Source: a virus
Strand: one strand, 5' to 3'
DNA: 55,577 nucleotides
IMG/VR virus record: IMGVR_UViG_3300029681_000005
This document shows positions 1 to 55,577 of the stretch, one piece after another. Both the position numbers and the translations under genes were made by a program. Numbering within the stretch: the stretch's first letter is position 1; every line of letters starts with the position of its first letter. The notes beneath the pieces are model-generated. The model did no database searches. It saw only the letters and a program-made list of their open reading frames with translations, and was not told where the DNA came from.

Positions 1-99
1 CTGAAGAACTTAAACTGGTCGTAGCTATTTGCTGTTGCGCCAAGCTGTTCTTTTAGCTTCTTGACGCTGATTTCATGTCCCTTTGACCCCATGTTCATC
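1..99. repeat. Left copy of a 99-bp terminal direct overlap, identical to 55479..55577. This is a circular-assembly signature; unit length about 55,478 bp
   Basis: Nt 1-99 (ctgaagaacttaaactggtcg...ccccatgttcatc) reappear exactly at 55479-55577. An ORF reads through the junction in frame. Confidence 0.9.
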
Positions 100-560
100 C
101 AATCCCGAAGCATGGAGTAAAGCAAAATGCTATACTGCGATTTCATGCTCGCCGTGTACCGCAAACGGTATCGGACATAGCCTTTTTCCGCAATATCAAA
201 GAACACTGGTTGCAACAGAGGGTTGCATCTGATCGAGACCATGTATGTAAAACACTCAGGGTCAAATCGAATCTGCGCCATAGCAAACAATGTGTACAGC
301 GTATATTCGTCTTTACCTTCAAGCGGAACAGCTACAGTGTTTTCAATAAAATGCCTGAGCTGCTGCTTTAAATCCTTACTGTTCAAACGGATACCTAAAA
401 AATCGCAGTATTCTTTTAGCGTGAACTGAACAGTTGCGCTTTCAGGGTCACGAGGGTTAATTCTTGACAGATAGACTTCTAAAAGCCGAAGCTCGCCAGC
501 GGTATAATCCCTGAATTTCGCCCATACAAGAGCCTTGCTCTTCTCAACGAGGTTGTTCAT
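1..560 (-). CDS. rep: Plasmid replication initiator, Rep_3/RepB-like, N-terminal part. It continues into 54977..55577 across the circular junction; complete protein about 353 aa
   Basis: ATG at 560 with GGGAG 9 nt upstream. My translation MNNLVEKSKALVWAKFRDYTAGELRLLEVYLSRINP...SMKSQYSILLYSMLRDWMNMGSKGHEISV joins tracked ORF 54977..55576 in frame. Motif pattern typical of Rep_3 initiators; iterons lie directly upstream. Confidence 0.8.
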   Translation of the reverse strand, partial: MNNLVEKSKALVWAKFRDYTAGELRLLEVYLSRINPRDPESATVQFTLKEYCDFLGIRLNSKDLKQQLRHFIENTVAVPLEGKDEYTLYTLFAMAQIRFDPECFTYMVSIRCNPLLQPVFFDIAEKGYVRYRLRYTASMKSQYSILLYSMLRDWMNMGSKGHEISVKKLKEQLGATANSYDQFKFF

Positions 561-653
561 CGACAAATCTCCCAATCTTTCACATCCCTTCCACTTGTTG
601 ATATCAGTATATCACAACACGGTTGAATTATCAATAGCGCATTTCTACCATCA

Positions 654-736
654 TGCAGATTTGGTATACCTGTCTGCGCAGATTTTGTATACCTTTATGC
701 AGTTTTAGTATACCTTCGTGCAGATTTGGTATACCT
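654..736. repeat. Four direct iterons (TGCAGATTTGGTATACCT and variants) at 654, 678, 698 and 719: candidate plasmid oriV
   Basis: 17-18-bp repeats spaced 21-24 bp, immediately upstream of the rep start codon. Confidence 0.85.
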
Positions 737-930
737 CCTTACATATATTAAACAAGATACTAAACAAGATAGGTAAATAACTTCTACTAAATAGAAAAGA
801 AGCAGACACTTTTCAACACACACACCTTGAATTTTCAAATCTTGTTGAAAACGACAATGTTCAAATCCAATAAATACAAGTTTAGAGTAAACCGAAAAAA
901 ACATCATTAACAGTTAGATGCATTAAACGT
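737..930. other. AT-rich spacer next to the iterons (candidate DNA unwinding element), with the duplicated motif AAACAAGATA
   Basis: Visibly AT-rich, no credible ORF, lies between two iteron clusters. Confidence 0.5.
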
Positions 931-938
931 GTACAGAT

Positions 939-1162
939 TGTGGACAGGTGAACAAGAAGTGAAACAGAAAGGTATACCTAATCTGCACAATGGGGGACAA
1001 ATTGACAAACTATTCAAGCACAAGCAGCAGATTAACGATAATTCGTTATTTATTCCGTGCGAATGTTGTCGATTTACAACCTATGGGGGACGGATTGACA
1101 AGGTAAAGGTATACCTAATCTGCATGAAACGTGAACAAAAAGTGGATGAACGTGGACAAAAT
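939..1162. repeat. Second repeat cluster: two inverted iterons, each paired with a GGGGGAC-N3-TTGACAA repeat, plus GTGAACA/GTGGACA repeats
   Basis: AGGTATACCTAATCTGCA at 970-987 and 1107-1124. GGGGGAC(aaa/gga)TTGACAA at 993 and 1086. Tracked ORF 929..1183 only mirrors these repeats. Confidence 0.75.
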
Positions 1163-1191
1163 GTTCTTCAAAAACTGCGATAATTCGACAA

Positions 1192-1785
1192 TCAGCCGCT
1201 TATATTATTCGGATTCACGGTATAAGAATCATTGGACTTCATAGCAGCTTCAGTCCCGGCATCTTGCGCCTGATAGAGAATTTCCATCTTCGGGGCGGTT
1301 CCGTTCGGGTCTGGGTCTGTTCCGGTAGCCTGTGCTATCTCATAGCTGCCCGATATCATCCGGCAGACAGAGACCCTGTCCTTCAACGGCGTGTGGAGGT
1401 TTGCCAGAATCTCTGTCAGCACACCGATGTGGTCTGAACCGTGATCTCCGTACCGCATATACAACAAGGCATCTATCTCGTAGGAAGAACACTCCATCAT
1501 GGCATCTATGAGAATCTGCCGTTTCTCCATGTCGGAAAGGTCATCTTCAAGATGTTCCAGCAGCCCCGGATGAATGCAAGCGTCCATGTATCGAGCCACC
1601 GATACGCCGCAGCAGGTGAACCAGCGCATAGCCATTGGCAGGGAAATAGCTGCCAGACCTTGCTCCCAGTTGGCAATCGTGCCACGATTCACACCCATCC
1701 GTGCCGCCAATTTCTGCTGACTCAAGCCAGAACGCATCCGTGCCATCTCTAATGCTTTGGCCGTTCTTACCAAATATTCATCCAT
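1192..1785 (-). CDS. XRE-family HTH transcriptional regulator with an unknown C-terminal domain
   Basis: Start moved to MDEYLV (AAGGG upstream). HTH segment LSQQKLAARMGVNRGTIANWEQG. Confidence 0.7.
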   Translation of the reverse strand: MDEYLVRTAKALEMARMRSGLSQQKLAARMGVNRGTIANWEQGLAAISLPMAMRWFTCCGVSVARYMDACIHPGLLEHLEDDLSDMEKRQILIDAMMECSSYEIDALLYMRYGDHGSDHIGVLTEILANLHTPLKDRVSVCRMISGSYEIAQATGTDPDPNGTAPKMEILYQAQDAGTEAAMKSNDSYTVNPNNISG

Positions 1786-1927
1786 AAATTCACGCCCTTT
1801 CAACAAAATTCTGCAAAAATGCCGGATTCGACAAGCCAAAAAATGGAAAAAGCTGCTATGGAGAACCAACAGCAGCCTGTGTTATAACTGTATTGTCAAA
1901 AAATTCCAAATAGAAAGGAAACACAAA

Positions 1928-2038
1928 ATGAAAGAAACTGTAATCTGGAACCATGAACGTATGCCGATCATCGATGGAATGCCTGCCAGCGTTCCCGATG
2001 GGAAACCACACACACCTGAACCGTGGGAGGAAAGTTAA
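1928..2038 (+). CDS. Small hypothetical protein (36 aa)
   Basis: Internal ATG of ORF 1757..2038 with AAAGGAAA upstream. Its stop overlaps the next start (TAATG). Confidence 0.4.
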   Translation: MKETVIWNHERMPIIDGMPASVPDGKPHTPEPWEES

Positions 2039-2244
2039 TGAACCGAACCGTAGATGCTCTGATTATTCCATACGCTCGTAGACGGACGCTGGAGCTTGTC
2101 CTGAGCCTTTCTGGGTACGAAGCTGATAAAGATGCTTACCTCGAAGCGAAAGGCATCCTAGAACGTGCCGTAGCCGCCTTAGACGATGGACGCGACCCGG
2201 CAGATAACATCGAACGCATTGACGGACAGCTTGTGGAACTGTGA
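2038..2244 (+). CDS. Hypothetical protein (68 aa)
   Basis: ATG at 2038 preceded by GGAGG; translationally coupled to the previous ORF. Confidence 0.55.
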   Translation: MNRTVDALIIPYARRRTLELVLSLSGYEADKDAYLEAKGILERAVAALDDGRDPADNIERIDGQLVEL

Positions 2245-2256
2245 AAGGAGAAGAAG

Positions 2257-2502
2257 ATGGACTTTACGAATGGATTCTATAAAGCCGAGAACCCTGTCGT
2301 TTTTGAAGAAGTGAAAACCTTCCTCCAGTCAATGGAACGGCGTGGGGCAACCGTAAAAGACTTAGACGATGCCATTGTGCAGCTAAACAATGTTTCGCAC
2401 AGCATCAGCACAAACGCTCTCGTCAAAGCAGATGTGCTGGACGATTTACCGGATAACCCCTTTCGTTCCATGCTCAACGGAATGTTACAAAGCAAAGGGT
2501 AA
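2257..2502 (+). CDS. Hypothetical protein (81 aa)
   Basis: ORF track; AAAGGAG upstream. Confidence 0.6.
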   Translation: MDFTNGFYKAENPVVFEEVKTFLQSMERRGATVKDLDDAIVQLNNVSHSISTNALVKADVLDDLPDNPFRSMLNGMLQSKG

Positions 2503-2611
2503 CTTAAACTTAATGTGGCTCTTAATCATTGTCATTGCAATTTTTGGTTTCCCTGATACAAAGTAACGGATGGAAAAATCATTTAACCTCAGCAAAGTTG
2601 TTAAAATGATA

Positions 2612-2639
2612 TTGACTGTACAACAGAAAGGTGTATAAT
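2612..2639 (+). promoter_or_regulatory. Sigma-70/SigA-type promoter, TTGACT-N16-TATAAT
   Basis: TTGACT at 2612-2617 and TATAAT at 2634-2639. Confidence 0.55.
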
Positions 2640-2686
2640 CGTATCAAATGAACATCCGAACTTACCGATCGGGAGGATATGCCACA

Positions 2687-2788
2687 ATGAGTGAACAAGA
2701 AAGAGCTAAGATTGACCGATTTATCGCATGGCTGTTGGAACACCCTGATAAGATTCCGGCAGCGGAGCAAGCTTTAGACCTGGAATAA
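2687..2788 (+). CDS. Micro-ORF (33 aa, MSEQERAKIDRFIAWLLEHPDKIPAAEQALDLE)
   Basis: GGGAGG 10 nt upstream; bracketed by its own promoter and terminator; below the track size cut-off. Confidence 0.4.
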   Translation: MSEQERAKIDRFIAWLLEHPDKIPAAEQALDLE

Positions 2789-2791
2789 CAG

Positions 2792-2841
2792 AAAACCCCT
2801 TGCACAGAGCTACACCAGCCCGGCACAAGGGGTTTTTATTT
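2792..2841 (+). terminator. Rho-independent terminator
   Basis: AAAACCCCTTG ... CAAGGGGTTTT stem followed by TTATTTT. Confidence 0.7.
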
Positions 2842-2992
2842 TACCGGGTCAGAACCACTTCTTTTTTCGGTTTCTACGGTAACGATATTTTCTGCTGTTG
2901 CCATATAGCACACGGTCGTTGCCTTTTAACAAGGCCTGCATGAACCAAAAGCAAAAGGCACAGCCGCACAACAAGTAATACACGGGCTTGCC

Positions 2993-3328
2993 TCACATCT
3001 TCTCGATCAGATTCATCAGCGCTTCACGCTGCGCTGTCGGCATAGATTCAAGCTTTTTTCTAATCCGCTCCACTGCTGCAACGACTTCACTTTGCGGCTG
3101 CTGGGGCGGGTTTTCTTTTTGGTCGCCAGTGAGAAGGTAGTCTACAGTAACGCCAAAGTACTGCGCCAATTTAACTGCATTCTGATTGGTCGGCTTTGCA
3201 TCGTTCCCTGCATTTGCTTCGGTTCTCCAATAGCTATAAGCAGATTTCGGAACGCCAGCTTCAGTCAAAGCACGAGATGGCTTTACTCCCTTTTGCTCAC
3301 ATAGCCTTACGAAATTATCAAAAAACAC
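2993..3328 (-). CDS. CI-like XRE-family repressor (111 aa)
   Basis: GTG start at 3328 with GGAGG 8 nt upstream. FFDNFVRLCEQKGVKPSRALTEAGVPKSAYSYW is an HTH. Divergent from a cro-like gene. Confidence 0.7.
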   Translation of the reverse strand: MFFDNFVRLCEQKGVKPSRALTEAGVPKSAYSYWRTEANAGNDAKPTNQNAVKLAQYFGVTVDYLLTGDQKENPPQQPQSEVVAAVERIRKKLESMPTAQREALMNLIEKM

Positions 3329-3363
3329 AAAACATACCTCCAGCGTTTGTACAAGATGACAAA

Positions 3364-3541
3364 GTTCTACCACTTGAACAAAAACACTTGAAAAGTTCTA
3401 CTACTTGTGCTTTAATAAGGCTACCGGGTTCAATCGGTAGAACAAATTAAAGACTTTGAACAAATAGAAGAACGTTCGATAATGTTTTTGCTTGACACCA
3501 TAATATTATCATATTCTTTCAAAAAGTTCAAGTACTAGAAC
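3364..3541. promoter_or_regulatory. Divergent switch region with three copies of a 16-bp operator-like pseudo-palindrome
   Basis: GTTCTACCACTTGAAC at 3364, GTTCTACTACTTGTGC at 3395, and GTTCAAGTACTAGAAC at 3526 (reverse orientation). A TTGACA hexamer lies at 3493. Confidence 0.6.
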
Positions 3542-3558
3542 AAGAAAGGAGAAAAAAT

Positions 3559-3756
3559 TTGCTTCCTAAGTGGACAGGCGATGTTGTGGGAACGCTTCAC
3601 GTTAACAGCATCGAAATCAGAGAGCTTGCTGCAAAAATGGGATGCGCACCGGAATACTTGGGAAAAATCCTGAACGGTAAGCGTGAACCTAAAAATGCGG
3701 AAGCTAAGGTGAAAGAAGCTCTGGAAGAGCTGTTGAATGAAAGAAAGGGGGAATAA
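3559..3756 (+). CDS. Cro-like small HTH regulator (65 aa, TTG start)
   Basis: AAAGGAG upstream. IRELAAKMGCAPEYLGKILNGK is HTH-like. Divergent from the cI-like gene. Confidence 0.55.
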   Translation: MLPKWTGDVVGTLHVNSIEIRELAAKMGCAPEYLGKILNGKREPKNAEAKVKEALEELLNERKGE

Positions 3757-3761
3757 GTGGT

Positions 3762-4136
3762 ATGGAACAGATTACCACCTTAAAGGTAGACCTTGAGTAC
3801 CCGGACGAAGCGCACCACGCCATTGACGAGGCAACAAAGGCCTACGAGGAAAGCAAAAAGCGCTGGGATGCTTTTGAAATCAACGAAGCCAAAAGCAAAG
3901 CACGGGACATTTTGTACAACCTGTGCAATGAAGGCTACAGTATGATCTGGACGGTCACGGATGGCGCTGTCGGCCTGACGATCTGGAAAAGCTTTAAGGA
4001 GCCTTCTGTTGGCCAGTGCTATATGCCAAAAGAAAGCCTGTTTGACATCTGGGTCGAAAAGCTAGTTGCGCTGTGCATTGCCACAGGCAAGGAAGTCCCG
4101 AAGTTTATCACAGATAAGGCTGGTGAATGCTGGTGA
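3762..4136 (+). CDS. Hypothetical protein (124 aa)
   Basis: ORF track; purine-rich RBS. Confidence 0.6.
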   Translation: MEQITTLKVDLEYPDEAHHAIDEATKAYEESKKRWDAFEINEAKSKARDILYNLCNEGYSMIWTVTDGAVGLTIWKSFKEPSVGQCYMPKESLFDIWVEKLVALCIATGKEVPKFITDKAGECW

Positions 4137-4318
4137 TGAAATTTCGTAAAGCGCAAAGCCGCAAGCGCAGACTAAAGCTGGCAATGGCAGCTGGCGTATC
4201 CAGAAACGATGCCAACAAGGTGCTGTGGATGGAGAAATCAATCAACCAGTGCTTTGAGCGTCACAATCGGGAAACCAGACTGAAAGAGAGTGGTCGCATT
4301 GGAAGAAAAGTATTGTGA
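4127..4318 (+). CDS. Hypothetical basic protein (63 aa)
   Basis: ORF track; overlaps its neighbours; start uncertain. Confidence 0.35.
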   Translation: MLVMKFRKAQSRKRRLKLAMAAGVSRNDANKVLWMEKSINQCFERHNRETRLKESGRIGRKVL

Positions 4319-4769
4319 GCGCTGCGGTGTCTTTCTTGGCCTTGTAAACCCATGCAAAAAGTATTGCGAAGAATGTAAAATCATTGTTCGCAGAGAACGG
4401 CAGGCCCTTATAAAGAAAGGAATCAAGGCTGAGCCGGAACCGGCTTTATGCGCTTGGTGCAAGAAGCCAATGGTTCGGAAGTTCTGGTCTCAGAAGTATC
4501 ACCCTGAATGCGCAGCAGATGCAAACAAGGCTTTGACCAAAAAGTACAAAGCCAAAAAGCAAAAAGAGCTGAATGCGCTAAAAGCATCTGGCGAGTTCAA
4601 AATCACTTGGGATGTGCAGGAGCCAGAACGTGCGAGACCTCAAAAGCACGAGCCTCCAAAGTATACCGTGCGACAGATGAACGATGCCGCAAAACGATAC
4701 GGCATGAGCTACGGCCATTACAGTACTTTACTTGCACAGGGAAAGGTGAAGGCCCCTGATGAACGGTAA
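4290..4769 (+). CDS. Zinc-ribbon protein (two CxxC pairs) with a C-terminal SYGHY-type helix
   Basis: CERCG...CEEC and CAWC...HPEC motifs; GTG start. Confidence 0.55.
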   Translation: MVALEEKYCERCGVFLGLVNPCKKYCEECKIIVRRERQALIKKGIKAEPEPALCAWCKKPMVRKFWSQKYHPECAADANKALTKKYKAKKQKELNALKASGEFKITWDVQEPERARPQKHEPPKYTVRQMNDAAKRYGMSYGHYSTLLAQGKVKAPDER

Positions 4770-4849
4770 ATACTACGGCAAGCGGGAAATCCGCTGGCAC
4801 AACCGGGAGAAAGACCGCTTGGAACACATACATAATAGAAAGGGTAAAG

Positions 4850-5041
4850 ATGAAAGCACTTATAGAAATCGTCCTGATCTGGGGAATCGTCTTGGCACTG
4901 ATTCTTGCAGCGTTCCTGCTGAACTTCTGGCTGGTGCATCATATCGAGCTTCTGGTCGGAGCTAAAATGACCTGGTACATTATCGGGATCAGCGCTCTGA
5001 TGGCCACATGCTGGGTTTTCAGCACAGGTAAGAAAGCATGA
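4850..5041 (+). CDS. Small membrane protein (two predicted TM helices)
   Basis: Hydrophobic segments IVLIWGIVLALILAAFLLNFWLV and WYIIGISALMATCWVF. Confidence 0.55.
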   Translation: MKALIEIVLIWGIVLALILAAFLLNFWLVHHIELLVGAKMTWYIIGISALMATCWVFSTGKKA

Positions 5042-5283
5042 CGCTGGAAGATGCAATGAAAGCCAGGTACTTCAACATCAACGACCTTAGCCGTAGATCG
5101 GGAGTATCAAGGCCGACGATTTACAGCATCTTGGGCAAGCGAAAGAAGCAAAAAAGTTCCGTTCGGGTCGATACGCTTCTAAAAATCGCAAAGGCCTTGA
5201 ATGCAAAGATTGCCATTAGTGAAAACAAGCCAAGCGGATTTGATATTGTCTTAAAAGAGGTGAAGAGAAATGAAAACTGTTAA
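5038..5283 (+). CDS. XRE-type HTH protein (81 aa)
   Basis: LSRRSGVSRPTIYSILGK; ATGA overlap with the upstream gene. Confidence 0.6.
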   Translation: MTLEDAMKARYFNINDLSRRSGVSRPTIYSILGKRKKQKSSVRVDTLLKIAKALNAKIAISENKPSGFDIVLKEVKRNENC

Positions 5284-5530
5284 AGGCACTGTATTGTGCT
5301 TTATAAGCATATCCATCGCCGTTGCAGCACTTGGATGTGGAAACGCCATCAACGGTGCTTCCAATAGCTGGGGGATGCTTGGATATGCGCTGCTGTCCGT
5401 CTCAATGCTTTTTACTGCTTTGATTCTCGCTATTATCGGCGTTAGCGCGGAGAATGAGCGTATTGAACGTGAAAACCGTAAGATTAAGCGAGTGGCCCAC
5501 CACACCAACGAGTGGAGGGATGCTCAGTGA
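5270..5530 (+). CDS. Small membrane protein (86 aa)
   Basis: Two hydrophobic helices; good RBS (AGAGGTGAAG). Confidence 0.55.
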   Translation: MKTVKGTVLCFISISIAVAALGCGNAINGASNSWGMLGYALLSVSMLFTALILAIIGVSAENERIERENRKIKRVAHHTNEWRDAQ

Positions 5531-5733
5531 AATGCCCGATGTGCGGACAGGAAAGTGTTACGACCGTTGACACTAGAAACGAGGACGATTGCATTATTCG
5601 CAGAAAGCATTGCTTGAATAAAGAATGCGATTACCGGTGGTCTACCATTGAAATCGACACAAGCCAGTGGTACTCAGCTCTTCAAATCCAAGAGCACAGA
5701 AAACAGAGAGGACGGCCCAGAAAGAATGATTAG
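5527..5733 (+). CDS. NrdR-like N-terminal zinc-ribbon protein
   Basis: VKCPMCGQESVTTVDTR...IRRKHCLNKECDYRWSTIE resembles the NrdR zinc ribbon. GTG start with GGAGG 8 nt upstream. Confidence 0.45.
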   Translation: MKCPMCGQESVTTVDTRNEDDCIIRRKHCLNKECDYRWSTIEIDTSQWYSALQIQEHRKQRGRPRKND

Positions 5734-5926
5734 CGTGAACCTAGATAGATTCGGTGGCGTGACCGAGCCGGAGGACGGCGTGTACTTTATGACCAACAAG
5801 CAGATGGCAGAAGCGAAAGAAGCCGACCGGCTGGCAGCGATTGAGGACTTGCAGTCTGAGATTGAGGACAGGGAAGCAGAGCTGAAAGACCTCCGCGCAC
5901 AGTTGGCAGAACTGATGGCTGGTTGA
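5726..5926 (+). CDS. Small coiled-coil protein (66 aa)
   Basis: Internal ATG of ORF 5648..5926; acidic heptad-like C-terminus. Confidence 0.45.
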   Translation: MISVNLDRFGGVTEPEDGVYFMTNKQMAEAKEADRLAAIEDLQSEIEDREAELKDLRAQLAELMAG

Positions 5927-5995
5927 TTATGTACAGCCATATTAAGCCAAAGTGAGAACAATGAAGCCTAATGAAGCCGAAGAAAGGAAAGAAAA

Positions 5996-6382
5996 ATGGG
6001 CAAATACAAGAAAGAAATCAAGCACTGCGAAAAGTGCAATAAGCCTTTTTCAGTGTTCCCGAACAGTACGGAAACTCTTTGCGCAAACTGTAAAAGGAAC
6101 AACTTAGAGGAAACGCTTCGCAAGAACGGTCATGCACCGCAGCATACGTATGTTAGGAGTTTTAGTGACAGCCTTAATGAAGTGTTTGCTGTCGAAAAAG
6201 CCGCAGTAAGGGCTTCGTGGGACAAGAACACAAGCATTGAGAAAACTTGCCGAGATTGCGGCAAAGCATTCGAGATTTCTCGTGCAGAGCGCATTTTCTT
6301 TGAATCGCATAACATGGCACTGCCCAAGCGTTGCCCGGCTTGCCGTAAAGCGAGGAAAGAAGCGAGGAAGGAGAACAACTAA
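5996..6382 (+). CDS. Zinc-ribbon protein; the C-terminus resembles the zf-trcl probable zinc-ribbon domain
   Basis: CEKC...CANC and CRDCGKAFEISRAERIFFESHNMALPKRCPACR. Confidence 0.5.
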   Translation: MGKYKKEIKHCEKCNKPFSVFPNSTETLCANCKRNNLEETLRKNGHAPQHTYVRSFSDSLNEVFAVEKAAVRASWDKNTSIEKTCRDCGKAFEISRAERIFFESHNMALPKRCPACRKARKEARKENN

Positions 6383-7014
6383 TGGCAGTATTAGTAATGG
6401 TATATGGTCATTCCGGCAGTGGAAAGTCCGCTTCGCTTCGGAATTTTGACCCGGAACAGGTAGCAGTTATCAACGTGCTTGGCAAGCCGTTGCCGTTCCG
6501 CAGCAACATGAAAACCTATATCACCAACGACTACGGCAAGATTGATGTCGCAATCCACAGCACCAAGCGTAAGTCCATCGTCATTGACGATGCCACCTAT
6601 CTTATGACCGGCGAGTTCATGCGGAACGCAAAGGTCGCTGGATACCAGAAGTTCACCGACATGGCAGCCAACTTCAACGCCTTGCTGATGCGGGCAAAGG
6701 AGCTGCCGGACGATGTGGTGGTCTACTTCTTCGGACACAGCGAGCGTGACGGCGATGGCGGCGAGAAATTCAAGACCATTGGCAAGCTGCTGGACGAGAA
6801 GGTCTGCGTGGAAGGGTACTTTACCATCGTTCTGAAAACCGTTGTGCAGGATGGGCGATACCTGTTCAGCACTCGCAACGATGGGATGGACACTGTGAAA
6901 ACCCCTCTGGGGATGTTCAACGATGCGCTGATCGAGAACGATCTTGCCGCCGTAGACAAGACCATCCGTGAGTATTACAACATCTCGGTTCAGCCGGATA
7001 ACAAAGGAGAGTAA
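6382..7014 (+). CDS. Sak4-like / AAA_24 RecA-fold ATPase (phage recombination)
   Basis: Walker A GHSGSGKS. Size and position next to an SSB-like gene are typical of this family. Confidence 0.65.
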   Translation: MAVLVMVYGHSGSGKSASLRNFDPEQVAVINVLGKPLPFRSNMKTYITNDYGKIDVAIHSTKRKSIVIDDATYLMTGEFMRNAKVAGYQKFTDMAANFNALLMRAKELPDDVVVYFFGHSERDGDGGEKFKTIGKLLDEKVCVEGYFTIVLKTVVQDGRYLFSTRNDGMDTVKTPLGMFNDALIENDLAAVDKTIREYYNISVQPDNKGE

Positions 7015-7017
7015 CAG

Positions 7018-7587
7018 ATGAAGAACATCAACTGGAATGACGTACAGGAAGCCACCGAACGCCGTGACTTGCCTGTTGACGGCTATGTTGCCGGTATCTG
7101 CAAGGCAACGGACGAGCCTGCAAAGGAGCGCCTGAACATCGAGTGGGAAGTCGCAGAGGGCGAGTTCAAGGGATACTGGCGCGAGCAGACTGCTTCCCTT
7201 ATCGAGCGCGGCAAGCTGAATCCGGGCGAGTGGGCGTGGGGTGGCAAGACCATCAAGAGCTACAAAGAAAAGGCGCTACCGTTCTTCAAGGGCTTTATCA
7301 CCGCTGTGGAGCAGTCCAACCCCGGCTACAAGTTCAACAACGATGAAAAGACCCTGCGTGGCAAGCTGGTCGGCGTGGTTCTCCGTGAGGAAGAATACAT
7401 GGGCAACGACGGGAATATCAAGACAAAGCTGGTCGTTGACCGCTTCACCAGCGTGGACAAGATTCGTTGCGGCGATTATGAGGTCAGACCGAAGAAAACG
7501 CTGGCTGGTGGGTCTGGCTCTGGATACTCGCAGGGTGGGAACGATGACTTTTCTGTGATTGAGGACGACGGTTCGTTGCCGTTCTGA
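7018..7587 (+). CDS. DUF669-like single-strand-binding-type protein with an acidic SSB-like tail
   Basis: C-terminus ...DDFSVIEDDGSLPF resembles the SSB tip DDDIPF; sits next to the Sak4-like gene. Confidence 0.55.
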   Translation: MKNINWNDVQEATERRDLPVDGYVAGICKATDEPAKERLNIEWEVAEGEFKGYWREQTASLIERGKLNPGEWAWGGKTIKSYKEKALPFFKGFITAVEQSNPGYKFNNDEKTLRGKLVGVVLREEEYMGNDGNIKTKLVVDRFTSVDKIRCGDYEVRPKKTLAGGSGSGYSQGGNDDFSVIEDDGSLPF

Positions 7588-7598
7588 GGTGTTCGCGC

Positions 7599-8192
7599 AT
7601 GGGACACGCATTTGGAGAGTATTGGACGCAAGAGAAGATTCTTCAATCCGTAAAAGATTGTATGGATGCTACTGGGTTGACCAGAATGCCATCAAGAAGC
7701 GAATTGAGCGGGTACTACGGTAACAACAAGGTAACAAATGCCATCAAGCGGCTTCCGGGTGGCTACTACAAGGTGGCTGAACTTCTCAAAATCGAGATGA
7801 AGGAAAGCGAAACTCAGTTTGGAAAATACGGAGAAGAACTTGCAATAAAATTGCTGGAAGAACACGGATTTTCCGTTGAACGGATGACAACCAGATATGC
7901 TTACGACCTTTATGTTAATGGAAGCGTTAAGGTTGATGTGAAAACAGCGAGACCGAGCAGGGCAAACAAGAGTTTTTGCTATTCGTTCAATCTTGAAAAA
8001 CGATTCCCTACTTGCGATGTTTATTTTCTGATCGCAAAAAACGAAGAGAAGGAAAGCATTTACATAGTTCCTGCTTCCATCAACCAGACGCAGATTGGTC
8101 TTGGAACTGGAACGACTGTGTACAGCAAATATCAAGACCGATATGACATTATCACTGATATGAGCAAGGCTTTCGCTTCGGCAAAGTCCTGA
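7599..8192 (+). CDS. PD-(D/E)XK-type nuclease-like protein
   Basis: GEELAIKLLEEHGF...YDLYVNGSVKVDVKTA fits an E...D...(D/E)xK layout. Confidence 0.45.
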   Translation: MGHAFGEYWTQEKILQSVKDCMDATGLTRMPSRSELSGYYGNNKVTNAIKRLPGGYYKVAELLKIEMKESETQFGKYGEELAIKLLEEHGFSVERMTTRYAYDLYVNGSVKVDVKTARPSRANKSFCYSFNLEKRFPTCDVYFLIAKNEEKESIYIVPASINQTQIGLGTGTTVYSKYQDRYDIITDMSKAFASAKS

Positions 8193-8245
8193 CCACCTAC
8201 CTTATATAAGAGCTGCGCTATCTGGCTGGACGGGCGTTTGGAAAG

Positions 8246-8896
8246 ATGAAAGTTTTAGTTGCCTGTGAGGAATCGCAAGAAGTTTGCAAAGCATTCCGGG
8301 CAAAAGGACACGAAGCCTATTCCTGTGACCTGATTGAGCCGTCCGGCGGGCATCCAGAATGGCATATTCTCGGTGACTGCCTAAAGGCTATTGAGGGGGG
8401 GCAGGTCGTGACTATGGACGGAATCGCACATGATGTGCCACGCTGGGATATGATTATCGCATTTGTCCCTTGCACAAAGACGAGCAACGCGGGAGCAAGA
8501 CACCTGTACAAGGGAGGAAAGCTCAATCTTTCCCGGTATTATGAGGGATTGTGCGGCAAGGCGCTTTTTCTTGCCGTGTGGGCGGCAGATTGCGAAAAAG
8601 TGGTGATTGAGAATCCAACCCCCAGCAAGATTTTTGATTACCCAAAGCCTACGCAGGCAATCCAGCCCTACGAGTACGGACATCCGTACAGTAAGAAAAC
8701 GCTACTGTGGGAGCGCGGTGTACCGCCGCTGCACCCGACAAACATCGTAGAACCTACCGCGACATGGTGCCCGTCTGGATCTTACTCGCATAAGCATGGT
8801 GAGCAGCACAAGGGAATGTTTAGCACTGACCGTGCAAGGAACCGCGCAAAGACTTTTCCGGGCGTGGCAAAGGCAATGTCCGAACAATGGGGGTAA
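8246..8896 (+). CDS. Short C5-cytosine-methyltransferase-like protein (216 aa)
   Basis: Motif IV-like FVPCTKTSNAG, motif VI-like IENP, C-terminal KTFPGVAKAMSEQW. No FxGxG motif I seen. Confidence 0.5.
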   Translation: MKVLVACEESQEVCKAFRAKGHEAYSCDLIEPSGGHPEWHILGDCLKAIEGGQVVTMDGIAHDVPRWDMIIAFVPCTKTSNAGARHLYKGGKLNLSRYYEGLCGKALFLAVWAADCEKVVIENPTPSKIFDYPKPTQAIQPYEYGHPYSKKTLLWERGVPPLHPTNIVEPTATWCPSGSYSHKHGEQHKGMFSTDRARNRAKTFPGVAKAMSEQWG

Positions 8897-8900
8897 AACA

Positions 8901-9119
8901 ATGATTATCTGTTGTCTCAATTGCACATCACGCCACCAAGCCTGTCACGACACTTGCGAGAAGTACAAAGCGGAGAAGGAAGACTTCGAGGAACGCAAGG
9001 CGTTCGTATATGAGCTGAACCACAGCCAGAGCGTGTACCACCGCAACTACAAGGACAAGCACCGGGAACGTGGCAAGAAGCGGTATCTCGGAAGTGAATT
9101 TAGAGGTGAGCGAGGATGA
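8901..9119 (+). CDS. Cys-rich small protein (72 aa)
   Basis: Internal ATG; MIICCLNCTSRHQACHDTCEKY. Confidence 0.5.
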   Translation: MIICCLNCTSRHQACHDTCEKYKAEKEDFEERKAFVYELNHSQSVYHRNYKDKHRERGKKRYLGSEFRGERG

Positions 9120-9307
9120 GCAAAAGAAAGTATAAGCCGGGCGGTTACATCATTTCACTTGATGAATTGATGAAGCAGGAGTTTGTTTACTGCGCCGGAA
9201 AACTTGTTCACAAAGGCTGGTTTGGTAGCTGGCAACTGCGATATGCAAATAGCGAACTTGCCCGACTGCGTATCAGAGAAGCCAAAAAAATCGAGGACAA
9301 CGCATGA
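9116..9307 (+). CDS. Hypothetical protein (63 aa)
   Basis: ORF track; ATGA coupling on both sides. Confidence 0.5.
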   Translation: MSKRKYKPGGYIISLDELMKQEFVYCAGKLVHKGWFGSWQLRYANSELARLRIREAKKIEDNA

Positions 9308-9843
9308 ACACCGGCAAGCAGTTTGAAGCGGACTTCAAAACATCCGTCCCGTCCGATGCGTGGTGCTACCGATTGAAGGACAGCGCTGCAACCTACTACG
9401 GCGGCAACGAGAACTTGTCGTTTTCAATCGACAACATCTGCGACTTTCTTGTCTACCGTTACCCGATGAACCACCTGTTTGAGTTAAAAACCATTGAAAC
9501 GCCCTCTATCCCTCTGGAAAAGGTGTTCGGAAAGTACGACAAGGCAAAGTGCAAATACCGTAAGGAAAAGCACATCACGGACATGGTGGATGCAATGGGG
9601 TACAGCGGTCAGACCGCCCATGTGATAGTCAATTATCGGGCGGTCAACCGCACCTTTGCAATCCCTGCCAGCAAGGTTCTGGCGTTCCGCTACAACGAGA
9701 GCCGCAAGAGCATCCCTTGGCAATGGGCAGAGCAAGAGGGGATAGAGGTCAAAGCAAAAAGGCTGCGTGTCCATTGGCGGTATGACGTGGACGCGCTGTT
9801 GAAAAGATTGGAGAAAGAAAATGAGCAGAGTTTTCAAATGTGA
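9304..9843 (+). CDS. RecU-like Holliday-junction resolvase (PD-(D/E)XK fold)
   Basis: GKQFEADFKTS...CDFLVY...LFELKT layout resembles RecU. Confidence 0.5.
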   Translation: MNTGKQFEADFKTSVPSDAWCYRLKDSAATYYGGNENLSFSIDNICDFLVYRYPMNHLFELKTIETPSIPLEKVFGKYDKAKCKYRKEKHITDMVDAMGYSGQTAHVIVNYRAVNRTFAIPASKVLAFRYNESRKSIPWQWAEQEGIEVKAKRLRVHWRYDVDALLKRLEKENEQSFQM

Positions 9844-10090
9844 CCGTTGCGGCGAGATTTTCAAAGAAAACGACGGTGCAGAGAGAATGGTTGAGGAAGC
9901 AGAGGAAGAATGGGATGAGATTGAGGAAAGAGTGAAAAAACCTTATATCAATCCCAATTCTGTCAGCAACCATATACAAACAATCCACATGAGCAACTGT
10001 GGCACTGTTGACTGGCGTAACAACGACTATGACCTTTGCCCCTCTTGCATGGCTGCGCTCAACGACTGGCTGAAAGGAGATAAAAAATGA
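9821..10090 (+). CDS. Zinc-ribbon protein (89 aa)
   Basis: CDRCG ... CPSC. Confidence 0.5.
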   Translation: MSRVFKCDRCGEIFKENDGAERMVEEAEEEWDEIEERVKKPYINPNSVSNHIQTIHMSNCGTVDWRNNDYDLCPSCMAALNDWLKGDKK

Positions 10091-10440
10091 GCGACATACG
10101 ATTAGTTAATGTAGTGCCCATTGTCAACGGATGGAACGATGCGGCGAAGAAGAATCTGGATGATGCCAAAACCTTGATGGCCTCCGGTAACTATCCCGAC
10201 TACAACGCGGGCGTTGTCAAGGAAAGCGTTGCGAACCTCGTTTCCGGGCTTGCCGATGACCTGATGAAAGCTCCTGCTATTGACCCGGAAAGCCTGTGGC
10301 CTGTGGCGCACTGGGAAGAGAGCGTTTGCTCCGACGATGCCTTTTGGGTGTGCTCGAACTGCAAGTTTCCTAGTGAAGCGATAGCTGCACCCCGTCTTTA
10401 TCACTATTGCCCGAACTGCGGCGCAAAAATGGGGGAGTGA
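10087..10440 (+). CDS. Hypothetical protein with a C-terminal zinc ribbon
   Basis: CSNC...CPNCG; ATGA coupling. Confidence 0.55.
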   Translation: MSDIRLVNVVPIVNGWNDAAKKNLDDAKTLMASGNYPDYNAGVVKESVANLVSGLADDLMKAPAIDPESLWPVAHWEESVCSDDAFWVCSNCKFPSEAIAAPRLYHYCPNCGAKMGE

Positions 10441-10611
10441 CGATGAACAAGAAAGTTTCAGACATTCTGCCCAAGACCGAAATCTTGGCGCATCCTTTGT
10501 TAACGCAGGAGTAACGTATAATTGCGTGTCGCTCCGTCACGGTAGTGTTATGGGCTGTTCCAATGATGCGATGGTCGGCGTTGCAAGGGTTCATATCGAA
10601 AAGGAGTACTA

Positions 10612-10776
10612 ATGGACAACGAACTTTACTGCCCGATGAAGTTAACCAGCAATCCGCTTGGTCGGTGCGTATGCGAAAAAGAAGAGTGCGCTTGGTGGCG
10701 GCAGTTGGACAACTGCTGCTCTATCTGGTGGATTGCAACTGAGCTGGATAAAATCGAAACGAAAATGAAGAGGTGA
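10612..10776 (+). CDS. Cys/Trp-rich micro-protein (54 aa)
   Basis: AAAGGAG upstream; translated by hand (MDNELYCPMKLTSNPLGRCVCEKEECAWW...). Confidence 0.4.
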   Translation: MDNELYCPMKLTSNPLGRCVCEKEECAWWRQLDNCCSIWWIATELDKIETKMKR

Positions 10777-10783
10777 TGATAAC

Positions 10784-10945
10784 ATGAGTGAGATGACAAA
10801 ACTAGATGCAGCTCTCACCGAAATTAGGAGTAAACATTATGATTCGCACCTGATTGACGGTGCGATTGAAGAAGCTAAGTCCCTGGGCATCGAAACGGAT
10901 ACCTCGGAAATGCTGGCTCGTTACAAGGAGGAATGGTCAAGATGA
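10784..10945 (+). CDS. Hypothetical small protein (53 aa)
   Basis: Translated by hand; its stop overlaps the next start (ATGA). Confidence 0.4.
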   Translation: MSEMTKLDAALTEIRSKHYDSHLIDGAIEEAKSLGIETDTSEMLARYKEEWSR

Positions 10946-11337
10946 AACCGAAAGGACGAATCGTCATCTGCGATTACTGCGGCAACCCTGCCAATTTCGT
11001 GGACAGTTCGGTGGTTTACCATGGCCGCAGCTTCGGCATGATTTACCTCTGCCCAAATTGCGGCGCCTACGTCGGTGTACACAAGGGGTCTGACAAACCC
11101 CTTGGCCGACTGGCAAATTCAGAATTGCGCAACTGGAAGAAAGCCGCTCATGCTGCATTTGACCCTATCTGGAAATACGGGCCCTACCGTGGGCAGCGCA
11201 ATGCAGCCTACCGCTGGCTGGCCGAAAAGATGGAACTCCCGGTTGAGTATACGCACATTGGAATGTTTGATGTGGACCAGTGTCGCAAGGTGGTCCGCAT
11301 TATGCGAGAAGAAAGGAGTCAGTTATGGCAGATATGA
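10942..11337 (+). CDS. DUF3268-like zinc-finger protein
   Basis: CDYCGNPANFVDSSVVYHG...CPNCGAYVGVHKGSDKPLGRLANSELRNWKKAAHAAFD; AGGAGG 10 nt upstream. Confidence 0.55.
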   Translation: MKPKGRIVICDYCGNPANFVDSSVVYHGRSFGMIYLCPNCGAYVGVHKGSDKPLGRLANSELRNWKKAAHAAFDPIWKYGPYRGQRNAAYRWLAEKMELPVEYTHIGMFDVDQCRKVVRIMREERSQLWQI

Positions 11338-11415
11338 TTTCCATTCCCATTGTGGAATAAACAACGCATTCTGGATGGAATACAAGGTATCCTAACCGAA
11401 ACGAGGTGATAACTC

Positions 11416-12168
11416 TTGGCAACACCCCCGAAGCGTGGTCGTGGCAGACCGCCGCTGACCGAAGCTGAAAAGAAAAAGCGTGAGAAGCGTGCGCAAAAGG
11501 CAAAAGAGCAAGCCGCTGCAAAGCGTGAGAAAGAGCGTGAGAAGAAGAAACAACAGATGCTCAACAAAAGGAAGTCTATCCGCTCACAGGTGAGTAAAAA
11601 GGTGAAAGAACAACAAGAGTTGGCTATCGAGAAGTCGAAGATGATGAACACAGGGGATTTGCAGTCAAGAATCGGCGATGAAGAGGACAAGAAAGTTGTC
11701 GGCATGATTGCTGCAAAGTATTTTGGCGACCTTCCGAGCGTGGACATGAACAACCCCATTGAAGTGCAGCAACGCCTTGATTTCTTCTTTGATGCTTGCA
11801 TCGAAGCTAGAATTTCCCCTGTGGTGGAATGGATCGCGTTGGTGCTTGGCATCGAATGGCCTAGTCTTAGACAGATTATGACAGGCAAACGCCGTGACGA
11901 CAGCTTGCAGCAGAAGTACATCCTGAAGCTGATTCTGCAAATGCAGTCCATGTGGGCGTACAACGGTATGTATGGTCAAGAGAACCCGGCAGAGTGGATT
12001 TTCCGAGCCAAGAACTATTTTGGTATGCGTGACAACGTGGAAGTCACCGTTGCCCCGCCGGAACAGCCGTTGGGCGATGCCCAGAGCGCAGAACAGTTGG
12101 CTCAGAAGTATCAGACGGCTTTGCCAAAAGGGATTGACGTGGAGTACAAAGAGGTGACGGAGAAGTGA
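11416..12168 (+). CDS. terS: Terminase small-subunit-like protein (Terminase_2-like), basic N-terminus
   Basis: RLDFFFDACIEARISPVVEWIALVLGIEWPSL...WIFRAKNYFGMRDN pattern; TTG start after GAGGTG. Confidence 0.5.
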   Translation: MATPPKRGRGRPPLTEAEKKKREKRAQKAKEQAAAKREKEREKKKQQMLNKRKSIRSQVSKKVKEQQELAIEKSKMMNTGDLQSRIGDEEDKKVVGMIAAKYFGDLPSVDMNNPIEVQQRLDFFFDACIEARISPVVEWIALVLGIEWPSLRQIMTGKRRDDSLQQKYILKLILQMQSMWAYNGMYGQENPAEWIFRAKNYFGMRDNVEVTVAPPEQPLGDAQSAEQLAQKYQTALPKGIDVEYKEVTEK

Positions 12169-12248
12169 AAGAACTCATTGCTTTCTTTTTGTTATCTTGG
12201 GCGGTCGCTTTTTTGATTATCAACAATTTTAACAATAAGGAGTAAAAC

Positions 12249-13112
12249 ATGAAAAAGGTAGCAACTATTATTTCTTCTGTGGTAGCAGCATTTTTTGTTG
12301 CAGTGGTTCTTTTGCTGTGTTTGGAGAGAGTGCCTGTTGGTTATGTTGGAGTTGTTTATTCGGCACGGGGCGTTGAGCAGAACACCTTGTCACAGGGCTG
12401 GCATTTTCTTTCTCCTATGAAGCACGTTAGCAAGTTCCCTATTAGCCAGCAGCAACTTATTTTTTCGGATGACCCGGCAGATTATAACGCAAAAGAACAC
12501 GCAGATTGGCATATTGATGCTCCTGCAAGCGGTGGAATGGTTGGAGTAAATCTTACTGTAAATTATAACTTCATTCCAGACCGTGTTGTTGAACTCTACA
12601 GCCGTTTTAACGGAATGGATGGTGAAACGCTTGTGGAAAGCCGCATCCAAAACAGCATTATCGCCTACGTCAAGGAAGTAACGCCCCAGTTTTCTGTAAT
12701 GGATATTTATTCTGAAAAGAAAACGGAAGTAAACAACGCAATCACAAATTATTTGAACGAAAAGCTTACCAATGAATACGGAATCAACGTTTCAAGTGCC
12801 CTCGTGATTGATGTAGAGCTGGATGACACTTTGACCGAAAAGATTAGAGCAAAAGAACAAGCAAAGCAGGATGCTGAAATCGCTGAGCTGAACAAGCAGA
12901 CTGCTCTTGCACAGGCTGAGACGGACAAGGTGAAGGCTCAGACGGAAGCCGATGTGAAAGTGATCGAAGCACAGGCAGAAGCAGAATCCAATCGTATCGT
13001 GTCGGAATCCATCACTCCCGAACTGATTCAGATGAAAGAAGCTGAAGCCAGACTGAAGCATGGATGGGTTACTGTCAATGGCGCAGATACAGTCGTAACA
13101 AAAGCTGATTGA
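12249..13112 (+). CDS. SPFH/Band-7 (prohibitin/HflC-like) membrane-anchored protein
   Basis: N-terminal TM helix, then VPVGYVGVVYS...GWHFLSPMKHVSKFPISQQ. C-terminal A/E/Q-rich coiled coil. Confidence 0.7.
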   Translation: MKKVATIISSVVAAFFVAVVLLLCLERVPVGYVGVVYSARGVEQNTLSQGWHFLSPMKHVSKFPISQQQLIFSDDPADYNAKEHADWHIDAPASGGMVGVNLTVNYNFIPDRVVELYSRFNGMDGETLVESRIQNSIIAYVKEVTPQFSVMDIYSEKKTEVNNAITNYLNEKLTNEYGINVSSALVIDVELDDTLTEKIRAKEQAKQDAEIAELNKQTALAQAETDKVKAQTEADVKVIEAQAEAESNRIVSESITPELIQMKEAEARLKHGWVTVNGADTVVTKAD

Positions 13113-13195
13113 TGGGGAACATATTCCGTGCAAAATCAAAGACTGGAAAGCAGACAAAGAAATCCTGTTTAAGGATGTTGGGGAGGATGACTAAC

Positions 13196-13414
13196 ATGGG
13201 ATTGTATAAAGTGCCTGTTGAATGGAGAGAACGTGGATATTTACTTGTTCACGCTTCTACTCAAAAAGAAGCAGCGAAAGTCGCAATGAACGGTCTCGAC
13301 ATATACCCTTTGCATAATCAGCCGATTGGTGGAAGCCTTAAACTTGCATTTCCAGAAGGCTCCGAAACTGAATATATTGCAAGGGTAGCGCCGGGTTTTG
13401 AGGAGGACGACTAA
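13196..13414 (+). CDS. Hypothetical protein (72 aa)
   Basis: Internal ATG preceded by GGGGAGGA. Confidence 0.45.
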   Translation: MGLYKVPVEWRERGYLLVHASTQKEAAKVAMNGLDIYPLHNQPIGGSLKLAFPEGSETEYIARVAPGFEEDD

Positions 13415-13617
13415 TGCAGACTGACAGAGGAATCTACCACAAGCGAGTATGCGACCGCTGCGGAGCGGTTCTTGGCGGCAGGATGATGAACCCTGACGAA
13501 TACTTCAAAGACTGGGCGTGGCGCAGGGACACAGGCGACCTGTGCCCGGAGTGCTATGCGGAGTATAAGCGAGTGATCGGGCGGTTCAACAGGGGGAAGA
13601 GAGGACAAAGAAGATGA
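13414..13617 (+). CDS. Zinc-ribbon protein (67 aa)
   Basis: CDRCG...CPEC. Confidence 0.5.
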   Translation: MQTDRGIYHKRVCDRCGAVLGGRMMNPDEYFKDWAWRRDTGDLCPECYAEYKRVIGRFNRGKRGQRR

Positions 13618-13844
13618 AAAAAGTTTGCGTCTATAAATGCAAGCAATGCGATGCCATCTTAGATTCTGATGGATTTTTAATTTTGCCGGAGAACATTCTC
13701 GATGGAGTTTTTGAATCAAAAGAAAAAGGATTTGTCTACAGACCGCCTATCAACGCATATAGAGCAGGGGACATAGTTATCCACAGATGCGACCCTGTAA
13801 CGATTGGTGTCTGCGAGTTAATTGGTTGGAGGAAAATCGGATGA
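13614..13844 (+). CDS. Hypothetical protein (76 aa)
   Basis: ORF track; ATGA coupling. Confidence 0.5.
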   Translation: MKKVCVYKCKQCDAILDSDGFLILPENILDGVFESKEKGFVYRPPINAYRAGDIVIHRCDPVTIGVCELIGWRKIG

Positions 13845-14107
13845 ATTTCTACTGCACCACCGAACATTGCTCTTGCATGGGTATCAAGCAGTTCTCCGCT
13901 GGCAAAGCTATCCGATGCACGGCAGAATCCTGCAAGAACAAATCTGAGCCGTCCTGTGGCTCTTGCAAATGGTACGCAGAGCCGGAGGGCGTGTGCGTGA
14001 ACGACCAGTCAGAACACGTTGCAGACTTCGTGTGGGACGAACGCGGATGCAATGAATGGGAGAAGAAAGATGACAGCAGGGGAGAAAATCAGGAAGCGCA
14101 GGATTGA
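13841..14107 (+). CDS. Cys-rich protein (88 aa)
   Basis: Internal ATG after GGAGGAAAA; 10 Cys residues. Confidence 0.5.
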   Translation: MNFYCTTEHCSCMGIKQFSAGKAIRCTAESCKNKSEPSCGSCKWYAEPEGVCVNDQSEHVADFVWDERGCNEWEKKDDSRGENQEAQD

Positions 14108-14561
14108 ACTGCACGTCAAGCAGAAAGACCTTGCGAACAGAATCGGTGTAACAGCCGCTTTCATATCGGCTATTGAGTGCGGGAAACGCAAATGTAAAGA
14201 GAGGTGGCTTTTCAGAATCGCAACCGTTCTTGACTGCACCATATATGATTTGCAAGATGACGAGCCTAAAGGTTTGATTAACCCCGCTAATGATGACTTC
14301 GGAGCTGTCTGCAACTGTGCTGTCCGCTACTGCTTGGGCAGACGGTCATATATGCTTAGCCTTGTTTGCGGATACATCACACCGCTTTTACCGGAGCTGA
14401 CCGACACGACGCTTGGTTGCTTTGAACGTGACATTGCAGAGCGCAAGCGAACAGGTTTCGACTTTGGCGATTCCTGCGACTATGAGACGTGGGATACGTT
14501 CTACAAGGCGGTTTGCAAGGAGATCGAAAGGAGAAAGGGCGATGAAAGTCAGACCAATTGA
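14070..14561 (+). CDS. XRE-type HTH protein with an unknown Cys-containing C-terminal domain
   Basis: GEKIRKRRIELHVKQKDLANRIGVTAAFISAIECGKR. Confidence 0.6.
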   Translation: MTAGEKIRKRRIELHVKQKDLANRIGVTAAFISAIECGKRKCKERWLFRIATVLDCTIYDLQDDEPKGLINPANDDFGAVCNCAVRYCLGRRSYMLSLVCGYITPLLPELTDTTLGCFERDIAERKRTGFDFGDSCDYETWDTFYKAVCKEIERRKGDESQTN

Positions 14562-14721
14562 TGCAAATGCACTCAAATGTTATTTTTCTGATAGGCAGAT
14601 GAAGTATGTAAGCGTAGATGAAGCTGATTACACATTCAACGCCTTGATGTTCGATGTGCTCGGAGACGTAATAACAGCTATTGAAAATGCGCCAACAATC
14701 GAGGCAAAAGACAATGGCTAA
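14542..14721 (+). CDS. Hypothetical protein (59 aa)
   Basis: Internal ATG after AGGAGAAAGGG. Confidence 0.45.
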   Translation: MKVRPIDANALKCYFSDRQMKYVSVDEADYTFNALMFDVLGDVITAIENAPTIEAKDNG

Positions 14722-14947
14722 TACACTTTGGCATCCAGCAAGCGAACCGCCACGAGAGCGGACGCAACCTTTGTTGCTTGCAACTAAGACAACGTGGCGT
14801 GATAAAGATGGAAAAATGTTGCAAGGAATCTCGCCGACAGCGTACTTTCTTGGCTGTTATGCAGACGGTCAATTCTGGGATGAGATAGGCGAAAGAATAC
14901 CAAGAGATGTGACGGTGACGCATTGGATGACGTTTCCGATGTTATAG
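14714..14947 (+). CDS. DUF551-like protein
   Basis: WHPASEPP...VTHWMTFP pattern. Confidence 0.5.
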   Translation: MANTLWHPASEPPRERTQPLLLATKTTWRDKDGKMLQGISPTAYFLGCYADGQFWDEIGERIPRDVTVTHWMTFPML

Positions 14948-14955
14948 GAGGGCTT

Positions 14956-15153
14956 ATGGAGAACGGTATCGTTATTACGCAAGATATGATTGACTCGTTT
15001 ACGGCTGCTATGCGAGAAGCGTACAGAGCATACGGAGATGATGAGGAGCGTGTGCATGGCGTAATGGATGGCATTATGTGCGAAACCTTAGACAGGCTTG
15101 GCTTTACAAAAGGTGTGGAAATTTTTGACGAAACACCGAAATGGTATGCGTAA
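14956..15153 (+). CDS. Hypothetical protein (65 aa)
   Basis: Internal ATG after GGAGGG. Confidence 0.5.
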   Translation: MENGIVITQDMIDSFTAAMREAYRAYGDDEERVHGVMDGIMCETLDRLGFTKGVEIFDETPKWYA

Positions 15154-15165
15154 GGAGCAGTAAAC

Positions 15166-15342
15166 ATGACGAACAAGAAGTTTGGCATCATCGTTATGGA
15201 CTTGAGCCTTTTTGACTTCGGGCCGAAGCCACCTTGCGGGTACATCAAGGCAAAACATATCCGCCCAGCTTACGGCAAAGGCGCAAGGCCTGTCAAGGCG
15301 CATAAGCGAATTACGAGAACGAGAGAGGGATTCAGAAAATGA
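15166..15342 (+). CDS. Hypothetical basic protein (58 aa)
   Basis: TAAGGAG upstream; ATGA overlap with the next gene; translated by hand. Confidence 0.45.
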   Translation: MTNKKFGIIVMDLSLFDFGPKPPCGYIKAKHIRPAYGKGARPVKAHKRITRTREGFRK

Positions 15343-15620
15343 AAAAACTTAAATTTCCTGAAGATTTCTTTGCGTACGACAACCCAGACTGCCCTAACAA
15401 GGACATTGAAAAAGCCGTGAACAAAATGAAGAACTGGATGAAGGGCGAGACCTACAAGAGTAACCCTTGGTTCTTTATGGCAGCTAGTAACTATCTGATT
15501 GTCGGTCTGATTGATGAGGACGGGCAGAAAACAATCTACGTTGCACGGAAGTATTATGAAATAGTCAATATTCCGGGCGAAGGCTGGCTGCGTGAATCTG
15601 ACGCTGAGTGCCCAATTTAA
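15339..15620 (+). CDS. Hypothetical protein (93 aa)
   Basis: ORF track. Confidence 0.55.
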   Translation: MKKLKFPEDFFAYDNPDCPNKDIEKAVNKMKNWMKGETYKSNPWFFMAASNYLIVGLIDEDGQKTIYVARKYYEIVNIPGEGWLRESDAECPI

Positions 15621-15632
15621 GGAGGACTAAAA

Positions 15633-15815
15633 ATGGAAAAACTCAAGAGATGTCCATTCTGCGGTGCGGAACCACCGACTGTAAAAGTGCTTCATCCACT
15701 TGACATTAACATGGCTAATTGGGTTGTCTGCGGAAAATGCGGGGTAAGCACTTCTGTAACATTTGGCAAGGAAAAAGCCATCGAAGCATGGAACAAACGC
15801 TACAAAGAGGACTGA
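15633..15815 (+). CDS. lar: Lar-family restriction-alleviation protein
   Basis: CPFCGAEP...VVCGKCGVSTS...KEKAIEAWNKR matches the Lar_restr_allev pattern. Confidence 0.6.
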   Translation: MEKLKRCPFCGAEPPTVKVLHPLDINMANWVVCGKCGVSTSVTFGKEKAIEAWNKRYKED

Positions 15816-15817
15816 GT

Positions 15818-16498
15818 ATGGAGCAGGAACACAAGCCGAGAACATCAATGATTCTTCTGTTGGAACACATTCATGCGATGAACGAGCTTACGAATGAGGA
15901 ATTTGGAGCATTCGTCCGCAACTATGCACAGTATGTTGAGACTGGACTTGAGTCAGCATACGACAACGACCGTGCTATGCGGATGCTCTGGAAAGTTGTT
16001 AAGGCGTTTGATGATATGAACGTGCAGAAGATGGAAGAACGTGATAGACGTAGACGAGAAGCAAACAAGAAAAATATAAACAAGCGTTGGAACGATAAAA
16101 AATGCGAAAGCATACCAATGGTATCACAGGATACGAATGGTATAAATGGTATACCAAACATACCAACTGATACGAATGGTAGCTTATCTGTATCTGATTC
16201 TGTATCTGAATCTGATAAAAAAGAAAAATGTGAAAAGAAAAATACCAACGAAGTCAAACGCTTCAAAGCGCCGACTGTCGAGCAAGCAAGAGAATACTTT
16301 TCCGAGAAGGGCTACATGGAATCGGAAGCAGAGCGGTTTGTTGACCACTTCACGGCAAATGGCTGGAAGGTCGGAAAATCGCCCATGAAGGACTGGAAAG
16401 CTGCTGCACGGAACTGGATGCGTAACGTGAAGGACTGGAACGGTGGATATCAGCAGACAATGGCTGAATTGCCTGACGAGGGAGACTTTCTGCGGTGA
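15818..16498 (+). CDS. Phage replisome-organizer / DnaD-like replication protein carrying internal DNA repeats
   Basis: C-terminus FKAPTVEQAREYFSEKGY...FVDHFTANGWKVGKSPMKDWKAAARNWM. Directly upstream of and overlapping dnaB. Repeat cluster inside the gene. Confidence 0.55.
   Translation: MEQEHKPRTSMILLLEHIHAMNELTNEEFGAFVRNYAQYVETGLESAYDNDRAMRMLWKVVKAFDDMNVQKMEERDRRRREANKKNINKRWNDKKCESIPMVSQDTNGINGIPNIPTDTNGSLSVSDSVSESDKKEKCEKKNTNEVKRFKAPTVEQAREYFSEKGYMESEAERFVDHFTANGWKVGKSPMKDWKAAARNWMRNVKDWNGGYQQTMAELPDEGDFLR
16111..16181. repeat. Origin-like repeat cluster inside the organizer gene
   Basis: CATACCAATGGTATCA, GATACGAATGGTAT (twice), TGGTATACCAA and CATACCAA; followed by tandem TCTGTATCTGA(T/A) twice. 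Confidence 0.7.
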
Positions 16499-17718
16499 AT
16501 ATTGAAAATCAGACCCAATACATCCTGCTGGGGGCAGTTCTTACGTTTTCTGAGTATGCCGATGTGCTGCAAGACCTTAAAATCGACGATTTTTGCCTTG
16601 AACTGCGTGATACATTCGCTGCCATTCGTGGCTATTGGGAACACAACGACAAGTGGAACCCGGTAGAAGTCATGGGGCGGTACGATAACTGCAAGAAAGC
16701 AATGGGTGAATGCCTGGATGCCTTCGGTGCAGAGTTTATCCGCAACGTCACCCATGACATGATGCTTGGATGGGCTAGAATCGTCAAGGAACAGGCAGCA
16801 TTGTCCAGAGCCAGAGAGATTGCATTCAAAATCGTTGATGACTCGACCAGATACGCAGACCTGACAGGCATCTATGAGCAGCTAGGCGAAGCAATCAACC
16901 TGCACAACGAGAGAAGCGATTTCATTCCGATGTGCGATGGCATAGACAACTACATCCGCAAGCTGGATGATAAGCCGGAGTATATCAGCACAGGGCTTAG
17001 AGTGCTAGATAACAACTTGCATCTTGTGCCGGGCAACTTCGTTGTGATCGGCGGCAGACCGTCTGCCGGTAAAACGGCGTTATCCTTGCAACTGGCTTGT
17101 GAAATAGCAAAAAACGGACGCAAAGTGGCGTATTTCAGCCTAGAGACTGACCCTGACACACTCTATGCTCGTATCATCGCAAACCAGCTAGGCGTACCGC
17201 TTCACACGGTCAAAAACAAGACCGTCAGCATTAACGAACTTGACAGACTGGCAGCTATCAAGAAATATCCGCTGTTCGTCCGCTCTGCCGCTGGTAAGAG
17301 CGTTGGGTGGATTAGAACACAGTCCATCAGAATGCAAGCCAAAGTAGTTTTCATCGACTATTTGCAGCTTATCCATCAAGCCGGAGCAAAAGACCGATAC
17401 AGTGCCGTCACAGAAATCAGCATGGCACTGCATGAGTTTGCACAGTCTACAGGAACGCTTGTGGTAGCACTTGCACAGCTCAATCGAGAAACCGCGAGAG
17501 CGGGTATCCCACCGACTGCCGCAGACTTGCGAGAATCCGGGCAAATCGAACAGGACGCAGATGCAATCATCCTGCTGGCGCAGAAAGTAAAAACGCAAAA
17601 GAGACCAGAAGAGCATTATCACTTTGCACTTGAGAAGAACAAAGAGGGCAACGTGGGGTCACTGGACATCACGTTTCAGATGGAGACCCAGCAGTTCAAA
17701 GAATGCGTGTGGATGTAA
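16495..17718 (+). CDS. dnaB: DnaB-family replicative helicase
   Basis: Walker A GGRPSAGKTALSLQLA, Walker B VVFIDYLQLI, and ALAQLNRE...DLRESGQIEQDAD. Confidence 0.85.
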   Translation: MNIENQTQYILLGAVLTFSEYADVLQDLKIDDFCLELRDTFAAIRGYWEHNDKWNPVEVMGRYDNCKKAMGECLDAFGAEFIRNVTHDMMLGWARIVKEQAALSRAREIAFKIVDDSTRYADLTGIYEQLGEAINLHNERSDFIPMCDGIDNYIRKLDDKPEYISTGLRVLDNNLHLVPGNFVVIGGRPSAGKTALSLQLACEIAKNGRKVAYFSLETDPDTLYARIIANQLGVPLHTVKNKTVSINELDRLAAIKKYPLFVRSAAGKSVGWIRTQSIRMQAKVVFIDYLQLIHQAGAKDRYSAVTEISMALHEFAQSTGTLVVALAQLNRETARAGIPPTAADLRESGQIEQDADAIILLAQKVKTQKRPEEHYHFALEKNKEGNVGSLDITFQMETQQFKECVWM

Positions 17719-17847
17719 CATCGCTTCTGCGCTCGTATCGTCACAGTAAAATAGACAAGAAAAACAGATAACAGGGTCTAGGCGATAAAGTTACCGTCTG
17801 AACCCTATAAATATTTTTCACTACATAAAATACAGGAGGAAAAGGCT

Positions 17848-18057
17848 ATGGTTCCAAACATGGCTGCTGTCCATGCTATCATCATCGCCAATGTGCATAG
17901 ACGGCACGAAGAAGAATACAAGCGAGAGTGCCAAAGACGCGAACAAGAAGAAAAACAACGAGCAGAACGAATGATCTGTCGAAAGACCATTTCATGCCGA
18001 GCTTGCATGGACTATTTGCCGGAAACTTGCCCAAAAAAGAAAATCAACCAAAAATAA
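17848..18057 (+). CDS. Hypothetical charged protein (69 aa)
   Basis: AGGAGGAAAAGG upstream. Confidence 0.5.
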   Translation: MVPNMAAVHAIIIANVHRRHEEEYKRECQRREQEEKQRAERMICRKTISCRACMDYLPETCPKKKINQK

Positions 18058-18076
18058 CGCAAAGGAGAAAACAACT

Positions 18077-18379
18077 ATGGCACTTACTAACATCGAACGT
18101 GAAACTATCATCAATTTCAACGCAGCGGAAGATACCGCAGAAGTCTACACGGCTGACCCGGTTTACATTCGCAAGCTGGACAAGCTCTGTGAGCAGTTCC
18201 CTGACACATACAAGTTTATGGCAGATCTGTCTGCCAAGCGGTGCAAGGAATCCAAGACTTATTCGATGCCGAAACGTCTTGTGAAGTTCCGGTCGCCTTT
18301 CACTCGTGAGATTAGCGAAGAGCAGCGTGAAGCACTGGCAGAGCGTCTGCGTAAGGCAAGAGAAGCCAAGAATATCTAA
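18077..18379 (+). CDS. Hypothetical protein (100 aa)
   Basis: AAAGGAGAAAA upstream. Confidence 0.6.
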   Translation: MALTNIERETIINFNAAEDTAEVYTADPVYIRKLDKLCEQFPDTYKFMADLSAKRCKESKTYSMPKRLVKFRSPFTREISEEQREALAERLRKAREAKNI

Positions 18380-18569
18380 TCTTAGCTCGCGCGGCTACAA
18401 AACTACTGTATCAGAAAGCATGGAATGGTGTCAGGTAGTAAAACTACCCTCTGCGACTATTCTATGCTTTTCTCTCTTGTTATTTATCATGGTAAAACGA
18501 TAAGGCCTGGATTTTAGAAAGAATTGTCTAATCGCAGGGCAGATTGAGACGAAATGGATGCGATTATTA

Positions 18570-18635
18570 CATACCAAGCGATACGAATCGTACCAGTTGA
18601 TACGAATGGTATGCGTTGGTATCATGGTATACCAA
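18570..18635. repeat. Second copy of the origin-like repeat cluster (same motif set as 16111-16181)
   Basis: CATACCAA, GATACGAATCGTACCA, GATACGAATGGTAT, TTGGTATCA and TGGTATACCAA. Confidence 0.7.
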
Positions 18636-18640
18636 TCTTT

Positions 18641-18706
18641 CCCCCTTTCTTCCCCCTCTTTCCCCTACAACCCCTATTATCCCCTATAATCCCCCTAACT
18701 CCCCCC
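18641..18706. repeat. Seven tandem units of about 10 bp, CCCC(C)T-N5. The minus strand is G-run rich
   Basis: C-runs start at 18641, 18652, 18662, 18671, 18681, 18691 and 18701. Followed by a 9-bp hairpin, 18705-18729. Confidence 0.8.
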
Positions 18707-19687
18707 TCAAACAAATAAATTGTTTGAGGCCCCACGCCAAAATGGTGAGACAACTGCGACAACTGAAAATGACAACCATATTTTTTGCAAAGGTTCTTTC
18801 TCCCTACAACCCTCTATCTCCAAAGCTACACCGTTAGCCAGCAGGTCAGACCGTGACTAACATCTACCGTCAGGTTCTATTTGCTGAATATGGGCATACC
18901 GTCTATCTGACCTCTACGTTGCGTCACCCTCTATCGTCCGGCGCACCGCGCCGACCGGGTGACCTTCAACGGTAACGGCATCTAGCCTGTAAAGGGTGAC
19001 AGTATCTGACCCACCACCATCTGCGACTATTTCACATGGAGGATTGACTTCATTTTGTAGTCAGCAGAATATGTAGAAATGTTGCATAGATGTATGAGCA
19101 GTTGATTACAAATTGAAAGCAACTGACCAGTCGGATAGTCTTATTAGATGGTTAAAAGTATTGAGGCATTTGCCGAATGGATAATCATAGTCGATTGGTA
19201 TGATATAATTGTAGTTGTCAGTAATTAAATCGGAGAAGGACGAACCGAATCGGATGATACGACTATTACGGTGGAATAATAGTTAAAAAGATTGAGCAAT
19301 TATTTGCGACTATTATAATAAGTACGATGGATAAATATTTTGAGGTAATGTGATTGGGATTAAAATTGACAGGTGTCTTTACACATATTGATTTTTTTGG
19401 TGGTCTGATGACTTAGCGACTATCGCACCTCTCTTTCTCTAAAATGCAAACGACTATTTCACACAAAAAATACACGACTATTTGACGATAGCTCGCAAGA
19501 AAACGCTACGACTATTGCTTTGCGACTATCAGCGGACAGCTCGTTACTATACTATATATAGGACTTTCAAGCACTGGTCGCATGACAACTTTACGACTAT
19601 TCTACGACTATTGCTGGCCTCTATTAGCTATCGGGCGAAAGCCCGAAAAGAGAAGCGGCGAGAGCCGCCAATGGTTCCGCGCCGCCG

Positions 19688-19751
19688 TGCCAGGAAGAAA
19701 GCACAATGCCAGGCTAATGCCAGGCTAACCCGGTGCCAGGCTAATGCCAGG
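19688..19751. repeat. Five copies of TGCCAGG(CTAA), two pairs spaced 11 bp
   Basis: TGCCAGG at 19688, 19707, 19718, 19734 and 19745. Confidence 0.75.
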
Positions 19752-20165
19752 AGTGGGAAGCATCGAGACCCCGCCGGGCTTGCGTGGTCTGCTGTATGCT
19801 GCACTGTCTGGCATGGATCTATAGCAGGGATGTTCCATTATATACCTTATTATAATACGCGGTCTGTGTTGACCTGTACAGTGTCCGGCGTGGCGGTGGT
19901 ATCTTGTATCGGTGCAGGCCGTCCGGTCGCTGTGATACGCTCCAGCGTGGCGCAGGTGGTATTATAGCCGCTTGTGTCGGTCTGGTGTATACGGTGTTAG
20001 AATGAGTCAAATAGCCGGAAAAGCACCTGTAAAGCCCTGTGTACTGTTTTGTTGTGTTGACGGTATTACTTGTATTGATTGCACAAAACGCACTGTAAAC
20101 GCTTGTATACGGCTGTATTGTAACAGGATAAAATAAAAGCCCTGCACTCTCAGCAGATGCAAGGT

Positions 20166-20196
20166 AAAAGAAAAGCCCCGCCAGCGTGGGCGGGGG
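20166..20196 (-). terminator. Rho-independent terminator ending the minus-strand module
   Basis: Minus strand reads CCCCGCC-cacgct-GGCGGGG followed by CTTTTCTTTT. Confidence 0.6.
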
Positions 20197-20207
20197 TGAG
20201 AATTTTA

Positions 20208-20423
20208 TTAGTGCCATTCAATTAAACGCTTTGTGCGCTTCAATCCTGCCAGCGTATAATCTCCGCTGACATTATCCCATACACGGGAGCGGGTGTTATA
20301 GGCGTATGGATAAAGCGTTGTCTGATTTGCGCTGTCCCAATTTACTGCATGATGTACTTTTCCGGTCTCATCGTCCACGTAAATGCTCAAACCGTTGACT
20401 TCGTGCTTAGTGTAAGTTTTCAT
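20208..20423 (-). CDS. Hypothetical protein (71 aa)
   Basis: Start moved to MKTYTKHE (AGAAAGAAAGG upstream). Confidence 0.5.
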   Translation of the reverse strand: MKTYTKHEVNGLSIYVDDETGKVHHAVNWDSANQTTLYPYAYNTRSRVWDNVSGDYTLAGLKRTKRLIEWH

Positions 20424-20633
20424 GATAATGCCTTTCTTTCTGGGCTTTTGCCCTTTTTTATAGTATATCATATTGCAGGCCCCAAAAACAGGACTTGCAA
20501 AATATTTTTCGCCCTTTTGGGCTGGGGCGGGGTTGCTTTACGGTGCAGCCCCGCTAAAGTGTCCGGGTGGTTTATTTGCTGGCTTTAAAGAGTGCAGAGA
20601 AAAACCAGAAGAAAAACAGGATGCAAGATAATA

Positions 20634-20900
20634 TCATTTTGCGTTCACCTCCTGAATGCTGCCGATTTCGGCGGCGGTGTATATTTCGCCGCAATAGCCG
20701 CGAAAAAGGTAAATCCAGTCCCACGCATCAGCGGCGGACAAAAAGACATTGCAAGCGCTGTATAAACCGCCGTTATATTGAATATATCCAGGTACGATAT
20801 AGCTGGGCGTCTTTTTGGCTTTTGCCGTGTCGATCTCTACAACTCTCCACACGCTGCACCCACGCACAACAGGGATATATACTTTATCAGGATAAATCAT
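20634..20900 (-). CDS. Hypothetical protein (88 aa)
   Basis: Start moved to MIYPDKVY with GGAGGG 8 nt upstream. Confidence 0.55.
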   Translation of the reverse strand: MIYPDKVYIPVVRGCSVWRVVEIDTAKAKKTPSYIVPGYIQYNGGLYSACNVFLSAADAWDWIYLFRGYCGEIYTAAEIGSIQEVNAK

Positions 20901-20914
20901 TGTTAAACCCTCCA

Positions 20915-21178
20915 TCATACCACGCTAAACCGCTTGTATGTGGTGCGCTTGCTGCACTCAGCATAAATATCCGGGTGCACGGCCTGTAAAAGCTTGCTAT
21001 CAAGTCGGATGCTCTGCACATCCTTATAAATGGCTTTTGCCGTGCCCTGTACCATTTCCGGCGCGCCGTGCATCATGTCGATGATTTCAGCCTTTACAGC
21101 GTCGTTCATTGCTTCTAACTCTTCAATTAACCGCTTGTTTTCGCGGTATGCGTTCACTTTTTCTTCAAATGCCGTCAT
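20915..21178 (-). CDS. Hypothetical protein (87 aa)
   Basis: Start moved to MTAFEEKV after GAGGTG. Confidence 0.55.
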   Translation of the reverse strand: MTAFEEKVNAYRENKRLIEELEAMNDAVKAEIIDMMHGAPEMVQGTAKAIYKDVQSIRLDSKLLQAVHPDIYAECSKRTTYKRFSVV

Positions 21179-21192
21179 TTTTTGCACCTCAT

Positions 21193-21375
21193 TTAATAAC
21201 AAATGTATTCAACGGATTGCCAATATTCGTCGTTTTCGGCGTTCCAAGACCGGATTTCGGCTTTTTTAATCCGTTTGATAACGTCGTAGGCGTGGCCGTG
21301 ATATACAGCATACCGATATTTTACAGTATCTAATGCGCCAGCTTTAAGCAGCTTTGCACGAAATGCTTTTGTCAT
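21193..21375 (-). CDS. Hypothetical protein (60 aa)
   Basis: AGGAGG 6 nt upstream. Confidence 0.55.
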   Translation of the reverse strand: MTKAFRAKLLKAGALDTVKYRYAVYHGHAYDVIKRIKKAEIRSWNAENDEYWQSVEYICY

Positions 21376-21387
21376 TGTCTCCCCTCC

Positions 21388-21495
21388 TTACTGCTCCGCC
21401 CGGTCGTTGAGCCAGACCAGACAGAGAAGAAAGCCGGAAATCATGCCGCCCACATACCAGAGGGCGGCCCACTGCGAAAAATCCAATGTAATCAT
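21388..21495 (-). CDS. Micro membrane protein (35 aa, MITLDFSQWAALWYVGGMISGFLLCLVWLNDRAEQ)
   Basis: ATGA overlap with the upstream gene, and its stop lies inside the next RBS; translated by hand. Confidence 0.45.
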   Translation of the reverse strand: MITLDFSQWAALWYVGGMISGFLLCLVWLNDRAEQ

Positions 21496-21830
21496 GCGTT
21501 GCACACCTCCCGAACAAATTCCACTTGCAAGTTGTGCAGGCGCTTTGCCAGCTCTTCAACGTTCCACAAATCCCGGCGCATTTCCCGCGCCCGTTTTTCG
21601 TAACGGCTGACCGTTTCGCGGTCGGGCTTGATGTTACCAAAAGGCCGGTACCCGGTGCAGATTGCAACGCCTGAGGTGATAGGGTAAATATCGGCGTTCC
21701 ATCCATACACACCGGCAGTATAGGCGGCGGGGTCGTCCATGCACAACATATTCTGCGCATCACAATAGCTCACTTGGATAATGGTCGGATACTGGGATTT
21801 AATATCTCGCATGGTTCTTCTTATTTTCAT
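21492..21830 (-). CDS. Hypothetical protein (112 aa)
   Basis: AAGGAGG 8 nt upstream; conserved-looking core YCDAQNML...AYTAGVYGWNADIY...CTGYRPFG. Confidence 0.6.
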   Translation of the reverse strand: MKIRRTMRDIKSQYPTIIQVSYCDAQNMLCMDDPAAYTAGVYGWNADIYPITSGVAICTGYRPFGNIKPDRETVSRYEKRAREMRRDLWNVEELAKRLHNLQVEFVREVCNA

Positions 21831-21833
21831 GGT

Positions 21834-22259
21834 TTAGGCCTCCTTGCAATACAGGCCGTTGGTGCGGCAGATGGTGCGGATACGGTTGCAAGCTTGATAC
21901 AGTGCGCGGGCTTGCACATCAAGCCACGATTCCCGGCTGTTGGGGGCGTTCATTCCGTTATCGGTGCGCTTGAGTTCGGACGGAGTGCAGACGCGGGCGG
22001 CAATATCAGCATTATAGCAGATGGAGCAGCCGCCGTTGCTGTACTGCTCCCAGCAGCTTGCGCCGTTGAGCGCCCACCGCTCAAGCTCTGCGCCGTCAAT
22101 CGGGAGCCGCTCCACGTCATTTGCGCCCCACTGGATATCCTCCAGCAGGTCAAGAGCGTACAGCGTAACAGCCTTGTCCCACGCGCTGCGGTCGTGGCGG
22201 GCGTTGAGTTCGGCGCGGATGGTGGTTGCGAGTGCGGTATAGTCGATGGTCTGTTTCAT
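21834..22259 (-). CDS. Hypothetical protein (141 aa)
   Basis: Start moved to MKQTIDY after AGGAGG. Confidence 0.6.
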   Translation of the reverse strand: MKQTIDYTALATTIRAELNARHDRSAWDKAVTLYALDLLEDIQWGANDVERLPIDGAELERWALNGASCWEQYSNGGCSICYNADIAARVCTPSELKRTDNGMNAPNSRESWLDVQARALYQACNRIRTICRTNGLYCKEA

Positions 22260-22289
22260 GGTTTTGTCCTCCTGTTTTGTGGTGGTGTT

Positions 22290-22333
22290 GTGTCTCATTC
22301 TTGTGATATTATAATATCACACTTTTGAGACAC
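22290..22333. promoter_or_regulatory. Composite palindrome (8 + 20 + 8 bp) containing TATAAT on both strands: operator/promoter of the minus-strand module
   Basis: GTGTCTCA-ttct-TGTGATATTATAATATCACA-cttt-TGAGACAC. The central 20 bp is a perfect palindrome (22302-22321). Confidence 0.65.
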
Positions 22334-22820
22334 TGTAAAGGGGTTTTCCGTTGCACGCGCAACAAATGTATTCAAAAATGAGATATATTTTTGAACCGCT
22401 GCGCTGTGTCCAAATCTGCACAGTTTCGGACACAATGCGCAGGCAGTCCAGCGCCCCGCGCCCTGTCCGATTGTCCCGGCGCGGTCTGTCTGGTATCGAG
22501 TGCAGACCGGTGCAGCGTGTCCAGCGTCCAGGCGTGTGCGCACCGCCCTGGTTCTTGCACGGCCTGCAATGCTGCCTGTGATGTGCAGGCCGTCCGGGTG
22601 CGCTGTGGTGCTGGGGTCTCCACCGGCGGGGTATACAGCCGCCGCCCAGCCCCGCCCGGTCAGTCTCTCAACCACCGAAAAAATAAAAAAGGCTCCCCCA
22701 CCTTCACAAAACGACACCTATCTGGTTGTGCAAGTCTCCAAAAATTCCAAAAAATAAAAAAAGACCCCTCTCCCGGTCTAATCTGTGCTATACTTGACCG
22801 TAAGAAAGGGGCATTGTAAA

Positions 22821-23402
22821 ATGGCAAAACTCGTAAAGTGTAAACACTGCGGCGCAAGGATAGCGGCTACCGCTAAAACCTGTCCGCAGTGTGGTGGAGA
22901 GAATACACCGCCAAAGCCAGCTTATAAGCGGCTGTGGTTCAAAATCCTTATGGTAATGTTCGTATTGGCTTTTATTATGGATTTGGTAAGCCCTCGTAAC
23001 AAAACAGATACTGCGGCTAGCTCTGAAAGCGAAAAGTCAACATCATCTATTGCATCATCTGTAAAGGCAGAATCCGAAAGTTCGTCTGCTACTTCGGAAG
23101 AACCTGTAAAAGAGGACGACTCTTTTATTCTAATTGATGAAGTTCTTGGCGATTACGGAAAAGAAGAAACGAACAAAAGTGGTTATAAATATATCTGGTA
23201 CATGGTTCCGGCTGGCATATACGAAGTTGAGAATCGAAACAAAGAAGCTACAGTATTTGTGGTGTCTGATGCAAATTCTGACGATGTGAGCGATGTACTG
23301 AAATTTGAAAAAGCTGGCGAAAAGCAGAATGTTACCGTTAAAGACGGCTACCATATCGAACTTTCGATTAGCGCGGAAGTCTTGCTAACGCCAGTTGAAT
23401 AA
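22821..23402 (+). CDS. Zinc-ribbon / single-TM / extracytoplasmic-domain protein
   Basis: CKHCG...CPQCG, then TM WFKILMVMFVLAFIMDLV, then a Ser-rich linker. Confidence 0.6.
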   Translation: MAKLVKCKHCGARIAATAKTCPQCGGENTPPKPAYKRLWFKILMVMFVLAFIMDLVSPRNKTDTAASSESEKSTSSIASSVKAESESSSATSEEPVKEDDSFILIDEVLGDYGKEETNKSGYKYIWYMVPAGIYEVENRNKEATVFVVSDANSDDVSDVLKFEKAGEKQNVTVKDGYHIELSISAEVLLTPVE

Positions 23403-23417
23403 AGGGAGGAATTTGCA

Positions 23418-23561
23418 ATGAACCAAAAGAATGACAAAAATAAAGAAAAGAGAGAAAATAACGAAAAGATTGCCGCTTCAATATGGGGCATCATTGTGGG
23501 CGCCGCTCTTTTGGCTTTTGGCGTGTATCTTATGGCACATGGTATTTCAAACGCTATATAA
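23418..23561 (+). CDS. Micro membrane protein (47 aa)
   Basis: GGGAGGAA upstream; TM IWGIIVGAALLAFGVYLMA; translated by hand. Confidence 0.45.
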   Translation: MNQKNDKNKEKRENNEKIAASIWGIIVGAALLAFGVYLMAHGISNAI

Positions 23562-23591
23562 AATTCTGACCAAAGAAAGGAAGAATCAAAA

Positions 23592-24341
23592 ATGAGAAAG
23601 AGAATCATTGCGGCAGCTCTGGTAGCGGCCGTACTTTTAATGTCGCCTTTATGTGCGATAGCTGTCGAAAAGCCGGATGAGATTGCATCCCCTGCTCAAC
23701 TAGAAGAAACTAACGAAGAAGGAACTGTTAAAATTAAGGAATCTCATAGTCACCTTGAAACCAAGTACGAATACGGAAAAACGAGATACTATGTCTACTA
23801 CGCCGTACTGGTTGAGAATACATACCCCGATTACGCCGTTGATTTTGTATCTCTAAAGGCTTCTGTTTTCGGTTCTGACGGTTCAGTATTAAAAACCGAT
23901 GAACAAACCCTTGACTGGATTGCAGAGGGAGACTCTTATTGGTACGCTGGATATGTGTCGTTTGATTCCGAAGGCATTACTCCAACCAGAATGGAATACA
24001 CTATTACTGCAAATGAGCGGAATTTCCACAAAGCGAGCGCATCCAATCAGGCTATTCGTGCTGGTGAACTTTCCGTCACCAATGTTTCTAAACGCGGCTC
24101 TGGGTACGATCTGCGTTACACAGGTCAAATTACAAATAATAGCCAGTTCACGAGCAACTGGATAAAAGTTATCGTCATTTATAAAATGAAAGACACCGAA
24201 GGAAACGAAGTCCCTGTGGGTGGCGATTGCACATACATAACCGATGCACTTCCGTCTGGGCAAACAACAACATTTGAACTTTACCCATCGTCCGGGTTTG
24301 TTGGATATAGCTCCTACGAAGTCATTGCTTTGCAGGATTGA
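23592..24341 (+). CDS. Secreted protein with an N-terminal signal peptide (possibly FxLYD/DUF4352-like beta domain)
   Basis: MRKRIIAAALVAAVLLMSPLCAIA-VE; beta-rich C-terminus with TTTFELY. Confidence 0.6.
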   Translation: MRKRIIAAALVAAVLLMSPLCAIAVEKPDEIASPAQLEETNEEGTVKIKESHSHLETKYEYGKTRYYVYYAVLVENTYPDYAVDFVSLKASVFGSDGSVLKTDEQTLDWIAEGDSYWYAGYVSFDSEGITPTRMEYTITANERNFHKASASNQAIRAGELSVTNVSKRGSGYDLRYTGQITNNSQFTSNWIKVIVIYKMKDTEGNEVPVGGDCTYITDALPSGQTTTFELYPSSGFVGYSSYEVIALQD

Positions 24342-24352
24342 CCCATAACACA

Positions 24353-24391
24353 AAAAGCCAGCGGCTAGATGTTCTCTAACCACTGGCTTTT
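24353..24391. terminator. Bidirectional terminator between convergent genes
   Basis: AAAAGCCAGCGG ... CCACTGGCTTTT. Confidence 0.6.
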
Positions 24392-24409
24392 CTTATTGGC
24401 TGTTATGTA

Positions 24410-25234
24410 TTATGCGGACTGCTTTTCTTCCTTGATCTCAAACTTTACGTTTGTGGCCGCTGCCAAACGGCGCACGGAGTTAATGAACGCAGATTCCATT
24501 TTCTTGTCTTTGCTGTCGAAGATGATGTCAACAGCGTTGATTTTTCGAACAAAAGTCTTGCTCATGCCCTTAGATGCGGCATCCTTCTTGCGGTTATCCA
24601 AACGGCGGCGAACATCGAATCCGTTCTCCTTCATTTCATCGTAGACTTCATTCCATACGTCTGCGTATGCCGTACCACCGCCACGCTTGGTTGCAATGGC
24701 ATTCAACGTGCGCTGACAGACCTTTCGTGCATCGCCTTTGACGCTGATAGTCATAATCGAGCACATATTGTTAAAACTGGATTCAATGGCATCCACACGC
24801 TTTTCGGTTTCTGCGCTTCGTGCAGCCTGTTCGTTTACAGCCTGAACCATCATGTTCAAAATCTGCAAGCTGCTCGGCTGTCCATTCGGATAAAGAGCAA
24901 CATAACCACGCTTGCGAAGTTCGGGAAGAATCACATCACATACAAGCGCCTGAAACTTCTGCGCCGTCTCGTTATTGGCCTTCATGCAAAGGCGGTAAAA
25001 TATGTTTTCGGGGATGTATTCAGGTCTTTTCCCCACAAGTGGGGAATTTGCGAAGCTACGAATATATTCTTCAACACGTTCCCATTTGACGTATTCAACT
25101 CCATTTTTCTCTTGAGTAAAGCCAAGTCCACGAGCAGCATCTTCCAGCCGGATGTAAGCCACTCCGTTTTCTTCGTAGCAGCTAACACCCTCGATCAGTT
25201 GAATTTCGGTCTTAGTTGTGATACTATAGTTCAT
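24410..25234 (-). CDS. Phage antirepressor-like protein (Bro-N/AntA-type N-terminus)
   Basis: LEDAARGLGF...IPENIFYRLCMKANNETAQKFQALVCDVILPELRKRGY. Confidence 0.6.
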   Translation of the reverse strand: MNYSITTKTEIQLIEGVSCYEENGVAYIRLEDAARGLGFTQEKNGVEYVKWERVEEYIRSFANSPLVGKRPEYIPENIFYRLCMKANNETAQKFQALVCDVILPELRKRGYVALYPNGQPSSLQILNMMVQAVNEQAARSAETEKRVDAIESSFNNMCSIMTISVKGDARKVCQRTLNAIATKRGGGTAYADVWNEVYDEMKENGFDVRRRLDNRKKDAASKGMSKTFVRKINAVDIIFDSKDKKMESAFINSVRRLAAATNVKFEIKEEKQSA

Positions 25235-25356
25235 AGAATCTCCTTAAATAGCTTGCGGAAACTGAGCCAATTTGCTATAATAAGGGCGCAATGGCTCCAT
25301 TTCCATTGTTGAGCATATAAGACGTTCGCTGTGGTCGCCAAACTTTAGCGAGCGTC

Positions 25357-25527
25357 TTATTCTTTTTCATCGGGCAGCGGATGATTTTGCAGATACTCTG
25401 AAATAGCTCTGCGCATAAACTGGCTGCGGTTAAGGTCGCATACGGTGCAGTAGTGATTGATCTCTGCCAGCATTTCCTTGCTGACGTTGGCGTTGCACTG
25501 TGCACCATTCGGGTTGTTGTACGTCAT
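25357..25527 (-). CDS. Ribbon-helix-helix (Arc/CopG-like) small regulator (56 aa)
   Basis: GAAAGGAGG upstream. Translated by hand: ...VSKEMLAEINHYCTVCDLNRSQFMRRAISEYLQNH. Confidence 0.55.
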   Translation of the reverse strand: MTYNNPNGAQCNANVSKEMLAEINHYCTVCDLNRSQFMRRAISEYLQNHPLPDEKE

Positions 25528-25641
25528 ACTCGTTCACCTCCTTTCGGCGTAATTATATTATACCACTTTTCCTTGTGAAGTAAATAATTTCAAACGATTT
25601 TACGATGTAATTTATAATACATACGAATTGCCGAAATTATG

Positions 25642-25794
25642 TTACTTTTCTTTGCGCCCCGCTTCGTACCCCGCCCGGTAGTTCAGTTCGGACAGCTTAC
25701 CCAGCGCTTCTGCGTACTCCCTGTCCTCGCTGGTCGGCTCTTTGCCGCGGGCGAGGGTTTTCAGAAATTCTTCGGTTGTTGTGGGAAATTTCAT
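25642..25794 (-). CDS. Hypothetical small protein (50 aa)
   Basis: GAAAGGAGC upstream; translated by hand (MKFPTTTEEFLKTLARGKEP...). Confidence 0.45.
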   Translation of the reverse strand: MKFPTTTEEFLKTLARGKEPTSEDREYAEALGKLSELNYRAGYEAGRKEK

Positions 25795-25898
25795 GTTTTT
25801 TGCTCCTTTCTATTGCAGAAGTCGTTTGCTTCTGCTATAATAATTGACAGAAACCGAGACTGCGCCCTTGGTTGCGCAGCTTCTGTTTTGTGGTGGAA

Positions 25899-25947
25899 TA
25901 GGTCGTCAGTGCTACTTTGGTCGGTGGGGCTGACGGCCTATTTTTTA
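25899..25947 (+). terminator. Hairpin plus T-run, related in sequence to the terL leader at 28042-28083
   Basis: AGGTCGTCAG ... CTGACGGCCT followed by ATTTTTTAT. Confidence 0.45.
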
Positions 25948-26054
25948 TGCCACAAAGGATAAATCTACCGTTGTTGGCTGATTCATCGTGTGTTCTGCTG
26001 TCTTAGATTATAGACGCTTGGTATATAGTTGTCAACAGCCCAATTTGTATAATT

Positions 26055-26082
26055 TGTACGTTAAAACACGTTTTAGTGTACA
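26055..26082. promoter_or_regulatory. 28-bp imperfect palindrome: candidate recombinase (res/crossover) site
   Basis: TGTACGTTAAAACACGTTTTAGTGTACA (22 of 28 positions self-complementary). Related ACTTTAACGTGTTAG at 26101. Confidence 0.35.
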
Positions 26083-26243
26083 TTTTTGATAGCGGTTTTG
26101 ACACTTTAACGTGTTAGAATCGGGGCGAAAATTTATAGTAAAATTTGATAACACGATAATTATACAAGCTGTAAACTAACACAAAAAAGTGTTGATGAAA
26201 AAGTGACCCTATTGATAGTAAAACTGCAAAATTTCAAAAACGT

Positions 26244-26273
26244 CTTGACAAATGTCTCTCTTTTGAGATATAA
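26244..26273 (+). promoter_or_regulatory. Consensus promoter TTGACA-N18-TATAAT
   Basis: TTGACA at 26244-26249 and TATAAT at 26268-26273, about 27 nt upstream of the 26300 ATG. Confidence 0.6.
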
Positions 26274-26299
26274 TAAGGCCAGAAAGAGAGGACATAAAA

Positions 26300-26605
26300 A
26301 TGAACGCAAACAAAGCATTGAAAAGGATTCTTGAAAATTCCCCTCTTCGCGTTGGAGAATTAAATGAAAAGCTCAATTATGAGAGTAAACACGTCGCATC
26401 GACTGTTCTTGGTAGAAATAGGATTTCGTATGAAAACCTATTGAAGTTTTCGGATGTGTTAAAGTATGATGTTGTCTTAGTTCCAAGAGGTTCACGGACT
26501 TACCTTGATAATGAATATGTTCTTACAAATGAAGAAATGGATGCAAAGGCGCTAAAAAATACAAAGAAGATGTTTCCGAATGAAAGGAACAGTGATTCTG
26601 AATGA
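26300..26605 (+). CDS. Hypothetical, possibly HTH, protein (101 aa)
   Basis: ORF track; ATGA overlap with the recombinase gene. Confidence 0.55.
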
Positions 26606-27177
26606 TTTACGGTTACGCTCGTGTCAGTTCCGCTGGTCAAGCGATTGACGGCAACAGTCTTGAAGCCCAGTCGGAACTTCTGAAAGCTAACGGCGCGCAG
26701 AAAATCTTTTCGGATGTTTATACCGGCACGAAGCTGCATCGACCGGAACTTGACAAGCTGATGGCTGAAATCCAGCCGGGAGACACGCTGATCGTGGCGA
26801 AGCTTGACCGTATTGCTCGTTCCGCCAAGAATGGTCTTGAACTGATAGACCAGTTCATTGATAAGGGCGTTTCAGTGAACATCCTGAATATGGGGGTTAT
26901 GAACAACTCCCCAACCGGCAAGGTTATTCGCACGGTGATGCTTGCATTCGCCGAGTTTGAGCGTGACATGATTGTTGAGCGTACTAGAGAGGGCAAGAAG
27001 ATTGCCAGCCAACGCCCCGATTACAGGGAAGGCCGCAAACCCACTGAGTATGACCGCAACCTCTTTGACGTTCTTCACGAACAGGTGGAGAAGCGTATTC
27101 TCACGGTCACGGATGCCGCCAAGCAGCTTGGCGTGACCCGCCAGACATGGTATCGGATTGCTGAACAGAATAGGTGA
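26602..27177 (+). CDS. Small serine recombinase (resolvase/invertase family)
   Basis: [13 protein letters not shown] (catalytic Ser), [28 protein letters not shown], and a C-terminal HTH. Confidence 0.9.
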
Positions 27178-27181
27178 AAGT

Positions 27182-27736
27182 ATGGCTAGAAAACTTTACG
27201 CAGTGACAAGCGGTGAATACGAGGATTATCACATCATTACTCTGACCGAGAGCCGTAGACGTGCAGAGAAAATCGCAAAGATGTACGATGCCGATGTTGA
27301 AGAATACGAGGACAACGAAGAGTTGACGGCAAAACCACTCACTTATACGGTTTATGTCTATGGTGGCGTAGATTGCTGTGAATCGCATTTAGATAACGTT
27401 GAGAAAAATGTTATCATAGGTCACGGGCACGGGTTCGCTTATGTCGATGCGTGGTCTAAGCAAGATGCAGAGCGGAAAGCTGATGTTATTTTCAAGGAAG
27501 TCCGTGAAAAAATGGAAGCTGAACGCAAGGCGAAAGAAGAAGCATGGAATATTCCTACATGGATTGCCAAACGAGAAAACAAAAAAATCCATGTCATTCC
27601 AACAGATAGCAAAACAAACGCAAGCGGGGTGATGTTTGGATGCATGGCATTTGTTAAGGCTTCTACAATAGAAGAAGCCATGAAGATTGCAACGTCTATG
27701 TTTGCTGATTATGACGCAAACCGTGCGAAAGCATAG
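27182..27736 (+). CDS. Hypothetical protein (184 aa)
   Basis: Internal ATG after AGGTGAAAG. Confidence 0.55.
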   Translation: MARKLYAVTSGEYEDYHIITLTESRRRAEKIAKMYDADVEEYEDNEELTAKPLTYTVYVYGGVDCCESHLDNVEKNVIIGHGHGFAYVDAWSKQDAERKADVIFKEVREKMEAERKAKEEAWNIPTWIAKRENKKIHVIPTDSKTNASGVMFGCMAFVKASTIEEAMKIATSMFADYDANRAKA

Positions 27737-27789
27737 AAGTGACATTGTTCGCAACCTAGAATAAAACCGAATGAGAAAGGGAAAACAGC

Positions 27790-27951
27790 ATGAAACCCGT
27801 AAAATTGTCAGAACAGAGCTTGAAGCTCATTGAAACGTTGTGCGATTACACCGACAAGCCCGACATTCTCAATTCCATTGCAGACGCTTTGTACTACGAT
27901 GCAGACGAGTTGAAGCGCAGGCTAAACCAGCTTGCAGAAGAGGTCAAATAA
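27790..27951 (+). CDS. Hypothetical small protein (53 aa)
   Basis: GAGAAAGGGAAAA upstream; translated by hand. Confidence 0.4.
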   Translation: MKPVKLSEQSLKLIETLCDYTDKPDILNSIADALYYDADELKRRLNQLAEEVK

Positions 27952-28041
27952 ATCGCACCTTCCATCCGTTAAAACGAATTTTAGCAAATAATTTTCCGAA
28001 AACAGCATTATAAAACCGAATATTTGATTTTTGTGCAGTTG

Positions 28042-28083
28042 TAGGCACTCTTTACATTTTCAGGTAGGGGGTGCCTATTTTTT
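28042..28083 (+). promoter_or_regulatory. Hairpin plus T6 run directly abutting the terL ATG
   Basis: TAGGCAC ... GTGCCTA followed by TTTTTT then ATG. Confidence 0.5.
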
Positions 28084-29751
28084 ATGCAGCCAAAACAGTG
28101 CATTGCCATCATCGACAGCATCAAAGCGTATGCAAAGCAGAATCCGACAGAAGCACAAGTCTACGAGGACTGGTTTCAGGCGGTCGTAAACCTGAGAGAC
28201 GCTTTGCCGCAAGACAAGCGGTTCGATGCCTACAAATACTCTGGTGAACTACGCTCTGTCTGTGCAGCCATGATGGGCAAGATGAAAACAGGCGAGGACG
28301 TGGCGAAGGTCTATGACATTATCAGTCGGACGTACCTGTTTGAAGCAAAGGATGTGTTTGACAGCTATTGCATCTATCTTGAATGGAATCGTGCGCCGGA
28401 GAAGAAGTTCTATCAGCCACGCAGAAAGGTGCTTTTGACGCTGGTTCGTGACCTAGAGGACTTGTTTTTCCATCGTGTAGAATTTCTTGGGGTCAGTCAG
28501 CCCCCGAGAACCGGAAAAAGTACGCTCTGTATATTTTTTATCACATGGCTGATGGGCAACCGCCCGGACGTTGCATCGGTCATGAGCGGGCATTCCGACA
28601 AGCTGACCAATGGTTTCTATGGCGAAGTGTTGTCCATCATCACTGACCCTGTGACCTACAACTGGGGCAAAATCTTCCCTGATGTTCAGCTTGTGGATAA
28701 GAGAGCAAATGACGAAAGCGTTGACCTGAACCGCAAAAAGCGTTTCCCTACCCTGACCTGTCGTTCCATTGGTGGTACGCTGACTGGTGCTGTTGAAATC
28801 GGCGAGGGCGGCGTTCTGTACAGCGATGACTTGATTGAGGACTTGGAGGAAAGCCTGAATGTTGAGCGTCTGAATAACAAGTATGATGCCTATCTGAACC
28901 AGCTAAAAGACCGTAAAAAGCAAGGTGCATTAGAGCTGATGGTCGGCACACGCTGGAACGTGCTTGACCCTTTGGGGCGCATCCAGAACCAGTACGCAGA
29001 CAATCCAAAGTACAGATTTCGGGTGATTCCTGCGGTTGATGAGAACGGACACAGCAATTTCAATTATGACTACGGCGTGGGATTTGACGATGCCTACTAT
29101 GCCGACATGAAAGCCAGCATTGACGATGCAACATGGTGGGCAAAGTACATGGGCAAGCCCTATGTGCGTGAAGGTTTGCTGTTCCCTGCCGATGAACTGC
29201 GGTATTTCAATGGCGTTCTGCCCGATGGAGACCCTGATCGCAAGCTCATGGTCATGGATATTGCATGGGGTGGTGGTGACTTCACCGCCTGTCCTATTGC
29301 TTATGTGTACGGTGATGCGGTGTTCATCCCTGACCTTGTGTTCAACAACGGCGATAAGACCATGACCAGACCGGAAGTCGTGGGCAAAATCATCCAGCAT
29401 AAAATTAACGTGGTGCGTGGCGAAGCCAACAACGGCGGTGATGAATATTGTGACGTGGTAGACAGCCAGCTTCGGCAACAGGGCTATCACTGCTCTGTCC
29501 GTAGCCAACGTGCGCCAAGTGGTCAAAGCAAGCTATCAAGAATCATTCAGTATGCGCCGGACATCAAGCGATTCTATTTCCTTGACGAGAAACATCAGTC
29601 GAAAGAGTACAAGGCGTTCATGGAGCAGGTGACGATGTTCACGCAGCTTGGTAAAGTTCCGCACGATGATGCACCGGATAGTCTGGCACAGCTTGCCGAT
29701 GAACTGTACAACGGAATCAATAAAATCGAGCCTGTCAAGAGGCCATTTTAA
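28084..29751 (+). CDS. terL: Terminase large subunit
   Basis: Walker A PPRTGKST; C-terminal nuclease-like region with HDDAPDSLAQLADEL; 555 aa; followed by portal. Confidence 0.85.
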   Translation: MQPKQCIAIIDSIKAYAKQNPTEAQVYEDWFQAVVNLRDALPQDKRFDAYKYSGELRSVCAAMMGKMKTGEDVAKVYDIISRTYLFEAKDVFDSYCIYLEWNRAPEKKFYQPRRKVLLTLVRDLEDLFFHRVEFLGVSQPPRTGKSTLCIFFITWLMGNRPDVASVMSGHSDKLTNGFYGEVLSIITDPVTYNWGKIFPDVQLVDKRANDESVDLNRKKRFPTLTCRSIGGTLTGAVEIGEGGVLYSDDLIEDLEESLNVERLNNKYDAYLNQLKDRKKQGALELMVGTRWNVLDPLGRIQNQYADNPKYRFRVIPAVDENGHSNFNYDYGVGFDDAYYADMKASIDDATWWAKYMGKPYVREGLLFPADELRYFNGVLPDGDPDRKLMVMDIAWGGGDFTACPIAYVYGDAVFIPDLVFNNGDKTMTRPEVVGKIIQHKINVVRGEANNGGDEYCDVVDSQLRQQGYHCSVRSQRAPSGQSKLSRIIQYAPDIKRFYFLDEKHQSKEYKAFMEQVTMFTQLGKVPHDDAPDSLAQLADELYNGINKIEPVKRPF

Positions 29752-29958
29752 TAATTCCCCTAAATAGCCGGGTGTGTAGGCATTAAAATTTGATTTGCCT
29801 ATTGACATGGCTTACAATAGTACCAGGAAGATTTGCAGCTTCCTCTAGGTATTGCGTTGGCGAGATTTTTAAGTCATTTTTACTCGTCATTTGTTGTGTA
29901 ATATCCTCCTTTCTTACTCACCCACGACAGCCGCCTTTCTCTGTCGTGGGGGTTATAT

Positions 29959-30035
29959 GTTGCGTTTCCGAGTGGACGGAACGTTGTTTGTACTCCCCCA
30001 ACTGACACGAAGCGGTTCAAACCCGCTACGCAGCA
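29959..30035 (+). other. tRNA-like element (77 nt) with intact acceptor, D and T arms but a non-canonical anticodon arm
   Basis: GTTGCGT/ACGCAGC acceptor, TCCG-AGTGGA-CGGA, AGCGG-TTCAAAC-CCGCT. The middle forms only GTTG/CAAC with a 12-nt loop. Confidence 0.4.
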
Positions 30036-30170
30036 CAACTATCCTCTTGCTTTGCATGGGATTTCTCTTTTGACACCTCACCGCTATTCCCGGCTCTCGA
30101 TGTAAAAGGCTTTTTTGAATTTTCTCCTTTTGCAAAGAGCAGCGGTTAACCAATCAAGCCGGGTTTTTAC

Positions 30171-30248
30171 GTTGCATTAGCTCAGTCAGGCTAGAGCATC
30201 CGGCTCATAACCGGACATACATTGGTTCAAATCCATTATGCAGCACCA
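30171..30248 (+). tRNA. tRNA with anticodon CAT (Met, or Ile2 if lysidine-modified), CCA encoded
   Basis: Hand fold: acceptor GTTGCAT/ATGCAGC, D arm GCTC-AGTCAGGCTA-GAGC, anticodon arm TCCGG-CTCATAA-CCGGA, T arm ATTGG-TTCAAAT-CCATT (one T-T mismatch). Confidence 0.75.
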
Positions 30249-30416
30249 AAATTGCAGCTGACCCATTTACGTCTGTCCGACAACTGAATGTAAAGGCTGC
30301 AATGGTTTTCTTCGGGCGAAGAATAGCACGGCTGGAAGTGCGAACAGTTTCCCAGTAGCTTCTGACAGGTCTGTACTCAACAGCCTGTTTCCAGAAATCC
30401 AACGAAAGGAGCGTTT

Positions 30417-30599
30417 ATGCTAGTTAGAATCTGTTGCCCTTGTATCAGGCAGAATCCCATCTATAAGAACGTCCGCTGCAACCGCTATCTTGGCGAAGTA
30501 GACGGACGATACCATTTCAAGTGCGACAGATGCAAGGGCGTTATCGAAGGAGACACAAGGGAAGGATGGGTAAAAATTATCCATCCACCGGAAAAGTAA
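30417..30599 (+). CDS. Zinc-ribbon small protein (60 aa)
   Basis: AAAGGAG upstream; CCPC ... CDRC. Confidence 0.5.
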   Translation: MLVRICCPCIRQNPIYKNVRCNRYLGEVDGRYHFKCDRCKGVIEGDTREGWVKIIHPPEK

Positions 30600-30609
30600 A
30601 TAGCTTTTG

Positions 30610-30672
30610 AAGCGCAGTTTTGGCGCAGTGAGATAGACCTTAACAGGTTTGTCTTGCTGCGCTTTTTATTTT
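30610..30672 (+). terminator. Terminator-like hairpin before portal
   Basis: AAGCGCAG ... CTGCGCTT followed by TTTATTTT. Confidence 0.45.
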
Positions 30673-30690
30673 GCCGGAAAGGAGGAAAAC

Positions 30691-32205
30691 ATGGCTGAGT
30701 ATCAGATAGTTGTTGACGGCTTTTTGAATGAGCCGCTGACCGGACGCAGACCGATTGAAACGCCGGAGACGGAAATCAATCAAGCAAACGTGCTGAAAGT
30801 GGTCACTGGCAAGGCAGAGCCTATTCATCTGCTGAACAAGAACGAGATTCGCTTTCTACACAACTACTATTTGGGTAGTCAGCCTGTCCTCAATCGCACG
30901 AAGGAGTATCACGCTGAAATTACCAATCGCATTGTAGAGAACCACGCCAATGAGTGCGTGGGCTTCTACACAGGCTACATGAGCGGCACTCCCTGCTCTT
31001 ATGTGCGGTCTGAAACGGCAACAGGTGACGGTGAGGAAATCGCCCGCCTGTCCAACGCTTTGCAGTATGAGGGCAAAGATGCGCTTGATCGGCGGCTCTG
31101 GCAGTGGATGCTGGAGTGCGGACAGGGATACCGCATTGTTCTCCCTGATAAGGGGTACAACGGCAACTACCCGGACGAAACGCCCCTACTGGTGGATGTT
31201 CCCGACCCGGATATGGCGTATGTGATTTACAACTCCGGCATCGGTCACAAGCCCATCGCTAACATTCTGCACATCCCACGCAATTATCAGAATGACCTGA
31301 ACGACCTAATTTGCGTGTATACACCAAACCAGTACTTTGAAATCGACAACGGCAAGGTTACGAAATCGGAGAACCATTCTCTTGGAATGCTGCCGATGGT
31401 CGAATACAAGCTGAACCCGGAGCGAATGGGTTTGTTTGAACCGGCTATCCCTGTGCTGGATGCCATCAACGACCTTGAAAGCAACCGTTTGGACGGCGTG
31501 GCGCAATTCATCCAATCCATCATGGTGTTTACCAACTGCCTTGTGGACAAGGACGCTCTCGACCAAGTGAAGGAACTTGGCGCAATGTGCCTGAAATCCA
31601 CTTCTGGTCTGCCCGCTTCTGTGTCGCAGATTGCAAACGAGCTTGACCAGCAGCAGAGCCAGACCTTGCTTGATTCTATGCTGAACGTGTACCGCAGTCT
31701 GACTGCCATGCCTAGTGCCACTGGAAGCGAGAACGCGACATCTGACAACGTGGGCGCAGTCATTGTCCGTAATGGCTGGAATCACACCGAAGCAAGGGCG
31801 CAGCAGTACGAGAATATGTTCAAGCATGCTGAGCGTCAGAGCCTGTCTGTAATGCTGAAAATCTTGCGTGATACGGCTGGTTCTAAGCTGATGGCAAGTG
31901 ACATCAACATCAAGCTGCCCCGCCGCCAGTATGACAACCAGCAGAGCAAGGTTCAGATTTTTGCGCAGATGATTCAGCAGCCGATTGACCCGCAGTTGGC
32001 GTTCACTACGCCCGGTCTGTTCCCTGACCCGCAGGCTGCTTACGAAATGAGCAAGCCTTTCCTGATTGCCGCTGGCAAGCTGGGTAAGGATGGGAAAGCA
32101 CCGAAGCCACAGGAACAGCCTAAACAGGATGTTGCCGACACAAATGCCGAGAACATGGCAGACAAACAGTCTACCGATACCAATAAAGAAACAGAGGGTG
32201 AATAA
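30691..32205 (+). CDS. Portal protein (SPP1 gp6-like)
   Basis: Start at MAEYQ after AAAGGAGGAAAA; 504 aa; lies between terL and the scaffold gene. Confidence 0.8.
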   Translation: MAEYQIVVDGFLNEPLTGRRPIETPETEINQANVLKVVTGKAEPIHLLNKNEIRFLHNYYLGSQPVLNRTKEYHAEITNRIVENHANECVGFYTGYMSGTPCSYVRSETATGDGEEIARLSNALQYEGKDALDRRLWQWMLECGQGYRIVLPDKGYNGNYPDETPLLVDVPDPDMAYVIYNSGIGHKPIANILHIPRNYQNDLNDLICVYTPNQYFEIDNGKVTKSENHSLGMLPMVEYKLNPERMGLFEPAIPVLDAINDLESNRLDGVAQFIQSIMVFTNCLVDKDALDQVKELGAMCLKSTSGLPASVSQIANELDQQQSQTLLDSMLNVYRSLTAMPSATGSENATSDNVGAVIVRNGWNHTEARAQQYENMFKHAERQSLSVMLKILRDTAGSKLMASDINIKLPRRQYDNQQSKVQIFAQMIQQPIDPQLAFTTPGLFPDPQAAYEMSKPFLIAAGKLGKDGKAPKPQEQPKQDVADTNAENMADKQSTDTNKETEGE

Positions 32206-32299
32206 TCCTTTGCTATAAATACGGCAGGGAAGCCGGGATACAAATTTCGCAGCGTTGCAGGGAAGCAACGGTAAAAAAACGCAGGAGGAAATTAACGAT

Positions 32300-32881
32300 A
32301 TGAACTACAAAGCGTTACTTGGTGATGCCTACAAAGAGGGCATGACCGCCGATGAAATCATTTCTGCGCTTGAAAAAGTTGCAGACCCTAGCGCAGAGGT
32401 CGAGAAGCTGCGCAACGCCGTGACAAAAGCCAATGGCGAAGCTGCTGAGTACAAGAAGCAGCTCAAGGCAAAGCGCACCGATGACGAGAATGCTGCACAG
32501 GAACAGGCTGACAAGCTGGCAGAGATGCAGAAGCAGATTGAAGCCTTGACTGCCGACAAGGAAAACCTCGTCAAGGAAAAGACCCTTGCATCTTACCGTG
32601 AGAAGTTCGTTTCACAGGGTTATGACGCTGAACTTGCCAACAAGGCTGCGTCTGCACTGGCTGACGGTGACATGGACAAGGTGTTTAAGTTCCAGTCGGA
32701 ATTTATGACCGCCCACGACACCGCTTACAAGGCTTCTCTGCTGAAGGATATGCCCACACCTCCGGGTGCGGATGGCAAGGGCGGTTCTGACAGTGAGGGC
32801 GTGGCGTTTGCTAAGAGCCTTGCACAGCAGAACGCAAATGCTTCTAAGGCATCGAGTGACGCAATGAGTGCTTTCCATTAA
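32300..32881 (+). CDS. Scaffolding protein
   Basis: A/K/E-rich coiled coil; position between portal and capsid; AGGAGGAAA RBS. Confidence 0.7.
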   Translation: MNYKALLGDAYKEGMTADEIISALEKVADPSAEVEKLRNAVTKANGEAAEYKKQLKAKRTDDENAAQEQADKLAEMQKQIEALTADKENLVKEKTLASYREKFVSQGYDAELANKAASALADGDMDKVFKFQSEFMTAHDTAYKASLLKDMPTPPGADGKGGSDSEGVAFAKSLAQQNANASKASSDAMSAFH

Positions 32882-32894
32882 CAAGGAGGAAAAC

Positions 32895-33239
32895 ATGAAG
32901 TTTACCCGAAACACGGTCAACGGAATCAACGATACCATCCTTGCTTCCAATGACTACACCGCCATCCCCTTTACCGTGACCGAAGCTGCTGCGGTTAAGG
33001 CTGGCTATCCCATGACGCTGGCTGGCAAGAAGGCAACTTCTGCCACCGCAGACGGCATTCTGTTGTATGACGTTGACCCGGCAGAGAACCCCAATGCTTC
33101 CCTGCTGATTCGTGGCGTTATCGACACCAAAAAGGCTGCCGCAAGCTCTGGCTTCACCTATGATTCTGATGCGGTTACTGCGCTCAAGACTGCCATTCCT
33201 GGCATCTTCTGCCGTGACAACATCAGCGTGAACGCTTAA
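32895..33239 (+). CDS. Small capsid-associated (decoration-like) protein
   Basis: 114 aa, between the scaffold and major capsid genes; AAGGAGGAAAA RBS. Confidence 0.45.
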   Translation: MKFTRNTVNGINDTILASNDYTAIPFTVTEAAAVKAGYPMTLAGKKATSATADGILLYDVDPAENPNASLLIRGVIDTKKAAASSGFTYDSDAVTALKTAIPGIFCRDNISVNA

Positions 33240-33255
33240 TAGGAGGTAAAACAAC

Positions 33256-34332
33256 ATGGCACTGAATCTTAAGGAAGTCTTTGCCCCGGCTGCGATTGCC
33301 GCCTATTGGACGAATGACCCTACCAACGCGATGCCCTTTGCATCTGATGCACTGTTTCCCGCCAAGAAGAAGGCCGGTCTCGACCTGAAGTGGCTGCGTG
33401 GTCACAAGGGCGTTGGCGTTTCCCTGATGCCCAGCGCATTTGACGCAAAGGCTACGTTCCGCACCCGTGAGGGCTTCAAGTTCGATGAGACCGAGATGCC
33501 GTTCTTCCGCGAGGGCTACCATCTGGGCGAGAAAGACCGTCAGGAAATCCTGCGTGTTCTGGACAGCAACGACCCCTATGCCCGTGATGTGATGAACCGT
33601 CTGTACGATGACACCGCACAGCTTATCACTGGCGCTCGTATCGTTCCTGAGCGCATGATCTGGCAGCTGCTGGCTCCCGCCAATGGCGTTCCGGGCATCA
33701 CCATCAAGGCAAACGGCGTGAACTACACCTACAACTACGACCCGGACGGCACTTGGAAGTCCACCAACTACAAGGAAGTCTCTGTCGCAAAGTCCAAGTG
33801 GAACGTCGCCACCGCCACCCCCATTGCTGACCTGAACGCTGCAAAGGATGCTGTTCTGGCAAGCGTTGGCGAGGTTGTGACTGAGGTGTACATGAACACC
33901 GCCACCTTCCGCAACATGATTGCTGCGGACGAGGTGAAGAATCGGTTTATGACTGTCACCGCAAAGGCAAACGCCGTTCTGCTGGATGCCGAAGCACGGC
34001 AGATTGTCGAATCTGCAACCGGTCTGACCATCCATCTGTACGACAAGATGTTCAAGGCAGACCAGTACAGCGCAAGCGAGAAGTATCTGCCCGATGGCAT
34101 GGTGGTGGTTGCTCCTTCTGGCGCTCTGGGCAGCACTTGGTACGGCACTACTCCTGAGGAAGCCGACCTGCTGTCCGGTCAGTCTGGTGCATCCGTGTCC
34201 ATCGTGAACACTGGCGTTGCCATCACCACTGAGCTGACCGTTCACCCGGTCAACGCCAACGTCTATGCTTCTGAAATCGTCCTGCCGTCCTTTGAGCGCA
34301 TGGACGCTGTGTACTGCATCAAGGCTTACTAA
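33256..34332 (+). CDS. Major capsid protein (capsid-E-like family)
   Basis: 358 aa. N-terminus MALNLKEVFAPAAIAAYWTNDPTNAMPFASDALFPAKKKAGLDLKW is typical of this family; synteny. Confidence 0.8.
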   Translation: MALNLKEVFAPAAIAAYWTNDPTNAMPFASDALFPAKKKAGLDLKWLRGHKGVGVSLMPSAFDAKATFRTREGFKFDETEMPFFREGYHLGEKDRQEILRVLDSNDPYARDVMNRLYDDTAQLITGARIVPERMIWQLLAPANGVPGITIKANGVNYTYNYDPDGTWKSTNYKEVSVAKSKWNVATATPIADLNAAKDAVLASVGEVVTEVYMNTATFRNMIAADEVKNRFMTVTAKANAVLLDAEARQIVESATGLTIHLYDKMFKADQYSASEKYLPDGMVVVAPSGALGSTWYGTTPEEADLLSGQSGASVSIVNTGVAITTELTVHPVNANVYASEIVLPSFERMDAVYCIKAY

Positions 34333-34352
34333 GGCGAAAGGAGGAAAGCAGC

Positions 34353-34697
34353 ATGGGAGACCAGTATTCCGAAGCGGCAGTCAAGCTGGGGCAGTACATC
34401 GCTCCTGCACTTGACCGTGAAATCACGGACGAGGACTACCCACTCTTCGACCTGCTGCTTGATTTCGCCAAAGACAAGATATTTGCGCAGGGCTACCCCT
34501 TCGGCAACAGACCGGACGAGTTGCCCTTGCAATATCAGTCGTTGCAGATACGCATTGCAGCGGAACTGTACAACCACATCGGCGCAAACGGGCAGACGAG
34601 CTATACCAACAACGGCATTACTCGTGTGTGGGAAAGTTCCGATGTGGCGCAGTCCCTGTTGAATGAAGTAGTTCCGAGAGTAGGTGTTATCGGCTGA
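34353..34697 (+). CDS. Head-tail connector (gp6-like)
   Basis: Size and position; helical N-terminus. Confidence 0.55.
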   Translation: MGDQYSEAAVKLGQYIAPALDREITDEDYPLFDLLLDFAKDKIFAQGYPFGNRPDELPLQYQSLQIRIAAELYNHIGANGQTSYTNNGITRVWESSDVAQSLLNEVVPRVGVIG

Positions 34698-35071
34698 TGT
34701 TCAATGGAAGCCCGCTGGATAAACGCCCGCTGTGGTATTCAAACCCTGTTGGCGAGAAAACGCCTGTTGTGGACGAGTGGGGAAACGAAACCGGCGAAAC
34801 ATCGCAGACGTGGAGCGACCCCGCAAAGCTGATGCTGAATGTCAGCCCGCCTACTGGTTCTGCGGAAGCAAGCCCTTTTGGAGCATTTACGGATTATAGC
34901 TACGTTGTCAGCTCGTCCAGCAAAAAGCGCAACACACCGCTTTATGAAGGTACACACGTCTGGTTTCAGACGGACATTTCAAAGCCCTTCAATTACACTG
35001 TGGTCAAAGTCGCAGAGCATATTACAGACACGTTGTATGCGCTAAAAGAGGTGGCTACAAGTGAAAATTAA
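34697..35071 (+). CDS. Head-closure / head-tail adaptor protein
   Basis: Synteny; TGATG coupling. Confidence 0.5.
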   Translation: MFNGSPLDKRPLWYSNPVGEKTPVVDEWGNETGETSQTWSDPAKLMLNVSPPTGSAEASPFGAFTDYSYVVSSSSKKRNTPLYEGTHVWFQTDISKPFNYTVVKVAEHITDTLYALKEVATSEN

Positions 35072-35582
35072 AGTGAGGTTGAGCGATGCCGGACTCCGTG
35101 ATGCGGAACGTCAGATACAGGAGTACAAGACCACCCTGAACAAGAAAGCTAGAGCGTTTGCTTTTCGCCTTTCGTGGCTGGGGCTTGAAGTCGCAAAGGT
35201 GCGTTTCGCTAATGCGGAATACGCTGGCTCAAATGACGTGAAATGCCATATTAACCAAAAAGACAAGACTTGCACCATCGTTGCAGAAGGCAAAGCGGTC
35301 GCCTTTATCGAGTTTGGCACTGGCGCACATCACAACGGATATGGCGGCGAACTACCGCCCGGTGTTGGTGCGCATGGCTCCTACGGCAAAGGGCAAGGCG
35401 CAAACCGCAGATGGTACTACTACGGAGAATCCGGCAATGCTGGCACGCCTGTCAAACAGGTGGATGGTAAAGGCCAGTTGAATTACACCAGCGGCAACGA
35501 GCCAGCTATGGCTATGTGGGGAGCTGTTGAGGAAATGGCTTCTCAAGTCGAAGCAACGTGGAGGGAGGTTTGGAATAGTTGA
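35061..35582 (+). CDS. HK97-gp10-like neck/tail-completion protein
   Basis: Synteny; GTG start after AGAGGTGG. Confidence 0.5.
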   Translation: MKIKVRLSDAGLRDAERQIQEYKTTLNKKARAFAFRLSWLGLEVAKVRFANAEYAGSNDVKCHINQKDKTCTIVAEGKAVAFIEFGTGAHHNGYGGELPPGVGAHGSYGKGQGANRRWYYYGESGNAGTPVKQVDGKGQLNYTSGNEPAMAMWGAVEEMASQVEATWREVWNS

Positions 35583-35980
35583 TTGATTATTTCAACTCTA
35601 TCTTTACGGCTGTTGCGACCGAACTTCGGAAACAGGTTCCCGGCATTTTTGTTACTGGTGAAATCAACGACAGCAACGTCAAAAAGTTTCCGTGTGTACA
35701 GATAGAGGAAAACAGCAACCTCCCGGTTCACCGGGATTCTGCCAGCCGAAGCAAGTACGCTGCTGTTTCCCTGCGTGTGCGTGTCTATTCCAACAAAACC
35801 AGCGGACGCATTTCAGAAGCACGCTCCATTGTGGGCATCGTAGATTCTGTATTGGAACCGCTCAATTTTTATCGAAAATCGTTTGCCCCGTTGAATGGGC
35901 TGTACAACAATTCCGTCTATCGGATTGATTGCAGTTACGGGGCAACAATCGGAGAGGACGGAATGATTTACCGAAACTAA
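35579..35980 (+). CDS. Tail terminator-like protein
   Basis: Synteny; TTG start after GGAGGGAGG. Confidence 0.5.
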   Translation: MIDYFNSIFTAVATELRKQVPGIFVTGEINDSNVKKFPCVQIEENSNLPVHRDSASRSKYAAVSLRVRVYSNKTSGRISEARSIVGIVDSVLEPLNFYRKSFAPLNGLYNNSVYRIDCSYGATIGEDGMIYRN

Positions 35981-35995
35981 GGAGGTAAACATTCT

Positions 35996-36433
35996 ATGAG
36001 TACTGCTATCTCCGGTCTGAATACCACCCTGTATTGTGGCGACAGCGCAACCGCTCTGACGAAGCTGTGCGACATCAAGGATGTTCCCGACCTGATCTCT
36101 GAGCCGAACCTTCTGGATGCAACCACTCTATCTGACCCCATGCAGGTCAACATCTTCGGTATTATCCAGAGCGACACAAAGTCCTTTACCGCCAACTACA
36201 ACAAGGATGACTACAAGAAAGTCAAGGAAGCTGGCTATGACGAGACTTCCGAAAGCAATGCCGTCAAGTACTACGCACTGAAAATGCAGGACGGATCCGG
36301 CTTTTCTTGGCAGGGTATGCATCAGGTTGGCCTGTCTGGCTTTGGTGTTGACGAGGTCGTGGAAATGACCATCAACTGTATCTTTACCAAGAAGCCTGAG
36401 TTCAGCGAAACTCTGACTATCACTGGCGGTTAA
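35996..36433 (+). CDS. Major tail protein (siphovirus tube)
   Basis: 145 aa, immediately upstream of the chaperone and tape-measure genes; no sheath gene present. Confidence 0.7.
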   Translation: MSTAISGLNTTLYCGDSATALTKLCDIKDVPDLISEPNLLDATTLSDPMQVNIFGIIQSDTKSFTANYNKDDYKKVKEAGYDETSESNAVKYYALKMQDGSGFSWQGMHQVGLSGFGVDEVVEMTINCIFTKKPEFSETLTITGG

Positions 36434-36436
36434 ACC

Positions 36437-36449
36437 AAAAAAAAAAAAA
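36437..36449. repeat. A13 homopolymer just after the major tail gene stop codon
   Basis: ccAAAAAAAAAAAAAc, counted from the sequence. Confidence 0.9.
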
Positions 36450-36522
36450 CAAATCAATCAAACCGGGCAGAACTGAACATCGGATTTGGTTCTGCCCCTA
36501 TTTATAAAGGAGAGCATTTATT

Positions 36523-36870
36523 ATGGCTGCAAAAGTTATCAATTTTCATTCCCCCGATGGCAAGAACACTTACGAGCTGACTTTCACCCGTGACAGCGTG
36601 GAAGCCACCGAACGCGCAGGCTTTCAGATTGGTCAGTACACCCAGATGACCAACCTGCTGTCCAACTCCCGCGCCCTGTTCTACGGCGCGTTTATCGCCC
36701 GGAATCGTGGCATCAAGCGTAAAGTCGTGGACGAAATGTTTGCCCACATCGACGAGAAGGAAGAGCTGATGGCTGCGCTGCTTGAAATGTTCATGGATGC
36801 TTCCAAGTCTCTGCTGGCGACTGATACTGAGGACAAGACCGCAAAAAACGCAACGTGGGAGATTGTGTAA
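36523..36870 (+). CDS. Tail assembly chaperone (gpG-like)
   Basis: Position before the tape measure; slippery site near its 3-prime end. Confidence 0.75.
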   Translation: MAAKVINFHSPDGKNTYELTFTRDSVEATERAGFQIGQYTQMTNLLSNSRALFYGAFIARNRGIKRKVVDEMFAHIDEKEELMAALLEMFMDASKSLLATDTEDKTAKNATWEIV

Positions 36871-37280
36871 CCGCACAATCTCAGGAATCAGACGGAGAGG
36901 GAGAATCGTTCTCCTTCTCCAAGCTGTTCCACGATGTAGAAGCCTATTACATCTCCATCGGCATGACCTACGAGCAGTTCTGGCACGGCGATGTCTGGCT
37001 GGCTAAGGTATATCGTGACGCAGAGGAGCTGCGAGAACGCAGAGCCAATGCAGAAGCTTGGAGAAATGGCTTTTACATGGCATCTGCGCTTTCCTCTACG
37101 GTTGGCAATATGTTCCGAAAGAAAGGGTCTAGACCTATCAAGTACATGGATAGACCGATTCCCCTTACTCAAAAGGAGAAGGAAGAGTATGAATACCAAC
37201 GTGCTGCGGAAGCACAGGAGCGAATCAAACGTATGATGTTCTCCATGATGGAGCAAAAGGATGGTGGTAGTGATGGCTGA
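36523..37280 (+). CDS. Tail assembly chaperone frameshift fusion (gpGT-like)
   Basis: ORF 36855..37280 lies in the -1 frame relative to 36523..36870, with no stop between the slip site and 36855. Confidence 0.65.
36843..36849 (+). promoter_or_regulatory. -1 programmed ribosomal frameshift heptamer A_AAA_AAC
   Basis: Zero frame reads gca-aaa-aac. The -1 frame is open from here through 37280. Confidence 0.7.
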
Positions 37281-40200
37281 TGTTGATATTACAAGCTTAT
37301 CCGTAGAAATCTCTGCGGAATCCAGCGGTGCGGAGCTTAATATCGACAAGCTCGCTACCGCCATTTCTAATTTGCGGACGAAAGGCAACGTGGCAAAGGT
37401 TTGCAGTAGTCTTGATAAGTTATCTGCTTCTATTTCCGCTCTTAAATCCGCATCTACTGGGCTGGACGGTCTTAGCAAAATCACGTCTTTTATGAACGGT
37501 TTTGCTAATGTAGACCTTACTCAAAGTGCAAAAGGAATCCGCTCTGTTGCTAATGCTTTGAACAAAATTTTGTCCGTCAATCTTGGAAACATGGATTTTT
37601 CCGGGCTTGGCAGCAAGATGAACAGCTTGAAGAACGGCTTTTCCCCTATTTCTTCTATTAGCGATTCTTCCATTAAGAGTTTGCGTAGCGTAAGCAGTGC
37701 AATCAATTCCATTGCTAAAATCCCAAGCATTACAAAGAAACTGGACTCTAAAACGCTTGATGATTTTGCGGAAGTTTGTAAGAAAGTGGCATCCGCTATT
37801 TCTCCACTCGCTTCCAAGCTGGACAAGGTAGGACGCTCTTTTTCTTCGCTTCCATCTAAAATTAAAAGTGCTGTCAATTCTACAACCCACTTTTCTTCGG
37901 CAAACCAGAAAGCAAGTGCTAGTCTTTCAAGTTTGGAAAACCAGTTAGAAACCATCAAGAAACGTGCAGCACAGCTAGTTTCTCTGAAAGCTATTGCCAC
38001 TTATCTTGCTAATGCCGTTACTAAGTTCAATGACTTTTATGAAGCAACAGACTTGTTCAATAACGCAATGGGCGAGTTAAGCGGTCAAGCAACAGAGCTT
38101 ATCAATAAGATGGAGTCTCTGCTTGGCATCGACCCGACAGAAGCAATGACAAATATTGCTACGCTCCAAAGCCTTGCAACTTCGTTCGGTCTAGCAAGCG
38201 ATAAAGCGTATATCTTATCCAAGAACCTGACTCAACTTGCCTATGACGAATCGTCCTATTGGAATAAAGATACTGCTACCACCTTTACCGCAATTGCTTC
38301 TGCTATCTCTGGAGAACTTGAGCCTATTCGCCGTTTGGGCGTTGATCTGTCTCAGGCACGGTTACAGCAGGAACTTCTTGCTTTGGGATTTAACAAACAG
38401 GTTTCTAGTTTGTCTCAGGCAGATAAGGCGGTTCTTCGTTATATTGCCATTATGAAGCAGACTGCCAATGTGCAGGGCAACCTTGCACAGACCATTAGTA
38501 GCCCCGCCAATATGGTACGCATTTTGAAGTCTGAAATTTCACAGCTCGCAAAGGCTGTTGGTCAGCTTCTTTATCCCGCATTTAAGGCGATTCTCCCCGT
38601 TCTGATTGCGGCAGTTGACCTTATCAAAGAATTTGTGGTCTCTCTTGCATCTGCGTTCGGACAGAAAATTGAATTTACCGATTTTAGCAAGACACAGAAA
38701 GATATTGGTGGCGTGGCCAACGCTATGGATGACACCGCCGATGCTACAAAATCGGCAGCAAAAGCAGCCAAAGACTATACGATGGGTTTTGATGAATTAA
38801 ACATTATCGACCCTTCACAAAACTCTGGTTCTTCCGGTTCTGGTGGCGGCGCTACTGGTAATCTGCTCGGTGATGTTGACCTTTCCCAATATGATATGTT
38901 CAAAGATTATGCTGGAAGCGTTGTTGATGAGATTAAGGCGAAATTAAAATCTCTCGATTCTTTTCAAATCGGAACCCAAATTGGTGAACAGCTAAATAAA
39001 CTTATGGGCATGATTTATGATGCCATCCATTCTGTTGATTGGGCCTCGCTTGGAGCAGTTTTTGCAGATGGCATTAACGGGCTCGTGGATTCTGTAGACT
39101 GGGATTTGTTTGGTCGATTGCTTGCGGACAGATTCATTATCGAGTTTGAGCTTCTTGGCGGTTTCCTGTCTCAGCTTGACTGGACATCTGTGCTTAACGC
39201 CTTTATTGATGGCTTTTCTGGATTCTTTCACGAACTTTCAGATTGGATAGCAACAGTAGATTGGACTGGTGTTGGGAAGCAATTAACTGATAAGCTTTCC
39301 GATGCTTTTCAAAATGTTGAGATTGAAAAGCTTGCAAGAGTTCTTTTTAACTTTATCACTGATAGCATTAACGCTGTTTCTGATTTCTTGGCTGGAACAG
39401 ACTCTTACCAGCTCGGCCAAGACCTCGTTGACTTTGCTATTAGAGCCGTTACTTCTGTAGATTGGGCCGGGCTAGCTCAAGCCATAGGTCGTTTCTTTGG
39501 CGAAGCGTTCATTGAAGCGCTCGACTTCATGGGTGGTCTAGTTTCTCGAATTGCCGATTATTTTGAAGAGAAAGTAGCAGAGGGGCCGTTCGATAATGTT
39601 GGCCTGAATATCGTCTACGGTATTTATTACGGCATTCAAGACGCAATCACAAATGTTGCTTCTTGGATTGTTGAAAATGTGTTCAATCCGTTTATCAATG
39701 GCTTTAAGTCTGCCTTTGGAATCAATTCCCCATCTACCGTAATGGCTGAACAAGGCGGATACATTATCGCCGGATTGAAGAAAGGTATCACTGACGCTAT
39801 CTCTAGCGTAACTGAAACTGCGAAAAAAATTCTTTCTGCAATCAAGAGCGCATTTGACAATTTTAGCCTTTTTGATATTGGCAAGAACCTGATTCAGGGT
39901 CTTATTGATGGCGTGAACAATATGATTGAAACGGCCAAAAACGCTGTTGCAAATGTTGGCAATGCAGTCATTGATAAGGTCAAGAATGTGCTCGGCATCC
40001 ACTCCCCTTCTACGGTCTTTGCGGAGATTGGCGGTTACATCGACCAGGGCCTTGCAAACGGTATCACTGCTGCTGTCTCCTACGTCACCACTGCCATGCA
40101 GGGCGTTGTAGATGCTGTGCAGGAGAAGGGACAGGCGCTGATTGATGCTGGCTCTGCTCAGGCAACCAGCTACGTTACCGGGTTCTTGAACGGTCTGGAT

Positions 40201-41214
40201 ACCCAGTGGCAACACATCGATCAGAGCTTGCAATCTGATTTCTTTGGCAGCATTGGCACTCTGTGGGATGCGATTTCTAACGGAGACCTTGAAAAGCTCG
40301 GCACATGGGCTGCTTCCTATTTCTATCATGCAATGGATGATGAGCAACGAAAGCAAATCAAGTCCATTGCCAATAACAGCTTGCAGTGGCTGACGCAGGG
40401 CTTGAGCAGTGTTTGGAACAACATTGCCGGTATGGCATCGAGCTTTATTAGTCAGTTTGTTCCTTCTGCTATGGCTGCAACGTCTGCTCAAACGAGTTTG
40501 AACATTGCAATGGATGCAAACCCTGTTATGCTGGTTATTTCCCTGATTGGCATGTTGGTTGGCGCTCTTGTCAATTTTGCCAATAAGAACAAGAGCATCG
40601 CTTCGTTCCTGTCTAATCTTTGGTATGGAATCGGAGATTTCTTCTCGATTGTATTTGAAGGGATTCTCCGCGTTCTCGGAACGGCAATTCAAGGCATTGT
40701 TGCTGGAATAAATGCTTTAATTGACGCACGCAATTTCTTTAATCCCTTTGATAAATGGGGGCATATCAGCAACCCTCTTTATGATTGGGCTGACAATGTT
40801 GCGAGTAGCCGCGCGGAAAGCCAGCGCAAACGTCAAGAAGCGGCCAATAGTGGCTTTGACGATTCCAAAGACCCAACTAACTACGAACAGCAGTACAAGG
40901 AACTGCAAGAAAAGTACAAAAATGGTTCTTATCCTGGCACAAAAGAGTGGGATAAAAACAATGGTACATCCTCCGGCTATTACGGCGGGAGCACGACCGT
41001 TACGGTTGATTTCAACGAAGAGGAAATGCGTGAATCTGTCTACAATGGCACTTACAACGCATTCCTTGACATCTTCCAGCGGTATGGTGACGAACTGACC
41101 GGTGGCAAGGAAATGAAAATCTACCTTGACGGAAAGCAAATCACAGCATCCATTGAAAAGCGGCAGAACGCCCGTGGACAGTCTTTGATGGGCAGTGAGG
41201 TTTACAGCTACTAA
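37273..41214 (+). CDS. Tape measure protein
   Basis: About 1313 aa, helical and repeat-rich, hydrophobic segment near residue 1080; synteny. Confidence 0.85.
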   Translation: MADVDITSLSVEISAESSGAELNIDKLATAISNLRTKGNVAKVCSSLDKLSASISALKSASTGLDGLSKITSFMNGFANVDLTQSAKGIRSVANALNKILSVNLGNMDFSGLGSKMNSLKNGFSPISSISDSSIKSLRSVSSAINSIAKIPSITKKLDSKTLDDFAEVCKKVASAISPLASKLDKVGRSFSSLPSKIKSAVNSTTHFSSANQKASASLSSLENQLETIKKRAAQLVSLKAIATYLANAVTKFNDFYEATDLFNNAMGELSGQATELINKMESLLGIDPTEAMTNIATLQSLATSFGLASDKAYILSKNLTQLAYDESSYWNKDTATTFTAIASAISGELEPIRRLGVDLSQARLQQELLALGFNKQVSSLSQADKAVLRYIAIMKQTANVQGNLAQTISSPANMVRILKSEISQLAKAVGQLLYPAFKAILPVLIAAVDLIKEFVVSLASAFGQKIEFTDFSKTQKDIGGVANAMDDTADATKSAAKAAKDYTMGFDELNIIDPSQNSGSSGSGGGATGNLLGDVDLSQYDMFKDYAGSVVDEIKAKLKSLDSFQIGTQIGEQLNKLMGMIYDAIHSVDWASLGAVFADGINGLVDSVDWDLFGRLLADRFIIEFELLGGFLSQLDWTSVLNAFIDGFSGFFHELSDWIATVDWTGVGKQLTDKLSDAFQNVEIEKLARVLFNFITDSINAVSDFLAGTDSYQLGQDLVDFAIRAVTSVDWAGLAQAIGRFFGEAFIEALDFMGGLVSRIADYFEEKVAEGPFDNVGLNIVYGIYYGIQDAITNVASWIVENVFNPFINGFKSAFGINSPSTVMAEQGGYIIAGLKKGITDAISSVTETAKKILSAIKSAFDNFSLFDIGKNLIQGLIDGVNNMIETAKNAVANVGNAVIDKVKNVLGIHSPSTVFAEIGGYIDQGLANGITAAVSYVTTAMQGVVDAVQEKGQALIDAGSAQATSYVTGFLNGLDTQWQHIDQSLQSDFFGSIGTLWDAISNGDLEKLGTWAASYFYHAMDDEQRKQIKSIANNSLQWLTQGLSSVWNNIAGMASSFISQFVPSAMAATSAQTSLNIAMDANPVMLVISLIGMLVGALVNFANKNKSIASFLSNLWYGIGDFFSIVFEGILRVLGTAIQGIVAGINALIDARNFFNPFDKWGHISNPLYDWADNVASSRAESQRKRQEAANSGFDDSKDPTNYEQQYKELQEKYKNGSYPGTKEWDKNNGTSSGYYGGSTTVTVDFNEEEMRESVYNGTYNAFLDIFQRYGDELTGGKEMKIYLDGKQITASIEKRQNARGQSLMGSEVYSY

Positions 41215-41228
41215 GGAGGTGGCGGTTT

Positions 41229-41603
41229 ATGGCGATCCCAGCACTGGTAACGGTAAATGGCGTAGACTTGCCGGAACCTTCTTCTTACGAAGCAACCACT
41301 AGCACCATCGTGGATTCTGGACGAAACGTTCAAGGCAAAGTAGTCGGCTCTGTTGTGCGGCATGATGTAGCAAAAGTATCTCTGAAATGGAACTACCTCA
41401 CCGCACAGCAGTGGGCCGCTATTCTTAGCCTGTTCACGACACGATTTTACTGCACTGTTCGCTTTTATAATCAGGCAAAAGCCGGGTATGATACGCGGCA
41501 GATGTACGTTTCAGACCGAACATCTGGTATGTGGCGGCGTGGACCGAAAACCGGCAATGTGATGGGCTGGACGGATTGCTCGATTGCGCTTGTGGAGGTG
41601 TAG
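41229..41603 (+). CDS. Small tail-tip protein
   Basis: Immediately after the tape measure; 124 aa. Confidence 0.5.
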   Translation: MAIPALVTVNGVDLPEPSSYEATTSTIVDSGRNVQGKVVGSVVRHDVAKVSLKWNYLTAQQWAAILSLFTTRFYCTVRFYNQAKAGYDTRQMYVSDRTSGMWRRGPKTGNVMGWTDCSIALVEV

Positions 41604-41606
41604 CCT

Positions 41607-43214
41607 ATGGTACAACCTTCTCAGAAGTGGATTGAAAAGTTTTCCGAAACGCTTGTGCCGGAGATGTTTGTGCGCATTACCTATGGCGTTACAGAACCAG
41701 GTTTGCAAGAAGATGCAATTCCTAGCACAAACGGCGAAACATTCTTCAGCAATGTATCCTCTATTGTTGACAGTAAATTGCAGACTTACACAAAATATTC
41801 TACCGGAGAATTAAATTTCACTGTTTTGGACGGCAATTATACCTTGTTCGACAGAAGCGTGGAATCGCAAGAAGCTGGTTATGTTAGTGAAAATTGCGTT
41901 TCGATTTCAAACCACCCGATTATTACCCTCTCGTTCAGCAAAGTTCATACCGTGACGATTCCTGGCATTACCATTACATGGTCGTCAACGTTCAATGAAT
42001 GGCCGACAAGTTTCAAGCTGACTGCTTATTCTGGAAGCACAGTCGTATCCACCAAAACAGTGTCGAATAATTCCTCTATCACCACCGATATTGACTTTAA
42101 AATTGCAAATTACGATTCCATTTCCATTCAAATCTTGTCGTGGTGTTTGGAAAATCGGCGTGCACGAGTTGAGCAGGTTAAGCTGGGCCAATTCATTGTG
42201 TTTGAGAAGAAAGACATCTTTTCGTATAAGCATGATTCCACAAGAGACCCGATCAGCGGACAACTTCCGAATGACAGCATTACTTTTACGGTGGATAACA
42301 GCACGCAGAAGTGGAACCCGATTAACCCGGAAGGCCTTTACAAATACCTGTATGAGCGCCAGCCTATCTCTGTGGAGTACGGCATGGACTTGGACGGAAC
42401 GGTGGAATGGATTACAGGCGGCAAGTTCTTCTTGTCTGAGTGGAATGTTCCATCTAATAGTATCGAAGCAAGCTTTACTGCCCGTGATGCTTTTGGCTAT
42501 CTTATGGTTTCCAACTACACAGGAAGAATGTACGGCACTCTTTATGAGATGGCCTACGATGCGCTGGAGCTTTTGAGCGACAACGTGGCAACGTTTCAGA
42601 TTTCCGATGAACTGAAACAATATAGCACGGATATCACAAAGCAGGATAAAGGCAACTATAAGGATTCTGATATTTTACAGATGGTTGCTAACGCAGCTGG
42701 CATGGCAATGTATCAGACCAGAGAAGGCGTGATCGTAATCGGGCGCATTCCTGATATCTCTACTGCAAAAGCAAACATTTCCGGTGAAATTGATATTGTC
42801 AATAACTTCAGCTGGCCTGAAATTGCATTTTCTTCCCCTTTGAAAAATGTAACCTGTTCGATTGATGTAAAATCTTCCGATGGCTCGAGCACTACAAGCA
42901 AAACGTATTCTTACCCAGAAAACCCGGCAGGTGGTGGAGCAACGCAGACTGTCAACAATGAAATGCTGTCTCAAAGCATTCTCGGCCAGAGCAGGAATAT
43001 TTTGACAGAAGCATACAAAGTGCTTTCCAACCGCCGCAAGGTCACATTGGAATATCGTGCAAGTCCGCACTTTGATGCGCTGGATTACGTCCTTGTTCAT
43101 CACCAGTTCGGCTATTCCTCTGTACTGCTTACTACAAGTTTTTCTTATCAGTATTCCGGCTGTTTTTACGGGACGGTCGAAGGATATCTCTTGGAAGGAG
43201 CTGACGTTCGTTGA
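41607..43214 (+). CDS. Tail/baseplate protein (535 aa)
   Basis: Synteny downstream of the tape measure. Confidence 0.6.
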   Translation: MVQPSQKWIEKFSETLVPEMFVRITYGVTEPGLQEDAIPSTNGETFFSNVSSIVDSKLQTYTKYSTGELNFTVLDGNYTLFDRSVESQEAGYVSENCVSISNHPIITLSFSKVHTVTIPGITITWSSTFNEWPTSFKLTAYSGSTVVSTKTVSNNSSITTDIDFKIANYDSISIQILSWCLENRRARVEQVKLGQFIVFEKKDIFSYKHDSTRDPISGQLPNDSITFTVDNSTQKWNPINPEGLYKYLYERQPISVEYGMDLDGTVEWITGGKFFLSEWNVPSNSIEASFTARDAFGYLMVSNYTGRMYGTLYEMAYDALELLSDNVATFQISDELKQYSTDITKQDKGNYKDSDILQMVANAAGMAMYQTREGVIVIGRIPDISTAKANISGEIDIVNNFSWPEIAFSSPLKNVTCSIDVKSSDGSSTTSKTYSYPENPAGGGATQTVNNEMLSQSILGQSRNILTEAYKVLSNRRKVTLEYRASPHFDALDYVLVHHQFGYSSVLLTTSFSYQYSGCFYGTVEGYLLEGADVR

Positions 43215-43675
43215 CCCGGTGGATTACAGACAGAACCGATGATGATATTGCGCAAGTCAAGGCGATTACATCGAAAGCAAAAGCGGGAACGTGGACAGAG
43301 GAAGAACAGGCAGAATGGGCCGCTGGCATGAAGGGCGCTCTAAGCTACATGGACTACAACCGCATTGAAAGCGGTATCCAAGAGATTGCGGCCATCCTGA
43401 ATGCATCTGTTTCAGTCAAAACCGACTGGGATGTAAATGGATACCTGACTGTCGCAGATGCTTCCCGGTGGCTTTCCAATATCAAAGCTATTCGTTCTTT
43501 GTGCAGTGGCAAAAACAATACTCCCGAAACTCCCGCTTCCCTCAATTATCTGCATTATACGATTATCAATCAGGTTGAAGAAATTCTGCTTGATATCGAA
43601 ACGATAGCCAACAACCATCTAATCTACTGCTCAGAGCCAGTCTGTGGAGGTGAACCTTACTATGCACTTTGTTGA
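43211..43675 (+). CDS. Tail-associated hypothetical protein (154 aa)
   Basis: TTG start after GGAAGGAG; synteny. Confidence 0.5.
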   Translation: MTRWITDRTDDDIAQVKAITSKAKAGTWTEEEQAEWAAGMKGALSYMDYNRIESGIQEIAAILNASVSVKTDWDVNGYLTVADASRWLSNIKAIRSLCSGKNNTPETPASLNYLHYTIINQVEEILLDIETIANNHLIYCSEPVCGGEPYYALC

Positions 43676-44090
43676 CCGAGAAGCGAAGTACCCAAACCGA
43701 TGGACAATGACTAAACCGGACGGCTCGTCAGAAGTCGTCACTCTTGTCCGCAATGACGAGCCAATCGTTGAAGGCACTCCTATGAATGCCGAAACGTTGA
43801 ACACTCTTTCAGATGTTGCAGGCGCGGACATTGCGAGAATTGCTGCCGAAAAAGCAGAACTGAACGCGAAACGGTCTGAAATAAACGCTGAAACATCCGC
43901 GCAAGAATCTCAGAGACAAGCCGAAAAGTCTGCTGAAAGCGCCCGTCTTGCAGAACAGAGTGCAAATAAAGGCGGCTGGATGGATTTCGAGCAGAAGAAC
44001 GGCATTCTTTATATGGTCAAAAGTGATAGCTTGACCGAAATAAATATGCAAGACAATGGCTCTGGAATTTTGGAGGTGACGTTTGAATGA
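43662..44090 (+). CDS. Tail-fibre-associated protein with a coiled coil
   Basis: Start at MHFVD after GGAGGTGAA; A/E/S-rich coiled coil. Confidence 0.5.
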   Translation: MHFVDREAKYPNRWTMTKPDGSSEVVTLVRNDEPIVEGTPMNAETLNTLSDVAGADIARIAAEKAELNAKRSEINAETSAQESQRQAEKSAESARLAEQSANKGGWMDFEQKNGILYMVKSDSLTEINMQDNGSGILEVTFE

Positions 44091-45205
44091 GCAAAACAAT
44101 CGAAATCGGCCCTTATAGCGCTTATGCCATTGCTGTAAAGTATGGCTATGTGGGCACAGAAGAGGACTGGATTAAAGCAGTCGAAGCTGCTCGAAAGAGT
44201 GCAGAGACAAGCGCAGCCAATGCAAAACGAGAAGCAGACGGGGCTTCTACTTCTGCCGCTACTGCCACTGAACAGGCCGGAATTGCAACCACAAAAGCTG
44301 GTGAATCTGCCGCATCCGCTGATGCTTCTGCATCCAGTGCATCTGCCGCTGCAACCAGTGAAGCCAATGCAAAGAAATACTCGGAAGAGGCCGGGGCCAA
44401 AGCAAATACTGATAAGACCCTGAGCATTGAAAACGCCCCTGCGGACGCAAAGGCTACCGGTGATGCTCTGGCAGGCAAAGCAGACTCCGTCGTTCCACAT
44501 GATCTTTCTATTCCGATCACGGGATGGCAAACAGACACAGAAGTTGCAGAGTATCCGCATTACATTGACATTACAGCAGATGTTACGTCCACGACTGTGG
44601 TATCTGTCAGCATTGACCCTGCAAGTGCAGACGTAGCCGGTAAAGCTATGCTTGTAAACCCCGAAACTCGAACCGGAGCTATCCGTATCCGTGCACACAA
44701 CATTCCGACTGCGGAAATTTCCGCCCGGTGGTATCCCATCAAGTATGGTGGCCAGTTCTATGGTGACGGCTCCATCTATTCCAACTTCCTGCTTGCGGCA
44801 CATCCTGTGGGTAGTATCTATCAGACCATCAGCCCGGAAAACCCGGCTGTGACTTTTGGCGGCGGCACGTGGGAAAAGATTGCGCAAGATAGGGTGTTAA
44901 TGGGCGCAAGTGATACGCACCTGGCTGGTACAACGGTAGAGGCAGGACTGCCGAATATTAAGGGCGGGATCAATCCCTCTTATGGAAGTTTTATGTGGGC
45001 AAAAGGAACAAATTCTGGTGCTTTTGGTGATCCGTCGGGTGGGGCTCATGAACATTATACGAACTCGTATACCGATGATTTTGATGCACCCACTGACATA
45101 GCTGGACTTGTTTTTGACGCTTCTTTCTCCAACCCCATTTACGGCGCATCCAACACCGTCCAACCCCCGGCATACTTTACTTACACTTGGCTTCGTACCG
45201 ACTGA
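44087..45205 (+). CDS. Tail fibre protein with a tail-collar-type C-terminal domain
   Basis: A/S/T-rich stalk, then HPVGSIYQTISPENPAVTFGGGTWEKI. Confidence 0.65.
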   Translation: MSKTIEIGPYSAYAIAVKYGYVGTEEDWIKAVEAARKSAETSAANAKREADGASTSAATATEQAGIATTKAGESAASADASASSASAAATSEANAKKYSEEAGAKANTDKTLSIENAPADAKATGDALAGKADSVVPHDLSIPITGWQTDTEVAEYPHYIDITADVTSTTVVSVSIDPASADVAGKAMLVNPETRTGAIRIRAHNIPTAEISARWYPIKYGGQFYGDGSIYSNFLLAAHPVGSIYQTISPENPAVTFGGGTWEKIAQDRVLMGASDTHLAGTTVEAGLPNIKGGINPSYGSFMWAKGTNSGAFGDPSGGAHEHYTNSYTDDFDAPTDIAGLVFDASFSNPIYGASNTVQPPAYFTYTWLRTD

Positions 45206-45216
45206 AAGGAGAAACA

Positions 45217-45705
45217 ATGGCACTAGGAGAACTCAAAAACGGCATTGGCCCTGATGCCTATGCTATCTATCAGCAAGTCCTTGCGGCGGTAGTCGAGCGG
45301 GACCACCCCGTGGGCAGTCTGTACATCAGCGAAAACGCAACCAGCCCGGCCGAGCTTTACGGCGGCACATGGGAGCAGATCAAAGACAGCTTTATCCTGG
45401 CCGCTGGCGATACCTATGCGGCAGGTAGTACGGGTGGTGAAGCTAACCATACACTAGCAGATAATGAGATGCCTAGCCACACCCACATAGTTACCGCCTA
45501 TTACAATTATGGTTGGAATGTCAAAGTTGGATTAGAATTGGGCGAGACATTTACTTCGTCTAATCACGTTGATATAACAGGCTCTCAATCCATTGGTACG
45601 GATACAGGCAGAGGGTATCTCGGGACAAATGCTTCTGGCGGAGACAAACCCCACAACAATATGCCGCCCTACATCGCCGCGTACATCTGGCGGCGTGTCG
45701 CCTGA
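45217..45705 (+). CDS. Phage tail-collar domain protein (MdpB-like)
   Basis: HPVGSLYIS...YGGTWEQI...HTLADNEMPSHTH...KPHNNMPPYIAAYIW. Confidence 0.65.
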   Translation: MALGELKNGIGPDAYAIYQQVLAAVVERDHPVGSLYISENATSPAELYGGTWEQIKDSFILAAGDTYAAGSTGGEANHTLADNEMPSHTHIVTAYYNYGWNVKVGLELGETFTSSNHVDITGSQSIGTDTGRGYLGTNASGGDKPHNNMPPYIAAYIWRRVA

Positions 45706-45716
45706 AAGGAGACCTT

Positions 45717-46091
45717 ATGAAAATCATTGACAGTAACAGCAGCCCCATCGAAAACCCCGACCTGACGAAAGGCTACCTCAAGCAGGAGACCCAGACTGTC
45801 CACCACGATGCTGTGGCTGGCATGGAAGAGGTCAGCCACTACGAGACCATCCGTGAATATCCAAACGGGGGAAAAGACGTAAAGAAAGTCGTGGATGTCA
45901 AAGCTGTTCCGGCTCAGGAAGCCTATGACGAAGAGGTGGAAGTGCAACGGTACATCCGCTACACCACCGAAGAGCTGGTCGCGCAGGAAAAGGCCCGCAA
46001 GGAAGCAGAGGAAAAGGCACAGTTGCCCACCGCAGAAGAGCGCCTTGCTGCTCTGGAAGCGGCTATGCTCGATCTGCTGGCCGCACAGTAA
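45717..46091 (+). CDS. Hypothetical tail-module protein (124 aa)
   Basis: Synteny; C-terminal coiled coil. Confidence 0.5.
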   Translation: MKIIDSNSSPIENPDLTKGYLKQETQTVHHDAVAGMEEVSHYETIREYPNGGKDVKKVVDVKAVPAQEAYDEEVEVQRYIRYTTEELVAQEKARKEAEEKAQLPTAEERLAALEAAMLDLLAAQ

Positions 46092-46101
46092 GGAGGATGT
46101 T

Positions 46102-46245
46102 ATGGTTTTGTTCTATGTGACCCAAATCAAACTGCACCGCTTTGACGGCGCTTTTACCATCGACAACGTTCCTGACCGGTACAAGGATGCCGTGATGAAA
46201 AAGCTGACGGAGGAGGGATTTTATGAGGTGGAAAGTGATGCTTGA
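46102..46245 (+). CDS. XkdX-like small protein (47 aa)
   Basis: AAGGAGG upstream; MVLFYVTQIKLHRFDGAFTIDNVPDRYKDAV. Confidence 0.45.
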   Translation: MVLFYVTQIKLHRFDGAFTIDNVPDRYKDAVMKKLTEEGFYEVESDA

Positions 46246-47008
46246 CTTCCTGCGGGATATCTTTTCTGCCCTCTCCCACGCTGCCGGTGACAGCGCCGAC
46301 AAGGAAGAGCCTTCTCCTGCACCGGACGTGCCCACTGTGGACACCGTGAACGGGTGGGCAGGTGAGCCTCCTTACCGGTACATTGACGTGAGCCGGTGGC
46401 AGGGCACAATCGACTGGGAGAAAGTCAAGTCTACGGAGTACAGGGGCGTAATGCTGCGTGCACTGGGCAACAAGGGCGGCAATCCTTATTTTGACCCCTG
46501 CTTTGAGGAGAACTACGCCGGTGCAAAGGCCGCAGGGCTTGACGTTGGCGTATACTGGTACAGCGCAGCCACCACACAGGCTGGTCTGGATGCAGAGCTG
46601 TCCATGCTGAAAGAGGCTGTCCGTGGGAAAGAGCTGACCCTTCCGGTCGCTATGGACGTAGAAGATTCTCGTCTTGCGGTGCTGAATGCGCAAGATCTGA
46701 CCGACCACGTGGCAACAGCCCTGCACGAAGTGGAGCAGATGGGCTTTTATGCCCAGCTTTACACCTACACCAGCTTTGCAAAGGCACATCTCTTTGTGGG
46801 CGGTGCGGCTCTGCACCCTTATGACGTATGGCTTGCTGACTACACTGGCAAGACCCCGAAGGTGGACTTTAAGTACAATGCCCACCAGCACACCAGCAAG
46901 GGCAGCATGCCGGGCATTTCCGGCAACGTTGATCTCAATGTGACCGAAATCAACTACCCGAAAATCATCCGCAAGAAGGGCCTGACCCGTCTCCGGGAGG
47001 ACAAATGA
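46238..47008 (+). CDS. Endolysin, GH25 muramidase
   Basis: YIDVSRWQGTIDWEKV, GLDVGVYWYS, DVWLADY and HQHTSKGSMPGISGNVDLN. Confidence 0.8.
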   Translation: MLDFLRDIFSALSHAAGDSADKEEPSPAPDVPTVDTVNGWAGEPPYRYIDVSRWQGTIDWEKVKSTEYRGVMLRALGNKGGNPYFDPCFEENYAGAKAAGLDVGVYWYSAATTQAGLDAELSMLKEAVRGKELTLPVAMDVEDSRLAVLNAQDLTDHVATALHEVEQMGFYAQLYTYTSFAKAHLFVGGAALHPYDVWLADYTGKTPKVDFKYNAHQHTSKGSMPGISGNVDLNVTEINYPKIIRKKGLTRLREDK

Positions 47009-47394
47009 CCGAAAAAGAAGCTTTGCTGTGGGTGCTTGGCATCCTGGGTAGCCTGTGTGCTGCAGCCATCACCATTGACAAGGTGCTGGAAATCATTCAC
47101 AAGTACATCAAAAAGGCGCAGGAACCGGACAACGTGCGGAACAAGCGGCTGGATGAGATGGACAAGCGCATCGGCACCTTAGAGCAGGGCCAGCTCCAAC
47201 ACACGCAGGCCCTTGCCCGAGATCTGCGCCGCTTTGAAGAAATTGACGAGGTGAGCCGTCTGACCCTCGACGTGGTGCGCAACCTTCTGGATGCGCAGCT
47301 GTCCGGCAACAATCGCGAGGGGATGCAGAAGAGCCGCACCGACATCGACAACTATCTTTTGAAAGGAGTTACCAATCATGGAAGCGATTCGTAA
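47005..47394 (+). CDS. Lysis-cassette protein: N-terminal TM helix plus coiled coil
   Basis: LLWVLGILGSLCAAAITI; lies between the endolysin and holin genes. Confidence 0.5.
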   Translation: MTEKEALLWVLGILGSLCAAAITIDKVLEIIHKYIKKAQEPDNVRNKRLDEMDKRIGTLEQGQLQHTQALARDLRRFEEIDEVSRLTLDVVRNLLDAQLSGNNREGMQKSRTDIDNYLLKGVTNHGSDS

Positions 47395-47716
47395 CCTTTT
47401 GACCGCACTTCCCGCACCTGTGGCCCTCGTGCTCATGCTGGGCGGCCTTGCGTTCTATGCACTGGGCTGCATCCGGCTGGGCTATGGTGCCGCTGTCAAG
47501 GGCACTGTGCTCGACCTCATTGCAAGGGCAGAGCAGGAGATTCAGGGCACCAAGAGAGGCGCAGAACGTAAGGCGTGGGTGGCGCAGATGCTCCGCACGG
47601 CCCTCAGCGCCAGCAAGTGGGGCAGACTTATCAGCTGGGCCATCACCGATGAGACCATCGGCACCATCATCCAGTTTTTCTTTGACCGCGCAAAGGCGGC
47701 CCTGAGTAAGGAGTAA
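47378..47716 (+). CDS. Holin, LL-H-family-like
   Basis: N-terminal TM helix, then ...GAERKAWVAQML...ITDETIGTIIQFFFDRAK. Confidence 0.55.
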   Translation: MEAIRNLLTALPAPVALVLMLGGLAFYALGCIRLGYGAAVKGTVLDLIARAEQEIQGTKRGAERKAWVAQMLRTALSASKWGRLISWAITDETIGTIIQFFFDRAKAALSKE

Positions 47717-47877
47717 GACCATGAGCAGCACTACATACCAGATTTACGCCAAAAACAAGCAAATCCATCGTAAAGTGAGCATAATTTGCACACTTTCAGT
47801 GCGAATTTCCCGTTTTCAGCATAAATTCACCGCTATGGTGCGCAACGCAGGACAGCTTCCGCAGCCCTTCTGACTCG

Positions 47878-48111
47878 GTGCTGCCTGTGGCGGCGGCTCG
47901 TGTAGTCTTTCCGCCAGCGTTGCAAGGGCTTAATGCAGAACAGATAAAAGCTGTGATAAAACGTTCGCCGCTTGGGAGGTATGACCGGAAAATCGCCCGG
48001 TTGCGGTACGTTGACCAGCTATGTCAAGTTGATATTGCAGCGCGTGTGCCGTATTGTCGGACATCAATCGGCAATAGGCTGAAAATTATTGATAAAATGC
48101 TGGATGTGTGA
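47878..48111 (+). CDS. Sigma-70 region-4-like HTH ORF (77 aa), no clear RBS
   Basis: DRKIARLRYVDQLCQVDIAARVPYCRTSIGNRLKIIDKML. Confidence 0.4.
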   Translation: MLPVAAARVVFPPALQGLNAEQIKAVIKRSPLGRYDRKIARLRYVDQLCQVDIAARVPYCRTSIGNRLKIIDKMLDV

Positions 48112-48156
48112 TACTATACTTTTAATTGGGTGCGTTTTCTTGTGAAGCGCGTTGAA

Positions 48157-48192
48157 GCGGCAGGCTTTCGGGTCTGCCGCTTTTCTTTTTTT
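48157..48192 (+). terminator. Rho-independent terminator
   Basis: GCGGCAGGC-tttcg-GGTCTGCCGC followed by TTTTCTTTTTTT. Confidence 0.75.
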
Positions 48193-48357
48193 ACGATTTG
48201 CTGGTGGATTTTGTTTTATTCGCACTAGTTTTGTCGAAAGCATTGCCATATATTGGATGATGTGATATCTTAGCATTGCACTCCAATGTGTGTGCCCTTA
48301 ACAGTTAAGCGCTCATGCGGATTTTTCCGTGTGGGCGCTTTTCTTTTTTGCTCATAG

Positions 48358-48399
48358 TAATCAAGCTCTAATCAAGCTTTAAGCAAGGTTTAAGCAAGA
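48358..48399. repeat. Four tandem 11-bp units (TAATCAAGCTC, TAATCAAGCTT, TAAGCAAGGTT, TAAGCAAGATT)
   Basis: Read directly. Followed by duplicated TTCGTTGT / TGTCCTTC motifs to 48433. Confidence 0.8.
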
Positions 48400-48479
48400 T
48401 TTTTTGTCCTTCGTTGTGCGTTCGTTGTCCTTCACTTTTTTCTGATGCGGTACACTGAGAGCACAAGGAGGGATGTTTT

Positions 48480-48998
48480 ATGAGCTATTATCCGACACCC
48501 GGAACGCCTTACGTTCCGCAGCAGCCTGTCAATCCTTACGGTGGCATGGGAACGGTAGGCCTTGCCACTCCCCTGCCCAACACGCAGATGCAGCAGGCAC
48601 AGCCGCAGCGTCCGCAGCCGATGAATGGGCAGCAGCCTGTTCAGCAGTCGGCACAAGATGGCGGTTGGTTGCTTGGCAGACCTGTTTCCAGCAGAGAAGA
48701 GTTTTTGGCGATACCGTCTGACCTGTACGGAAGATGGACGTATTGCCCGGATTTGCGTAGTGGGGTCATCTACTGCAAACGTCTGAACCCAAACACTTGT
48801 GAATCTGACGTGTTAGAGTTTTACAGCCCGGAAGCATGGCGGCAAATGCAAGCGCAACAGGCACAGCAGACCGCTGCACCAACACAGCAGTATGTGCCTG
48901 TTGAGCAATACAATGCCCTCGTCCACCGTTTGGATGAGTTGGAAAAGTGGCAGAAGAGCTTTTCTAAGCCCACTGCCACCGCAAAGAAAGGAGAATAA
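48480..48998 (+). CDS. Unknown: Q/P-rich disordered N-terminus, small Cys-containing domain, coiled coil
   Basis: AAGGAGGG RBS; MSYYPTPGTPYVPQQPVNPYGG... Confidence 0.65.
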   Translation: MSYYPTPGTPYVPQQPVNPYGGMGTVGLATPLPNTQMQQAQPQRPQPMNGQQPVQQSAQDGGWLLGRPVSSREEFLAIPSDLYGRWTYCPDLRSGVIYCKRLNPNTCESDVLEFYSPEAWRQMQAQQAQQTAAPTQQYVPVEQYNALVHRLDELEKWQKSFSKPTATAKKGE

Positions 48999-49001
48999 GC
49001 A

Positions 49002-49253
49002 ATGTCCTCTCCGTTTGATATGATTACTCACAGCCCTATCATGCAGCTTGCAAATCTGGCTCGCGCCGGGCAAAACCCGATGGGGCTTATCCAGCAGCTG
49101 GGTGGGCAGAGCGCACCCATCATGCAGGGGCTGAACCTGATTCAGGGCAAAAACGAAGCGCAACTCAGGACGATGGCGCAGAACCTCGCCAAAGAGCGTG
49201 GCATCGACCTGAACCAACTGGCAAGCGCCCTAAATTTGACGCTTCCGAAGTGA
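49002..49253 (+). CDS. Unknown small Q/M/G-rich protein (83 aa)
   Basis: ORF track; tightly spaced after 48998. Confidence 0.6.
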   Translation: MSSPFDMITHSPIMQLANLARAGQNPMGLIQQLGGQSAPIMQGLNLIQGKNEAQLRTMAQNLAKERGIDLNQLASALNLTLPK

Positions 49254-49265
49254 GGAGGCTTTACA

Positions 49266-49427
49266 ATGGATGATTTTGAAAACAACCATTCCGAAAAAGA
49301 TTTTGACATCAACAATCTGTGTGGCAATGACAAAATATGGGTTCCTTTAATGCTTGGCTTGATTTTCGGTGCTGCCAGCAAAAATTGGGTTGACCAAAAA
49401 GACAAAAAAGACAACCCTCCAAGTTGA
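49266..49427 (+). CDS. Micro membrane protein (53 aa), N-terminal paralogue of the 49568 protein
   Basis: AGGAGG RBS; MDDFENN...IWVPLMLGLIFGAA; translated by hand. Confidence 0.55.
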   Translation: MDDFENNHSEKDFDINNLCGNDKIWVPLMLGLIFGAASKNWVDQKDKKDNPPS

Positions 49428-49567
49428 CTTAACAATCCTAAAATAAGCATCCTTCTAAGCGAAACGCTTCTCAGTTTTGCGGACTTGACAAAAACCGCGT
49501 TTGTTTGGCTTCGCCCATCGCATACGGCGGTGGGATAGCATAACGCAAAACTGAAAGGAGTTTTGTT

Positions 49568-50440
49568 ATGGACGATTTTGCAACTGGCTATCTGGCTGGG
49601 CAGGACGGCGGCAACAACAACGGCGGATTCTTCGGCAACGAAGGCCTGTGGGCTGTTATTATCCTTGCCATCATCTTCGGCTGGGGTACAAACGGCTATG
49701 GCCGGAACGGCGGTGACAACGGCATGAACGCTTACATCCCCTATCTGGTCGGCACAGGCGCAACCGGGCAGGGCGGTAACGACACCCGCGCGGCTTTGTC
49801 TGAGGGCTTCTACCAGCAGGATACCTCCCGTTCTCTGGCGGGCATCCAGAGCGGTATCTGCTCTCTGGGCTATGACCAGCTGGCACAGATGAACGGCGTC
49901 AACACCAACATCGCAAACGGCTTTGCAGGCGTGAACAGCGCCATCTGTCAGCTTGGCTACCAAAACGCACAGCTCGTGAACGGTCTGGAACGCAGTGTGT
50001 CCAACGGAGACAACGCTATCAGCCTTGCCATCATGCAGGAGGGCAACGCACGGCAGGCAGGTCAGACCGCTCTTGCCACGCAGCTTGCATCTTGCTGCTG
50101 CGAGAACAAGCAGCTGATCGGCGACCTGAAGTACACCATCGCAACGGAAGATTGTGCTACCCGTCAGGCTATCGCAGACAACGCCCGCGCCATTGTGGAC
50201 AACTGCAACGCCAACTTCCGCAGCATGATGGACTACTTCACGCAGGACAAGATTGCCACTCTGACCGCTGAGAACCAGAACCTCAAGTTCGCGGCTTCTC
50301 AGGATCGTCAGAATGCGCTTCTGACCACCGTGATGTCCCAGCAGACTGATACCATCCTGAACCGGGTCAATCCTCGTCCGATTCCCGCTTATCAGGTGGC
50401 AAACCCCAACTTGGGCGTGAACTGCTGCGGCTGCTGCTAA
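49568..50440 (+). CDS. Unknown membrane-anchored protein: G/N-rich N-terminus, one TM helix, helical Q/N/A-rich body, Cys clusters (SCCCE, C-terminal NCCGCC)
   Basis: AAAGGAG RBS; MDDFATGYLAGQDGGNNNGGFFGNEGLWAVIILAIIFGWG. Confidence 0.65.
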   Translation: MDDFATGYLAGQDGGNNNGGFFGNEGLWAVIILAIIFGWGTNGYGRNGGDNGMNAYIPYLVGTGATGQGGNDTRAALSEGFYQQDTSRSLAGIQSGICSLGYDQLAQMNGVNTNIANGFAGVNSAICQLGYQNAQLVNGLERSVSNGDNAISLAIMQEGNARQAGQTALATQLASCCCENKQLIGDLKYTIATEDCATRQAIADNARAIVDNCNANFRSMMDYFTQDKIATLTAENQNLKFAASQDRQNALLTTVMSQQTDTILNRVNPRPIPAYQVANPNLGVNCCGCC

Positions 50441-50525
50441 CCAACACACTCCCCGATAACACCGGGTGAACCATCGGGGCAGGGGTAAGACACCTCTGCC
50501 CCTGATTTTTTAGGAGGAAAACATT

Positions 50526-50897
50526 ATGGCTTGCAAAACAAGCTGCCGTCTGTGCCCGCACCTCGTCATCTCGAATGCGGTGACGTTCGCCAATGACACG
50601 CTGACCATCAACATTCCTGCTGGCTCTTACCAGAACGGAGAGAAGTATTGTCTGGTCATTGCTCAGGCTTTGCCGGACACGACCACCATCAACGCCCCTG
50701 TGGTCATTACCATTGGAGCAGGTACGACCGCATACCCTCTGACCGACTGCAACTGCGCTCAGGCGACCGCCGAGAGCATCCACACCCGCACCCGTTACGC
50801 TACCTGCGTTGCAACGTCTGCGACCGGCACAGGCACGTTCAAATATCTTGGCTGCTTCTGCCGTTCCCACGCCGGAGCGCCCGCGTCTATTTCTTGA
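50526..50897 (+). CDS. Unknown beta-rich protein (123 aa) with N- and C-terminal Cys clusters
   Basis: AGGAGGAAAA RBS; MACKTSCRLCPH...YLGCFCRSH. Confidence 0.65.
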   Translation: MACKTSCRLCPHLVISNAVTFANDTLTINIPAGSYQNGEKYCLVIAQALPDTTTINAPVVITIGAGTTAYPLTDCNCAQATAESIHTRTRYATCVATSATGTGTFKYLGCFCRSHAGAPASIS

Positions 50898-50910
50898 GGA
50901 GGTGTAGATT

Positions 50911-51549
50911 ATGGGCAAGAACAATTTTCGCCGCATGATGATGCTCCGTGACCACGACAAAAACCGTGAGCCGGAACGTGACCGTCTTGAGGAAGAGCGT
51001 GACCGCAGGGAGCGTGAAATGGAACGTCGTCTGCGTAAGCTGGAAGGTGGCAACGACCGCTATCCCTACTATCTGCAGGAGGAAAACCGCTACATCGACC
51101 CCTACCCTATCCCTCGCTACCCTGACGTAGAGTATGAGCGCAAGATGCCGCAGATTGGCTTCTCGCAGAGCGGAGACTGGGACAAGCGGTCTAAGCAGTA
51201 TGAGCATGGCGGTGCGGACAGCCGCTCGATCAAGATGCCACGCAAGCACCTCACCCACGATGAAGCGGAGGAATGGTGCGACAGCATGGTGAACGCTGAC
51301 GGCACAAAGGGCTGTCACTGGACGCTGGAACAGACACAGGACGTTGCCAAACAGCGCAGCATCGCCTGTGACCCGAACGATTTCTGGGCTGTCATGAACA
51401 TGATGTACTCCGATTATTGCCAGGTTGCAAAGCGTCAGTCCGTTGACACTCCGGGCTTCTATGCTGACATGGCAAAGGCGTTCCTTGAGGACGTAGATGC
51501 CGCAGATGGTAAGGCGTATCTCTACTGGGATTGCATTGCTGAAAAGTAA
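50911..51549 (+). CDS. Unknown protein: R/E/D-rich and P/Y-rich N-terminus plus conserved-looking C-terminal domain (…FWAVMNMMYSDYCQVAK…)
   Basis: GAGGAGG RBS; ORF track. Confidence 0.65.
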   Translation: MGKNNFRRMMMLRDHDKNREPERDRLEEERDRREREMERRLRKLEGGNDRYPYYLQEENRYIDPYPIPRYPDVEYERKMPQIGFSQSGDWDKRSKQYEHGGADSRSIKMPRKHLTHDEAEEWCDSMVNADGTKGCHWTLEQTQDVAKQRSIACDPNDFWAVMNMMYSDYCQVAKRQSVDTPGFYADMAKAFLEDVDAADGKAYLYWDCIAEK

Positions 51550-51555
51550 AACAAA

Positions 51556-51594
51556 CCCCTGTGCAACCAATCGAGGTTACACAGGGGTGTTTTG
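51556..51594. terminator. Bidirectional terminator between convergent blocks
   Basis: CCCCTGTG ... CACAGGGG followed by TGTTTTG. Confidence 0.7.
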
Positions 51595-51597
51595 CGC

Positions 51598-52086
51598 TTA
51601 TCGGATTGTCACTATTCCTCTATCTTTCATATACTCGATAAAATCTTCTGCTGGCATTCTCTCTGAAAGTTCTTTCATTGTGTATTGGCGTTTTTCCTCA
51701 ACCCAATGCTTCTTTTCTTCGATACCAGACAAATCGTGGACTGTATACCATTGTGTTTTTGGGCTATCAAGTCCATTTGAAAGGAATTGGACCTTAAACC
51801 AATCTGGACGTTTTCTTCGTTCAAACCAATTCAATTCTGAAAATTTTATCCATGCAATGTTTTTATAATTTCCTTCCTTTTGCCCTTTGCTCTTAAAATT
51901 ATTTCTTATTTTCTTTAAGCTAAAATAGTTGTTTTCAACGCATTGGTTTTCCATATATCTTATGCGCCAATCTTTGTCTCGAAAGACCATCTTACCTTCG
52001 TATATGTCACCGCCTGTCCCATTGAGATACCAATGCGATTCGTAGTGGCCTAACACTTTTTGTCCCATGTGTTTCCTTTCTCCCAT
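51598..52086 (-). CDS. Unknown Trp/Lys-rich protein (162 aa; alternative start at 52068), AT-rich gene
   Basis: ORF track; last gene of the minus-strand operon; composition differs from neighbours. Confidence 0.6.
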   Translation of the reverse strand: MGERKHMGQKVLGHYESHWYLNGTGGDIYEGKMVFRDKDWRIRYMENQCVENNYFSLKKIRNNFKSKGQKEGNYKNIAWIKFSELNWFERRKRPDWFKVQFLSNGLDSPKTQWYTVHDLSGIEEKKHWVEEKRQYTMKELSERMPAEDFIEYMKDRGIVTIR

Positions 52087-52147
52087 GTGCGGTCGTTGCG
52101 GCTACACAGGGGCCATTTTATTTGGTATAGTACAATTTCATCATACG

Positions 52148-53029
52148 TCAATCCTCCAAGAAATCTTCTTGATTCATAACTTGATTTACAATTCGTTCTG
52201 TGCATTCTTTGATAACCGTAGACGCGGGGACATTATCTTCATAAGCTATGTTTTCATATTGTGCTCTTGCATATTCAAAGAACCTTTTAGAAAGTATGTC
52301 TGCATCCGCACGGCACAACGGCTTTAGTTCGTATTGCAACGGAAATCTTCTTGTAAGTGCAGGGTCAAGCCTATCAAATCGATTTGTCGTTCCAATAATA
52401 ATGACATTGTTCGGCAATCTATCCATTTCTTGCATAATCGCAATAACCACACGGTTCATTTCCCCAACGTCATCTTTTTGCCCACGAGCCATTCCGACCG
52501 CATCTATTTCATCAAAACAAAGAACGCAAGGAACGGTTCTCACATAATCAAAAATTCTTGCAAGGTTAGATTGTGTTTGCCCTAAGTGCGAATCAACTAG
52601 ATTTGAAAATTGAATCCTCAAAAACGGAAGTTTTGCTTTATGTGCGATATACCTAGCCAGCATGGTTTTTCCGCATCCGCTTTGCCCATAAAGCATCAAT
52701 GCTGGCAAATAAGGAATGCCAATTTCGTTCAATTTTTCAGATGCTCGATAAATAGCAACGATTTTCTGCGTTATACTTTTTTCTTCGTTCCTGAGAAGGA
52801 ATCTTGCTTCTGGAAATTCTTCTGTATCCTCTGCGATCAAAAGATGCTGCAAGTTATATGGCAATTCAATAAATTCTCTTTTGCTTTCCAACTTACGAAA
52901 CATATTTTCTTTGAACTGCTCATCTTTTTTGGATGATATAGAATTCAAAATGATTTTAACAGCTTTTTGTGCGTTTCGCATATCGCCATCGCAAACAAAT
53001 CGAATAAGGTGTCGTTCACTATCATTCAT
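52148..53029 (-). CDS. Classical-clade AAA+ ATPase (293 aa) with an unknown N-terminal domain of about 110 aa
   Basis: Walker A GQSGCGKT, Walker B VLCFDEID, second region of homology TTNRFDRLDPALTRRF. Confidence 0.8.
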   Translation of the reverse strand: MNDSERHLIRFVCDGDMRNAQKAVKIILNSISSKKDEQFKENMFRKLESKREFIELPYNLQHLLIAEDTEEFPEARFLLRNEEKSITQKIVAIYRASEKLNEIGIPYLPALMLYGQSGCGKTMLARYIAHKAKLPFLRIQFSNLVDSHLGQTQSNLARIFDYVRTVPCVLCFDEIDAVGMARGQKDDVGEMNRVVIAIMQEMDRLPNNVIIIGTTNRFDRLDPALTRRFPLQYELKPLCRADADILSKRFFEYARAQYENIAYEDNVPASTVIKECTERIVNQVMNQEDFLED

Positions 53030-53594
53030 CTAGTAAATCCTCCAACTCAATCTTCCCATCTGCCGCAGCAGCAGCCAGAGCGTATACGAACTGCCCGATG
53101 GTCATTCCGTGCCGTCTGGCTTCACGGTTGATGTACTTGCGTTCTTCCTCGCTCATAAGGATGGTAATGCGCTTAGAACGCTTGCCATCACCGCTTGCAA
53201 CGCCCTGATGCGATTCCGGAATCGGGATTTTTTTCTTTGTCAACCCAGCTTCGGTTAATGCGCCAGAAACATCGCCTTGTTCGATAAGGCGTTGAACTTC
53301 TTTCGCTTGTTTCAGTTTCTTTGGCTTACTTTCGCCTAACACGGCATCACTTGGCTGTCTTTTGCTGTCTTTGGCTTGCTTCGGCTTAATGCTGCTTAAT
53401 TCCGCTTCACTTGGCTGTGCATGGCTGTCTGTGGCATCACTTGGCTTAATTTGCTCCTGTTCGGCATTATTCGGCTTTGTTTGGCTTACTTCTTCTTCCT
53501 TTGGCTCACTTCGGCTTAATGTCTGTTCCGAAAAAACAGGCTGGAAGTCAAACCCGCCAAGCAGACCCGTTGATTTTTTACTGGTTGACTTCAT
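53022..53594 (-). CDS. Ribbon-helix-helix DNA-binding protein (190 aa) with a repetitive disordered N-terminus: candidate centromere-binding or regulator protein
   Basis: Start moved to MKSTSKK (GGAGG 9 nt upstream). C-terminus RITILMSEEERKYINREARRHGMTIGQFVYALA. 8-nt overlap with the AAA+ start. Confidence 0.6.
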   Translation of the reverse strand: MKSTSKKSTGLLGGFDFQPVFSEQTLSRSEPKEEEVSQTKPNNAEQEQIKPSDATDSHAQPSEAELSSIKPKQAKDSKRQPSDAVLGESKPKKLKQAKEVQRLIEQGDVSGALTEAGLTKKKIPIPESHQGVASGDGKRSKRITILMSEEERKYINREARRHGMTIGQFVYALAAAAADGKIELEDLLDE

Positions 53595-53595
53595 T

Positions 53596-53844
53596 TTACA
53601 TTTCCTCCACTTTCTTCGGAAGCTCACGAATTGGCATCCAGTATTCAATTTCTCCCGGCTTAAACTGTTTTACGATTCCTCGATTGTTCCACCATAACCA
53701 TTTCCAATAATAGCCAATATAAATGTTCCCGTCTTTGTCAGCCAACAAAACTTCTTTCTTCTCTTTTGGTAAATCCCATTCATAGTTTGTTGGTGCCCAT
53801 TTTTGAAACTTTGTTGTGTCCATAACTGCCACAAGAACGTCCAT
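53596..53844 (-). CDS. DUF551-like protein (82 aa)
   Basis: W-rich; ...EIEYWMPIRELP; weak RBS. Confidence 0.45.
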   Translation of the reverse strand: MDVLVAVMDTTKFQKWAPTNYEWDLPKEKKEVLLADKDGNIYIGYYWKWLWWNNRGIVKQFKPGEIEYWMPIRELPKKVEEM

Positions 53845-53921
53845 ATATGCGTCTTTTTCTTCCTTGCTTTTAGCTCCAGCCTAATAGCAAGAAATTTCGC
53901 TCTGAACGATTTCACCGTCAA

Positions 53922-54194
53922 TCAGTCGCATTTTGTGTCCTCCTCATTATATATTAAATCGTAAAATCCTCCATCCTCTCCAATATAAAAAGAGCCATCT
54001 TCCCAATATGCTCCACATTGGTTGGCGCAGGCTGCGGTCATTGGGTCTCCGCCACCAGCTCCTTTTGTTGTCGTGTATCGTTTTGACAACTTTCCGCTTT
54101 TGGTCACTTTATATTCACGAGATATTTGTATGAATTCAGAAACGACAATCTCTCCGCCGCACAATGGGCAGCAAGTACGAAGCTTCCCTTTCAT
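53922..54194 (-). CDS. Zinc-ribbon protein (90 aa)
   Basis: CCPLCGG ... CANQCG; ATGA overlap with the parA stop. Confidence 0.55.
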   Translation of the reverse strand: MKGKLRTCCPLCGGEIVVSEFIQISREYKVTKSGKLSKRYTTTKGAGGGDPMTAACANQCGAYWEDGSFYIGEDGGFYDLIYNEEDTKCD

Positions 54195-54961
54195 TTTGCA
54201 TCCCCCTCCGCAATCATCTTTGCCAAAGCCTTGAAATCCTCTGCGCTGGTACTCTTTGCTGTGTCACCGCTAAACAGGCTGTGACGCTCTGCCTGTGCCT
54301 TACGAACGCCCATAGACGGTCTAATCTTCACGTCAAGCAGCTTTGTTCCCATGCTTTGTGCAATCACAGGGAGCTGTTCCACAACCTCTTTGGACAGGTT
54401 CTCACGGCTCTTGTACTGGTTCAGAAGCAGACCCTCAATCTTCAAGGTCGGGTTGAAGTATCTGCGAACGTCACCGATGGTCTGTGAAAGTTGGCTCAAT
54501 CCGGCAAGCGCATATCGGTCTGCTGTAATAGGCACGATGATGCTGTTGGCGGCGATCAGAGCGTTTACAAGTGCAAGGCCGAGCTGCGGGGGAGTGTCCA
54601 AAACAATGTAATCGTACCGTTCAGACACGGATTCCAGCGCTTCACGCAGCCGAAAGTTCTTACCAATGTCCCGGACAAGCTGCTCGTCAATGTCTTTCAA
54701 TGCGTTGTCTGACGGCAGAATGTCACCGGCTTCGCAGTGCTGGATTCCTTCTTCTACCGTTCCCTGCCGGGTCATTACATCGAACAGGGTACAAACATCC
54801 TCTGTCTGCGCGCCGTAGGTGTCCGTTGCGTTGCACTGGGCATCGCAATCCACCAGCAACACCTTCTTGCCAAGCAGCTGCAACGCGCCAGCCAGACAGG
54901 TGCTTGTGGTGGTCTTTCCTGTGCCGCCCTTCTGGTTGGCGACAGCTATAATTTTTGCCAT
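54191..54961 (-). CDS. parA: ParA/Soj-type partition ATPase
   Basis: Deviant Walker A NQKGGTGKTT; LLVDCDAQ; IVLDTPP. Confidence 0.85.
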   Translation of the reverse strand: MAKIIAVANQKGGTGKTTTSTCLAGALQLLGKKVLLVDCDAQCNATDTYGAQTEDVCTLFDVMTRQGTVEEGIQHCEAGDILPSDNALKDIDEQLVRDIGKNFRLREALESVSERYDYIVLDTPPQLGLALVNALIAANSIIVPITADRYALAGLSQLSQTIGDVRRYFNPTLKIEGLLLNQYKSRENLSKEVVEQLPVIAQSMGTKLLDVKIRPSMGVRKAQAERHSLFSGDTAKSTSAEDFKALAKMIAEGDAK

Positions 54962-54976
54962 TTTATCACTCTTTCT

Positions 54977-55577
54977 TTACTCAATATAATCAAATCCGAA
55001 TGTCGCAAACTTACTTAACTGCGAATCCTTGATAACTGTCCGAAGATACGCTTCCGGCACTTCAACATCTAGCTTGCCTTTCACAGCCATCTCGTATGCG
55101 TTCTGCACAATATTTATAACGGCAGCTTTCTTCTTTTCTTTACGAATATTCGGATATTCAGACTTCAACCGCCTTGCCACAGACCTTGCTATACTTGCAC
55201 ACTGTTTTTCATCAACGCCAGGAATCAGGCTTTCCCAGTCAATATCTTCGTATGCGCCATTTCTAGGGCTTTTGACTGGTTTTTCGCTTTCGGAAGCATC
55301 TCTTAAAGGCGTTGTCTCAATCTCGCTAGATTCGGCATCTATGATGGGCTCAGAGCGCTTCATCTTTACGTCAAAAATAATTGATACCGTCTTATGCCCA
55401 ACCATCCGCTTTTTGTACGACACTGAAATATCAGAGATGTCATTAATTTCAGCAACGGCAACGTCCAAGACCTTTACTCTGAAGAACTTAAACTGGTCGT
55501 AGCTATTTGCTGTTGCGCCAAGCTGTTCTTTTAGCTTCTTGACGCTGATTTCATGTCCCTTTGACCCCATGTTCATC
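54977..55577 (-). CDS. rep: Rep_3-like initiator, C-terminal part (joins 1..560 across the junction; 55479-55577 duplicates 1-99)
   Basis: Tracked ORF ...YDQFKFFRVKVLDVAVAEINDISDISVSYKKRMVGHKTVSIIFDV; stop at 54977. Confidence 0.8.
   Translation of the reverse strand, partial: MNMGSKGHEISVKKLKEQLGATANSYDQFKFFRVKVLDVAVAEINDISDISVSYKKRMVGHKTVSIIFDVKMKRSEPIIDAESSEIETTPLRDASESEKPVKSPRNGAYEDIDWESLIPGVDEKQCASIARSVARRLKSEYPNIRKEKKKAAVINIVQNAYEMAVKGKLDVEVPEAYLRTVIKDSQLSKFATFGFDYIE
55479..55577. repeat. Right copy of the 99-bp terminal overlap
   Basis: Identical to 1-99. Confidence 0.9.

Follow-up and report, generated by a model that had tools for sequence, protein, structure and literature searches.

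The genes at positions 48480 to 51549 of the window (the whole 55,577-nucleotide stretch of viral DNA analysed here) belong to a genuine operon that carries its own regulation and encodes cysteine-rich, low-complexity and coiled-coil proteins. This operon shows the behaviour of a moron, a movable accessory cargo that temperate phages and phage-plasmids infecting gut Bacillota carry outside their virion and lysis machinery. Gene content, synteny, the swapping of genes within a slot, mobility, regulatory signals and the architecture of the core protein are all directly observed. As to what the operon makes, our preferred reading, held tentatively (a probability of about 0.35), is a stalk-and-cap layer of cross-linkable proteins attached to the cytoplasmic membrane. 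An earlier sequence-only reading had described six co-oriented genes with strong ribosome-binding sites between dedicated terminators, and had taken them for a self-assembling extracellular or spore-surface structure. Its observations hold in most particulars: all six open reading frames (p1 to p6) were recovered, an AGGAGG-type ribosome-binding site lies 6-9 nt 5' of every one, two hairpins stand upstream and a bidirectional one downstream, and the residue compositions are as described, with 11 cysteines in p4, including SCCCE and a terminal CCGCC, and nine in p5, including C3, C7 and C10. The unit itself must be redrawn, however: it begins 5' of p1, at a small helix-turn-helix (HTH) regulator gene that travels with the cassette, it contains a conserved terminator in the p4-p5 gap (50476-50502) that had been missed, and p3 falls outside it. 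The interpretation survives insofar as the set is accessory, co-inherited and structural-looking; the proposed spore-appendage role finds no support in the tests made. The features are as follows.

47878..48111, plus strand: reg, 77-aa sigma-70-region-4/LuxR-type HTH protein (PHROG 36 'transcriptional regulator', E=8e-4)
48154..48193, plus strand: terminator-like hairpin (48154-48183) and T-tract after reg
48307..48350, plus strand: second terminator-like hairpin (48307-48340; 15 pairs, 8 of them G-C) and T-tract
48358..48401, plus strand: four tandem 11-nt units, TAATCAAGCTC, TAATCAAGCTT, TAAGCAAGGTT and TAAGCAAGATT, a putative reg operator
48480..48998, plus strand: p1, 172 aa (PHROG 21718): disordered P/Q/Y-rich head, conserved ~55-aa domain, C-terminal helix
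49002..49253, plus strand: p2, 83 aa, Q/M/N/L-rich and helical, with relatives in PHROG 22984
49247..49442, plus strand: 196-bp strain-variable insertion carrying p3, without counterpart in the related locus L001
49266..49427, plus strand: p3, 53-aa single-helix peptide with its own ribosome-binding site
49568..50440, plus strand: p4, 290 aa, core protein (PHROG 16490), present in all 82 loci compared
50452..50512, plus strand: conserved intergenic RNA/terminator element, with a small hairpin (50452-50466) and a strong G+C hairpin (50476-50502) followed by a T-tract
50526..50897, plus strand: p5, 123 aa, beta-rich, with conserved C3, C7, C10 (CX3CX2C), C42 and C77
50911..51549, plus strand: p6, 212 aa, with an R/E/D/Y/P-rich head and a C-terminal DUF7841 (PF25223, E=1.2e-25)
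51555..51588, both strands: bidirectional terminator-like hairpin closing the cassette and the convergent minus-strand genes

The comparison set comprised 82 or more related loci, and 175 GTDB species carry the module. Strict synteny is kept across 82 loci at 20-50% identity, in the order reg, an optional papain-like protein (pept), p1, p2, p4, either p5 or a BclA_C-like protein, and either p6 or an alternative, p6alt. The order p1-p2-p4-p5-p6 returns in diverged loci, and the set is co-inherited; because that order is kept and database relatives are many (more than 7,290 for p4, 638 for p5 and 222 for p6), the genes are far from chance open reading frames. Profile searches place p1 in 75 of the 82 loci, each time immediately 5' of p2 or p4, and p2 lies between p1 and p4 in at least 54. 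The exception is p3, whose insertion is absent from the closest relative, L001 (90% identical on either flank), and from all 81 other loci, and is present in a few near-identical relatives (MT836731 and seven IMG/VR contigs); judged by this distribution, p3 is not a conserved member of the module. That no protein could be assigned to a known family was nearly right, since p6 is a DUF7841 protein and p1 and p4 fall only in PHROGs of unknown function. The make-up of p1 to p6, with a coiled-coil rod, cysteine clusters, low complexity and no signal peptide in any module member, suggests a structural rather than an enzymatic role.

Homologues of reg match the Pfam families Sigma70_r4 and GerE, and the reg family stands 5' of p1 or pept in 33-43 of the 82 loci, mostly 40-150 nt away and wherever the module sits, which makes reg the putative dedicated regulator of the module, though no ribosome-binding site for it is recognisable in the window. 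Most related loci share the layout of reg stop codon, hairpin and T-tract. The second hairpin is terminator-like and would insulate the cassette against transcription from upstream; against Rfam it gives just a weak, sub-threshold match to ctRNA_pGA1. Beyond the four 11-nt units, a further repeat, TTGTCCTTC, occurs in two copies within 48404-48433. Phased direct repeats, mostly with 11-bp spacing, are found in 21 of 37 reg-to-cassette intergenic regions (mean of shuffles 7.7, maximum 15). SigmaA-type -10 hexamers are enriched 5' of the cassette, occurring in 26 of 37 loci where 10.9 would be expected, whereas the search for sporulation-type promoters (sigmaE/K/G/F) gave no enrichment of -10 elements (2 of 37 against 2.9 expected).

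The element between p4 and p5 stands directly 5' of the p5 ribosome-binding site (z = -3.3). It is kept in nearly all loci, whether p5 or the BclA_C-like gene comes next, its hairpin shows compensatory changes in 8 of 9 pairs across 18 loci, and it matches no Rfam family. As p5 lies downstream of this terminator, it is likely to be a minor component, not a major fibre subunit like Ena.

The core protein, p4, begins with an acidic G/N-rich tail, one hydrophobic helix (approximately residues 26-38; mean Kyte-Doolittle 2.4) and a G-rich linker, continues as a helical rod of ~170-185 residues (~26 nm) with an invariant CCC (C176-178), and ends with a P-x-P-A-Y-x-V-P-N-P motif and a Cys/Gly tail. 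The rod is amphipathic with a periodicity of 3.6-3.64, indels within the family come in multiples of 11, and a low-confidence AF2 model (pLDDT 48) has helices at 84-145 and 151-267. The N-terminal flank of the hydrophobic helix is acidic (mean D+E 3.0 against K+R 0.5) and K/R lie past it, although the positive-inside signal is weak, amounting to about one K/R. These charges favour a topology in which p4 would be a membrane-anchored helical rod on the cytoplasmic side, with just ~25 residues outside the cell. An extracellular structure is doubtful, because no module member has a signal peptide and the charges of p4 favour a cytoplasmic rod. Variation in the C-terminal tail does not track which kind of partner fills the p5 slot, and contact between tail and cap therefore gains no support. 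The proposed likeness to YjcZ-type sporulation proteins is compositional: in both, a short and very hydrophobic helix comes after a G-rich stretch, but p4 has 290 residues and a long rod, and does not match the NCBIfam YjcZ family (TIGR01732) at E<=1.

The most conserved module protein is p5 (median pairwise identity 53%), for which 8 strands and 1 helix are predicted at low confidence (pLDDT 56). It occupies its slot in 37 loci and the BclA_C-like protein does so in 39 of the 82, never both, and the two are not homologous. The BclA_C domain, Pfam PF18573, is known to form trimeric knobs; the slot protein matches it at E=4.4e-7 and 30.3 bits, under the gathering score of 38 bits, and its cysteines are conserved only in part. 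Cysteine content is 6.1% in p5, 4.4% in p4 and 3.1% in the BclA_C-like proteins. That an unrelated protein can fill the slot argues for a shared role that is structural and not catalytic. The strong conservation of p5, its CX3CX2C motif and its two further conserved cysteines suit a protein that binds a cofactor or host target no less well than they suit a structural cap. In the next slot, p6 is elsewhere replaced by p6alt, an unrelated helical R/D/S/Y/G-rich protein (PHROG 28802). The papain-like Cys-His-Asp protein pept is a frequent addition that the window lacks.

Could the module serve the spore surface? Expressed in the mother cell, it would give the lysogen's spores an additional layer resembling a coat, exosporium or appendage, with p4 as stalk and p5 or the BclA_C-like protein as a cysteine-cross-linked nap of knobs. 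The BclA_C-like protein in the p5 slot fits the exosporium idea, the proteins are cysteine-rich without signal peptides, the Y/P/Q- and R/D/S/Y/G-rich members recall the composition of coat proteins, reg is small and GerE/sigma-r4-like, the papain-like protein could by analogy cross-link as Tgl does, and all carriers are Bacillota (Clostridia and Bacilli). The BclA nap of the Bacillus cereus group likewise combines stalk and knob without signal peptides, and is anchored on a cysteine-rich ExsY/CotY basal layer; about half of the modules encode a single-domain protein resembling its TNF/C1q-like knob. However, phage fibres too commonly bear knobs of the BclA_C type, the p5 of the window has no BclA_C similarity, the module's BclA_C match is sub-threshold, no Pfam collagen match is found among the six cassette proteins, the stalk would be an alpha-helical protein of its own with a membrane anchor, and the module is carried by phages and occurs in a reportedly non-spore-forming genus as well. 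The Ena subunits (DUF3992), to which p5 had been compared, are similarly beta-rich and small (~120 aa for p5), with an N-terminal cysteine cluster and more cysteines near the C-terminus, but Ena1A/B are major polymerising subunits whereas p5 is probably minor. Neither p5 alone nor 27 members of its family gave any Ena/DUF3992, CotZ/ExsY or BclA_C signal, sequence and profile searches of the PDB found nothing for p5, and Foldseek returned no match with the weak p5 model. No window protein carries an Ena/DUF3992, CotZ/ExsY, GerQ or YjcZ signal. To this and the promoter counts is added the intact module that a cultured strain, Vescimonas fastidiosa MM35, carries in a prophage; its genus is reported to be non-spore-forming by phenotype and genome prediction (PMC11334427). 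Modules also occur in metagenome-assembled genomes labelled Christensenellaceae, Mollicutes and 'Onthoplasma', although phage contigs are not reliably binned. We therefore regard a spore-surface role as unlikely.

The position of the module varies between genomes, and its behaviour is for this reason that of a moron. In the window and others it follows the lysis genes at the prophage/attP end, elsewhere it adjoins the integrase, and in two phage lineages it lies inside the head gene cluster, between a Mu-F-like protein and the scaffold and major capsid genes in Dulem virus 35 and directly 3' of the major capsid gene in L084. All carriers examined are temperate, encoding an integrase or ParA/Rep; the window encodes ParA and a Rep_3 initiator, which supports its description as a phage-plasmid. 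The claim that the cassette is cargo outside the virion and lysis modules likewise agrees with its own signals and variable position. Known morons and lysogenic-conversion cassettes (the lysin-attP cargo of streptococcal and staphylococcal prophages, and those of HK97 and lambda) are also autonomous promoter-gene-terminator units of temperate elements, found at the lysis-attP junction, beside the integrase or elsewhere. The typical moron is a single toxin or exclusion gene, however, whereas this module has five to seven conserved genes, a regulator that belongs to it and an attenuating terminator between its genes.

Placement inside the head gene cluster raises the prospect of a virion accessory, in which p4 would be a fibritin- or head-fibre-like coiled-coil fibre on capsid or neck, capped by p5 or the BclA_C-like knob, with the remaining proteins as assembly chaperones. 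Viral fibres classically combine a coiled-coil shaft with a TNF-like knob, and in singleton proteins the C-terminal half of p4 follows a tail-fibre-like N-terminus that contains collagen sequence. Yet these fusions are one-off, with junctions at Q/A-rich microhomologies, and may be deletions or assembly chimeras. We find a virion role improbable, given that the module brings a regulator and promoter-like signals with it and is bounded by terminators on both sides, that its other positions are typical of cargo, and that the N-terminal helix of p4 is strongly hydrophobic and membrane-type.

Defence cargo accumulates at prophage ends, where the module lies, and both in the window and in the related locus L093 the cassette is back-to-back with an IetA-like AAA ATPase (PADLOC E=8.6e-55 in the window). 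A complex on the inner membrane face might thus block superinfecting phage, or act as an abortive-infection or lysis-control device; the membrane anchor and separate regulation suit expression in the lysogen, and holin and endolysin genes often adjoin the module. Such protection is nonetheless a slim prospect: the six window proteins give no PADLOC match, effector domains (nuclease, NTPase, protease or any other) are absent bar the optional papain-like protein, the composition appears structural, and little of p4 would be exposed outside the cell. Spanins of the Rz type (i-spanin) resemble p4 in their N-terminal membrane helix, long coiled coil and conserved cysteines, and p4 often lies just 3' of endolysin and holin genes. 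In contrast to spanins, the module is separated from the lysis genes by terminators and moves independently of them, its hosts are monoderm, p4 has no lipoprotein partner and is about twice the size of Rz, and its rod is predicted to be cytoplasmic.

Finally, p5 and p4 might bind Fe-S clusters or metals in a redox, metal-handling or sensing role, for which the conserved cysteines of p5, the invariant CCC of p4 and the strictly anaerobic hosts, whose cytoplasmic cysteine clusters usually bind cofactors, can be cited, but this is very unlikely, as no Fe-S or metal-binding family was found for either protein, a protein with only partly conserved cysteines can replace p5, and structural proteins that become cross-linked typically have (Cys-Gly)n tails.

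The preferred reading, a membrane-bound stalk-and-cap layer, goes beyond the observations in membrane topology, stoichiometry, cross-linking, binding partners and biological benefit, which we infer. Membrane proteins that are anchored at the N-terminus and extend a long helical domain into the cytoplasm are known in EzrA and in p16.7 of phage phi29, one of them phage-encoded; both differ from p4 in lacking sequence similarity, cysteine clusters and a beta-rich partner gene, and their functions (division control and the organisation of replication) are only conceivable analogies. In the layer that we propose, reg would bind the 11-bp phased repeats and govern the sigmaA-type promoter, which the terminators would shield from late read-through. 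The proteins p1, p2 and p4 would be produced in quantity, and the conserved terminator 3' of p4 would let only some transcripts reach p5 and p6. With its one N-terminal helix as anchor in the cytoplasmic membrane, p4 would point its ~26-nm rod, with its 11-residue repeat, into the cytoplasm, and its invariant CCC and Cys/Gly tail could cross-link by forming disulfides when oxidised or by way of metal ions. Either p5 or, elsewhere, the trimeric BclA_C/TNF-like knob would be a sub-stoichiometric cap or partner, p1, p2 and p6 may be low-complexity adaptors or scaffolds, and in some versions pept might process or cross-link components. Formed during lysogeny or in the last stage of infection, the product would be a cross-linkable layer lining the host membrane on its inner side, and may alter the envelope or persistence properties of the host.

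The six plus-strand open reading frames (p1 to p6) listed by the sequence-only reading are present in the window at exactly the coordinates it gave, and each of the six is preceded by an AGGAGG-type ribosome-binding site.

Features of the cassette and of the region upstream of it
46223-47008, GH25 endolysin gene, upstream of the cassette
Upstream of the cassette, two holin-like genes
47878-48111, small helix-turn-helix regulator gene (reg), upstream of p1
48154 and 48307, terminator-like hairpins between the lysis genes/reg and p1
48358-48401, four tandem 11-nt units, TAA[T/G]CAAG..T., in the leader of p1
48480-48998, plus strand, p1, 172 aa
49002-49253, plus strand, p2, 83 aa
49266-49427, plus strand, p3, 53 aa
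49568-50440, plus strand, p4, 290 aa
50476-50502, strong hairpin with T-tract between p4 and p5
50526-50897, plus strand, p5, 123 aa
50911-51549, plus strand, p6, 212 aa
51555-51588, bidirectional hairpin closing the cassette

The remainder of the window carries a structural module of siphovirus type, with genes for terminase, portal, major head protein, tail fibre proteins and a tape measure of 1317 aa, and metagenomic phage contigs from human faeces match the region at about 90% identity. As the window encodes both ParA and a Rep_3 initiator, the earlier label of phage-plasmid is reasonable, and the presence of the same ParA-Rep3 block beside the cassette in three sister contigs (L090-L092) points to a family of such elements. 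The plasmid-type maintenance block spans 53022-55576 on the minus strand, comprising a 208-aa RHH/MobA/NikA-like protein with a repetitive K/P/S/E-rich N-terminal half (53022-53648), ParA (54191-54961) and the Rep_3 initiator (54977-55576), which is truncated by the end of the window. The early/replication half includes an unusual cargo for a phage, a gene for an SPFH/Band-7 (stomatin/prohibitin-like) membrane protein (12249-13112; Pfam E=1.3e-21).

Profile-iterated searches across 82 related loci gave both the gene order and the family counts. The order is invariant: reg - [pept] - p1 - p2 - p4 - (p5 or a BclA_C-like protein) - (p6 or p6alt) - [pept], where pept is a protein whose invariant Cys, His and Asp follow one another as in a papain-like triad; it is absent from the window and has no Pfam or PDB match.

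Occurrence of each family among the 82 loci
p4, 82/82
p1, 75/82
p2, at least 54/82
BclA_C-like protein, 39/82
pept, 39/82
p5, 37/82
reg, 33-43/82
p6alt, 28/82
p6 (DUF7841), 27/82

The proposal that all six genes form one co-inherited set holds for p1-p2-p4-p5-p6, whose order is conserved across loci, but the limits of the set differ and p3 falls outside it. The p3 frame lies within a 196-bp insertion (49247-49442) that is missing from the closest relative and from all other loci among the 82 compared, being restricted to near-identical relatives. It has a good ribosome-binding site and may be a real small gene, but is not a member of the module; a test with the p4 profile led us to reject the idea that it derives from the p4 N-terminus as a degenerate copy.

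Two positions in the module behave as slots. No locus (0/82) encodes both p5 and the BclA_C-like protein, and profile-profile comparison detects no homology between the alternatives at either position (hhalign gives a probability of 0.8% for the p5 and BclA_C-like families). The alternatives at the two slots recombine freely, and sister phage-plasmids that share the Rep3/ParA backbone of the window have the other variant at the p5 slot.

The module is widespread. Relatives of p4 number more than 7,290 among 90%-identity clusters, none of them named, and occur in at least 175 GTDB species in a scan of one genome per species; p5 has 638 relatives and p6 has 222. The best 80 loci come almost entirely from gut Clostridia and Bacilli (Lachnospiraceae, Oscillospiraceae, Acutalibacteraceae, Blautia, Lachnospira and Acutalibacter), together with a few phage-sized contigs binned outside these groups. 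The sole species name attached to one DUF7841 relative (P0326) is 'Segatella hominis' (Bacteroidota). The contigs encoding this protein (L090-L093) carry genes for an SPP1-type holin and a GH25 endolysin and are phage-plasmids of the Rep3/ParA kind, and the label is probably due to contamination or mis-binning.

The reg proteins (66-97 aa) have a helix-turn-helix of the sigma-70-region-4/LuxR type, and the gene usually lies 40-150 nt upstream of the first cassette gene, whatever the insertion site. The intergenic region follows a recurring plan, in which the reg stop codon is succeeded by direct repeats, two to four in number, then by a terminator hairpin and T-tract, and last by a -10-like element. 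Of 37 loci, 21 have phased repeats (shuffles: mean 7.7, maximum 15), spaced at 11 bp in 17 of the 21 cases. The p1 leader of the window (48358-48433) also has TTGTCCTTC twice, 21 nt apart, 3' of the 11-nt units, while after the reg stop codon locus L065 has three copies of CGTATAAAAAT and locus L007 three copies of ATCATGATAAA. Such repeats are analogous between loci but different in sequence, which suggests that these putative operators co-vary with the regulator. SigmaA-type -10 hexamers are enriched upstream of the cassette (26/37 loci against 10.9 expected, maximum 18). Promoters of the sporulation type, which the sequence-only reading had put forward as a check, show no such enrichment, sigmaE/K- and sigmaF/G-type -10 elements being at background (2/37 loci against 2.9 expected).

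A second conserved signal lies between p4 and the next gene. In almost every locus, with either slot type, a small hairpin is followed by a strong G+C hairpin and T-tract abutting the next ribosome-binding site. Across 18 loci, 8 of the 9 pairs of the p4-p5 terminator hairpin show compensatory changes, and the window copy folds better than all shuffles (z = -3.3); Rfam holds no family for the intergenic elements. The two-hairpin RNA element occupies 50452-50512 in the window and recurs at the equivalent place in some 60 related loci. In many loci the bases that open the terminator stem, (A/T)TCGGGG, complement the small hairpin's 5' arm, CCCCGA(A/T), and a conserved TGA follows the small hairpin. 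The element could be an attenuator with alternative pairings as opposed to a plain terminator, and the simplest reading of the arrangement is graded expression, with much p1-p2-p4 and less p5-p6.

The position of the module varies between genomes. It follows the lysis genes in the window, as it does in bajarodcaudo virus 5, several human-gut prophages and a prophage of Vescimonas fastidiosa; those prophages carry it as their final block, ahead of attP, the integrase or host genes. It comes after the integrase in Dulem virus 39 and between a Mu-F-like head protein gene and the scaffold/capsid genes in Dulem virus 35, and in locus L084 it is directly 3' of the major capsid gene, beside a DGR reverse transcriptase. 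In this lineage (L084, 12643-16434) a DGR-like pair, a 663-aa protein with a weak DUF6273 match and an RVT_1 reverse transcriptase, comes right after the module, and module and pair together form an insertion that separates the major capsid gene from the head-completion genes. Every carrier examined is temperate or plasmid-like, encoding an integrase or ParA/Rep. The variable position, together with the module's own regulator, promoter-like signals and terminators (48154, 48307 and 51555 in the window), indicates that it behaves as a moron, an autonomous unit of phage accessory cargo, and not as a fixed virion or lysis component. Accessory operons of this genetic kind are already known; the content and organisation of this one are without a described counterpart. 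A search of the accessible literature found no description of the module and no mention of its unnamed families.

Annotation of the proteins themselves yields little. Pfam, PHROGs, NCBIfam and PADLOC scans of the six proteins and flanking genes matched the cassette only to DUF7841 and to PHROGs of 'unknown function'. The sequence-only reading, which could assign none of the six to a known family, needs one correction: most families are indeed unnamed, but p6 contains Pfam DUF7841 (PF25223; residues 109-202, E=1.2e-25, 90.4 bits against a cut-off of 25.2) behind a charged Y/P-rich head. The domain is also precomputed in p6 relatives, for which a homologue search returned only the name 'DUF7841 family protein' and no informative domain fusions. 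All components of the module and its variants other than DUF7841, the generic helix-turn-helix and the BclA_C-like variant are unnamed families; the PHROGs concerned (21718, 22984, 16490, 20016, 28802 and 3754) are all of 'unknown function'. The p6 alternative, p6alt, is helical with a centre rich in R/D/S/Y/G; p1 consists of a head rich in P/Q/Y/N, a domain of some 55 residues and a helix at its end, and p2 is a small helical protein rich in Q/M/N. PDB sequence and profile searches gave nothing significant for p4, p5, p6 or the p1 and pept families.

The universal component, p4, begins with an acidic G/N-rich tail and one very hydrophobic helix of 13-15 residues, the flanking charges of which modestly favour an N-out, C-in topology. 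The likeness of this head to YjcZ (TIGR01732) found no backing in an NCBIfam scan at E<=1, which returned no family. After a G-rich linker comes a helix of about 170-185 residues; the AlphaFold2 model (23 homologues) puts helices at 84-145 and 151-267 with the low confidence that a monomer would be expected to give. The hydrophobic periodicity is 3.6-3.64 and indels within the family come in multiples of 11, indicating a hendecad-type rod of about 26 nm. Invariant or near-invariant features are CCC (176-178), C98, C196, ENQxLKxAASQ, PxPAYxVPNP and a (Cys/Gly)-rich tail, which shows no detected co-variation with the type of partner in the p5 slot. Four singletons (P0067, P0054, P0073 and P0071) join the C-terminal half of p4 in frame to p1 or to a collagen-containing, tail-fibre-like N-terminus. 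Their junctions always fall at Q/A-rich stretches (..AQQAQQTA.. / ..RQAGQTA..), and we rejected the collagen fusions as evidence because they are singletons joined at such microhomologies; they are microhomology deletion variants or assembly chimeras.

The architecture of p4 fits the membrane-anchored coiled-coil part of a spanin, but the differences are several. No signal peptide or lipobox was seen in the module proteins when the sequences were read by eye, whereas a spanin pair includes an outer-membrane lipoprotein; the lysis genes and the cassette have two terminators between them, the module also lies far from lysis genes in some genomes, and its hosts are Clostridia and Bacilli, as opposed to the diderm hosts of spanins. 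Our best estimate, at a probability of roughly 0.35, is a moron whose products would assemble in the cytoplasm into a cross-linkable stalk-and-cap structure anchored in the membrane. In this model reg would act on the operon via the 11-bp repeats, and how much p5 is made relative to p4 would depend on the internal terminator. Gene content, synteny, mobility and the signals are established here; membrane topology, stoichiometry, the contacts between components, their cross-linking and any benefit to the carrier are proposed tentatively.

The alternative favoured by the sequence-only reading, a spore-surface layer of exosporium- or appendage-like type, appears unlikely. One finding fits it: the slot protein of relatives resembles BclA_C (PF18573, E=4.4e-7, 30.3 bits, below the cut-off of 38; PHROG 20016). 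Neither p5 of the window nor its family members match BclA_C, none of the six proteins has the Pfam Collagen match expected of a BclA GXX stalk, and the only collagen-bearing relative of p4 is the singleton fusion P0067. The claimed resemblance of p5 to Ena subunits fared no better, there being no DUF3992 match (Pfam; p5 at E<=1, 27 family members at E<=10). Compared with the Ena jellyroll, the p5 model (27 homologues) has eight strands and one helix and the N-terminal cysteine cluster is present, but pLDDT is 56, and Foldseek of this weak model against PDB found no match at E<1. No bridge from p5 to a known family emerged when 1.84 billion representatives were exhaustively profile-searched; only one compact family, 363 clusters of like size, was recovered. 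Nor did Pfam support a likeness to coat proteins (CotZ/ExsY/CotY, GerQ) in p1-p6, and these models did not match the p1-like proteins of L017 and L081 either. The hosts also speak against a spore layer: an intact module resides in a prophage of the cultured V. fastidiosa MM35, whose genus is reported to be non-spore-forming (PMC11334427). This copy is complete (reg-pept-p1-p2'-p4-BclA_C-like-p6alt) and follows the prophage holin and amidase genes. Lachnospira, another isolate host of the module, is also described as non-sporulating.

A fibre or decoration of the virion is similarly improbable. Knobs of the TNF/C1q type, the one hint of an exosporium here, commonly form the tips of viral fibres as well; the moron behaviour of the module speaks against a fixed virion component. 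We regard membrane-associated exclusion or defence as quite unlikely, although p4 has a hydrophobic helix: PADLOC matched neither p1-p6 nor reg, its only hit being the neighbouring minus-strand IetA-like gene. That gene encodes an AAA ATPase (52148-53029; PADLOC E=8.6e-55, NCBIfam IteA E=6e-52). After it, in place of the subtilisin-like IetS partner, comes a 162-aa protein without family match (51598-52086, minus strand), and the two (51598-53029), back-to-back with the cassette, may be a variant defence pair; a similar AAA gene adjoins the cassette in L093. A metal or Fe-S role for the cysteine clusters is very improbable, though C3, C7, C10 (CX3CX2C), C42 and C77 are conserved in p5, the most conserved member of the module (its median pairwise identity is 53%, while p4 reaches 41% and the other members 21-36%).

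The stalk-and-cap assembly can be extended, as a long shot, to a portable, self-regulated kit that would build a Cys-cross-linkable stalk-and-knob coat on the inner face of the host membrane. Such a layer would be a counterpart of exosporium- or occlusion-body-type layers, hardening with oxygen and protecting the lysogen, spores or enclosed progeny between hosts; its carriers would be temperate phages whose hosts, gut Firmicutes, are strict anaerobes and in part non-sporulating. If true, this would be a new kind of phage-borne protective coat.

Few uncharacterised gene sets in this sector of the gut virome are as common as the module, with 4,044 member sequences in a single 90%-identity cluster of p4 and 7,778 in one of p6. 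A conserved unit with slot swapping, its own regulator and an internal attenuator bears the usual marks of a functional machine. The cultured carrier V. fastidiosa MM35 makes the question open to experiment. If dominant gut Clostridia had their envelope, persistence or spores altered by the module, this would amount to widespread lysogenic conversion in commensals.
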